Positions 1 to 64,000 of a stretch of DNA of 64,000 nt are shown piece after piece. Position 1 is the first letter of the stretch. Each line of letters begins with the position of its first letter. Source of the stretch: Octopus sinensis. Taxonomy: Eukaryota. The notes beneath the pieces were generated by a model. The model saw only the letters and a program-made list of their open reading frames with translations. It was not told where the DNA came from and searched no databases. The stretch lies in the NCBI RefSeq assembly GCF_006345805.1, contig NC_043015.1:20398001-20462000 (forward strand), read 5' to 3'. Made by a program: the position numbers and the translations under genes.

Positions 1-778
1 GGGTTGTGCCGGTCCTCAGTGTCAGTTTACAGTCATTTTTCTTAGTGTACTGAACTTAAAATTAAGTTTGCTTTATTATGATTCTTCATTTTAATTTATA
101 TTACATTATAAATGTTTATCTTCGCACGAAATTTTCTGCCAGTTTTCCGCTTCACTGCTTTGAATGTCATGGCGGAAGTTGTGGTGTGAAAAGACTTACT
201 TGTGTCACGGTCATTGTTTACACGCTTGGATGATTAACGACACTTTAAACCGCTAGACGATTAGTTAATCAAGCGAATTAAACATAATTAAATATAATTA
301 ACAAGGAAAAACAAACATCGCCGTCATATTTCATTGATTTGGTTGATTAAAGGTGGAGTAATTAGACAGACGGTTTGCGTGAGTTATGGACTAACGTTGT
401 TGTTGTTATTGCTGGGTTGGTGTTGCTTGGCGGGGTGAGAGACTGTGTTTATTAAGTTTATATATGGACATGTGTTTGTATGTATGTCTATATATGATAG
501 TATAAAGATCTTCGAATAGTGGAATGTGTGAGTGAGAGAGAGAGAGAAATGTCTATTGTTTATTGTTTAGTGTTTTCATGTTTACGTACGAAATAATGTG
601 ATGGCGCTGCGCATATATGTGAATCGTAGTTGGTGTGTCCGTAATAGAGGTGTTTGTATATGTATGTATGGGTATATGTATGTGTACACGTATGCAGACG
701 TGTGTAGTTTTGTGTGTCCATTGTGATGTCAAAATATTTGAACAACCACTCTGTCAATCTACTTGTCTGACTCTCTTT

Positions 779-843
<65 letters not shown>

Positions 844-1689
844 TATTTTATATCTCGCGGATGCTCTGGTGTGCAACGTCGGTAATGCTCATGAGGTCCC
901 AGTGGGGGTTTCGGTTCGTTCAATATCAGACCGTCACCCTCTCACCCAGATGACCCAGCTAGGGTTGATCACATGCCATCTTGCATGGAGCATCTGACGC
1001 GATGCAGTGCACTAAATGTTCTGGTTTTCTACGTTCAGACGGGAGCTGGCACGCATCTCAAGTTGCCGGCATGGCTGAAACCCACGTGATTTGGTTTTTA
1101 AGAAGTTCTAGCAGTGTATAAGAAGTGAAGATTTGGTTATTTTGGCAAAAATGAAGAGCGAAGAAGGTTAAGACAGAAAAATTGGAAGATTTTAAATTGA
1201 AGTCCTGCAGGCAATCAGTTGAATGTTTAATTTATTCGAATTCTTTATATACACCGTTCCATTTAAATATCGACCAATAGATAAATATAAAAAAAGAGAC
1301 CAGAGTCCCTGGAAATTGGTGGTTGTTCTGTGTCAGGCATAAATTATATCGCTCGATAAGTTTGTATGGCATCGCAGAGGAATAAATCTGGGCGTTTGGG
1401 GGGCTGAGAGAAAGGAAGAACCGTTTTGAGACGTGGAAATTCACATCTGTCAGTTCGAAAAAGATTCTGTCTGGAATTGATTCCGTATCATCAGAAAAAT
1501 TATATCTGTGGTTGTTAGAAAGAGAGTCTCTAAGTACTCGTTTAATTTGCGAAAAATAGCAGTTAAATCTCCGTCATATATCCTCCTGCTGTTTTAAAAT
1601 TGGATGGATATAATATGCAATGCAGTTCCAGCTGTACAGATTAGCTCTGAGACACTAGTTTACCATTCTTCTTGACGGTATAGGAACTT

Positions 1690-1845
1690 CAGCTCTATAT
1701 TTAAGAGATTAGGAATTATGTACATTATTTACATTTGACGGATATTTGTCCTCATCTGGTTTGTTAACACAACGTTTCGGCTGATACACCCTCCAGCCTT
1801 CATCAGGTATCCTGGGTTCTCATTCCTGAGGTATTTTTCAATGTT

Positions 1846-1917
<72 letters not shown>

Positions 1918-2054
1918 TTGAGAAATACCATAGGAATGAGAACCCAGGTTCAAAATTTCCCCAAGACACCTAAAAAAGGCTGGAGGGTATATCAGCCGAA
2001 ACGTTGTGTTAACAACAAACAAGAGGAGGACAAATATCCGTCAAATGTAAATAA
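1690..2054. mobile_element. Inverted pair of tails of the hammerhead-bearing SINE (family E) around an (AAT)n tract
   Basis: 1725-1845 is reverse-complementary to 1914-2054, with a small deletion in the left arm. (AAT)n lies at ~1848-1913. Confidence 0.85.
1766..1811 (-). ncRNA. Minimal type I hammerhead ribozyme motif (core intact)
   Basis: Minus strand reads GATAC-CTGATGA-A-GGCTG[GAGGGTGTAT]CAGCC-GAAA-CGT-T-GTGTT: 5-bp stem I (2 GU pairs), CUGAUGA core, 5-bp stem II, GAAA, palindromic ACGU in place of stem III, and a GUU cleavage triplet. Confidence 0.65.
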
Positions 2055-2554
2055 GGTATATGAACTTCTAGAAATCTACAACCAATAAACCAGTAGTTTC
2101 GTATAGAATATTTGTACTCGGCATTTAAATTGTAAATAAGTATTATGGAGTAAACCGCACACACACACACGCGCGCGCGCGTACTCGAGATGTAAACACA
2201 ATTTTTGCTTTTAGCTAACAAAAAACACAAACATAATAAAAGCTAAAATACAAAAACAAATAATCTTAGGCGTTGTCAAGGGAGGCAAATCCGAAGGTTA
2301 GAAACGCCCAGTTTTTGAAATCTTGAAATAGATTTGTCTTGATTTTATGTTTTCAGAACTTAAAGCTTCTCAATTCTATTATTAAACGAAAAAAAAAAAA
2401 AAAGCTAAAAGATTTCCAGATTATTCAACACACGAAGAAATTGATAATACAGCTGGGTTTGATGTAATTTCCATGGAAACAATTGCAAGCATAACAGCAG
2501 CAGCAGCAACGACGTCAAGAATAATAATATCAGCAACCAGAAAAAATGAAAAAC

Positions 2555-2880
2555 TGGTACTCCGTCGGTTACGACGACGAGTGTTCCATTTGATGTAACA
2601 AGCGAAACAGCCTTCTCGTAAAATTAACGTGTAGGTGGCTGAGTACTCCACAGTCACGTGTACCCTTCATGTAATTGTCGGAGAGATTCAGAGTGACACG
2701 GAATGTGACAAGGCAGGCCCCTTTTGAATTACAGGTACTACTCATTTTTACCAACCGAATAGACTGCAACAACGTGAAATAAAGTATCTTGCCTAAGGAC
2801 AAAATGCGCGGCTGGGGATCGAACTCACGACCTTACGATTGTCAGCCGAATACCTTAGCCACTAAGCTACGCGTCTTCAC
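2555..2880 (-). mobile_element. tRNA-derived SINE family B
   Basis: Minus-strand head gcgtagcttagtggctaagg...gagttcgatccc. The body is shared with 36030-36305. Confidence 0.8.
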
Positions 2881-2902
2881 AGCAGTCGACAACAAAACCA
2901 AC

Positions 2903-3075
2903 AAAGGCAAAGTCGACCTCGGCAGAATTTGAACTCAGAACGTAAAGAGAGACGTTCTGAGTTCAAATTCCGCCCAGGTAGACTTTGCCTTTCATCCTTT
3001 CGGGGTCGATAAATTAAGTACCAGTTGTGTACTGGGGTCGATCTAAACGACTGGCCTTGTGCCTAGAGTAGAAAA
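2903..3075. mobile_element. SINE family A fold-back (41-bp arms) continuing into a plus-strand tail
   Basis: 2903-2943 and 2952-2992 are near-perfect reverse complements (3 mismatches). Confidence 0.85.
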
Positions 3076-3162
3076 AAAGTATTCTATTGGCTTTCTATTT
3101 GTTGTCTTAGGATATTCCACTCCATTTTCTCTCTCTCTATATATATACGTCGTATATATATA

Positions 3163-3331
3163 CGACGGGTTTCTTTTAGTTTCCGTCTACCAAATCCACT
3201 CACAAGGCTTTGGTCGATCCGAGGCTATAGTAGGAGACACTTGCTGAAGGTGCCACGCAGTGGGACTGAACCTGGAACCATGTGGTTGGGAAGCAAGCTT
3301 CTTACCACACAGCCACGACGCATGCACCTAT
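3163..3331 (-). mobile_element. Composite C/D SINE, head (C) module only
   Basis: acgacgggtttc...gtgccacgcagtgggactgaacc...ttaccacacagccac, shared with many copies. Confidence 0.85.
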
Positions 3332-4755
3332 ACAAGCTATAAATAATAGCACGTAAATATTCTATCCCGAAAGTTTTTTCAACACAATAATTTCATGCTA
3401 TGGTTTATAGCATTATGCACTTCGAGAATGTCACTCTCGCAAGTTTATCAAGTTCTGATGACATAAAAAATAACGATACTCGCCATTCCTCATCTCTCTC
3501 TCTGTCTCCCGTTTCTTTTCTGTTTCATCTTCAGACTCTTAGTTTTCCTGATAAAGATATTCGGCATTAACAAACAGGAACAGAACTAACCGGAAGTCGT
3601 ACAAAGATTCATCCCGGGGGAACCAAGAACTCAAGATAAAAGTAAGGGATCTGACAAACTGGCGAGGATATTATAAGAAGCGTAGACACTTATCAAACGA
3701 ATCAGAATGGTCGGGGTGGGGTGGAGAGTCTTGCGATAGATATTAAGGAAATTATGGTTAGGAAAATGAAAAGCCAAGCAAAATATTTAAATATTTTAAA
3801 ATTACTACTTAAAATATCAGGAAGAAAGAAAAGGAAAATTATAATACGAAGATATATAAAAAAGAAATGATTGATAACACTGTATCGCCATTTTACTGAA
3901 GAAACAGCGCGCGCGCGCACACACACACACATTCACAAGTGTGTAAATATATACGCCGAATATGAATATACATATGTGTATGTATGTGTGTATACATACA
4001 TACACACGTATATTTATATGCGTATGTATATATGCATATGCGTCTAGAAATGAATGTCTATATATGCGTATAGATGCACACATATATATATGTATGTATA
4101 TATATATACACACACGTACACATGTTTGAATGTACACACTCACATACACACACATATACATACATACATACATATATATATCTAGACTTGCACATATCCA
4201 TACAAACATGAACACGCAGGGACGCATTTATATGGAGAGGAAAACGGTTTTATAAAATAAGTTTAAATTAGTAAAAAGCTTTTGGACTCAAAAACCAAGA
4301 AGAATTTCTAGATTGAATTATCTTTATTGATAGAAATTGGTAAGAGATGATCGCCACTTTTGGAACTATTCAAATGAAACTATTTTAACAAATTCATATC
4401 TACACACACATAGCGACGCATATTTTTTCTCCTCTGGCACACTTACATATATATGTACGCATATTAGTAAACACACATACGTACACAAATACGAACACAC
4501 ACACACACACTCCCATATTACGTAAAGCTGTCGCATATAACATTATCATATATATTTAATATTGCTTATACATATATGTATACATGAATATATGTATCTA
4601 TATACATACATTATAACTATATAACTTACGTAAATACATGTACGTGCACGCCTATATACAATTAAACACATTTTATAACTCATATATACATACGCATACG
4701 AACATACATATATAAAAATATACATAGATACACACACACACACACACACACACAG

Positions 4756-4795
<40 letters not shown>

Positions 4796-5531
4796 ATGTA
4801 TAAACATACATGCAAATGTACACATACACACACATATATATAGATATACACACGTATATCTACATAAGGCACACACACACACATATATATATATATACAT
4901 ATGCACACGTGCACCGAGACATACATACAGTACGAATGTTGAAGGTAGGAAAGAAGTGAAATATTTATAAGAGAATATTGATGATGTGAAAGAAAAGTTT
5001 AAATACATGTAACAGAGAGAGAGAAGAGAGTAAGATACAGACGCCGCGTCCTTCTAAGAACACAACGACGTCGACGACGACGACGACGACGATGACGGCG
5101 ATGAATGCCCGCAAAACAAAATGGAATACTATAATACGAGAATATATTCAGAAAATAAAAAGTGAAGATTATGCTATTTATGCTGTTGTCGCCGGTTTTT
5201 TCGACCGATTGGCTGTTTGATTTTGCTGTTGAAGCATTAGAACATCGGACGAAATGCCTCGCGGTATTTCTTGTCTCTTAGTTTTGTGTATAAAATCCCG
5301 CCGGGATCAACTTCGTCTTTCACTCCTCCGGAGCTCAATGATACGAAATACCATTCAAGTATAAGGTTCTCTACTACAGACTAATCCTCCCCCCTCAAAG
5401 GTTGCTCGCCTTGAAGCTAAATCACAGACTACTGTTATATTATTATTATTATTATTATTATTGTTGTTGTTGTTGTTGTTGTTGTTGTTATTATTATTAT
5501 TATATTATTATTATCATTATTATTATTTATT

Positions 5532-5934
5532 GTCTTTGCACAGCTTCTAACGCTGGAGATGTACTACGGTGTCAGCTGTTCAATACCCGTGAACTAAGGT
5601 AACACCCCTTATTTTTCGAGCACCATCCGGAGTATTCGAGCGGTTCCAAGCAGTGCTGTTTTCTGCAAGTGTTTCACGCTTATTGCAGCCCCTATTTGGT
5701 TGTTCCGTGTAGTTATTATCAAGACTTTTACTCACTGTTTCCAGGGCTTCGACAATTATTGGTACTACTACCACCTTTTTCAGTGACCACAACTATTTAA
5801 TCTCCCAAGCTAACCTGTCATATCTACCGGCTTTTCTTCCATCCTTATCGCATTCTTTATTGTCAGTTGGGCATGCTAAATGATCCAGCATCGTTTGCTT
5901 TCTTTCTCAATTAACACTATGTCTGGTTTCCTTT
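5532..5934 (-). mobile_element. R4/Dong-like RLE LINE 3' end embedded in (TAA)n
   Basis: Minus strand RKPDIVLIEKESKRCWII..ACPTD, WSLKKVVVVPIIVEALETVSK and TALLGTARILRMVL. The 3' end abuts (AAT)n, and AAT-rich sequence lies at the 5' side. Confidence 0.8.
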
Positions 5935-6149
5935 ATAATAATTATTATTAAAAAGGTGGTGAGCTGGCCGAATCGTTAGGACGCTAGACGAAATACTTAG
6001 AGGTATTTCGCCCGTCGCTATGTTCTGAGCTCAAATTACTACGAGATCGGCTTAATTAACTAGTCCCTTCCCCTAAAATTCTTGTCTTGTACCTATAGTA
6101 GAAAACATTATTATTATTATTATTAATATTATTATTATTATTAAAGCGG

Positions 6150-6249
6150 NNNNNNNNNNNNNNNNNNNNNNNNNNNNNNNNNNNNNNNNNNNNNNNNNNN
6201 NNNNNNNNNNNNNNNNNNNNNNNNNNNNNNNNNNNNNNNNNNNNNNNNN
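6150..6249. other. Assembly gap (100 N)
   Basis: Run of N; the exact 100-nt length suggests a placeholder of unknown true size. Confidence 0.99.
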
Positions 6250-6700
6250 ATAATGCTGCGTTTATGCTCTTCGTTCTTCATCTGAAGCCCTTCGTTCTCT
6301 TTGGAACATAGGTCGTTGATGATCATTCCCCAAAGTTCTCGACTCGGCCGTTTTTTCTGCTTCTCCCCAGTTGGATCTTTGATTTTCCTTGTATCTTCCT
6401 TTTTGGATTTCGCTGCAACGTTTCATGTTTCCCTGATGAAAGACCTTCCTGTCTCAGATCTTTTTATTTGGCTTTGAATTGTCACTGCTGCTTCTTTAAC
6501 TTTGCTTTTTTTTAGATAAGGGTTTTGGCCCTACACAAACCCATTTTTAACTTTAGGAAGAAATAGCCGATATTAATCTGCCCTTTGTTCTATGACCTGT
6601 GAAACACTTGAGCTTCGCTGGTATACATTCCAGGGTCAATCAGGTATGCATCACACCACAACAAGCACTGGAACACATGATAGACGTATCCTGGTTGGTT
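6250..6700 (-). mobile_element. RTE-like LINE 3' remnant next to the gap
   Basis: Minus strand SRELWGMIINDLCSKENE resembles RTE C-termini (R..W..ii..lc). A degraded RAKT(L) motif (GRPK-like) lies upstream. Confidence 0.5.
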
Positions 6701-7370
6701 TACATGATATCATATTTAAGGTAAAAGAAAATGGTAGAGTGGGAATCAAAGCAAATCGAGCAAATAGCGGCTCTTCACGAGCTGAGTTCAAACGTTGCCG
6801 AGGTCGACTTTGCTTTTAAACATTTTTAGGTCGATAAAATAAGTCCCAGATGAGCAATAAAATCGATGTAATTGACTTCCCGGTTCACCCCTAAAATTGC
6901 CGGCCTTGTGCCAAAAGTTGATACTATTGTCTACCAACGTTGCTTTATATTCTTGGTCTGTTTCACCTTGAAATAGATTTCAGGTTTTATCTCTTCCCAG
7001 TGGCTTTTCATCGACAGCAGAAGTTTTTAATTTGAAAGGAGGGTGGCGGTGCAGGGTTCTTCAACTTGAACGACATCTAATCGCTACGGGTCGAGTCCTC
7101 ACATCACTCAATCGCAAATAACCTGCGGTTAAACTACAAGAAAACGAGAGTAGCAGCAGCAGAAACAACGACAGCAATCTCTCGTAAATGGTTGGGAGGG
7201 CTCTCTATTAATGTTCGGGTTAAGATTAGAGTCGGATAAAATAGAGATCAACACTATGGCACGCACTACCGACTTTTACCACACACACATATATATATAC
7301 ATAACTATATATACACATATATACATAACTATATATACACATATATATATGGACATATTTATACATATCT

Positions 7371-7401
<31 letters not shown>

Positions 7402-7501
7402 CATATATGCATATATACACACATATATATACATATATATATATACGTATATATACATATATGTACATATATGTATATATATATACATATAGATGCATAT
7501 A

Positions 7502-7534
<33 letters not shown>

Positions 7535-7634
7535 ATACAATATATATACATACATACATATATATATGCATATATATATACATACATATATAATATATAT
7601 ATATATAGATGCATATATATATATATCTACATAC

Positions 7635-7681
<47 letters not shown>

Positions 7682-8262
7682 ATATATATATACATATATA
7701 CATATACACACCCACAGATATATATACATATAGAAGAGATAAAAATGAATCAGAGTCGTTAATGTCTACCTAAATTGAGGAAGAGTGACTAAACTATGAA
7801 ACACCTTATGGCCAGATTACTGATAGATAGAAAGAGGGGAGAGAGTGAGAATGTGTGTATGAGAGATAGAGAGAGGTAGAAAGAGTGAGAGGGCAGTAAA
7901 GAACACTCGTCTATCACCTTTCATCACAGTCCGGCGCCTTACATAGCGAACCGAAATTTCGATTTTCTATTCTGGAAGTTTATCGATGTCCTAGACAGAA
8001 TACAATTACCCTTTCTCGGCCACCTTCAACTCACCGCCAAATACAACAAACCAACAGAAAACAGATAACACCATTAACAATAACAACGACTTTATCAAGG
8101 GTATCATTAAAAAAATACATAAAAACTACACAAAACAAATCAAAGAAAATAGAACGAAATCAAAATCATATATATATATACATACACACACATACATATA
8201 TAAAGGTATATATATATGTGTCTGTATGTGTATTTTTATACCTGTACGTACATAAACAGACA

Positions 8263-8308
<46 letters not shown>

Positions 8309-9194
8309 CATACATATATGTATACATATCATATACATGCATACATACATACATGCATACATACAAACTTACATATATATCATATAACATGCATAGAAGG
8401 AGAATGGCGTTCATTAAATATAGATGGAAATAAAGAGAAAGGCGTATTACAAAGTTCGTAGCCTCGCTGTGAGCATCACTTTACAGTGAGTAACAAAAAC
8501 CTAACTTTAACCCATGCCCTAGCACTAACCCTAACCCTAACACTAATACTGCGAAGAAATAAAAGCAGAGAAAAAAGAGGTAAAGAAATGAGGATAACGC
8601 AAGATGTTTTATAGCATGTCAGCCATATTGACAACAAACGATGCTGACTGTAGAAGACCTCCGAAAATAGCGAAGTAATTATACTTGAGCTATAAAGTAA
8701 ATCTAAAACGTGTTTTATTATTGCGGTTAAGAGCGGTAATATATTTTTTCTTCTTTCTTCATCACAATTATCTGCCCACTACCGTACCACAGCCAAGCAA
8801 CCAGTACTCAGAACTTTCTGTAAGCTCCACCGCTCTCAATGGCACCACCATGAACACCGCCACCACCAACACCACAGAACGACAGGCCGAACACCACGCC
8901 TATCACCGCACTTTGTGTTTCTATGTCTACGTTTATCTGGTTATGGCTAATAAGTAGGTGGTTTGCCTTCCTGTGTAATTTGTACGCCCGTTAATAGCCA
9001 GTTGGCTTTTAGACAAAATTGACTTACAACAAAGACAATAACAAAAAAGCAGAGAACAAACAAGCAAAAGGATGGAATAACAATAATTTCGGTGTTTGCT
9101 GTACTTTGCCAACATGTACACCGTTTGCAGCAATCAATTCAAATACTTGATCACACCCTATTATATATATATATATATATATACACATATATAT

Positions 9195-9545
9195 AGCTTT
9201 TATCTTTCATTTCTACCAGTCATGTGATTGCGGCCATAATGGGGCACTGCCTTGAAGAATTTTTTGTCGAATGACTCGACCCCGGTGCTGTTACTTTCAG
9301 AGCTTGGTACTTATTCTATCGGTCTTTTATGTCAGACCGCTAAGTTTCAGGTATGTAAGCAAACCAACACGGGTTGTCAAGCGGTAGTGGAGGATAATCA
9401 CACACACACAAACATAGATATACGACGAGCTTCTTTCAGTTTCCGTTTACCAAATCCACTCAAGGCTTTGGTTGACTTAAGGTTATAGTAGAAAACACTT
9501 GCCCAAGGTGCAACGCAGTGGCACTGAACCTGGAACCATGTGATT
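9195..9545 (-). mobile_element. Composite C/D SINE (head truncated)
   Basis: D module (gtacttattctatcgg, ggttgtcaagcg), CA tract and C module (caaatccactcaaggctttgg). Confidence 0.8.
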
Positions 9546-10139
9546 GGGGTACGTTCTGATAGTGTAGAATGTCAGTGCATTCCTAATGCAGTACTTCGCA
9601 TAGATGTTTGGTTATCTACAGAAACTATTCCAAGTCCGCTGGCGCAGAAACTCCAGGATTCCCACCGGCAAGAGCAGAGGGTGTTTTGGAGAACAACATG
9701 TAATACTAAATCGGTTCGGTGCAAAAAGAATCGACTAAATACTATAGTCTGATAAAGTACCACTCGATATATTCAACCTTGCATATTGAGTAACTTATCA
9801 CATGGAATTATTTACGTATAATGTGGTTAGAAACGGTGTAGTACAGAAACGATTGTAACTAACAATAATGTCATGCTATATTCATTTTGTCGTATAAACA
9901 CACACACGTGCGCGCGTGCATGTAATACGTACTTCCGTGTTTGATGTTGCGCGGTTTACCTTGTGAGTGATAGATTGTCAGAAACTGCTCAAATTTTCAG
10001 ATACGCATTCTTTTTAGTAACATTTTAATCCCGTTGTTGATAATTAAATAATATACAAATTAATCTATCCGTTTCTTCTTGGTTTGTGTTTGGTTTAGAC
10101 AGCGATTACTACTGAATACTCTTTGTAGAAAGGGCTAAT

Positions 10140-10770
10140 GAATATGATGATATAACATATGCTACAATGAAGGAAGAATTTGAAAGAAAACCCAGAATAT
10201 GCCATGAAAGTAAGAGTCATCCTAAAAACTGAACTGAATGTAAAAGACAGAATATATGCTATAAACATCCAGTTATGCCTGACAGCTTGAAGATCGTCTG
10301 CTGGAGCATAAGGTGAAATTGAATGGAGAGACATGAAGATGCCAAAGGTATTGACATGTAACTAAACTCAGTATTCTTAGGTTGGTGTTGATCGTCTAAA
10401 CCTGTCCTGAACAAGCTAAAGCAATGTTACAACTTGATGCTTCATGTAAAATAACAATGGGGATGTTTAGACACGTAGATTAACAGAAGATTACATGTTG
10501 CAACATGTTCGAGAGCGTGAAAACGGCATAAAACTACATTTTGTTACGACATAATATAGAAAATGCGCAACCGAACGCAATATAAACTTCGAAATAAGTG
10601 AACAACAGGGAAAACCCTCGAGGTACAGGATAAAAACATTAAGAAGCTAGAGAAAGTGCAAAGTCAAGGAAAATTAGAAGAGCAAAGAAGAGAAAACCTC
10701 TACGTGGACAGTATGTATTTCAAAGCAAAATCCAAGATGTGTACGAGAAAAACAACACGTCAATCGTAGA
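10140..10770 (+). mobile_element. Decayed R4/Dong-like LINE fragment
   Basis: Frameshifted motifs MKVRVILKTELNVKDRIYAIN, IVCWSI, VDRLNL and KPLRGQY. Confidence 0.75.
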
Positions 10771-11029
10771 AGAGGAAAAATTACTGGACACAAAATCCTC
10801 CTTTTCGATCGCGTTTCTCATCATGTGGAACTTTGACAAGTTGGTGAGAATAACACCTTAAAGGAAAAGCGCTGTCCTCAAGCCATTCAGTCGCTTCAGC
10901 TCTTGTGGATTCCATCCCAACCTTACCTGTAGAATTTAGGCCGAATGATCATAGCCCTTCTGAGGCACAACCAGTCTAAGGATGCTTAAAATGTATCTGT
11001 AATTCTGGACCGGAATATCCAGAACCTAT

Positions 11030-11500
11030 TATCCTGTTCTTGTCCACACTTAGAACCGGTCACACTCTTAATGAAACTAAAAATAACATAATAAATTATG
11101 CTTAACGACGCCCTATTGTCCACATTCTAAAGGGCCAATCCAACTGTTTGCAACAAAAATGCTTACAAAAAAAAAAAAAACCCTCTGAAATACATTTTCT
11201 CCACTCTGCTTTTTTCCGCTGACATTACGTTGACCATTTTCCCTCGGAGATGCTTAGCCTCACTTTACCTCCTGTTAAGCTTATCTCACTCATCGTTCTC
11301 ACCCAACTCTCTCTTATTTGTCACCATTTTGAATACATTCTCACTGGTGCTGCACTAATCTTCAATTTTTCTGTCCCAGAACGTCAATCTTTTTCGAATA
11401 CAAAAATAACAAGATATTTAATAATAATTTTCTCTTACCCTGATCACATAAGTAGTAGATCCGACTTCCAGGTGTCTCTTTATGTAAACTGTACCGTTAT
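11030..11500 (+). mobile_element. Decayed L2/CR1-like LINE 3' region
   Basis: CPHLE, YCPH, HFPSEMLSLTLPP and (F)CPRTSIF resemble RPHLEY, YCSHIW, CSSELASL.PP and SF.PRTS.LWN. Confidence 0.5.
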
Positions 11501-11703
11501 AGGGTTGAATTTCAAATGGAGTGCTATCAGCGTCTGCCAAAAAAATAAATAAATAAAAATAAAATAATAATACAAATAGGTGTTATATACATACACAGAA
11601 AAATATATATATCTATATATATGTTGTAGAGATATCTATCTATCTTTGTGTGCGTTTGTGTATGTATATATATATATATATCTATATATATATATATATA
11701 TAT

Positions 11704-11741
<38 letters not shown>

Positions 11742-11821
11742 CATATGTGTGTACACAATGACTAAAACAAGAGGTAAGCGGTAAAAGATATATATATATA
11801 CATATATATATATACATACAT

Positions 11822-11861
<40 letters not shown>

Positions 11862-12581
11862 ATGTATGTGTGCGTGTGTGTGTGTGTACACAATGACATA
11901 TATATATATACATATATATCTTCATATATATATATATATATATATATAATCAATGAATAAAAGGAAACAAAGCAAGCAATAACTATTAATGCACTATTTG
12001 AGAAGTACAGGTAAACTTTTCAAGGAAAAGATAAACTGTGATAAAACGCATTTGATAGGAGAGCGCTGCGTAAAATGCCAAAACAATTTGTTAAGCACTG
12101 AGAGGACCATTAAGACGTTTATGATGTCTGCATAGAGTGGAGGATATCTGCTTCGTAGAATGCCTCAATAATTGTATGGTTGATAGGAATGAACGTGTTA
12201 GGAAGACCAAATTTGAAATTGAAATAAGAGAGAATTTCCTGCCAGTGGCTTACATTCTGTATGGCTTTTTGTCAGTCAGTGTGTGTGTCCCTGAGGTACA
12301 GTATATGCATAGAAGTGTATATTATACATGAATATATACATACACAGACACACGCATATATATATTTATATATATATATATATATATCTGTACCTTTCTC
12401 TCTTTATATATATATTTATTTACATATATATGAATATATATCTCTGTGTGTGTGCGTTCGGTTTATGTGACTTGCGTGCTGTGTTTGTCCCCTACTAGCC
12501 TTTGTTAACGTGGCAGTTCAGAAAATGACAATAATAAAATAAGCGCCGCAGTCTAATCACTGAAACAAGACAATGAAATTC

Positions 12582-12621
<40 letters not shown>

Positions 12622-12644
12622 ATAATAATACCAACAACAACAAC

Positions 12645-12676
<32 letters not shown>

Positions 12677-12689
12677 TAATAATAATAAT

Positions 12690-13235
12690 TGCAGTACCAG
12701 GCAGTGGCTCTCATGGCTTCTGATCTTAACTGATTGGAAGTGTTATCATGTACATTGTTTTGTCTTGGTATAAAAGATGGGCTACAGCAAATATTCTGCT
12801 CAATACCACAGATTTGCTTGTCAGTTGTTTGACCTTAACCAGTTGAGCATGTCTCTTAGTGGCTGACGATATGTGCATCTCTGATCACGAGCAGAAGTAG
12901 TGGGGGAGCATCATAGCCATGTGTTGAGAAGGATTCTTTGGGGTTTGAATAATTCACCTCTGGAAACATGGGTGTTTCGTTCAACGTCCTTAAACAACCC
13001 TTATTCAGGGACCATTTGAGCAGGATGGGTTACTCGATCTGAAGAAAATTCTAACGGGCTCCACCTGCAAGGTCATGTGCTGTTTATCTTGATATGAGAT
13101 CACCATATCGCGCACATATGGTTGTGATGCATGTGCCTGGTGTACCCTTATCAGACGGGTAGTCATGATGGGTATACTGGGCTTCGTATATTTTACCCCA
13201 GTGTCACTTTGATGGCATGCTCTGCTCGCTCACTC
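12690..13235 (+). mobile_element. ~545-bp non-coding dispersed element flanked by (AAT)n on both sides (copy 1)
   Basis: Highly similar to 14744-15120. It ends ...gctcactc(aat)n and is preceded by (AAT)n. Orientation is inferred from the tail. Confidence 0.8.
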
Positions 13236-13345
<110 letters not shown>

Positions 13346-13356
13346 GTAGTAGTAGT

Positions 13357-13980
13357 AAAGCAGCGACCTAGCAGAATCGTTAGCACGCCGGCAGAAATTC
13401 TTAGCCGTATTTCGCCCATCGCTACGTTCTGAGTTCAAATTCCGCCCAGGTCGACGTTACCTTTCCGTAAAATTATGTGCCAGTTGAACACTGGGGTCGA
13501 CTCATCCCTCACCTCCCCCAAGCTACCCTTGTGGAAAAACTTTGAAATGATAATAATTATTGTTATTAAGGCGGCGAGCAGGCAGAATGCTTAGCGGCAT
13601 TTCGTCCGTAATTACGTACTGAGTTCAATTTCCGCCACGGCTGAATTTACCTTTCATCCCTTCAGGGCAGTTAAAATAAGTACCAGCTGAACGCTGGAGT
13701 CGATGTAATCGGTTTCTCCTCTCCTCCAAATATCATGCCTTCTGCCTAGAGCAGAAACAATCATCAGTAAGACGGTGAGCGGGCAGGATCGTTAGCACGC
13801 TGGACGAAATGCTTAGCGGTATTTCGCCCATCGCTAGGTTCTGAGTTCAAATTACGCCGAGGTTGATTTTTGCCTTTCTTCCTTTCGGGGCGATAAATTA
13901 AGTAACGGTTGTGTACTGTGGTTGATGTAATCGACTTAACCCCTCCCCCCAAATTTCAGGCCTTGCTACTTTCGTAGAAA
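13357..13980 (+). mobile_element. Tandem trio of family A SINEs (13357-13547, 13568-13757, 13769-13980)
   Basis: Each starts aag(g/a)cgg(c/t)gagc-like, contains gttctgagttcaaatt and ends ...gaaa. They are separated and followed by ATT-type repeats. Confidence 0.85.
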
Positions 13981-13982
13981 CG

Positions 13983-14044
<62 letters not shown>

Positions 14045-14743
14045 TAATAAAATTTTGATTAGGTTCCTTGCAACTTAAATTTTTGTAGGCTTGTCATACG
14101 AACCTAGCTCATAGACTTAGGCTAATGAATTATATATATATATATAAACATACAGAATAATTTATATCTATCTATACATATACAACTTGGTTTGTTACTG
14201 CGTATAGTTACATATATAAACTGTCAAACATCAAAAAGACAACATTTATTTGTATCTTTAAGAGGTTGACGTTTACGATGTTTCGACCACATCGCTTTCA
14301 TCTGGCTGATATAAAAGGTACACATCCATCTAGCTACATGTATGTATGTGCATACGCTATTGCTTACAGATAACTTTACACACACTTACACGAATGTATA
14401 TACATATATATTACTTTTATTTGTCGTCCGTAGAGGAAACTATAACATGTTCACGTCATAATGTTTTTGTGCAAGATAGTATCAACTGGTTGCAAGGTTT
14501 TCATTTCAGAGATTTCCTTCTCTTTGATGGTTTGTCGTCACTGTGAGGGGAGAGCAACATCTATCCTTGAGTATAATGGAGGGCATTAATTCCCCTGAGT
14601 CCCCCACCCCTCTGACGGCTCTTGTTTTTCATTCTGCAGAGTGTCCAAGTATCACCTTCTTTACCAAGGACCTGAATTGCCACCACTAGAATGGATTATT
14701 ATGATATATTATTATTGTTATTATATAATAATAATAATAATAA

Positions 14744-15120
14744 GTTTTATCTTGGTATAAAAGATGGGCTACAGCGAATATTTTGCTCAATACCACAGAT
14801 TTGCTTGTCAGTTGGGATTCTTTGGAGTTTGAATAATGAACCTCTGGAAAAATGGATGTTGTGTTCAACATTCTTAAACAACCCTTATTCAGGGACCTTT
14901 TGAGCGGGATGGGCGACTCGAGCAGAAGAAAATTCTAACTAGGCCCCACCTGCAAGGTTATGTGCTGTTTATCTTGATATGAGATCATCATGTCACGCAT
15001 ATATTGTTGTGATGCATGTGTCTAGTGTACCCTTATCAGACGGGTAGTCATGAAAGGTATACTGGGCTTCGTGTATTTTACCCCAGTGTCACTTTGATGG
15101 CATGCACTGCTCTCTCACTC
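14744..15120 (+). mobile_element. Same (AAT)n-flanked element, copy 2 (5'-truncated, ~100-bp internal deletion)
   Basis: Colinear with ~12760-13235 except for a jump from gtcagttg to ggattc. (AAT)n lies on both sides. Confidence 0.8.
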
Positions 15121-15124
15121 AATG

Positions 15125-15178
<54 letters not shown>

Positions 15179-15806
15179 TTCAAGGATAAGTTTTAAAAAG
15201 AAAACTTTACCAGTGGGCAGTATATAAAAATAAACCTATTAAGGTGAAATCATATATATGTCATTATAATTCAGGGCACATAAAATTTCTAGCCTATATA
15301 TATATATATATATATATATATAACAAAAAAGCAATAGAGGGCATTAAAACACTCGAACAGATAAATGATACAAAGACGGACAAGAGAAATAACAATTAGA
15401 AGCATAGGCAAAAAAAGACGAGTCATTCATGGCTTTCTTTCCTCAGTCAAGTTCCAGAAGTCACAACCATTTCGGGCAGTTACATTTGAGATGGTTCGAT
15501 CTGGTCGCCCCCAAAAAGTCTAAGCTAGGAGCATTAGACCCCTTTTAAAGAAAGCTAGCGAATGTGTACGACAACGAAGACAGAAAAATCAAACAATAAA
15601 ATGGAGAACATATTACACAATTACGAATACAAGCACCAAGAAATAACAACAGGCGACTTTCGACTGAGAACGAATCAAACTGAGCTGGCGTGTATGAAGT
15701 GAAAGAGAGGGCCAAGAAATGTGAGAGAGGGAGATCGAGAAAAAGGAAGAAAAATGAGTGGGGAATAAAAGATAGAGTAAGAGTCGTACAAACTTTAGAT
15801 ACATAC

Positions 15807-15862
<56 letters not shown>

Positions 15863-15865
<3 letters not shown>

Positions 15866-16080
15866 GGTGTCCCAAAACTATGACAACTGACTTTTTTCAA
15901 TTTTACCGAAGCAAATTATCATATTTCGGGTCCGAAAATTGCAATGCAATAGTAGGATAATCAAATTTATTCGATATGACCACCTTAATAACATGGGCTC
16001 TCTATTAATATTCGGGTTAAGATTAGGGTCGGATAAAATTGAAAAGAGAAACACTATAGCACGCACTCCTGAGTTTCCCT
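15863..16080. repeat. Tc1-type TIR stub (cagggtgtccc after TA) plus an unclassified repeat shared with 7198-7280
   Basis: gggctctctattaat.ttcgggttaagattag.gtcggataaaat...cacta...acgcact occurs at ~15995-16080 and ~7198-7280. Confidence 0.6.
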
Positions 16081-16557
16081 ATACACACACACAGACACTT
16101 TTCTCTGTCTCTCTCGTTCTCTCTCTCTATGTATATGTAGATGTATGTTTCTATATGTGTATATAAATATATGTGTACGTGTCTATGTACACACACATAC
16201 ATATATATACGCATATATGTACATGATTTCTCTTATTAGTCGTAGGGCTATAGATGAGCACATCACAAGGACAGCAGATTTGTGCGGGGATTTACATAAG
16301 GGAAGGGGAAAAGAGAATAACGGACAATAAAGCAAATAGGTTTAATGTTGGTAAGCGCAAACTGCGACTAGATTTCAATCTCTGTGTCGATGGCGGTGGT
16401 GTATTATTTTTCAACTCTTATATGGCGAACACCTCGAGCAGGAGGGTTGGGCAGTATTGCAAATGTCACTACATCTGTTTATTTACCGCTTCTCTCTCGC
16501 CACAAAAAGTCTATAAAAATTAAAGCTCTTTTGTACACAACAATATGTAAGTATGTA

Positions 16558-16677
<120 letters not shown>

Positions 16678-16800
16678 GTGTGTGTGGTGTGTGTGTAACA
16701 AAACATTATTTAGACAAAAAGGTTTTTTAGCGTTCGGAAACAGGAACAAGAAAACAAAATGAAAAAGAAAACTAACAATAACAACTGAAACCAGCATAGG

Positions 16801-16866
<66 letters not shown>

Positions 16867-17331
16867 ATATATATATATCAATATATATAGATATATATAA
16901 TATACATACACATATGTGTGTGTGTGTGTACGAAGCCACATAGACAGCCATCGGTTCGATATATATATATATATATATATATAGTATACATGACGAATAA
17001 AGCAGAATGTTCAAAATTTTTTGGTTTAGCTCCAAAAATTTATCTACTCCGCTCATCAGTCATTTATCTAAATATGTGTCTGCTCCGCTATTCACGCAGT
17101 TAAAAATGACTTTTCCTTCTGTGGTCTATTCATTTGGTCCCTAATCTAGTTTTTCCTTTCATGGAAATTCCGCCATTTTGTCTGACTTAGAAAATCGTAT
17201 AAAAAAGATGGCGGAAACGTTGATTGATATTGTTGTTGTTGAATTACTTTTGAAATACGTGATTGATGATGTTAGAAATATTACGTTGTAGATAGCATTG
17301 TCGTTATTCTTTCAAAAGGAAACGAAGCTGC

Positions 17332-17379
<48 letters not shown>

Positions 17380-17432
17380 GTTTCTAGCATCTATAATTTG
17401 TCTAACATACTAATAATGATGGTCTCTAACAT

Positions 17433-17879
17433 TGGCACAAGGCCACACATACTCAGAGGAAGAATGAGATCAATTTCATCGAAGCCAATACTTGATTGGT
17501 TCTTATTTCATTATGAAAAATGATGAAAGTTTAATGTCTACCTTGATGGAATTTGAAATTAGAATGTAAAGGTGCGTTACTGCGTTTCTCAAACGTAGAC
17601 AGCGACAGCTTCAACGGATTTTTTCTTGTCAATCTCCGTGATAAAAAATAACTCCTCATTTCGGGACATTGGCAGCAACTTTTGGGGCAGAGGAAAGTCG
17701 ATTAAATCGATCCCCGTACTGAACGGGTACCTAATTTATCGAACCCCAAAACATGAAAGGTAAACTCGACCTCGAAGGAATTCGAACTCAGAACGTGAAG
17801 GGGCTGAAGAAATGCTGCTATGCATTTTGTCCAACGCGATCACAATTTTGCCAACTCGTTGCTTTTGATAATAATATTG

Positions 17880-17965
<86 letters not shown>

Positions 17966-18260
17966 AAGAAAAAGAAAAAGAAAAGAAGAAGAAGAAGAAG
18001 AAGAAGAAGAAGAAGAAGAAGAAGAAGAAGAAGAAGAAGAAGAAGAAGAAGAAGAAGAAGAAGAAGAAGAAGAAGAAGAAGAAGAAGAATGCCAGAAGTT
18101 CGAGAGGAGCGTTTAATCGATTACAGCGAATTAAGTTCCTGATTGAACCTTTATTTTGCCGACACCAGAGTTATGAAAAGTTAAGTCGATCTGATTGGGA
18201 TTTGAACGTAGAACATAGAGCCTGGAAAAATACCGCAAAGCACTTTGTTCGACGCAAACC
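17433..18260 (-). mobile_element. Cluster of minus-strand family A SINEs separated by (AAT)n(AAG)n
   Basis: Copies at ~17433-17570, ~17663-17865 and ~18090-18260 (gaaaggtaaactcgacctcgaaggaattcgaactcagaacg). Confidence 0.7.
17877..18088. repeat. Compound (AAT)n(AAG)n microsatellite
   Basis: Seen directly. Confidence 0.95.
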
Positions 18261-19101
18261 ATTGAGCTTAAAAATGATAATTATTAGGTTCTGTTACAAT
18301 AAAGTAGTGGTTGCATCAAAGGCTTCGGATAAATCGAGGCTGTCTTATAATCTGCATTATCGCTCTTTAGCGACATTGAATTCTTTTCACAAGGATATTG
18401 CATCATTCCTTGAAGATATATTTAGGTAGTTTAGTCGAGAAGGAAGTGGTGTGCTGCTCGTGACGATTTCCATGAGCTCCAAGACTAGTGAAAAAGAAGG
18501 ACGGAGGCAGGGAGGGAGTAAAGTAACGAATGAAAATAATTTTCTGAGTAGACGCATAACGAAGCGCCCCTATGTCAACGAAGACATCTGAGTCAATGAA
18601 TGGCGACTCACTCAGCTACAAATAACAACGAAATCGCTCAGCTTGCGAGAATTAGTAACCAAACCAGTCAAGTGACTAGAAAAGCAACAAACTCACTTAA
18701 CGTGCAAGAAAGAGTCAGCAAGCAACTCTTTACGTAGGTGTCGTTCAAAAATGAAGGACGTATAAAATAACGTTTGAAAACGCGTGCTGGTCATGGCCAG
18801 AACATTTGATAACATGTCCACTCATTCATGGTTGGCCTAGGGTTAAACAGCAACAGAATAATATCGAAATCAATTTTACAAAGACTACATTCGATAATAC
18901 AGTCCTAGATAGCCAATATTAGAAAGAAAAAAGAAAAAGGATGAACATTGATGAAATGCATTCAGCCATTCGTCTGCTCGATCGATTCTCATCTGAAGCT
19001 AATAAACAACAATTGTAGAGCAAAAATATCTAAGTATTAAATATAAAACATGTTTAAACTTTCTTATTTCATACTCTTTCTCGCTATTTGCCTGTCCCTC
19101 T

Positions 19102-19314
19102 ACGTATGTATGTATGTATGTATGTATGTATGTATGTATGTATGTATGTATGTATGTATGTATGTATGTATGTATTCATCTATCCATCTTTCTATCTATC
19201 CATGCATGCATGTATGTATATATTCATCTATCTATCTATCTGTCTGTCTGCCCGTCCATCTGTCTCTTCCCCTTTATCAATCTGTCTGTCTGTGCCAGTC
19301 TGTCTTTGCCACAC

Positions 19315-19402
<88 letters not shown>
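19102..19402. repeat. (TATG)n and (TCTA)n tetranucleotide arrays
   Basis: Seen directly. Similar arrays lie at ~24249-24530, ~44390-44510 and ~48240-48305. Confidence 0.95.
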
Positions 19403-19403
<1 letters not shown>

Positions 19404-19794
19404 GTTTTATCTATCTGTATTATATATCTATCTCTATTAACTACCCACCAACCTACCTGAATGAAAGAAAACAAAACAAGTGGCAATTTAGCTTTAAAAT
19501 ATTTCAATTGAATGATTAACTCTCTGAGTGACTAATGGAATAATTGACTAATTGGAATATTGATTGACTGATTTGTATGGAATCACTGTTAAATTAATTT
19601 GTTTGTCAAATCACACAAGAATACAAAAACCTTACAAAGGAGAATGAAGTATTTTGTCTTTTTAGAATAATCCTCGAAGTATCCATGTTTAGCGAGTGAA
19701 CAATCGCATAGATGTATATACTATTGTTGCCGACATCGATATGTGGTATATTCTCGTGAATAAACATTGATCGCTGGAAACGGTGAAGTTGCCC

Positions 19795-19833
<39 letters not shown>

Positions 19834-20011
19834 ATAACCCACTGTAAGTATTCGTCCTGTGTTAATGTAATAGTGTTCTCTTGACGGATCTTTGTGAATC
19901 TACATCCAAATGCACTATTAACATCCACTGCAGGGGATGCACATATCCACAACGGTGAAACGTGCGTAGGAGGCAAATGATATCAACTGCAGTGTATTTA
20001 TCCTATATTTT

Positions 20012-20098
<87 letters not shown>

Positions 20099-20115
20099 AT
20101 ATATGATGCAAACAC

Positions 20116-20146
<31 letters not shown>

Positions 20147-20389
20147 ATACGTCTATGTTAATGATACGAGAAGTCTACAAAAGCGTATGTTGCTGTAAAA
20201 TCTCAGCTATTGATAAAAAAAATCCATAATTGAAAAGCGTTGATGAAGAAATAAACGGTCTTCGTATGACACAAATTGATTCCCAGTACGCCCTCTTGTG
20301 TGTAACGAAGAAACAATATCCATGAGACTAGTGTGGTCAATAGTATTCAGATACATTAAACACGTTATGTGTAAAAGACAAACAGTTTA

Positions 20390-21930
20390 GCTGATACAGG
20401 AATTATAAAAGCTAATCCTGTCTACTGCACAATAAACATATTCTCAGAAAATCACTCCCTTTATCTCTTGTCTACCTGACATTATCACCTTTACCCAATT
20501 TGCTGGAACACATGAAGTCCGAAACAATTGCTATAAGAGGACAATTGACCGTATATTGTATGTAGAACACATGTATGCCCCGATGGGAAGCAAGGAGAAT
20601 TACTGCTACAGAGTGCACAAGGTTTTACTAGAAGAATTGATGAGATTCGGGTCAGAGAAAATGTGAAAGTAATTTTAACAATGGGGAGAAAATTAATTAA
20701 GATGACTGATATCAGATTAGATTAGAAATAAAGAAACAGACATAATTAGACAAATTATATTCCGAGGAAACACTTAGGAACCACCGGATTAGACAGTACA
20801 GTACACAGAAGTGAACGAAAAGACAAGAAAGGAGTATTACAGATACACTTGATCTATTATTTAAAACATGTAAATGTAAAAATATTCATGTTATTACTAT
20901 GATAAGTTATTGTAATAATATTCTCAAAGGGGCACTAAATAATCTAGAAGGACTAGACAGGAAAACAAGGAAAATAATGAATACATTACTGGCAATCTGA
21001 CATATAAAGATTATATTTATTACGACTTGAGAGATTTAGGAGTTTTAAGCACCCAGAAATCTAATATAGAATGTCTAATGAAGAACTACAAAAAAGGCAA
21101 TGGAAATAGTTACAAAACATGCCAAACAGAAATAACTATAAAACACAAGGGAAACAAAAAAATTAATTCCTGTCTTCAACGAAGACGGAAAAAACCCCAC
21201 AAAGAATACAAAGTAAACAACTGAACAGAAATGGAAATGACAGACAGTTTTTAGATCGAAACAAGAAACACCAGAAATTGTGGAAAAAGTTAAAAAGTAA
21301 GCTAAAATGTGTCGACGGAATACCATGTTAAAATAATGACAAGCAAAGCTGATACATGGCCGAAAAACAAAGCAAAACGAAAATAAAACGCAAAACCGAG
21401 CCACGTAGAAATAAACGAGGAAAAATTGCAGTAGAATTGGACGTGAATCGCTGAATGCAAAACTGAGACGGAAGAATTCTTAATTGCATCAGAGGATCAA
21501 AGAGTTGCCGTTAAAAACCACTGAAATCAAGTAATGAAGCACAATACATTTAATAATTGCAGAATATGTGTAGGTGGAAAGAAACTATTAACTAAATTGT
21601 CTTTGGTTGCTCTAAGACAGAAGAATATACATTTACGTATAAGACAGTGTTGGAGATCTTATACGTTGGAAATTATAGCAGCATTATGGAATAGCGAGAG
21701 TTGAGGTGGTGTAAACATAAATGAGAAAAGGTCCATGTGGACGCTAGTGGGATCAGACTTGGTGAGACGATTTGACATAGAGTCAGGGAGATTAAGTTAA
21801 ATGGCCGGATGTTAATATCAAGGATTACATAGAAAGGAAGTTTCTGTTAATCGAAGTTTCAGAACCTAATTAGGATAATGTCTCAATTTAAAATTACTTG
21901 GAAAATTATCTAAATATACAACGAACCATT
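20390..21930 (+). mobile_element. Long decayed R4/Dong-like LINE (RT, zinc knuckle, restriction-like endonuclease)
   Basis: Motifs in the expected order: RILYVEHMYA (YMDD region), LEGLDRKTRKIM, KTETEEFLIASEDQ, CRICVGGKETI..IVFGC, IRWKL*QHYGI and PDVNIKDYIERKFLLIEVSEP..KLSKY. Confidence 0.85.
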
Positions 21931-21947
21931 AATTACTTATTGGTTTC

Positions 21948-22313
21948 AAATTTTGATACAAGGCCAGCAATTTTGGGAGAGGGGATAATTCGATTAAATC
22001 AACCCCAGTGTTCCATTAGCAATTGTTTTAACCAATCTGAAGAATGAAACGCAAAGTCGACCTCAGTGGAATTTGAACTCAGAACGTAAAGACGGACGAA
22101 ATGCTCATTATTTATATTTGACGGATATTTGTCCTCATCTTGTTTGTTGTTGATACAAGAAACAAGATGATTCGTTAACAACTAACAAGATGAGGACAAA
22201 TATCCGTCAAATGTAAATAATGTAAATAATTCCTCATCTCTTAAATATACAACTGAACGAAAAGCTGTTACGCAAATTGCCCGGCGTGGTAACGATTGAA
22301 CCAGGTCACCGCC

Positions 22314-22395
<82 letters not shown>

Positions 22396-22570
22396 TTCTA
22401 CTAAAGGCACAAGGCCTGAATAAGGGCGGGGACTAGTCGATTACATCGACCCTACTGTTTCACTGGTACTTTATTTATCGATCTCGATAGGATGAAAGGC
22501 AAAGTCGACTTCGGAGGAATTTGAACTCATAACGAAGCGATGGGCGAAGTACTGCTATGCATTTCTTTCG
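21948..22570 (-). mobile_element. Two minus-strand family A SINEs (first interrupted by a family E fragment) around (AAT)n
   Basis: caaagtcgacctcagtggaatttgaactcagaacg at ~22051 and aaaggcaaagtcgacttcggaggaatttgaactc at ~22495. Confidence 0.8.
22107..22256. mobile_element. Fold-back family E tail fragment nested in a family A SINE
   Basis: 22107-22151 and 22177-22221 are reverse complements and match the family E tail (atttgacggatatttgtcctcatc). Confidence 0.8.
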
Positions 22571-22789
22571 GCTGTATGCCCTAACCGCTAAGCCACGTGC
22601 CTTCTCACGTGCGTGGCAGCATTTTCACAATTAACGTCACACTTAAATATTCTTAATTAATCGAGCAACCTACGCTGATTTAATTAGGTTTTGTCTTAAT
22701 TTCACCAAAAGTCGTTCCAATTTTCAGTTAGCCAAAATCGATGAAAAATGTACCAGTCAGGTACTGGGGCTAATATTACCGGCTATATC

Positions 22790-23440
22790 ATCATACCCCA
22801 CCACCATCTAAACATTTGTGAGGTTGTGCCGTTATTCAAGATATTCCTTCTCCCCACCATCACTACCAGTAGCAGCACCGCCACCACCACCATTATCACC
22901 AACAGCATCAGCAAGAACACTACCACGACGACGACGACCACCATCACTACTGCCACTACCATTACCACCACCTGCAACATCATCTCCACGACCACCTCCA
23001 CCACCAACGTTAGTATTATTTCACTATTATTTAAATAGTATTAATTACATACATTTAATTAGTAAACCAATGGCGAAATAATCCATTAAATTGTGTGTAA
23101 ATAATTCTGCCTTGTGCCTGAGAATCGTAGCCATATTGTGAGACAGAAGAACATCGTTATCATCACCGCCACCCAATCCCTCCACCATCAAACACAATAG
23201 CAATAACGCCAGCACCTTCGTCATCATCATCATTATGAACAAAACCACAATCATTATTGACATCATCAACAGCAACAATAATAACCGCCACCACCGCCGC
23301 CATCATAATCACAACCGACATCTTAACTCTCACCACCACCCGTTATCGCCACCACCTTCATCATCACCTTATGACTACCACCATTACTCTCATTGCCAAT
23401 ATCTTCACCGCCGTCACCGCCACCACCACCATATCCTCAC
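22790..23440. repeat. Degenerate (CAC/CAT)n low-complexity region
   Basis: Seen directly; it explains the Thr/His/Pro-rich ORFs here. Confidence 0.85.
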
Positions 23441-23847
23441 TGTCATTGTCCAACAGGATATACCCAGATATTTGTTTATTTCGATGTCTGAACAGGAAGT
23501 TGCTAGCACCGTAACCTTTTAATATTTGCCTTTTGTGTTAGAAATCTTATATTTACTTCCAAGACGGAATTAGAATGGTAGACATTGAGCGCAGCCTGTG
23601 TGCCAACTCTTGGTCTTGTGTTGTTTGTCAAACATTAGGAATAATAATATTTGGATATTCCTGTAACTAATCTTGGAAAATATTGGCATTGAGACTTTTG
23701 GTAGCGAGTCGAAGAAAACGAAACATTAAACATTTCCAAAGAGAAAAGGAACAAAGAGCGGACAGCCTACGTATTGTCTCTTACAGGTTGTAACACACAA
23801 CAACACATGCACATATGTATATATATATATATATAATATATATATTA

Positions 23848-23889
<42 letters not shown>

Positions 23890-24249
23890 CATACATAATA
23901 TATATATATTTGCATATTTGTATATATAGGCGCATGCTTGGGTATGTGACACTTTGTTGTTGGGAAGCAGGCTTCTACCACACACCCAAGCAAGCATGCG
24001 CCTATATATACACATATGTGATATATATATATATATATCTATATATATATATATATATATATGCTGTAATGCTATTAGAACTATTTTCAATGTCATTATC
24101 CTTTAGATGACTTTTACTAATTGTAATTAACGTAATAATATTAGATATATTATGTGACAGAGTAACAGTTGAGAAAGACATATTCCTTACCACGTAAATA
24201 CAATATCTATCTATCTTTCTATCTGCTTGTCTGTTCATCCACCCATGTT

Positions 24250-24295
<46 letters not shown>

Positions 24296-24296
24296 C

Positions 24297-24385
<89 letters not shown>

Positions 24386-24404
24386 CCTGCCTACCTACCT
24401 ACCT

Positions 24405-24530
<126 letters not shown>

Positions 24531-25034
24531 ACTTTTTCTATCCATCTGTCTGTCTAGAAATTTATTAGTAAGTGTATATATATATATATATATATATATC
24601 AGTCCACACGCACGCACACACATACATGTATAATTCACAGACACACACGCGTGCGCGATGACTTGTATAATCAGATACATGATAAATTCGTATATAAAAA
24701 ATGCGTATATGTCCGCATTTACTTCAACATAATCATATTCTTGTTACTGCAAGACTTGTACGCATGTGTATGTGTGTGTGTGTCTGTATTTTGTGAGTTT
24801 GTGTGCGCTTTAAGAGCACTTAAGCTACAATATAGAAACAGGATGTCATACAAGTGGCTTCTTCAAAGAACGCCATGTACCGGAGCCAAAAAAAATATAA
24901 AAATGAAACGAACCTGCATATTAATCAAATATTGGCATAATCACACACCTCACTTGTCAATATACCATAAAAACCACAATTCAGAACAACTAACACATCA
25001 TATATGCATACTCAGTCACACATATATATATTGT

Positions 25035-25239
25035 TGTGTCTGGGGAGAGTCATTCTCTTTTAGTGCCTTATTATTTAACACACTCACAACTCACCAGCAA
25101 AGTTTCCACTCATTTACGTTGCAAGACGCAACGAAAATTTTAGGAAAAATAAATAAGTAAATGAGTGGAAATTTTGCCGGTGAGTTGTGAGTGTGTTAAA
25201 TAATAAGGCACTAAAAGAGAATGGCTCTCCTCAGACACA
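25035..25239. mobile_element. Fold-back element / MITE with ~83-bp arms
   Basis: 25035-25117 is reverse-complementary to 25157-25239 with few mismatches, around a 39-bp spacer. Confidence 0.8.
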
Positions 25240-25642
25240 AAATATGCTTCTACACACGAACACACATAAAGCATCTTGCAAACCAAATCCGAAAACGAAA
25301 TATGTGTGTGTGTGTGTGTATTTGTTTTGTGTGTATTTAGATATCTTAATTCTTTGGAAAATGACAATCTGATTTGCTGAGAACAAAACCGATTGTATTG
25401 TTATAGAGTAATAATAGCAGTTTACGGTGGGCATCAAGTATCATTTTATTTCTAACTACGGAAGTATTTGGTGGAGTAATGTAGTAATAATTCCCTCGGA
25501 CTCTCACGTTGTACTTCTTCATACTCTCTCATGTATCTAGCTTTGACTATAGTTCAATGGAATATGAGAGGCCGGTTCGTAGGTATACGATGTTTAGAGC
25601 GACGGTCGTAAAGATGTGGAAGTTATAATGTGTTTCTGATAA

Positions 25643-27412
25643 TGCAAGGACAAAATAATGGAAATAGCACTTTTGAGTTGACTATTTTCTTTTCTTTTGG
25701 TAATATGACAAATGTGAAACTGTTCTAGTGTATATATACGTGATGATGCGCATTATATATGCATTGTGGTTCATTATATAATATTGTCTGTTTGCTTAGC
25801 AGATATTTATATTTAAATAAGTTACATTGATTTACCTAACTGGTTTCTAAAGCTGATAAATGATGGGAGAGCAGATGGCTAGAGTATGTCATTAATATTG
25901 CTGAATTCATTAAGGTTTCGAGAGAACCAGTTTCTCAAATCATGTTACCATTCCAAACCAAGATAAAATCAAACTTTGGCAAGCAGAATTTTAGATAGTA
26001 AGCAACGCTCAGAGAGAGGGTCTTCAGAAAAGTGCAACGAATTCTGTCTAAAAGCCATCGAACCACTACAGCAAAAGTGATAGCAGGGCTAAATCATAGC
26101 CTTGCCAACTCTATGTCAATAAAAACCATTCGTCCTCACCTCCAGCTAGATACCATGGGGAGGCAACAATTGCTAAATCTCTCGTCTTTCGCCTCAACGA
26201 TAGTAAACAGAAAAAGTGGCGTCAACACAATCAGAAGTGGTCAATGGCTTAATGTCGTCTCTAATGAATCTTATTCACAATTTTTACCATGTGTTTACAA
26301 TGTGTTTGTTGGGGCAGAGATTGGTTTATTAAAAGGTGCAAACTGCATACACCGGACATGGGGAAACTTAAATGAGCTTCATGAGGTGAAGAAGAAGAAT
26401 GAAATAAACTGCATGTATTGGCTTACTCGTAAACAGACTAAATTCTATTATGAACAAGAGAACCACATTGTAACAATTTTTGATGTAGATACTGGTAAAA
26501 TAACTAGGCAAGTCAAAATGAATACTGGAGAGGGAAGATTTAAAATTATACATCCATACCACAGCAGTAAGCAGTGGTGATATTAACTTATGGACCAAAA
26601 AAGGAAAAACATCTGTTAAAAATATCTGGAGGCATTGACTTAAATTGTGTGCAACATGGTCCAGTACAAACGCATTTAATTGCCAGTGGAGGCAACGAGA
26701 ACCCTTTGAAATTATGGGACATTAATTGTCCTACAAGTCCTATTTTTGTATTTAAAAAATGTGTCTGAGAACTGGTTACTTCATTCCACAGTCTAGCAAA
26801 ATCATTACTGGTACTGAGTTATATCAGATACGACTACCAAAAACTGGCCATCAACTGAAGAAAGCACAGGCCTCCAAACCTGACTGCTTGATCTTATGCC
26901 GTGAATCATGGAGGTACTTCTGTGATGGTTTATGCAGCCATCTCGCAAAGTTCTCTTGACCTTTTAGTCGTTCTACATCGCAGAGATAACACCAAGGGTT
27001 CTCTAAGTATCTCTGTTGATCATGCTCGTCTTTTAGTTCCAAATACTGTACTCTGATGGTACAACACGTCACACATGGTTAATTTTATTCACAATTGGTA
27101 TCAAGAGCAGAAAAGCGTTGTAGACCACATGGATTCGGCGAGCCCTAACCGCACAATAGACAGATCTCAATATAATCGAACAGTTTTGGTGCATTTTGAA
27201 CTTGAGGGTCCGTTTCCCTTCACCAACGTTGCGGAGAGAACTGGGGCAGATTTTACTAAAAGAATAGCACAAAATTTCTCTAACAGCAGTTCAAAGCGTT
27301 TATGAGTCAATTCTTCGATGTATGAAATATGTGATTGAAGCCAAAGATGGACAACTCCATACTAAATATAACTTGCATTAGCAAGGTGTTTTCAGTATTT
27401 TGACCAACTCAT
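25643..27412 (+). mobile_element. Decayed Tc1-family DNA transposon interrupted by the WDR74 fragment
   Basis: Imperfect TIRs ggacaaaataatggaaa (25648-25664) and tttcagtattttgacc (~27390-27405). Transposase remnants: QRILSKSHRTTTAKV..LN, NVVSNES (first catalytic D region), VNHGGTSVMVYAAIS and DLNIIEQFW. Confidence 0.85.
26290..26836 (+). pseudogene. WDR74: Intronless, truncated WDR74/Nsa1 (WD40 ribosome-biogenesis factor) fragment inserted in a Tc1 element
   Basis: Translated blocks VFVGAEIGLLKG, TAVSSGDINLW, IASGGNENPLKLWD, KNVSENWL and FIPQSSKIITGTELYQIRL match, in order, recalled WDR74 motifs VWVGTETGILKG, TCVDSGILRVW, VATGGKENALKIWD, KNVRNDWL and FLPGSQKLVTCTGYHQVRV. It has frameshifts and a deletion of about 12 codons. 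Confidence 0.88.
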
Positions 27413-27446
27413 GGATGCAAACACGCATACATATGCATGCATATAT

Positions 27447-27541
<95 letters not shown>

Positions 27542-28623
27542 ACACACACACACACACTATATTATAATTATGCATATATATAAAAGCATATGTAATATGA
27601 GTAGATTATATATGCACACACACTGACACGCATATATATATATATACATATATATATATACATACGCACACATATGTGTATTCATATACATATCTATAGA
27701 AAGATAATTGTCATCTATCTTACATTACATGCATGCATTGAAAGGCATGTGTGTGAGTGGCTGTGCCTGTGTGAATGTGTGTTTCTACATGTATACACAC
27801 ACACATATGACATATTAAGGCATACACACACATATATATATATATATACGAATACACACGCACATATACGAATACACACATTTTACACATTGTGAGGTAT
27901 ATGTAGATCATTACCAGTTCTCATTATCCTTCAATGTCTCTGTCTCATACAATTGCACTATCTTACACACACACACACACACTGTTTCCAGCCGACTTCG
28001 TAACTCTTCGTATTCATTTTCCTTCTCCCCTCTTTGCATTCCCTCTGTCTCTGTCTCTCTATCCTCTTCCACACCCATTTCTCTTTTCTCTCCCCTCTCT
28101 CTCCTTCCATTATTCTTTCTCCTCTTCCGCCAGTTTCTTTCCTTCCCTCTCCTCTTCCCCCTCCTCCTATTCACTCTCCACTCCCACCTAAACACTCAAC
28201 CAAATATTAGAGTCTGTGGCCAATTCATTCTGGCAGGAAATACATTAAAGACTTTTATAGCGAATATCACAGACTTTTAACAGAAAATAACAACAAAAAC
28301 TGTAGAAACAACAACAACAACAGAAAAAACGTAAACAACAATAAAAATATCAACAATAATATCTGCAGGAGCAACAACACCGGTAGAAACATCAACATCA
28401 AGAAGAACAACGACAACAACAACAACATCATCATCATCATCAGCAGGTACAATCACAACTGCAAAGACAATAGCAATATCCAGAACAATAGCAGCAGCGG
28501 CAGCAGCAGCAGCAGCACCGACGACTATAACAACAAAACAAATATAAAGTAAAAATAATCCCGCCAAAAACAAAAAAAAAATCGAATTTTCTGAAACAAA
28601 TGTAAACTATTGAATATTATGTT

Positions 28624-28684
<61 letters not shown>

Positions 28685-28965
28685 GTTGTTTCGTGCATGA
28701 GTGTGTGAGATAAAGAGAGCGTATGTGTCGATATGTGCTTTTATTTGTACATGCTTCCAAGTGTGTGCTTATATGTGTGTGTGCATGTGTATGTGCGTAT
28801 ATGTATGTGTGTCTGCTTTGATCTGTATGTCTTAAGGTGTGATTGAGTGGGTGTTTGTGTGTGCAGGTATATGCACTTGTGTGTGTATATGCCTCAGTAT
28901 GTCTTTGAGTGTGTGTGTGTGTGTGAAAGTTAGCGAGTATTAATATCTGTGTCTATGAATATGTG

Positions 28966-29020
<55 letters not shown>

Positions 29021-29203
29021 GAGTCTTGTTTCATGTATTTCTGTATGTGTGTGTGTATGTGTATCTCTCAGCGGGTGTGTATGTGTGTGTTTGTGTGTGT
29101 TTGTTAGCATTTGCGTATGTGGGAAAGTTAGTGTTGGTGCTTGTACCTCTCGGTTAATGTATGTGTTTGCATGTGTGTGTGTGTGTGTATGTGTGTGTGT
29201 GTG

Positions 29204-29247
<44 letters not shown>

Positions 29248-29402
29248 AATGTTAGTCTTAGAAATTTCATCTTTTGAATTCCACTTTTAGACATTTGTTC
29301 AGATTTTTAAAAGCAAAACTACACATTTCCTATCTGTCTGTCTTCCCTCTGTTTGTCTTCCTCTCCCTCATACATACATACATACATACATACATACATA
29401 CA

Positions 29403-29433
<31 letters not shown>

Positions 29434-29612
29434 CCACATACTGCGTATACATATACACACATAACATATATATATACACATCCCTCAATATATGTATGAG
29501 CATTTTTATATATGTGTGTGTATGCATACATGGTGTATATATATATATATATATGATATATCCATTTCTCTTTATATATTTATATTTATACATGCATATA
29601 TAAATAAACCCC

Positions 29613-29649
<37 letters not shown>

Positions 29650-30264
29650 CGCACATGCATACACAAAGGAAAATTGTCCTAACACACACCACCAAAGACA
29701 TAGACTCTACACACACACACACACACACGTGTTATGTGTATATGCATGTATATATGTGTGTATGTGTGTGTATAACATTTCCTATAGAATTTCAACCAAG
29801 TTGCATTTTCATTAGTAATTGCACACGGAAATGGGAAGACAGAATCAACAAGTCTTGAAAAGAGAGCTGTTGTGAGTTCGACCGCCCGCCCGCCTCCTAC
29901 TCCTCTCACAACCAATCAACTGCACACACGCACCAACACTCACCTTCTCCTCACCCCTCACTCCTACTTGTTTAATATTTAAAGTTTACACATTGCTTGG
30001 AAAAGTAAACGAACAGGAATCAAGAACAAAAAAAATGGATAAAAATGAAAAGAAAATATACAATATAGGATCAGACAGACACACATACACACACATTTAT
30101 ATACAGGGAGGTAGGTAGAAGGGCAGATAAGCATATAGTTTGATAAATGATGAGAGATAAACAATGAGATATGGATAGTTAGACACACAGACAAACAGAT
30201 AGATAAATAAACAAGCTACATCGATTGAGAGATAGACAGACAGATAGATAGATAGAGAAATATA

Positions 30265-30514
30265 TATACTCTTTTACTGGTTTTAGTCAGTTGAGTGTGG
30301 CCATGCTGGAGCACCGCTTTTAGTCGAGCAAATCGACACCAGAGCTTATTCTTTGTAAGCTCAGTACTTATTCTATCGGTTTCTTGTTGCTGAACCGCTA
30401 AATTACGGGGACGTAAACACACCATCATCTGTTATCAAGCGATGTTAGGGGGAGGGTAAATACAGACACACAAACATATACACACACATACATATATATA
30501 CACATATATGCAAT

Positions 30515-30596
<82 letters not shown>

Positions 30597-30775
30597 TATA
30601 TATATATACATACGACGGCTTCTTTTAGTTTCTGTCTATCAAATCCATTTACAAGGGTGTGGTCAGTCCGAGGCTATAGTAGAAGACACTTGCTCAGGTG
30701 CCACACAGTGGGACTGAACCTGGAACCATGTGTTTCGTAAGCAAGCTACTTACCATACAGCCACCCCTACTCCTA
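30265..30775 (-). mobile_element. Composite C/D SINE with internal (TA)n
   Basis: D module ~30265-30470, TA tract, C module ~30612-30775. Confidence 0.85.
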
Positions 30776-30806
30776 CATATATATATGTATATATATATAT
30801 GTGTGT

Positions 30807-30898
<92 letters not shown>

Positions 30899-30908
30899 CA
30901 TACATATA

Positions 30909-30952
<44 letters not shown>

Positions 30953-30983
30953 GTGTATATATATTATATTATATATATGGTGT

Positions 30984-31060
<77 letters not shown>

Positions 31061-31220
31061 CGGGAGTAAACACATAAATGTGAACAAGGTGGAAAAAAGA
31101 GTACTCGAATACCAGTGTAGAGTAATATGCTTTATTTAAAGCCACAAAAACTGTCCGATGAACGGCAACGGGAAACCAGAGTAAACAGGTTTTGTTGAAT
31201 TTTCTGCTGCTTTAAATAAA

Positions 31221-31266
<46 letters not shown>

Positions 31267-31949
31267 TTGTAGACGGAGAGATAAATAGCTGGGCAGGTAA
31301 ACGAATATATAGATCGGTTAGGTTTAAGATAGATAGACAAATAGAGGGAGTAGTGTGTGTGTATAAAAGATAAATACATAGAGTGAGTGAAAGTGAAAGA
31401 AAGTGAGAAAAGGAGAGAGGGAGATAGAAAGAGAGAGAGAGAGAGACGGATACCGAGGGAGGCTAGATAGATATATAGTGATAGAAAGAAAAGTGTGTGT
31501 GTGCGTGTCTATATATTATCTAGTGAGAGATATATACGAAGGTATGGCGATAGCTAAAGAGATTCACAGAAAGAGATATCAGACGAAAGTATGAACATGT
31601 GGAGAGCACGTAAGACAATAGAATAGTGGAAAGGGAGAAGGAGAGTGGATGTATTGGGAGGATGCATGAATCCAAAAAGATCGAACGTGATGAAGAATGT
31701 TCTACATTCGTCAAATTTCATTAGCTCACCCCACTATTGGCTAATTGCGAATAACTGCGCATCGACATGCTCGCCATTTCTGCAGTGGAATTTACAATTT
31801 CGACTGCATTTTATGCATTTAGATAAACAAAAAGAGAAAAGTGAACACAATGTTATTAGTTCTATTATTGTATTTTAATGTGCTTCATATGCGGATGTGT
31901 ATATACGTGTGTATATGCACTTAATGTATATGCACGTGTGTATATACAA

Positions 31950-31985
<36 letters not shown>

Positions 31986-32025
31986 TTGAGTGTATATATA
32001 TATATATATGTATGTATGTATATGA

Positions 32026-32103
<78 letters not shown>

Positions 32104-32443
32104 CATATATATACACTTATATACATACACTCAAATATTTGTCTGTGTATTGCATTTGCAGTAATGAATGCATGCGCAAGCGGCAACAGGAATACGTACA
32201 CACGGAAACAAGCGTAAGTAGACGCAATCCTATACACAAACGCGCGCGCACACACACATACATATATACATAAACGTACATATGTATACATACACAGACA
32301 CACGCATATGCACATACATATATATATTAATATACCCGCTTAGCCTTTTACACACATGTACATACATATATGTGCCTATATATATATATGCACATACATA
32401 TCGATATATACAGATATGCATATGCACACACATATACGGACAC

Positions 32444-32511
<68 letters not shown>

Positions 32512-32862
32512 CATATAAACATACACAAACATATATATAATATGCATGTATCTATACATACACAAACATATGTATATGTATATATATATATTACATACAT
32601 ATCCACCCACATATATATGCAGTAATGAATTATTTATAATTGCTTATAAATAATTCGCAGAGCTCTTTGTTATACTTAAATTGAAACGAGTTAAAATGTA
32701 GTTAGATGAGTTCATAGGAGACTTATTAACATATAGACACACACACATACTCATACGCCATCTTGGTGTTACGGTTATTGTTGGGTTCTTTGTTCTGCCG
32801 GCTCTTATTGCTCTTTATAACTGACGTTAGCATGAATAATTACTGAAATCAGATAATTAGGG

Positions 32863-32910
<48 letters not shown>

Positions 32911-32947
32911 GTGTATATGTATATATATATATGTATATGTATCTGTC

Positions 32948-32992
<45 letters not shown>

Positions 32993-33078
32993 ATATATAT
33001 ATATATGCATATGTATATATATATGTATATATATATGTATATATATATATATATCTATATATATATATATAATATATA

Positions 33079-33166
<88 letters not shown>

Positions 33167-33170
33167 ATAG
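30500..33170. repeat. Extended (TA)n/(CA)n microsatellite-rich region (representative of dozens in the window)
   Basis: Seen directly. Similar blocks lie at ~781-840, 7290-7730, 11620-11950, 56810-57180, 57950-58660 and 59250-59780. Confidence 0.95.
31062..31221. mobile_element. Short repeat with a 13-bp inverted duplication and a degenerate hammerhead-like motif
   Basis: ctttatttaaagc (31130-31142) pairs with gctttaaataaag (31209-31221). Between them lies CTGT-CCGATGA-ACG[GCAA]CGG-GAAA-CCAGA-GTA-A-ACAG. Confidence 0.45.
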
Positions 33171-33994
33171 ATATATGTATATACATGTATGTATATATGC
33201 GTATGTTTCAGGTGTCCCTATATAGGTAAGTATGTGTGTATATGTCCGTGGGCGCGAGTGCATCCATCCGTTTATCTGCGCATTCAGCAATCTATCCACC
33301 CGGCTCTCTTTTTTTAGCTCTCTACGCAACTCTTCGTCTTTCAATCTTTGTGTATGCTATATATTTAGAGACACATAGGGATACACATACATGCATATTA
33401 TGCTGTATATGCCTACTCACACAGAGACATACCTTCATATAGTCTTGTAGAAACATGTGCACACACACACATATACATACAACATATATTCAAACATTAC
33501 ACGCTCATTTATTTATACGTATGTATGCCAGATGAAGGTGTATTTTTTATGGAAGCATGTACGAACGTATCTCATAACTAGACCTGATATGGAGGAAGGT
33601 CCTTGTCATTTTGTAGATGAAAACACTAGTGGTGTATGTCATATATCTCAATATTGTGCGGATAATTGATCCGCATTAAAAGAATTGTGAGTACAAAGGG
33701 CATTGGAGGACCCTTGAAGGATTGATTTCGATGAGCCGTCGGTCTGAGACAAGGTTGTATTCTATCTCACGTCTTTAAACATCTTATTTTAAATAGACAT
33801 GAGGGAAATCAAAAACATATTTTTGCCTTCTTCCACCAACACTTAATGTGTTTTTTTTTTTCTACTTGTGTCATTTCCTTTTTGTATTTCATCTTTTTCT
33901 TTTGTCTGTTTTGCTTTTTTCATCTCTATTCTATTTGTTTTTTATTCTTCGCAAATACGCACGAACAAACACACACACACACACACACACACAC

Positions 33995-34033
<39 letters not shown>

Positions 34034-34398
34034 ACACACACACACGTCCATTTCATATATCTTCTTTCAATTTCTGCTCTCTGCAAATAAATCTTTTTAC
34101 GGATACAACTGCTTACAAAAATAGGGATTAATGAATAATGTCTTTATATGTTCATAATTAAATCAATGATTTAATTATGAGACACAAATCCAATAGAATA
34201 TCTCTCAGAAACAGACTACGTACAAATTCGTTCTTCACAACACTTGAAGCTGTTTTCTGACAGGGGGGCGGGGACTAAGGAAATTTTCATACAGCTGGAG
34301 GCTCCAGTCGAAACAGGGGACCCGAAATGCTAAGGTTGAGATTTACTGTTATAGATTATGCCTAACCGAAAACGATCACAGCCACATCATCCAAACAG

Positions 34399-34426
34399 AC
34401 CGAGTGAAACCGGGCTTAGCTGCTAG
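34399..34426 (+). mobile_element. Helitron-like 3' terminus
   Basis: Imperfect GC hairpin ccgagtgaaaccgg followed ~9 nt later by CTAG|T. No 5' end identified. Confidence 0.45.
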
Positions 34427-34916
34427 TATATATATTATATATATATATATATATATTACAGAGAGAGAGAGAGATTGACACTCAGACAGACAGAGATGAC
34501 GAGGCTTACAGGTATATAACATTTATATATACACATAGGAATAAATGATAGTCAAGGAAACAAAAATAAATAAAACATAATAGACGGAGAGAAAAGCTGA
34601 ATAAGACAGGAAACAGAAAACTGTCAGAGCAGGAAAGACATAACGCGAACGGAAAGCAAATTATAGACACTATATACACACACACACACATACACAGATA
34701 TTTATTCAGACACACACACAGATATTTGTACAGACACACACACGCACATAGTGGTATCCTCACCAGCCAGCACTCATCAAAACGGATTGTATATTGATGA
34801 GTATATATCTAGATGTATATAATTTGCTGTTAGATATATGCGTGTCTCTATCACATACATAGATAGGTATATATTTATTAAGTTCTAAGCGTGTGTATAC
34901 ATTTGTATTTATTTAC

Positions 34917-34996
<80 letters not shown>

Positions 34997-35078
34997 GATA
35001 TATATATATATATATAGTACATAGCGATTCAGAAGTTACTTTAGCAGTTAGAGTAAACATTATATATGTATATATATA

Positions 35079-35313
35079 CAGGGCGGCCCAAAAGTAGGTT
35101 TACAGTTATTCAACTATCTCTTTCGTAATCATATATTAACAACAGTTTAGATCTTGATCATAAAAAACTATGAAACCCTTATTCTATGCCAATTTAGTTA
35201 ATTTTGTCAAGCTTCCTTTTCAGTTTGTAAGATAGAAATGTAAACGTAATAAAATGATTTAAAAGAAATTTAAACTGCCTAAGTGATAACTAAAAGTCTA
35301 CTTTTGAGCGACC

Positions 35314-35316
<3 letters not shown>
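35079..35316. mobile_element. Tc1/mariner-type MITE (~238 bp)
   Basis: TIRs cagggcggcccaaaagtagg and tctacttttgagcgaccgtg, within TA/TG tracts. Confidence 0.7.
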
Positions 35317-35357
<41 letters not shown>

Positions 35358-35589
35358 GCTTTCCATAATTTCTACACCCCCATTTTATTCTCTGTTCTGA
35401 GAATGGTTTAATTTAAATCTTGATCACTTCCTCAGATAGGTGTGATTTGGTAGCGTGAATAATAGAGTAGCAGCCCAGCTATTCTGGAAGCTGTAACCCG
35501 TGGCAATCAAGGGAGTTAATGTGGGTTGAAGATTTAATGAATCAATGAACGAGAAAAATGGGTGAAATGTAGGCGACAGTGCGGAAGTA

Positions 35590-35640
<51 letters not shown>

Positions 35641-35749
35641 TGGGAGATGAGACTCGTACTAAAAACCTAACTTAATTTCGGTTGTCAGCTGGAAATTGTT
35701 AATGCCAAAGGGAGGTTTTGAATCGTTTCATATATTTTATCCTTCGCCT

Positions 35750-35987
35750 TCTTCTTTCAGTCATTAGACTACGACCATGCTGCGACACTAGACCGAAGGG
35801 TTTAATCGAGGATATCAATACCAATATATCTTTTTCATGTTTCGTATCTATTTAATCCCTTTCCTGATTCGCTAAATTACAAGGACATAAACAAACCAAC
35901 AACGATTGCCAAGCGGGGTTGGTGGTCTAACGCAATCACAATGACACAGACGCACATACACTCACACACACACAAGTATAAGACCGT

Positions 35988-36023
<36 letters not shown>

Positions 36024-36455
36024 CGTGTTCTACGTCAGTTGCGATAACAAGTGTCCCAGTTGATCTGATCAATCTAACAGCAAGTGGCTGAGTACTCCAC
36101 AGTAACGTGTACTCTTAACATGGCCCTTGGGGAGATTCAGCGTGACACAAAATGTGACAAGACTGACCCTTGTGAATTACAGGCACAACTTGTCACTGAG
36201 TAGACTAAAGCAACGAAAAATAAAGAGTCTGGTTGAAGGATACAACGCGCTGCCGGTAATCGAACTCAAAACCTTACGATCGTAAGGCGAATACTCTCGC
36301 CATTGAGCCCCAACCAGTTTCCATCTACCAAAATTCGTTCACAAGGCACTGGTTGGCCTGTGGTTATAGTAGAATACATTAGCCCAAGATGCCTGGCAGA
36401 GGAAATGGAATACAAAACCACATGGTTGTGAATGAGCATCTTAACCACGAAGCCA
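35750..36455 (-). mobile_element. Composite C/D SINE with a family B SINE inserted at its microsatellite
   Basis: D ~35750-35950, GT/TA tract, SINE B, C ~36310-36455. Confidence 0.7.
36030..36305 (-). mobile_element. SINE family B nested in a composite C/D SINE
   Basis: Shares gtggctgagtactccacag and tgtgacaag...gaattacagg with 2555-2880. Confidence 0.8.
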
Positions 36456-36806
36456 TACATAGACATTCTCCGCGCACCGAGTAAATATATCTGCGATAAG
36501 TATTACGGTTCATATCTGGTTAATAATTTTTGTTTTTTATTTGTGTGTGTGCTTTATGGATTGTGATTCGTTTGTTTCCATTGTTTGACATTTTACATTT
36601 ATAATTTGGCAGGAGAAGAAGAAAAGTAAATAAATAAATCTAGGAAGCGTAATTAAGAATGGTTTTTAGTGTCTAACGTCTAACTTCACTTCAATAAAAT
36701 CATGAATGGAATGAATAGATTCCATTGCCAGGAATTTTGGCAAAACCAAATTCTAAAGATATGTCATTTGGAGATGCACCAGTTAATTTCTAATATTGGT
36801 TTATCA

Positions 36807-37460
36807 AATGGTGGCAAGCTGGTAGAATCGTTACTGCGCCGGATACACAACTTTGTAGCGTTCCTTCCATCTCTTTACATTCTGAGTTCAAATGCCACCA
36901 AGAAAGACGCTGTCTTTCATCATTTCCGGGCCAACAATAAGTGTACCAGTAGCGTACTGGGGTCAATGTCATCAACTAGCCCCGTTCCTTCAAAAGCTTG
37001 GGCCTTGTGCCAGAACTGGAAAGCAATATTAGTCCTTAATAATATTCATTTCTGATATCGATTTTTCTATTGGAAGCGGGGAACGTTTTGTTGCTGAAAT
37101 CGTCTTCGGTACTTCGTTACATGAATGGTATGTTTTTAGCAATCAAGGTAGGGTAAAAGGTAAATTTAACCTTGACGGGATTTAAACTAAAGACCACCAC
37201 TCTAACTGCTGATCGTAAATCATTACTGTAGCCATCAGTTATTGATCTCGTATTTCATATTTGATTTATTCTTTTACGTGCGGTGGTCAACCAGATCGGT
37301 AAAGCGTCGGCCAAAAAATAGAGAGAAAAATGCATGTGGTATGTAGTTGTGAACATTTCTGTTCTGATTTCAAATCCCACCGACGTCTACTTTGACTTTC
37401 ATCGTTCCGGTCTCGATAAAATAGAGTACCAGTCAAGTATTGAACTGCATATAATCGACT
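36807..37460 (+). mobile_element. Family A SINE copies (~36807-37025, ~37290-37460)
   Basis: ggcaagctggtagaatcg head, ttctgagttcaaatgcc and ggccttgtgcc tail. Confidence 0.7.
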
Positions 37461-38351
37461 AATACTGTTGTTTCCCAATCCTTTTCAAATAAGGGCCCGC
37501 GACTCAGGTTCCTGAATCAATCTTGTTAGTGTGGCTTGTACTTAAAGGGTAAGTGAGGCTATAAATTCCATCAGACACATTATTCCTGTGACCGGAAGCG
37601 ACCCAGTTATTATATTTAAACACATAATACCTCATTAATCCTTCAATTAACGAAATATGTGACCAGGCCCGTTATCGTGTACGAAGGAGATGCAATTCGT
37701 CGACAGAGCAAAGGTGAATATTTTTATCAATCTGTATAAAATATGCAATGATATTTTATTAGGTTCACTTATTGAACTTACTGTTGGGTCAGGTCAAAAA
37801 TGACCTGCTATTTTTAGCACAATTTACTAAATGCAATTTCAGTGAAGAGTGAGAGTCTAACTTTTCGGACGTTTGTCTTTCATCAGAGTGCAGAAAGAAT
37901 AATGTCTTGCTGGCGTGGATGTCTGAAGTGCAGGCGCAGTGTATGTGTGTGTTTGTGTGCGTGAGAGAGTGCGCGTGTGTGGCTGAAAAATGTATGTTGA
38001 TATTAGGGTAAATAAAAGTGAGCCAAAGACAGGTGGTTTGGGAGAAAATAAGCTGTAAGCTTCAAGAAAAGATAGAAAACGAACTGAAATAGACAGCAAC
38101 CGAGTTTTATAAAACATTAAACTTTCCACTCCCTACGGCAAACTAATTAGCGACGTTTTATCAGTTTTTGTCTTAATAATTCAAATGATTTGTAACATTG
38201 GCACTTGGCAAGGGACCTTAAGGAGATGAACGGAGTCAAATAGATAGACCTTAATATACAGACTGTAGCAATACTAATCATAGTAGTAGTAGGAGGAGGT
38301 TGGGAAAGGAAGAGGTCTATAGAGAAAATTGTAGTCAATTGAAGTACTTAC

Positions 38352-38436
38352 CATCAATAGAAAATTTGATTGTTTCGTTAAAAGTGTAGTCTGGGTCGTA
38401 CGCTTCGATCGGTGGTTCTACTGCTAAAATCGTCCC
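38352..38436 (-). CDS. Internal coding exon (85 bp, phase 0 to phase 1) of a cadherin-superfamily gene
   Basis: Minus strand reads ttttttttcttccag|GGGACG...ATTGATG|gtaagt, with canonical acceptor and donor. It translates GTILAVEPPIEAYDPDYTFNETIKFSID, matching the cadherin repeat pattern GT...A.DPD...N..I.(Y/F)SI. Confidence 0.8.
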
Positions 38437-38791
38437 CTGGAAGAAAAAAAATTGCCATATTGACAGTAGCAATAAAAGCAACAACAACAACAACAACAAC
38501 AGCAACAACAACAACAACAATAATAATGATAATAATAATAATAATATGACTATATTATTAATATACAGATTTTCTGATTAATGTATGAGCTCTCGAATTT
38601 GGAGGTGTGGGGCTTAATCGATACTATTGATCCCACATTTATATAGTCCCTTCCCCCCGCAAGCAAGAAAAGTTGAGCTCGGCAGGATTTGAAAAGCGCC
38701 AAAAGCATTTTTGACGCTCTAAATTTTCAGCTAGTGATAGCAGCAGCAGCAGCAGAAGAAGAGAAAAAGAAAAAGATGAAGAAGAAGAAGA

Positions 38792-38835
<44 letters not shown>

Positions 38836-40601
38836 AAAACGACGACGACGAAGAAACACCAGGAAATGAGACGGAAGAAAGAGAAACCAGTGACAGAAAA
38901 AGTTTAATGGAATCACTTTACTGGAGGCTTGAAATCTTACTTAATTCGGTTTTGTATCTTTTTATTCCAGTCAAAGAAATATTTAGGATAAAATGACAAT
39001 TCGCTTTTATTTCCTGCTTAAATTTAGCAGAAGCTATACAGAGTTAACACTATCGCATGACGGAAGACTGTCATTGAATTCGCTAGCATCATATCGTTGA
39101 TAGTAGCAACAGCCAAATTCTCCCCAGATGTTCCACTGACGTAAGTCTGGAGTTTCTAATTGCAAATAACAGATATCCAAGAGCTAAAAACCAATATTTA
39201 TCAGCGTGTTGTCTGCTATTTTATGCTGTCAAATAATGTCATTTCAAAGACACAATGTTTGGAAAGTTGATATAGCAACGTGTCAAGCAATATCTCTGTG
39301 TCAGAAGTACTACTCAAATACACGGAAGAGAGAAGCGATGTAAGCGACCCAGAACTGTAACTAAATTCTTTCTGGCGATCCAACGAAACTGATTATTTAA
39401 AAATAAATAGCTGATAAATTTCCATCAAACCAAACACCTCTTTTGACCATTTCAATGCGAAAAGTGGATTTATCTGCTCAAAGTTTTATTATCGTTAACT
39501 GCTGAAAGCGGTTTTACCTCACAGCTTTGCAAAACACCTCTCCTTATTCAGCAAGAAGCCGAGACACTGCCAGTGACAGTTTTCACAGATGACAGTTTTG
39601 CAGATTTTCTTTCTGTTTATAGAGTAAGAATCAAATACTTTTGGTGGTGGTGGGGCGGGAATGACCATGATGTCTAATTACGCTGTCAACGGAATAAAAT
39701 AAAGGGTATGACCTGTTAGATAATGTCCTAGATATCAAAAAGGTCGGGATGGTCTTGAATGGAATGTCAGGATGGTCTTGAATGGGAGGCGGTCTCGATT
39801 AAGGCAATGGTGGACCCACAACTTCTCAACAATAAAAATAGCAACCTTTATTACAAAAGTGCATTTCTGTTTAATTCAGTATGTGAGTGTGTATACATAT
39901 ATGAGTGTGTAGAAACGAGATATATACATTCAATTTATAACAAGATATATGCTCTCAATCTCGACCCATATAATTTTTGTCGTGAATTTTTGTTTCAATT
40001 ACTACTTATGTATTATTTACTATTTGTATATTTATATCTTTTTCAGCAGAAAATTGTATCAATGTTTATTTAATATTTGCTTAATAAATATACACATAAA
40101 CTAGATTGTAAATGAAAAATCTATGTATTCCTTATACAAATGGAACCGGATTGTATTTTTCTCTATTCAGAAGTATATATTGATGCAAACATAAAATGAT
40201 AAAGAAAAGTGGGGTAAAAACTAAAATTTAAAAAACGCTAAAGAAAACGAAAAAAACAAAAATTGCAAGGATTATTTAGAAATAGTTTCTTATAAAAATG
40301 TAATATTTACCGAACCAAAATGGCGACTCAGAACATGAGTCAGAAATATTTGTAGTAACCTTAGTTAAACGACTGCCATTATCTAGCAGACGACAGCAGC
40401 TATTAAATAAATGCACGTCTACAGAAGGCAGGAGACGTGATCACTGAAATCTGTACGAGCTTGAGGGCAGAGTTTATCAAAGGAAGCTCCAAATATCACG
40501 TGACAGTTTCCATGAAACACTTATGACTGAATCATACGCACGTTTATGTACATGTATATTTACATATAATACATACGTGAATATATGTGTATATGTATAT
40601 A

Positions 40602-41820
40602 GTGAGTCATCTCAGAAATAACGCGGATTATTTATGCTTCTTTATTTTTCAGAATTAAGGTCAACAAAGTTTTTTAAATCTAAAATATAGTCTCTTTCAT
40701 TTTCTCCAATGCTCTTCCATATATCTTGTAGTCTTGCAAGGCCCCTCTTCCAAAATTCGCTTGTTCGTGACGAAAAATACTTCTTTAGTACTGTTCTTAC
40801 CTCGTCTACAGAATTCATATTTTATCCGTCCAAATGATTTTGAAGATTGCGGAATAAATGACGACAAGATGCGACAATGTCCAGCGAATATGGTGGGTGC
40901 GGCATCGTTTTCCATTTAAACTGCCTTTGGAATGTCATCCTCGCTGTATGTGGCCGACCATTATCCTGATGGAAGAACACCTTTCGTCTTGAAATCAAAG
41001 ATGGTAGTTTTTCTTCTAGCGCTGACTTCAGCTGCTCAAGCTACTCGTAGGTGATCTCCTTTGTTATCGTTTGGTTTGTGTTTAATAGTTCAAAGTGGAC
41101 TTAACCTTTCATATCCCACCAAACAGATAACAAGACTTTACGTAACTGAAAACCTTCTTTAGCCTGGGTTGTCGGTGTTTCTCATTTCTCTACCCACTAT
41201 CTTCGGCGCTTGACATTTTTATAGAGAACTCATTTCCCTTCACCAGTCACAATTCAGTTCAAAAAAGATTCATTTGTGAGATATGACAGCAAAGAAGAGC
41301 ACACATTCACTCTCTGCACGTGATTAGAATCGGAAAGTTTGTGAAGAACCCATTGACCCAATTTGCCGACATTTCTGATGGCACGCAGGTGTCGATGAAT
41401 GGTTAACTAACCAAATCCAAGTTTCTCTGCTAGTTCCTCAACAGTTACGATGGGATTTTGTTCCCAAAGGGTTTGTAGGACGTCCTTGTTGAGCTCTACA
41501 GATCTTCCAGGACGAGGCTCGTCTCCTAGGCTGTAGTTTCAGGCTCGGAATTTCTGGAATCACCCTCGACATTAGCTTACGCTTTTTGTCCAATCCCCAT
41601 ATACGGCATAACTATTCCTCACACTCTCAGTTTGGTGTTGCCTTTATTGAACCCAAAATATAACTATTCAAATTGAACTGCACTCTGGAAAACATGCACT
41701 AAGAATAAGACCAAGATAAAATTACTACCTGCAAGTTGATGCTAGCAGTTTATCCCGTTCCGTACTCCGACTTGGAGTTCACGCAGTTGAAAAAAGCGCA
41801 TTATTTATGGGATGATCCAA
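40602..41820 (-). mobile_element. Full-length but decayed mariner transposon (1219 bp)
   Basis: Imperfect TIRs gtgagtcatctcagaaataacgcgg and gcgcattatttatgggatgatccaa, with TA on both sides. Minus-strand motifs VTGEGK*VLYKNVKR, RKVLLSVWWDMKG, FFHQDNGRPHTAR and HPPYSLD..HLFRNLQNHLDG. Confidence 0.9.
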
Positions 41821-41828
41821 TATATGTG

Positions 41829-41855
41829 TCCGGCAAAGACGGACTACTCAGCTAG
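41829..41855 (+). mobile_element. Helitron-like 3' terminus just beyond the mariner
   Basis: ccggcaaagacgg...cagCTAG|T. Confidence 0.45.
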
Positions 41856-42114
41856 TATATACGTATATTAATGAATATGTGAGCGAGGGAAACTTCATTA
41901 TTTGAAATTAGGCCTAATGAATTTCTGTCAAACGATATTGTTGTTCAGTGAGGGTATATTATGTAAGAAGATTTATCGAATAAATTCTTGTATAACCTCA
42001 GCTGAGCGACCATTTTCAACACACTGTACTACATGTATCAGGTACTATCGTATCTGTAACAAGTATAAATTCCATTCAATCATATTTTTACTATATTAGT
42101 GTATATGATAAACT

Positions 42115-42400
42115 TCCCGTCGAAGACGAGTGTGAGCGTTCAGCTTTTGCCGACCAACCTGCCCAAAGGAATTGTTTATAGTGATCAAATGTATGTTTTG
42201 TACATTAGCTCAATCTCTCCATCAAGTCAACGATGCCTGAACAGGGGCACTCTGTGCCACGTGTCAGGTGTCGAAGTGATTGGAGAGCAAGATGAGGTGA
42301 AGTGTTTTGCTCAAGAACGAAATGCACCATCCGGTCTGGGAACTGAAACCGTGATCTCACGATCCTGAGTGCTGCGCCGTAATCACCAGGCCATGCGCTC
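42115..42400 (-). mobile_element. Diverged tRNA-derived SINE (family B-like)
   Basis: The head and the gtgttttgctcaagaac segment resemble family B. The 3' end cgtcgaagacgagtg resembles 2574-2585. Confidence 0.55.
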
Positions 42401-42405
42401 GCACT

Positions 42406-42478
<73 letters not shown>

Positions 42479-42544
42479 TCTATCAACCAATCAATGACAA
42501 CTGTATCTAGATGGAAACATAATGTCATGTCAATACATTCTTTC

Positions 42545-42992
<448 letters not shown>

Positions 42993-43530
42993 ATATAATA
43001 TGTTTATTTATACACACGTGTGTATACATAACTATTTATATACACATATCTACGTAAACAGAAGTATATAATACTCTTACATTTAGTTGGTGTGTGCGTG
43101 CGGGTGTATGTCTGCATGTGTGTTTGTGTGCGTGAGTGTTTGTATGAGGGCAAAAGTTTCTACATGATATATATCTAAACAGAACAGAGACACACACTCA
43201 TATAAAGTTACAAAAGAAGACGAATGCTCCAGCCTCCCACTCAACACAACACACACACACAAAACGACAACAGCAACAACAACAACAAACCAGCCGTTAT
43301 TTTGCGGCTTTAATGGCATAAAAATCTAGCGCACTTTTCATTGGTTTCATTTTATTTATTATTATTATTTTTTTTGTGTGTGTGTGTTTTTATATTTCAC
43401 AATACATTTATATCGCTGTTATTGTTATAGCAACAATCTCCGAGTTGTCAGCCATAATCACATCTTATTCTGTACATCCTTAGATAAATCGTTCAACATG
43501 TATTGATTAATATTATTATTATTATTATTG

Positions 43531-43594
<64 letters not shown>

Positions 43595-43749
43595 GCCACC
43601 CAACCCGCCTTTTGTTTAGTATGATGTTTGTTTACATCACTATCGCGCATTCATCTAACCGCTGTGAGACACTGCCTTGCTCTACATTTAGTATTGCTTC
43701 AACGGAAATACATAAATAAACAGACAAGAACAATAAAGTGAAAATTAAA

Positions 43750-43825
<76 letters not shown>

Positions 43826-44416
43826 TATGTATATATATGCGTGTATATATATATGTGTATGCATATATATGTATATATGTGTGTATATATATATGTATAT
43901 CTATATATGTGTAGATATATATATATATCAAAAACAACCCTGCATCAACAAATGGCGTTGATAGTGATGAGGAAGCACATCCGGTGCAAAATATTTTGGT
44001 CGAAAATCTGGTGAAATGTGATTCGCTTCACAGCTGATTGATACAAACATAGTTTTTGACAATGTCCTAACTATGTTGAATTGAAAATATCACTTCCTAT
44101 GGCTGATTCGCTTTATTTTGTTTCCTTTTTATTTCTGATTTGTTGTTTGTTTCAATATTATTGACCATATGTATTGTGTCGTTATATGGCTGCAAGCGTG
44201 CATAGTAGTATTTTGTATGTACTTTTGTGTGTTACATACGCGTGTATATTACTTCCTGTAAGTAGACATGAAGGGATATATGTGTATATAATTCTGTATG
44301 TATTGTGTGTATATATATATATATATAGTTATATATATATATATACACATACATATAGATACCTATATATTAAATATTATATATTATCTATCTATTTATC
44401 TATCTATCTATGTATA

Positions 44417-44618
<202 letters not shown>

Positions 44619-44799
44619 GTAGATATACATACTATATATGTCTTGGTCGGTTTTTTTCCTCCTTAAAACACTTTCAGTCGAAGAGCGAGGCTTGAAATGT
44701 AAAAGATCTTTCCATTCTTCCCAGTGTTAAACTAATTAAACCAATACACCTAAATGTTGTTCCTACACTTGTCTTCGTCTTTTGCTTTCTGTAAATTTG

Positions 44800-44834
<35 letters not shown>

Positions 44835-44867
44835 TGTGTATGTCATATATATTTACCTATAGGCGCA

Positions 44868-45033
44868 GGTGTGGTTAAGAAACTATCTTTACAACTTGTG
44901 TTTTCTGGTTCAGTCCCACTGCGCAACACCTTGGGCAAGTCTCTTCTATATCCCCGGGATGACTCATGCTTGATTTAATTTGGTAGAATGAAACTGTGAG
45001 GAAGCTCGTGATATGTAGACACATACTCATATA

Positions 45034-45076
<43 letters not shown>

Positions 45077-45210
45077 TATATATATATTATATATATGTAT
45101 ATATATATATACGTATGTGTGTGTTTTTATGTTTGTCACCCTCCACCAAATGGCAATCGGTGTTGGTTTGTTTACGTCCACATAACTTAGCGACCCGGCG
45201 AAAGAACTTA
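44868..45210 (+). mobile_element. Composite C/D SINE
   Basis: Head ataggcgcaggtgtggttaag...cagtcccactgcg, TA tract, tail gtttacgtccacataacttagcg. Confidence 0.75.
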
Positions 45211-45514
45211 TCACACACAAATGTATGTGTGTACGGTTATGTATATTGTATATATCTGATTCCGTTCTGTGGTTCCCCGTAGAACTGTCTTCATATAGTT
45301 CCAAGGTAACACACACGTTCATCTCTGACAAATGGATGCCCGTTCCTCGCACAACGCTGAGACTGAGACATTATAAACGGGTCCATCCCGACCATCCCCA
45401 CATTGGTCGGTTATTGCTGTGATGTTGTGTCCAACTCGAACTTATGTATAACTATGTAACCTGTTTGCATCTAATTGCATTTGCCCCTTAAATATGAACA
45501 CTTATTCTTTTCTA

Positions 45515-46125
45515 CTCTTGGCACAAGGTCCGAAAGTTTGGGAGAGGGGGCCAGTCGATTAGATTGACTTCAGTGTTTCACTGGTACTTAATTTATAGAC
45601 CCCGAAAGGATGAAAGGCAAAGTCGACCTCGGCGGAATTAGAACTCAGAACGTAAAGACAGACGAAATACTGCTAAGCATTTCGCTCGGCATGCTAATGT
45701 TTCTGCTAGCTTGCCGCCTTACAAAATGAATAGATATTTATTTATTTCTTTATTGCCCACAGGGGGCTAAACATAGAGGGGACAAACAACGATCCAAGTG
45801 CGTAACTGGTATTTATTTAATCGAAGTCGACCTCGTCGGAATTTGAAGTCACAACGTAAAGATAGACAAAATACCTATTTCTTTACTACCCAAAAGGGGC
45901 GACACACAGAAGGGACAAACAAGGACAGACAAACGGATTAAGTCGATTATATCGATTATATCGACCCCAGTGCGTAACTGGTACTTATTTAATCCACCCC
46001 GAAAGGATGAAAGGCAAAGTCGACCTCGGCGGAATTTGAACTCAGAACGTAGCGGTGGATAAAATACCGCTAAGCATTTAGCACGGTGTGCTATCGATTC
46101 TGCCAGCTCGCTGCCTTAAAAAATG
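45515..46125 (-). mobile_element. Tandem minus-strand family A SINEs with partial internal duplication
   Basis: cccgaaaggatgaaaggcaaagtcgacctcggcggaatt occurs at ~45601 and ~45998. A further partial copy lies at ~45795-45860. Confidence 0.85.
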
Positions 46126-46264
46126 AACAGATATTGTCTCAAGATGCGGTTCGGCTCTCCGTTTGCATGTCCGGCATAATTCTCAGACGATTTTGGATAT
46201 ACAGGCAAACTTTGATAGAAGTTCTTTCAGAAACTGCTGAATCGTTGTAAAGCAGATAAAGAAC

Positions 46265-46310
<46 letters not shown>

Positions 46311-46316
<6 letters not shown>

Positions 46317-46453
46317 TGTGTTGTAGGAAGCTTGATTCCCATTCACGTGGTCCCGGGTTAGGTTCCACTGCGTGGCACTTTAGGCAGTTCTCTCCTCTTA
46401 TAACCTGGGGAGACCAAAACCTTGTGAGTAGATTTCGTAGATGGAAGCCAGTC

Positions 46454-46492
<39 letters not shown>

Positions 46493-47235
46493 TAAGAAAG
46501 TTTGTTTGGTAAAGCACGTGGGTGAGTATATAAGAAAATAGTAAAGTGTGAAAAAACGACAGAAGGCTTAAATGTTAAAATATATATATATTTGTGTCAA
46601 AATGTCTGGAGAATATTGGAAAAATTTTTTTTCCCCTTTCCTTAAAATGACATAATTTTAAAATTTTTAAAGAAATTACCGGTTTCGCGTGTAGCTTTTC
46701 AAATTTCTTGTGACGTTATGTTTATATTGCATGGAATTATCGTTGTTTTTATTTCCAGGAGATTTCTAAATAAGGGGAGGTAGTGAGTGATTTTTTCCGG
46801 TGTAGGGGAGATAATCGCTTAAAATTTTTTTTTTTTCCCTTTTCCTTGTTAATTTCTCTGTGTCAGTATGTTCGGATGGTTGAGTCTGGGTTTGTACTTT
46901 TCAATGAAGAATGTTTCCTTGTTCAGTCTCATTTGTGTTGATGAGTGGAACCTAACCCGGGACCACGTGAATGTGAATCAAGCTTCCTACAACACATATT
47001 TATATATATATATATATTTATTTATTTATTTGTGTCTCTGTTTTTGTCCCCCACAACATCGCTTGGCAACCGATGTTGGTGTGTTTACACGTCTCTGTAA
47101 CTTACCGGTTCTGCAAAAGAGACCGATAAAATCAGTACTAGGATTACAATTAATAAGTCCTGCCATCGATTTTTTCGACTAAAGGCGGTGCTCCAGCATG
47201 GCTGCAGTCAAATGACTGAAACAAGTAACAGAATA
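46311..47235 (+). mobile_element. Composite C/D SINE interrupted by a PLE fragment and an inverted head copy
   Basis: C 46311-~46455, PLE 46490-46943, inverted head 46944-47002, D ~47035-47235. Confidence 0.8.
46490..46943 (-). mobile_element. PLE 3'-end fragment inserted in a SINE microsatellite
   Basis: Minus strand QMRLNKETFFIEKYKPRLN resembles the PLE GIY-YIG C-terminus (R..KE..FI.K..P.LN), followed by AT-rich UTR-like sequence. Confidence 0.55.
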
Positions 47236-47502
47236 AAAGAACATAGGAATAGAACGCTGTGGTTTAGCCATAGATTCTCTTTGTAGTTGAGATTTTTGTC
47301 GTATTCGTATTAACTGTACGCAAACACTCACTGATTTTAGTAATTAATGTATAGCACTAACGATTGTATTGTTAAGCAAATATGCCAATAGAGTGATTGT
47401 TGTTCACAGTAATTTTCAGAATAAGTCTTTATAACTGTCTGTCTGTCCCTCTTCAAGTGCATTTTTCTGTCTTCCACGTCTCTCTGTCAGTGCGGGGCGC
47501 AC

Positions 47503-47558
47503 AAAGCAAACTTTCCTGATGAACTGGTCATTAGTAACTCATCAGGAAAGTTTGCTTT
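47503..47558. repeat. Perfect 20-bp hairpin with a 16-nt loop
   Basis: aaagcaaactttcctgatga and tcatcaggaaagtttgcttt. Confidence 0.9.
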
Positions 47559-47655
47559 CTGCGACCCACATTCTTGATGAGATGGGAATGACCGGCGCTA
47601 CTAAACAAGATTGATCTCAAATCCTTTCAACAGAATGAGAAAAGGAACGAAAGTA

Positions 47656-47699
<44 letters not shown>

Positions 47700-48102
47700 A
47701 ACAAATACAGACAGGGATAGAGGGGGTCCTATGTGGCCGATTCCCTCATAAGTGCTGAATGTATGTGGATGTAACGATCTGTGTCAATCCATTTCAAATA
47801 TACAAACGTGTGTGTGTGTATACACACACACACACACACAATACATATATATATATATATATAAAAGCCAGACACGGAGTAACACACAATCCCCCACCAC
47901 TATCTCCCTCTCACACACACACGTGTATGTGTATGTGTACATACCTATATGTCACCGAGAAAATATGTTACTATCAAGAGATAATGAGCAAAACGTTGAA
48001 GGAGGATGTAGATAAGTGCGCTTTTCTATATACAAGCACACACACACACACACACATATATATATACTGATGTATACACGCATATTTACATATACACATA
48101 AG

Positions 48103-48138
<36 letters not shown>

Positions 48139-48265
48139 TTTATGTATGTATCTATCTAGCTATATAGCCATCTATCTATATATAGTCACACGCATGTATG
48201 TGCATATATACACGCAAGCATACATATTTACTGAGCTATGCATCCATCCATCCATCCATCCATCC

Positions 48266-48306
<41 letters not shown>

Positions 48307-48448
48307 CATATGTAATAGTGTGTGAGTATATATATATATATATATATCTATATTATATACATATATATATAATATATTCACACATACATACACACGCACA
48401 CATATATATGATATATACACAAGTAGTTAGATACACTCAAACGCATAC

Positions 48449-48520
<72 letters not shown>

Positions 48521-49117
48521 TATGCATGCATGTATATGTATATGTGTGTGTGTAATCAAAGTAAGCGAGAACGAATCAAGAAAACAAAGAGAAAATCATG
48601 CCCGTAAGCTTTATTGAGCAATAATAAATCACGTGATAAATAAATGTTTTATAACTTTCGCCCTAAAAACTCTATGACAAACTGCCAATCAAAAAAGCGA
48701 GCGTGGTGGCTTATAGTTTAAAGATGCCCAGGGGAGATAAGGACAAATTTTCGGTCGATTAATTCCGTTCTTTGATGTATAATCCCCATGAATAGAAGTT
48801 GAATGGAAAATTTACAATTAGAAGATAAATGGAAGTTTTAGTGTTTGCTTACTTGTATATTTTTGGTTTGTTTATGTTAAATTATGTTTGTTTTTATTCA
48901 TTTTTGTGGTTCTGTCTTCTGTTATATATTTATAACCAGGAGCAAACACATAGATACACATACACATACTAATGTATATATATACAGACATACATATACT
49001 TATGTGTATATATATACGAGGAGAGAGAGAGGGGGGAGAGAGATATATGTATGTGTGTATATATTATATACATATATATACAAAATATGCACATATATAT
49101 ATACTTACACTCAAGCA

Positions 49118-49151
<34 letters not shown>

Positions 49152-49462
49152 TGTGCACATATATGTACGTAAGCTTTCGATTAAATGCACACAGACACGC
49201 ACATGTCTAGCTATCCATCTTACTATGTCGTTAGCTGCTTCGCTTTGAGCTAACATATAAGTACGGCTAGTTTTATACAGACTGACGTAAGAATGAATAT
49301 GTTAATAATAGTAGGCATCTTGTCTTGTCATATTTCTGGAGACTGTTGTATATATTCCCCAAATTAAGAAGCTTGGCTGTACTTAAGATTTTCAATATAT
49401 AGAAACGTACACCAAGACAGATTTAGATACATACCCACTAACATACTGATTAGGTATGTACT

Positions 49463-49494
<32 letters not shown>

Positions 49495-50020
49495 TTCATA
49501 GATATGTATACGTATAAACATATAGAATATATAGTAAATATGCTAGATGTATATGTGTGCATAGTATATCTACCTTATAAATCTACGTCTATATGCATGT
49601 ACATGCATGCACACTCGTATACATGCATGGAAACTAAACAGTTTTTTTTCCACAATAAAATATCCCGTACCGGTTTCAAATCTGATAGAATGTAATCATT
49701 CTAATACACGTGTCTAATGACTGGCTGTCAGCCTTTAATTGAAATATACCATAATGCATCGAGTGGGATTTGTCTTTCCATGTACACCGTAAATGACAAA
49801 AGAAGTAACGGTTAATACGTTATCATATATTAATATAAAATTACGGCCGATAGTTATATTTTCGCAAATTTTGAAATTTGGAGATAAAATTCAAGATTAA
49901 ATGAGGTAATTTTCTATTCATTAACATTTACTTTTTGTAACGACTGGATGCCAATTTTCAGCAGCCTCTCTTTTTCCTTCTTCACCTCTTTCTGTCTGTG
50001 TTGTGCGTGTATTCTTTCCG

Positions 50021-50341
50021 TGGAGTTCATCGTTGTGTTTTAGAAGTTTCAAAGTAGCCAGAATACATCTCTCGTCAGGTCTGAACGGACAAGATTTGTG
50101 TGTGTCTATGTGCGTGTGTGTGTGTATTTTTTTTTTGTGCTGCAACAACGATTAAGCCCCTGGATGATACAGTTCTATATGTAAGAGATGTGGAATTATG
50201 TACATTATTTGCATATGTTTGTTGTTAACAGATTATTTCGGCTGATATACCCTCCGGCTTTCATCAGGTATCTTGGGGACATTTTGAACCTGGATTCTCG
50301 TTCCTAAGGTATTTTTCGATATTATTATTATTATATTATTA

Positions 50342-50377
<36 letters not shown>

Positions 50378-50540
50378 TCAGGTCCCTGCCTGGAATCGAA
50401 CTCGGAATCTTGGTGTTAGTAGCCCGCGCTCTTAACCACTACGCTATATGGTCCTGGAGTTCATCGTTGTAGACCATATGTTTTAGAAGTTTTTAAGAAG
50501 CCAGAATACATCTCTCATAAGGTCTGAACGGACAAGATTT
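50021..50540 (+). repeat. Diverged ~80-bp direct repeat (50021-50097, 50455-50540) bracketing the family E SINE
   Basis: tggagttcatcgttgt...agccagaatacatctctc..aggtctgaacggacaagattt occurs twice. Confidence 0.85.
50170..50450 (-). mobile_element. Near-complete family E SINE: tRNA-like head, internal (AAT)n, hammerhead-type tail
   Basis: Minus-strand head catatagcgtagtggttaagagcgcgggctactaacaccaagattccgagttcgattcc has A- and B-box-like motifs. The tail matches 1690-1845, and its hammerhead motif is degenerate (stem II mismatch, GAAAT). Confidence 0.85.
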
Positions 50541-50571
50541 CTGTTTCTGTGCGTGTGTGTCTGTGTGTGCG

Positions 50572-50627
<56 letters not shown>

Positions 50628-51463
50628 AGAGAGATAGAGAGAGAGATAGAGAGAGAGTCGATCTCAATATTGGAGACCAGGACCTTGGCCATTACAAAAG
50701 AAAGAGTTGAACTTGACCACAACGTGGTGTGAACTCAGACTATCAGAGAATCGGTTTGTAAACGCAATTCCTTCTTGTTGAAGCTCGAACGATTTTTCAA
50801 CTTGTCTACATACGTGTGCACGCGCATTTTGTTGGTCATAACGCTTCGATAAACATTACAGTATGTATATAAATATATGCGTATATGTGTGTGTATCTAT
50901 AAATGTATATAAACGTTTGTGTGTGTATATATAAGTATATGTATATAGATATGGCTATGTGTATACATTTATATGCACAAACATGTCTGTATGTGAGTAT
51001 GTATGTATGTATTTATGTATAAGCTACTTATCAAGACAAAGGCGAGTCTGTGTCTCTAAGTATAATGCAAATTAAAATACATACCTATCTAAACAAGAAA
51101 AAATGTAAATATTACACTAAAAACAAAAAAAAAGCTTCCATAAAATAAACAAATAACATAACCTAAAATAATTCCCATAAAAGCCACATATACAGATAAC
51201 GAATAAAATATATTTTAATTCCTGAATCAACTGGAAGTAAATCAAATACCAACATCCGTTCGAGATGGTTGCAGAGAAAAGTCGCAGATTGTGTTGCTGC
51301 TCGAGGAATTATTGTTTGTGTGACAACATAATCTGTGTTAAGTTTTCACCAACACGTACCGAGGATTGCCACAACCATCTGCTATTTAGTCTCTGCTATT
51401 CAAATTCACCGATAGTTTACTTCGTATCTTTCCAGCTTGCGTTTATTATTATTAACATTATTA

Positions 51464-51531
<68 letters not shown>

Positions 51532-51702
51532 GTTATTATTATTATTATTATTATTACAGTTAGTAGTTTGTTACCAGTGGAAGAATTCAATGAATTAAAT
51601 TTGTAAAAATAAGAAAAGAGAAATGTGGAAATATGTGTGTGTATCTACACGCCCAAGATCATATACTGGAAAATTACGTTATATATGCATATAACTGTGT
51701 CT

Positions 51703-51812
<110 letters not shown>

Positions 51813-52414
51813 TACATATGCATATGTATATACTTATACATACATGTATATGCATACATATACGTACATCCGTGTGTCTGATTGTGTATGTACAGGTGTG
51901 TACGGGTGTAACTGGCCATTTTGTGTGCATATATATACATACATGCATACATGCATACATATATATATACAATTATATGTATACATATACATTTATCCGC
52001 ATACATACACATATATATGTTTTGTATGTGTGTGTCTGTATATATATATTCTTTCGTATACACGCATACTGGCCAAACTTGAAATCTTTTCTATGGTAGC
52101 CAGCTATTTAAAACAAATACTGTTTATTTATATAGTTATTACGGTCGAGCAATGTTTTATGTTTTTATTTATTTGTTTCTAGTTGCTATGTTAAAACCAA
52201 AATTCTATGCAAATAAGATATGGTCTGTGTTACTGTAACGTAAATTCCTTGAAATGAATTAGTATTTCGGCAAAGAGCATTGAATAAATGAGTAGATTAA
52301 ATATGAAGTTTGTGGATGACCAATTCGATATTGTATTAGATAAAAGAAAATCATGAAATGGTGGGAACTTGTTGGGGATTTGTTTCGTTTGCAGATATTT
52401 TTCTACACCTGATT

Positions 52415-52775
52415 TAGTATGGTTGTGTGTTTAAGAAGTTAGCTTCCTGATCATGTTATTTCGAGTTCAGTCTCATTGCACTTCTCATCGCCTTGGGTAA
52501 ATTGTTTTCGGTTACAAATACTGATCTTGCGAGTGAATTTGTTAGCTGGAAACCATGTGGAAGTCCGTCGTGTTCATGTGTGTGTGTGTGTGTTTGATCT
52601 TGACCCACTGCTTGACAACCGGCTTATCTACGTCCCACAAACGTAATAGCTTAGCAAAGACAATCCATGGAATACAAGACTTTAAAAAATTAAGAAATGG
52701 CGTCAGTTTGTTCGACTAACCCTTTCAAGACCGTGCCCCAGCATGGACACAATGCCATAACTGAGACAAGTAAAA
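52415..52775 (+). mobile_element. Diverged composite C/D SINE
   Basis: C-like head, (GT)n and D-like tail (gcttgacaaccgg, gtgccccagcatgg). Confidence 0.65.
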
Positions 52776-53231
52776 GAACTGTTAGAAACCGGGTAGGATT
52801 AGAATAGAAAAAATCGGAATATATATACATATTTGCGTGTGTACACACACACGCACAGTAATTTATAATTTTATGCCAATTTATATATGTAAAAACGATT
52901 TAGCATTAAACTAAAGAATAACTCAATGCCTTATTAATCTCTATTAAATTTTACAAGCGAGTTGACAATGACTTCGAACTTCGGCTTGTTAGCTTTCGTC
53001 AGCCATAGTATTTATATGCAGATACACTAAGCGAATTAGTCATTAGAGCATTGGACAGAACGCTTCGAGGTATATTTCCTTACTCTCAGTGGGGGTTCAC
53101 ATCCTGTTGAGGTGCTGTTTACTTTTCAGCTTGTGTTTGTGTATGTTTATGTATGTATGATGGTGTACGTAAAAATATTTGCCTCAAGGAAGCCAGTATG
53201 GCTTGAAGGAACATTGACTATTATTTGTTGT

Positions 53232-53420
53232 AAGGCGGCGAGCTGGCAGAATCGCTAGCAAACCGGGCAAAACGCTTTACGGCATTTCGTCTGTCTTCAC
53301 TTTCTGAGTTCAAATTCCGCCGAGGTCAACTTTGCCTTTCATCCTTTCGGGATCGATAAATTAAGTACCAGTGAAACACTGGGGTCCTTGAAATCGACTG
53401 GTTCTCCCTCCCCAAAATTT
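53232..53420 (+). mobile_element. Full-length family A SINE
   Basis: aaggcggcgagctggcagaatcg...ttctgagttcaaattccgccgaggtcaac...aaattaagtaccagtg. Confidence 0.9.
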
Positions 53421-53519
53421 CAGGAAAGGATTATTTGTTGCAAGTCGAACAACTACGCAGGTGACTCTTCCTTTAGCTCGTTAAGCTTGTGTTCGCATAT
53501 TTGGGAATCCTGGAATCTA

Positions 53520-54430
53520 ACCAATCTTCTGTACTCGATCCTAGTCTCGTGGATATGGTGCTGTGTCGACAGTTCGTGCCACTACTTTGGCAAGAAATTA
53601 CGCAGCAAACCTCTTAAAATTGATATTGATAGAACCTACCTCACAGAAATACATGGTGCAACGGTCATCTTACAAATCGAAAATAATATATTATCTATCG
53701 GTAACGATATTGGTTTTAGAAAAAAGACCGAGGAGCAAGCCAGGTTAGGATGATTGCTGTAATAACGAAAAAGGACAAACGAAAACAAAACAATAACATA
53801 TATTCTTCTTTTGGATATGAGGAAGTTATAAAGTACAAGATGGAAGCCAACTACATTGTGGTAAAAAGGTTTATATGAATAGAAAACAGGAGAAAATTAA
53901 AAAGAATCGGAACTCCATAAAATGCAATGGAATGAATAGAGAGAAAAGTTCTTGAAGCTTAATATTATGCAAGACTGAACAGAAAGGAAGTGAGCCATTA
54001 TGAAAGCTAACAATGGCTGAAAAAGCCCTGGAGAAAAGTCAGAAACGGGAGGTCTGGCTTTTACTTTCATAATATTAATGGCTAACAAAAGTGAAATAAT
54101 ACAATAAGAGACTAACATTAACTGTGGACCATAAAGACTACATAAAATTTATATAAAAACACCATCAATGAATTACATCGCATCCGGTTGCTCAGTCTTT
54201 GCAAAATTAAAATATATTTTCGGGTATGTCCACCGGGAATGTAGTTGTGTCCAGTGGGATACAGCAGCATCAAAATTGCTGATAATAAATCATGTGAACA
54301 AGAAACCCAACAAAATTTGTGAATTTGATATAGTTTCGATTGTCTGGGATGAACGAGTCCGATCCAATCTGATAAGGAGTTCAAAACCACCTGATGAGAC
54401 ACTAAAATCAAAAGGGGAACAGAAAAGAAA
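53520..54430 (+). mobile_element. Decayed R4/Dong-like LINE fragment
   Basis: DIDRTYLTEIHGATVILQIE (similar to DVDRLYLPR..GGRGL.QIE), NYIASGCSVFAKLKYI and VSIVWDERVRSNLIRSSKPPD. Confidence 0.7.
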
Positions 54431-54899
54431 TGAACAGAAAGATGAAACCAAAAAATTATCTCTGTATACATGATGGTGGATCATCGTCGTTCGACGAGGA
54501 GGATTCAATAGTTAAGTCATTTGAAATAACTGCTCCTGAATTAATGTGTATTCCACATACATGTATACCATTCAGACAGAATCGGTGTGATAGTGTATGA
54601 CAAGGGTGTCCCTTTTGAATTACAGATACAATTCACTTTTATAGTCTTCTGTAAAACCTCTACTCATTTTCAATCACAAATTATGGTAACAGAGAATTAA
54701 ATTTGCCCAAGATGCCAAAGTGTGAGGACGAACCTGGACATTGTGGTCCGTGACGAACTTATTTAACATTCGTCCTACCACTAACAATTGTAACCTCTTC
54801 CTTCTTGTTCGCATCTCCCCAGAACTAGTCCTGGGCAAAACATTAATTTCTATCCGGTGGTAAGGCCCTAGCTTGGTAATTCGAGAGTTTAGAGGAATA

Positions 54900-55570
54900 G
54901 GAATTTAATTTTTAGGTCACCATTACTGCCAGGTATGCTCTGACCGCAATGGTATCTGCCAAATGCACCAGTAATGGGTCAAATAGTAGAAGATAGTTTT
55001 GGGACTAAAACAAAGAAAACTTGGAGGCAAGCTGATTTGTAAACATGTGTCCAGGGCATACATCACTTTGTTGACAAGCCTTGATGTCACGTGACTACTC
55101 TCCTTACATAAGAACTAAATATATCCTGTGTTTTTAGAGTAAGCTTGGGAGAATAGGAGACGAACAAGGCAAACTGGATTTAAGCCAGTAGTAGACAATG
55201 GGTGATCATTACTGTTTTCTCTGTAGATGGTCGCAGACATATTTGTAAATGGTTCTAGAGGTGCTGCTGTTTAAAGAATTCTACCCATCCCACGATATTT
55301 GCCTTGATCATGGGGCTAGGAATACATCCATATGAAGTTTAAAATGACATCAATAAGTCCTTGGTGTTTTATTCAAAAATACAAGTCGTATTCATGATGC
55401 AGTTACCCATGGACTGGGTTTGCAGAGGACAAGATTCATCTTCCAATGATTAGTGAAACTAAGACAAAATATACGAAGATTATTTCTACAAGGAAAGATG
55501 AAAGGCAAACGCCTGAGTGGAAGACGCCTGGAGGCATGGTACGTCAAAAATATAAGAGATAAAAGAAACA
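54900..55570 (+). mobile_element. Non-LTR RT / RTE-like remnants
   Basis: LQGKMKGKRLSGRRLEAW near 55490 resembles the RTE motif LQGKIEGKR.RGRPR..W. Upstream RT-like similarity is weak. Confidence 0.4.
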
Positions 55571-56527
55571 AAACGCGGTGAAGACGAGATTATTTCATTT
55601 CCTACAGTAAAGGTTCGAACAAATGTCGTGATAGACGAAATAATGTTAGAGATGATAATGATGGCAATGGAGTAAACGATGATGGTACAGAAAAGGGACA
55701 ACAGAACAAACGATGATGGTACAGAGAAGGGATAATGGAGGAAACAATGCTGGTGACGAATCAACAGGGAAGCTTCTACGGCGTTAGTCGAGTGTTAGAA
55801 ACAGCTGTTAAATCTTCCTCAAATCACAACCACATTGTGCAGTCTAAAAAAGCAGATCGCATTTGATAATGTAGTAGATTGTAAACTGAGAGTCGCCCAG
55901 TGGTTCATGGTTGGAATATTTTCTTTAATAGATTGTAGATGATTAGAGGTGCCTGGCAGGGGTGGTGGTGGAATTAAACAACGACGACAACAACAACAAC
56001 AACAGCAAAATTGTGATTATGGGACAAGAATGAAGCATCTATGTGAACGCTTGCCATTTTATTAATGACAATTTGCCTCAAAATTGCACTTTATCATTTT
56101 ATATATTAAAAGACAGACACGTCAGACAATGCGTTCTATATATAAACTAAAACATGTGAGAGTGTCACGGCTGGAATGCTCTTGGTCATGAGCCTCTTGG
56201 ATCAGAGCCGACAGCAGCATGTGTGTGTACGTGTGTGTGTGGATAAACACCATTAACAACACCTCATATCACTGTAGTTTGATGAATGTTGCTGCGGTTG
56301 ATGCTGATGATGATAAAAAAAATTGCGAATTAACAAACAAACAACAAACAAGTCAAAAACCTCTGATACAAATTTCTAGAAAAGAGAACAAAATACACCC
56401 ACCCCACATTCCAACCACAAACACACCCAGGCACCCAGAAACATTTAAAATTATTATTTGATTATTTTCCTATACTTTATTATTATCATTATAAATTATT
56501 ATTATTACTATTATTGCTATTATATAA

Positions 56528-56584
<57 letters not shown>

Positions 56585-56809
56585 TATTATTATTATTATT
56601 ATTATTATTGTGATTATTATTATTATTGCCTTTCGACAAATTTTCAACAATTTACCATTCTCTAGTAGAAGTGAACCAATTGAAGAGAAGAATAAAATAG
56701 AAATGGTAATATAACTCGACATTGCAGCAGAAATACGTCATAGCTACAGAAATGGGCGCCAGACATTTCCTGTTTTCGTTATTTAAATCAGTAAAACTTT
56801 AATGAAAAA

Positions 56810-56899
<90 letters not shown>

Positions 56900-57080
56900 C
56901 ATATATACATATATATATGTATGTATATATACATATATATGTATATATACATATATATATATATGCATATATATATACGTATATATACACGTATATATAC
57001 ATACATATATACACACATATATATATATAAATACATATATAATATATATATATATACATACATATATACATAATACATAC

Positions 57081-57133
<53 letters not shown>

Positions 57134-57134
57134 G

Positions 57135-57167
<33 letters not shown>

Positions 57168-57706
57168 TATATGTTCATATACTAATGTACGTATATGCAG
57201 ATTGTATATATACATACGTTTCTATATGTGTTTAAGTATATGTATGTATTCACACTGTAAGCAATATATTTTATACAAACTATGCTATTATTACTTCACA
57301 AAAGTGATGAGGGAATTGATTTGCAGTCGTTTGAAGCAGACATTTTCTCCCCAACGTAGACAATTCCCTCGACACTCTCGTATATAGATATACCCATATA
57401 TATATATATATGTATGTATTGTGTGTGATATGTGTACGTGGTGTTTGTAACTGTATATATACGTATGTTTGCGTGTGTTTTTGTGCGTGTGTATCTCATT
57501 AGCCTTGGGCTGTACTCGTAGATGCCTTACGCTCATGCACACATATACGTACCTCTGTCTGTGTATGTGTGTGCATATGTATGCATGTATTTGAATATTT
57601 ATGTTGCGTAATGTTGTCTGATCCTCCGTCTCTCCCCACGAAACTGTATATATATGTAATATATATATACAAGGAGAGGGAAGCTGCATTACAATTCTCT
57701 CCCACC

Positions 57707-57737
<31 letters not shown>

Positions 57738-57966
57738 TATGCGTATATATGTAGATATACATATATATATATATATCTGTGTGCGTGTCTATATGCATAT
57801 ATTGTATGCATAGCTTTCTAATACACCTCCAAATGAAATATGTACACTTAGTTTTCTTTAGAAATTATTTTTCCATTTATATAAACTAAACGTTCACCCC
57901 TCCACCTGTGCGTACATCAACATATCTATGCATATAAATACATACATACATACATACATACATACG

Positions 57967-58008
<42 letters not shown>

Positions 58009-58066
58009 TAAGTATATATATAGTTATATATAAGTATATATATATTATATATGTTATATATATGTG

Positions 58067-58098
<32 letters not shown>

Positions 58099-58128
58099 AA
58101 TATTATAATATATATATATACAAGCAAT

Positions 58129-58165
58129 ATGCTTAAACATTTCAGGTATATATTTGCAGAGAGGT

Positions 58166-58203
<38 letters not shown>

Positions 58204-58240
58204 ACCTCTCTGCATACATATATCTGAAATGTTTAAGCAT
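58129..58240. repeat. Palindrome with 42-bp arms around (TA)n
   Basis: 58129-58170 vs 58199-58240 differ by 3 mismatches. Confidence 0.9.
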
Positions 58241-58281
58241 ATCTCGTATATATATATATATATATTATATATATAATATAT

Positions 58282-58325
<44 letters not shown>

Positions 58326-58607
58326 GACCTACACATATAATATAATAACATATATACATACTTTTATATACACACATATAAATATATATACATACATACA
58401 TATACATATATTTACATACATATACATACATACATACGGATACATATATTTACATATATAATATTAATATATATATATATATATATTATATATAATAAAT
58501 AGATATATACTTATACATACTTATATATATGCATATATACATATGTACATGCATATATACATACACACACACATATATATATATATATACATATTCATAT
58601 ATACATT

Positions 58608-58639
<32 letters not shown>

Positions 58640-59714
58640 TATATATATACATATACATATATATATGTATAGACTCTAGGTAGGTCTCTACACTAAGTTT
58701 GTTGAATTCATTATTTCCCATGATATTGTGCTCTGGCCATGCTGTAGCATTACCCTAGTCATTTATATCGTTACGTTTGACCATAGTTACTGTAGTACTT
58801 GCATTTATCATGCGCTTAACCTTGCAAATGCGTTGTCAATGAGTTGCCTTTAGAAGATATCCTACCTATAGAAGATTTTTTCCTTCATCTCCCGAACTAG
58901 CGTCACATCCTGGTCAACTTATAAACAGTTTTCACTTAAGTCCGTGGCCTTTTATTCAGTTGCACTTACTCTGGACTGTTCTCGGTCGCCAAAGCCTTCT
59001 GGACGTTGGCAACGGAATTATTCTTCGTATCTTTTATCTTGACTTGTTTCAGGCATTGGACTTCGGCTATGTTGGAGGACTGCCTCGAAGGGTTTAATCG
59101 CGAAACTCGATACCAGGTTAAATTTAAATTGTAGTTCTTACGTGATACGTCTATTTAGCCGAACTGTTAAGTCAAAGGGACATTAACAAACTAACACCAT
59201 TTGTAAAGCAATGCGAGGGGAAAGCATACCAAACGAATAGTTACATATCGTTCTCTCTCTATATATATATTCATACAAACGTACATACATATTTATATAC
59301 ATATATACACACACACACACCACACACATATATATATATATATATTATGTATATATATATATATGTATATACATGTTTATATATACATAAACATATATGC
59401 ATACATATATATTATATAATATATATATATCATATATATATATATATACTGTATATATATATTTACATTATACATATATATTATGTATATATATATATAT
59501 ATATACAGTATATATATATGTAATATATATATATAGCTATATCTATATATATTTATGTATATATATAAGTATATACATGTTTATATATACATAAACATAT
59601 ATGCATACATATATATATATATATTCATATATATATATTTATATACTGTATATATATATATATTATACAGTATTTATATATGTATATATATTATATATAT
59701 ATATATATATTCTT

Positions 59715-59778
<64 letters not shown>

Positions 59779-59893
59779 AAAGCAATAAGATTCAAGTTAA
59801 TTTAAATGAATTTACTTGAATATGGTACCTAACTTAGATGCACCAAAAAAAACTATACTGTTTTAACAATACAGTAATGTGGGGTGATTATAA

Positions 59894-62883
59894 GCGAGAA
59901 AGAAGCAACAAGAATGGATAGGTTTTTAGTACAATCGTTTCATACAAGGACAGGCTTATTAAAAGTTGTAAAAATTACAGCATATAAACGTGTCCCGTAC
60001 TCATCAGCTAAAATACATGTGAGTTCTCTAGACATCCTAGTGGTTGAGGCTATACTCATGAAGTAATGTAGATAATTAAGTAACATAAACAGATATCCAA
60101 AGTTCATTAAAGTTCTTTAAAGATGATGTACAGTCTTATCACAGAATTTTAAAAAAGTTCTAATAGCATCCCAGAGAGGTGACCTAATCCATAGAGCACA
60201 TATGAATTTCCAGAGATATGATGAGGGATTACATACTCACAGAAGACAAATTTATCCATTGTTAATCACAACGAGGTGGGTCTCAATTCCTGCTTATTAG
60301 CATTACAGAGAGGGTGAATTAATCCTTTGTATAGAGTACAATTTCCAATGGTGTAGATGTAAGTTTCCAGAGAAATGAAGAGGATTTCATATTCACAGGC
60401 GATAAATTTATCAATGGTTGAACACACAATGAGGTAGGTATCAATTCTTGTTATATGATTAGGTATTTGCCACATTAATCACATTACTGCTATTTACAAG
60501 AGGCTGTAGCTATTTAACTTATAAAGGCTGAAGGGCCTTCTGGAGAGGCCAAGAATAGAAAGGGAAGGAATAGAAGAAAAGAGAGAAAATAAGGGAGGAG
60601 GGAGCAAAAAAAGGGGGGGGGACTAAAAGAGAAGAGAAAAGGAAAAGAGAAAAAGAAGAAGAAACAGAAAAAAGAGAAAAGAGAAAGAAATAGGGAAAGA
60701 AGGGAAAAAAATAAATAAAAAAGAGGGTTCTAGTTATCCAGAAGAATTAGTAGACGGCAAGTCTGGTTTTAATTTACAGGCATCTATGAACTAGAGGAGA
60801 ATATTATTCTTTGGCCAGTAAAACAGTTAATTTATTGCTGTTGAAATCAGCTATGAATTTAAAGAGAATCTAAAGAGATAACACAGTCAGGGGTTTAGGG
60901 GTCAGATGCTAAATCAAAAGAAAATACATAGGAAAATCTAAGTATAATCTTATCAAAAAGTCAATAAAACTTACTTATTCAATTTATTCATTTTATTGTC
61001 TTAAGGAGTTGCCGTTATTATTCATACATTGACGGACTACAGGTCAAATCTTAGAAGATCATTTACAAGGTGTTAGGGATTGTCTATCATAATGAAGATA
61101 ATCATATTATCACCGAGGGGTAGCCTATTTTATTTATTTTGAAATAGAATTATGGGGCTATAGTATCTCATTTTATTTTATTAGAGTTATGCTACTTAAA
61201 TTAGATTAAGTTAGAATTAAAATTAAAAATTACAATTAAGATTTAAAATTAAGAATTTAAAAGATTATGAGTTTGAAATTAGGTAAAGCCTCAATTAAGC
61301 AGCGTATAAGTACTATTCATTTCCCTGTTCCCTAAAAACTTGATGCAGATATAGGAAAAAGATAACTGTGGTGTGAGAACTCTTAGTTATCTACTTAAAG
61401 CAGTGCTATACTAGTAGAAATCAAGTTATATCTATCTATCTAGTACGGATATTGTAATCATTTAAAATATTTTAAAGTCTTCAATTTAGCGTGGACACAA
61501 ACTTGACCTAGTTCGATATGATTATTCAATAAGTTTCTATGTTTTCTATGCTTTAGAATTTCATACGTCTCCATGGAGCATAGTTGGCAACCAACCCTAC
61601 TATTTTTATACGGAATTGCTCTCCTAACTATTTCCCAATTAAGGTTATAATTTTTATTATTATTTTTGAGTTCCCAGATTTTGTTTGAAAGTGTGGTGGT
61701 ACCAGCTTTATGACGTAAGTTAAAAGACGAGATGTGATTTCTAACTCTGGCTAGAAAATTAATTGTACATCCAACGTAAAGATATTTGTTATTCTCCGTG
61801 GATATGGTACATTTATAGATTACATTATTTTCCGCACATAGACCAGGTGCCGGGCATTTTGATTTATTCTACACTTACACACAGGAGAGCAACTTCAGGT
61901 TTGGATTATTCTTGGGTAGATGTCTTAGGTTCCTATTATTTTGATTATCATTTCTATAGTTGGTGCTGATATCTAAGTATTGCTATTATTTATTGATCCT
62001 TCAGCTTCATCATTTAGGTTTAAAGTCTACATGATTCTTATATTATTGGTAATGTTACTATTATTGTTAGTCTTTTTTCCGACTGCATATTGCTGTTATA
62101 AATATCACTGATATTTTCATTTCTCCTTATTTTCTCCATTAGCCTTATATCTATTATTTCTATTATTAACATTATTACTTCTATTAATATCGGCATTGTT
62201 ATTATTACTATTAATGTTAATGTTATTAGTCATTCTGTGGTTACTAATTTTCACCTATGTTTTGATAGTTGCTATTGTTGTTTTTATGTTGGTAGTATGA
62301 TTATAATTGCTATTGGTATTCATGCTGATATTATTATTTTATTCTATCTTTCCTGGCTAGTTTAATGTTTTATTATTAATCTTAGCTATTAAAGTGGACA
62401 TATTTGGGAGGGTTGAATAAGAAATCCTAACTGTTTTCCTAGATATAATTCTATGATATTCACCCTCTCTGTAATGCTAATAAGCAGGAATTGAGACCCA
62501 CCTCGTTGTGATTAACAATGGATAAATTTGTCTTCTGTGAGTATGTAATCCCTCATCATATCTCTGGAAATTCATATGTGCTCTATGGATTAGGTCACCT
62601 TCTCTGGGATGCTATTAGAACTTTTTTAAAATTCTGTGATAAGACTGTACATCATCTTTAAAGAACTTTAATGAACTTTGGAATCTGTTTATGTACTTAA
62701 TTATCTACATTACTTCATGAGTATAGCCTCAACCACTAGGATGTCTAGAGAACTCACATGTATTTTAGCTGATGAGTACGGGACACGTTTATATGCTGTA
62801 ATTTTTACAACTTTTAATAAAAGCCTGTCCTTGTATGAAACGATTGTACTAAAACCTATCCATTCTTGTTGCTTCTTTCTCGC
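59894..62883 (-). mobile_element. 5'-truncated Penelope-like retroelement with an inverted copy of its 5' ~426 bp
   Basis: 59894-60319 is the reverse complement of 62458-62883 apart from small indels. The minus strand continues YHRIISRKTVRISYSTLPNM, then an Asn-rich linker, CKC..CP..GLC and a GIY-YIG domain. Confidence 0.85.
61458..61868 (-). CDS. Uninterrupted 136-codon GIY-YIG endonuclease domain of the PLE (no upstream ATG, absent from the ORF track)
   Basis: Translation NKSKCPAPGLCAENNVIYKCTISTENNKYLYVGCTINFLARVRNHISSFNLRHKAGTTTLSNKIWELK...WEIVRRAIPYKNSRVGCQLCSMETYEIL...LLNNHIELGQVCVHAKLKTLKYFK*, with VIY/YVG, R..NH, CxxC and CxH motifs. A 1-nt frameshift separates it from the upstream CKCR. 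Confidence 0.88.
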   Translation of the reverse strand, partial: NKSKCPAPGLCAENNVIYKCTISTENNKYLYVGCTINFLARVRNHISSFNLRHKAGTTTLSNKIWELKNNNKNYNLNWEIVRRAIPYKNSRVGCQLCSMETYEILKHRKHRNLLNNHIELGQVCVHAKLKTLKYFK

Positions 62884-63164
62884 GTATATATATATATATA
62901 TATATATACAGTATGTATATATATACACGGTATATATATATATATTATATATATATATATATATACGTATATATATGCACACATTTACACAACGGGCTTC
63001 TACACAGTTTCCGTCTACCAAATTTACTGACAAACATTAGTTAGCCTGGTGCTTTAATAGAAGATTGTTGCCTAAGATGTAGGATAGTAGGACAGAACCT
63101 AAAATCACGTGGTTGCCAAACGAATTTCTTAACTTTCGCCTTCAGAACGAATTGTAAAATGATT

Positions 63165-63650
63165 GTTTGTTGCTTTTGTTGAAGTGTTTGTTGATTCAAC
63201 AGAGAAACTCTATATTTATATAGCTACAACACTTTTATAATGCTGTAGCTTTTTGGTGAATGGAGGATTGAACCACGTCGTATTTTCGGAACGGGTTGAG
63301 CTATATGTTATTGCTGTCTCGAAATCTGGTTGTACATATCTTAGTCCCCGTGGAGAGATGTATCATTGATGGTAGATTAGATTGGAACTGTATTATAATA
63401 TAGAAAAGGGTTTTGGTGATAAATACGCATTAGAATGATTTACTATATGATACAAGTTAACAAGTTAGTTATAATTATTAGAGTGGATACAATATGATAC
63501 AAGTTAAAATCTTATTTTTGCCAATAGTTTTATGAAGGACTTCTTAGGGGATTAACTATAACATTTATATATTAACTAGTTCTAGCTACTGTATAGCTGT
63601 AAAATAAGCTATATTTATGCTTGGTTAGATATCAATGGTTGTGGGATAGT
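63165..63650 (-). mobile_element. Older PLE reverse-transcriptase C-terminal remnant
   Basis: Minus strand encodes RSENTTWFNPPFTKK and EFLC*INKHFNKSN, similar to the PLE motif RKRNIIWFNPPF...FL.LI.KHF. Confidence 0.65.
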
Positions 63651-64000
63651 TGTCTTCTGTGCGCTTTTCTCGTTTTCTTGGCCACACAGATGATGCTTTT
63701 GAGCCAACTGTGTTTCACTGATGGCTACAGAAAGACATCATGTATCACATGCAGTGAGATTAAAGATCGTTGTGTCCAAATCTTTGGATACTAAAGGGAA
63801 ATCATGGTGCAGAACGGAAATCGCGACAACCGATTTGATTTCCAGTTAATTGTATATTTATATACACAGGCATGTATATACATCGATTTCTCCTATCTCT
63901 ACTCTGTGAATCTCATTTTCACCCCCGTCTTCACATACACACATATATAATTGAATATTTTATATTTGTATGTTGTAAGACTATGCGTGAATATATATAT

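What the first reader, a model, noticed from the sequence alone, without database searches (positions are those of the whole stretch)
25643..27412. Tc1 transposon carrying a captured intronless WDR74 fragment with 5-bp junction repeats
Seen: the transposase reads ...NVVSNESYSQFLP, is interrupted by 550 bp, then resumes PKTG...KPDCL..VNHGGTSVMV, the expected continuation after the first catalytic Asp. TACCA sits at both junctions (26285-26289 and 26835-26839). The insert covers roughly the N-terminal half of WDR74 with no introns and no poly(A), and is cut off at the 3' end. Established: gene-fragment capture by TIR elements (Pack-type) occurs but is uncommon in animals. Inference: capture by microhomology-mediated template switching or gap repair from an mRNA/cDNA, rather than ordinary LINE retroposition. 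If further copies exist, this is a mobile Pack-Tc1 family.
Basis: partly seen in the sequence, partly recalled or inferred. Interest (0 to 1): 0.78.

Follow-up and report, generated by a model that had tools for sequence, protein, structure and literature searches.

The report
Spliced WDR74 cDNA patch in dead Tc1
A decayed Tc1-type transposon in an octopus genome carries a two-piece, intron-free, non-functional copy of part of the ribosome-assembly gene WDR74, most likely pasted in from reverse-transcribed mRNA when a DNA break was repaired; this kind of event is known, and nothing shows a new mobile gene-carrying transposon.

Summary
The core observation holds. A Tc1-like transposase remnant is interrupted by a WDR74 fragment in the same orientation. 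The fragment aligns colinearly to the spliced CDS of Octopus WDR74 (92.5% identity to O. bimaculoides, 89.4% to O. vulgaris). Six introns present in all three cephalopod parent genes examined are precisely absent, so the RNA origin is shown.

Three details of the finding are wrong.
- The 29 nt right of the "3' junction" (26837-26865, read as transposase "PKTGHQLKK") are WDR74 last-exon CDS 932-960. They match O. bimaculoides 27/29, and both mismatches equal the Argonauta state.
- The insert is therefore bipartite (CDS ~10-602 plus 932-960, window 26288-26865). Tc1 resumes at about 26866, with about 12 residues missing.
- Both TACCA copies overlap WDR74-derived bases, and such 5-mer sharing occurs in 7-9% of random junction pairs. 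It is not a target-site duplication.

There is no poly(A). The copy is a neutrally decaying pseudogene.

Best reading (0.5): capture of reverse-transcribed mRNA at a double-strand break (RMDR, class-2 templated insertion). The main rival is a LINE-made retrocopy later trimmed by deletions. Copy number could not be tested, so a mobile Pack-Tc1 family is unsupported.

The parts
25642..26287 (+). Left part of the Tc1-like element. The clear transposase reading is 26002-26286 (...RTTTAKVIAGL...WLNVVSNESYSQFL). The first catalytic Asp is replaced by Asn. The 5' boundary is only approximate.
   Evidence: Translation. SB100X alignment W36-F50. TIR alignment is no better than shuffles, 550/2000.
26285..26289 (+). 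First TACCA. It straddles the Tc1/WDR74 junction. A26286 and C26288-A26289 can be read as WDR74 CDS 8 and 10-11.
   Evidence: CATGTG at 26288-26293 matches Argonauta CACGTG (CDS 10-15), with a CpG-to-TpG change.
26288..26835 (+). WDR74 piece A: spliced CDS ~10-602, that is exons 1-6 plus the first 8 nt of exon 7. Exon-exon joins lie at 26335|26336, 26442|26443, within the 14-nt deletion at 26560|26561, 26615|26616, 26760|26761 and 26827|26828. Indels relative to the parents: +TT at 26294-95, a 14-nt deletion at 26560/61, +1 near 26609-10, +1 near 26752, and a 35-nt deletion at 26777/78.
   Evidence: Alignments to the spliced CDS of O. vulgaris, O. bimaculoides and A. hians. Parent exon maps.
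26836..26836 (+). One unassigned base (A) at the join of pieces A and B. The parents have G at both CDS 603 and CDS 931, which gives a TG microhomology at the jump.
26835..26839 (+). Second TACCA. It is T (CDS 602) + A (unassigned) + CCA (CDS 932-934). It lies inside the WDR74-derived insert, not at a Tc1 junction.
26837..26865 (+). WDR74 piece B: last-exon CDS 932-960.
   Evidence: Matches: 25/29 to O. vulgaris, 27/29 to O. bimaculoides, and every mismatch equals the Argonauta base. In a control using the junction sequence with piece A and one TACCA removed (which includes piece B), 0 of 19,663 random window segments reached its match score to CDS 603-1155: 20.5 against a maximum of 14.5.
26866..27413 (+). 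Right part of the Tc1-like element. The transposase reading QASKPDCLIL / AVNHGGTSVMVY... / ...DLNIIEQFW...KDGQLHTKY runs to about 27369, with 2 frameshifts and 2 stops. The 3' boundary is approximate.
   Evidence: SB100X alignment, residues 64-203. Translation.

Best explanation
A double-strand break inside an already inactive Tc1-like copy was repaired by end joining. The repair captured reverse-transcribed WDR74 mRNA. This is RT-product-mediated DSB repair, also described as a class-2 templated sequence insertion or an endonuclease-independent retro-insertion.

Shown:
- The donor was spliced WDR74 mRNA.
- The patch consists of CDS ~10-602 joined to CDS 932-960, in sense orientation.
- It has no poly(A) and no target-site duplication.
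- It has since decayed neutrally.

Inferred:
- About 36 nt of Tc1 were lost at the break.
- cDNA synthesis started internally near CDS 960. It started either from the right-hand DNA end or as a free cDNA, and it ran towards the 5' end of the mRNA.
- The 328-nt skip (CDS 604-931, TG microhomology) is either a template jump during that synthesis or a later deletion.
- The ends were sealed with no more than a few nucleotides of microhomology.
- Tc1 was only the landing site.
For: - Six introns at conserved positions in O. vulgaris, O. bimaculoides and Argonauta hians WDR74 are precisely absent.
- The insert is truncated at both ends: it starts 7-9 nt after the ATG and stops at CDS 960 of 1155. 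No A or T run of 8 or more lies within 25500-27500.
- Piece B is WDR74, not Tc1. The flanks therefore do not abut, and SB100X residues 51-62 have no counterpart. This is a target micro-deletion instead of a duplication.
- The TACCA pair is explained by chance, at 7-9%.
- The A/B join shows a 2-nt microhomology plus one odd base.
- The same architecture has been produced experimentally: partial spliced Pcnt and Inadl cDNAs at Cas9 breaks, without poly(A), often with microhomology, sometimes multi-fragment (PMC4516963).
- It has also been catalogued in humans as class-2 TSIPs (PMC5110952).
- Retrocopy-specific substitutions are spread evenly over codon positions (7/11/6), and the copy carries five indels. 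It is a pseudogene.
Against: - No uninterrupted copy of this Tc1 family could be obtained. The size of the target deletion and the junction microhomologies rest on alignment to Sleeping Beauty and to one 47%-identical octopus relative.
- Every atypical feature could also arise from an ordinary retrocopy by later deletions. Large deletions may occur in this copy, since the 328-nt gap could be one.
- By mammalian experience, LINE-made retrocopies greatly outnumber repair patches. This prior is from my own knowledge, not from a tool result.
Confidence: 0.5

Rival explanations
1. This is an ordinary LINE-mediated (TPRT) processed pseudogene of WDR74 that landed in the Tc1 copy. It was 5'-truncated at CDS ~10. 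It later lost CDS 604-931 in one deletion. A second deletion removed CDS 961 through the poly(A), the 3' target-site duplication and about 36 nt of Tc1.
For: - The copy is intronless and in sense orientation. 5' truncation is typical of TPRT.
- The copy is old: 4-6% private substitutions, possibly predating the O. bimaculoides/O. vulgaris split.
- It already shows 14-nt and 35-nt deletions, so more deletions are plausible.
- Such retrocopies are far more common than repair patches in well-studied genomes (my own knowledge).
Against: - It needs two additional large deletions.
- One of them must remove all poly(A) and the duplication, yet reach only a few tens of nt into Tc1.
- No A-rich remnant is left.
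- No L1-type target motif is evident at the left junction (direct reading).
Confidence: 0.3
2. This is transposon-linked capture, a single-copy Pack-Tc1. After excision or breakage of an active Tc1, gap repair copying the element back was interrupted and switched template onto a WDR74 cDNA. The result is a chimeric element that could in principle be mobilised in trans.
For: - The patch sits inside the element with both element halves retained. It is in the same orientation, and piece A continues the transposase reading frame into a 182-aa ORF (26032-26580).
- Template switching with short microhomology is the accepted origin of animal Pack-TIRs (PMC8277862).
- A two-segment patch fits serial template switches.
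Against: - Gap-filling Pack-TIRs copy genomic DNA, usually from nearby in cis. Here the template was spliced RNA.
- The published pipeline excludes intronless captures as retroduplicates.
- TIRs are not detectable.
- Invariant Tc1 motifs (DE, HGGG, VWG, DNDPKH, SPDLNPIE) are much more degraded than the 4-6% decay of the insert would predict. This suggests Tc1 was already dead at the time.
- No second copy lies in the window, L001, L002 or L003.
Confidence: 0.12
3. This is a multicopy, mobile Pack-Tc1 family that carries the WDR74 fragment around the genome.
For: None directly. Copy number simply could not be measured with the tools available.
Against: - The points against the single-copy Pack-Tc1 reading apply here too.
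- No further Octopus protein with WDR74 similarity, other than the parent-gene cluster, was returned by the protein searches.
- None of the window's chimeric ORFs is in the 15-billion-protein collection.
Confidence: 0.04

Closest known systems
[quoted passage not shown] 2015, PMC4516963), also described as class-2 templated sequence insertions (Onozawa/Aplan, PMC5110952) and as endonuclease-independent retro-insertion
   Same: - Partial, internally primed, spliced cDNA of a cellular gene.
- No poly(A) and no target-site duplication.
- Truncation at both ends and a small loss of target DNA.
- Short microhomology or an odd base at the joins.
- Multi-fragment patches are also known in those studies.
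   Different: - This is an ancient, fixed germline event in a cephalopod, not an induced break in mouse or human cells.
- Both fragments come from one mRNA, with a 328-nt skip.
LINE-mediated processed pseudogene (target-primed reverse transcription)
   Same: Intronless copy of a multi-exon gene, non-functional, decaying neutrally, 5'-truncated.
   Different: No poly(A), no 3' UTR and no target-site duplication. The 3' end is truncated at CDS 960, and target DNA is deleted, not duplicated.
Pack-TIR / Pack-MULE transduplication (Tan et al. 2021, PMC8277862)
   Same: A host-gene fragment lies between the two halves of a TIR-type DNA transposon. The breakpoints are internal to the element. The mechanism is probably independent of transposition.
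   Different: - The captured sequence derives from spliced RNA, not genomic DNA.
- The TIRs are not demonstrable.
- Copy number is unknown.
- The field's own filter would classify it as a retroduplicate.
Tc1/mariner superfamily, Tc1-like (Sleeping Beauty as the solved reference)
   Same: Recognisable W.NV.S(D/N)E, HGG.S.M and DLN.IE..W blocks in the right order and spacing.
   Different: - The catalytic Asp is replaced, and there are 2 frameshifts and 2 stops.
- About 12 residues are missing at the patch.
- There is no Pfam hit and there are no detectable TIRs.
- At about 1.2 kb without the patch, it is shorter than typical autonomous Tc1 elements.

Membership tests
Processed (RNA-derived) gene copy | Introns of the parent gene are precisely absent | tested here: met
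   Five exon-exon joins are read directly; the sixth (CDS 284/285) lies inside a 14-nt deletion with no intron sequence. The introns are 1.0-5.9 kb in O. vulgaris, at identical CDS positions in O. bimaculoides and A. hians.
Processed (RNA-derived) gene copy | 3' poly(A) tract | tested here: not met
   The insert ends at CDS 960 of 1155. No A or T run of 8 or more lies in 25500-27500.
LINE/TPRT retrocopy | Target-site duplication flanking the insert | tested here: not met
   The only candidate is TACCA. It overlaps WDR74-derived bases at both copies, and its second copy is internal to the insert. The chance rate for such a shared 5-mer is 7-9%.
Class-2 templated insertion / RMDR | Micro-deletion of the target instead of a duplication | tested here: inconclusive
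   SB100X residues 51-62 have no counterpart. An octopus Tc1 relative has PTTG.VYVWRQPN at this position. No same-family consensus is available.
Class-2 templated insertion / RMDR | Microhomology or non-templated bases at the junctions | tested here: inconclusive
   The A/B join has a TG microhomology plus one odd base. The two Tc1 junctions cannot be scored without the empty site.
Tc1/mariner element | DD(E/D) transposase homology | tested here: met
   SB100X catalytic domain at E 2.2e-5 and 6.3e-4. Pfam gives no hit, so the match is weak. The catalytic residues are mutated.
Tc1/mariner element | Terminal inverted repeats flanked by a TA duplication | tested here: not met
   The best end-to-end inverted match is 14/17 nt, score 11 against a shuffle mean of 10.0, and 550/2000 shuffles do as well or better. 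TA is present on the left (25640-41) but not clearly on the right.
Pack-TIR (transduplicating DNA transposon) | Captured segment copied from genomic DNA of the parent locus (introns or flanks retained) | tested here: not met
   The segment is intronless. The Pack-TIR pipeline discards such cases (PMC8277862).
Pack-TIR (transduplicating DNA transposon) | Further copies sharing the same junctions (mobility) | not testable with these tools
   No cephalopod genome can be searched by DNA here. There is no second copy in the 64-kb window or in L001-L003.
WDR74 / Nsa1 | Specific sequence similarity beyond generic WD40 repeats | tested here: met
   Human WDR74 at E 1.3e-13 against 4.6e-7 for the next WD40 protein. 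Nucleotide identity of 89-92.5% to Octopus WDR74 CDS.

The most novel reading that the evidence does not exclude
The chimera is a Pack-Tc1 created when gap repair of a then-active Tc1 switched template onto a WDR74 cDNA. It was subsequently mobilised, so Octopus genomes carry a small family of transposons ferrying an in-frame transposase-WDR74 fusion. This would be a route of gene-fragment capture by cut-and-paste elements that current Pack-TIR surveys filter out by design.
Probability: 0.05. Interest if true: 0.7.

Novelty: new member of a known kind. Interest (0 to 1): 0.3.

Why it matters
- It is a clean, datable natural example in a cephalopod of a spliced-mRNA patch that lacks every hallmark of LINE integration. 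It is bipartite and internally primed. It adds an invertebrate germline case to a phenomenon documented mainly at nuclease-induced breaks in mouse and as rare polymorphisms in humans.
- It is a practical warning. A short junction repeat and a plausible-looking resumption of the host reading frame misplaced the junction by 31 nt. Polarising with an outgroup ortholog settled it.
- It has no evident function. The copy is a neutrally decaying pseudogene.

Tried and rejected
**Searches that led nowhere**
- The search for homologous proteins with the conceptual WDR74 fragment and with the joined transposase returned nothing, because the queries were too decayed for the word filter. The parent was reached instead through the exhaustive representative search.
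- Pfam scans of the transposase pieces gave no family, even at E 10.
- The TIR search found nothing above shuffles.
- There is no second copy of the element or the insert in the window. There is no same-family Tc1 in L001, L002 or L003. Only a 47%-identical relative turned up in L003.
- An exact look-up of eight window ORFs, including both junction-spanning ORFs, in the 15-billion-protein collection found none.

**Hypothesis held for a while, then rejected**
- I considered that 26837-26865 is native Tc1 that happens to resemble WDR74 exon 10 and guided the capture.
- I rejected it because the segment is 27/29 identical to O. bimaculoides WDR74, and at every mismatch to either Octopus it carries the Argonauta base.
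- A residual hint remains. An octopus Tc1 relative reads P-T-T-G where piece B reads P-K-T-G. Some homeology between the lost Tc1 bases and CDS 932-942 may therefore have helped annealing. This stays untested.

**Other ideas rejected or not tried**
- A cryptic-splice origin of the 604-931 skip: a GT is present at CDS 603, but no AG precedes CDS 932.
- I did not scan metagenome or viral contigs for the junctions. Those collections are not expected to hold octopus DNA, and a negative result would carry no weight.

Full report
**What is in the sequence**

Window 25642-27413 reads on the + strand as a decayed Tc1-type transposase. The left part ends ...WLNVVSNESYSQFL(P) at 26289. The right part reads QASKPDCLIL / AVNHGGTSVMVY... 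/ ...DLNIIEQFW...KDGQLHTKY, with two frameshifts and two stops.

Joined, the two parts hit only one solved structure, the catalytic domain of Sleeping Beauty SB100X. The E-value is 2.2e-5, or 6.3e-4 when the nine disputed residues are left out.

Pfam finds nothing. The two ends show no inverted repeat better than shuffled sequence. "Tc1-like remnant" is therefore justified, but its outer boundaries are not.

TACCA is indeed at 26285-26289 and 26835-26839, and also at 26557.

**The insert is WDR74 and comes from spliced RNA**

- The conceptual translation hits human WDR74 residues 10-208 at E 1.3e-13. The next WD40 protein scores 4.6e-7.
- An exhaustive search with the first 96 codons found one close protein (73% identity, E 7e-39). 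It is WDR74 of Octopus vulgaris. Its 90% cluster also holds O. sinensis and O. bimaculoides WDR74.
- I fetched the parent loci of O. vulgaris (L001), Argonauta hians (L002) and O. bimaculoides (L003) and derived exact exon maps. All three have ten coding exons, with introns at the same CDS positions.
- The window aligns colinearly to the spliced CDS from about nt 10 to nt 602. It crosses six exon-exon junctions with no intron sequence. One of them falls inside a 14-nt deletion. In O. vulgaris these introns measure 5882, 1429, 1433, 2963, 1050 and 1346 bp.
- Identity over 573 comparable sites is 92.5% to O. bimaculoides, 89.4% to O. vulgaris and 78.2% to Argonauta.
- No other WDR74 piece lies in the window, and there is no A or T run of 8 or more between 25500 and 27500.

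**The 3' junction was misplaced**

BLASTN of the region against the parent locus gave an unexpected extra hit. Window 26837-26865, directly right of the supposed junction, matches the last exon of WDR74 (CDS 932-960) at 25/29.

As a control, I joined the flanks with piece A and one TACCA removed; this sequence includes piece B. None of 19,663 random 121-nt window segments reached its match score against CDS 603-1155: 20.5 against a maximum of 14.5.

I first weighed two readings: native Tc1 with a chance homeology that guided the capture, or a second WDR74 piece. The outgroups settle it.
- The segment is 27/29 identical to O. bimaculoides.
- At all four differences from O. vulgaris, and at both differences from O. 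bimaculoides, the window carries the Argonauta base.
- In the WDR74 frame it reads AKNWPSTEES, against O. bimaculoides AKNWPSAEES.

It is therefore WDR74.

Tc1 resumes at about 26866, and SB100X residues 51-62 have no counterpart. A 47%-identical Tc1 relative lies by chance downstream of O. bimaculoides WDR74. At this position it reads LFPTTG.VYVWRQPNEAFEPDC. This shows what kind of sequence is missing.

**The junctions**

- **Left.** CATGTG (26288-93) corresponds to CDS 10-15 (Argonauta CACGTG, with a CpG-to-TpG change). It is followed by a 2-nt insertion and then TAC AAT GTG TTT = YNVF, the Argonauta state. The 5' UTR, the ATG and 7-9 further bases are therefore absent, and the first TACCA straddles the join.
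- **A/B join.** Piece A ends at T26835 (CDS 602) and piece B starts at C26837 (CDS 932). The parents have TG at both 602-603 and 930-931. A26836 is a substitution or an untemplated base.
- **TACCA.** The second TACCA is thus internal to the insert. A shared 5-mer between two 12-nt windows 550 nt apart occurs in 8.9% of random trials in the window and 6.8% in L001. The TACCA pair carries no information.

**State and age of the copy**

Substitutions private to the copy number 24-25 of 573 sites. They are spread over codon positions 7/11/6. Changes on the gene lineages concentrate at third positions, for example 55 of 86.

With five indels and the 328-nt gap, the copy is a pseudogene.

At nine sites the copy shares the Argonauta base while both Octopus genes share a different one. 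Only about two such sites would be expected from chance reversion (my own estimate). This suggests the copy arose before the O. bimaculoides/O. vulgaris split, and predicts an ortholog in both species.

The invariant Tc1 motifs look far more eroded than 4-6% divergence would give. That is weak evidence that the transposon was already dead when the patch arrived.

**Mechanism**

The architecture has these features:
- a partial spliced cDNA with an internal 3' end;
- no poly(A) and no duplication;
- a small loss of target DNA;
- a two-segment patch joined at a 2-nt microhomology.

This is what Ono et al. obtained at Cas9 breaks in mouse zygotes: spliced Pcnt and Inadl fragments, no poly(A), microhomology, and sequential multi-fragment capture (PMC4516963). 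It is also what Onozawa and Aplan call class-2 templated sequence insertions in humans (PMC5110952).

I therefore favour capture of reverse-transcribed WDR74 mRNA during end joining of a break in a dead Tc1 copy (0.5).

The main rival (0.3) is an ordinary LINE retrocopy later trimmed by two large deletions. It cannot be excluded, because the copy is old and deletion-prone. It does require one deletion to remove all of the 3' CDS, UTR, poly(A) and duplication while reaching only a few tens of bases into Tc1.

Transposon-linked gap repair, a single-copy Pack-Tc1, gets 0.12. A mobile family gets 0.04. The animal Pack-TIR survey attributes captures to template switching onto genomic DNA and deliberately discards intronless captures as retroduplicates (PMC8277862). 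Nothing here shows mobility.

**Limits**

No cephalopod genome can be searched by DNA with these tools. Copy number, the orthologous loci and the Tc1 family consensus remain untested. These would fix the empty site, the junction microhomologies and the relative ages.

The species of the window is not known. The copy is closest to O. bimaculoides WDR74.

**Verdict**

The RNA origin is proven. The TACCA argument and the Pack-Tc1 reading are not supported. This is a new example of a known kind of event, of moderate-to-low interest.

Noticed in passing
window 25034-25240: A near-perfect hairpin: two 84-nt arms, 95% complementary, with a 39-nt loop. It lies about 400 bp upstream of the Tc1 remnant. 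It could be a MITE-like or foldback element. No relation to the Tc1 was established.
   Followed up: partly
L003 ~24800-25060 (minus strand), 300-550 bp downstream of the O. bimaculoides WDR74 stop codon: A second, better-preserved Tc1-like transposase fragment (…LFPTTG*VYVWRQPNEAFEPDCPLPNVKHGGRSVMIWG…). It is 47% identical to the window's copy over 51 aa. No counterpart was found in the 3 kb downstream of O. vulgaris WDR74. It may lie in the WDR74 3' UTR, antisense.
   Followed up: partly
window 26032-26580: A 182-aa ORF runs in frame from the transposase remnant into WDR74 piece A. It is not found in the 15-billion-protein collection. It is most likely a chance read-through.
   Followed up: partly
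window 9217-9547, 13581-14006, 30264-30787, 42789-43001, 45876-46122, 46998-47237 and others: Interspersed repeats of about 170-430 bp, possibly SINE-like, are shared at 70-89% identity with the introns and flanks of the O. vulgaris WDR74 locus (136 hits). This is consistent with an Octopus origin of the window.
   Followed up: no
L001, L002, L003 (WDR74 CDS): WDR74 evolves asymmetrically. Polarised by Argonauta and the retrocopy, there are 17 O. vulgaris-specific changes against 5 O. bimaculoides-specific changes over 573 sites. MRP-S22 is the conserved upstream neighbour in all three species.
   Followed up: partly
window 6150-6249: A run of 100 N, which is an assembly gap.
   Followed up: no
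window 17753-18142 and throughout (e.g. 27430-27700, 19050-19520, 24169-24633): Very dense microsatellites: (TA)n, (CA)n, (TATC/CTAT)n-type runs and trinucleotide runs giving poly-N/K/R ORFs. They inflate chance repeat matches in this window.
   Followed up: no
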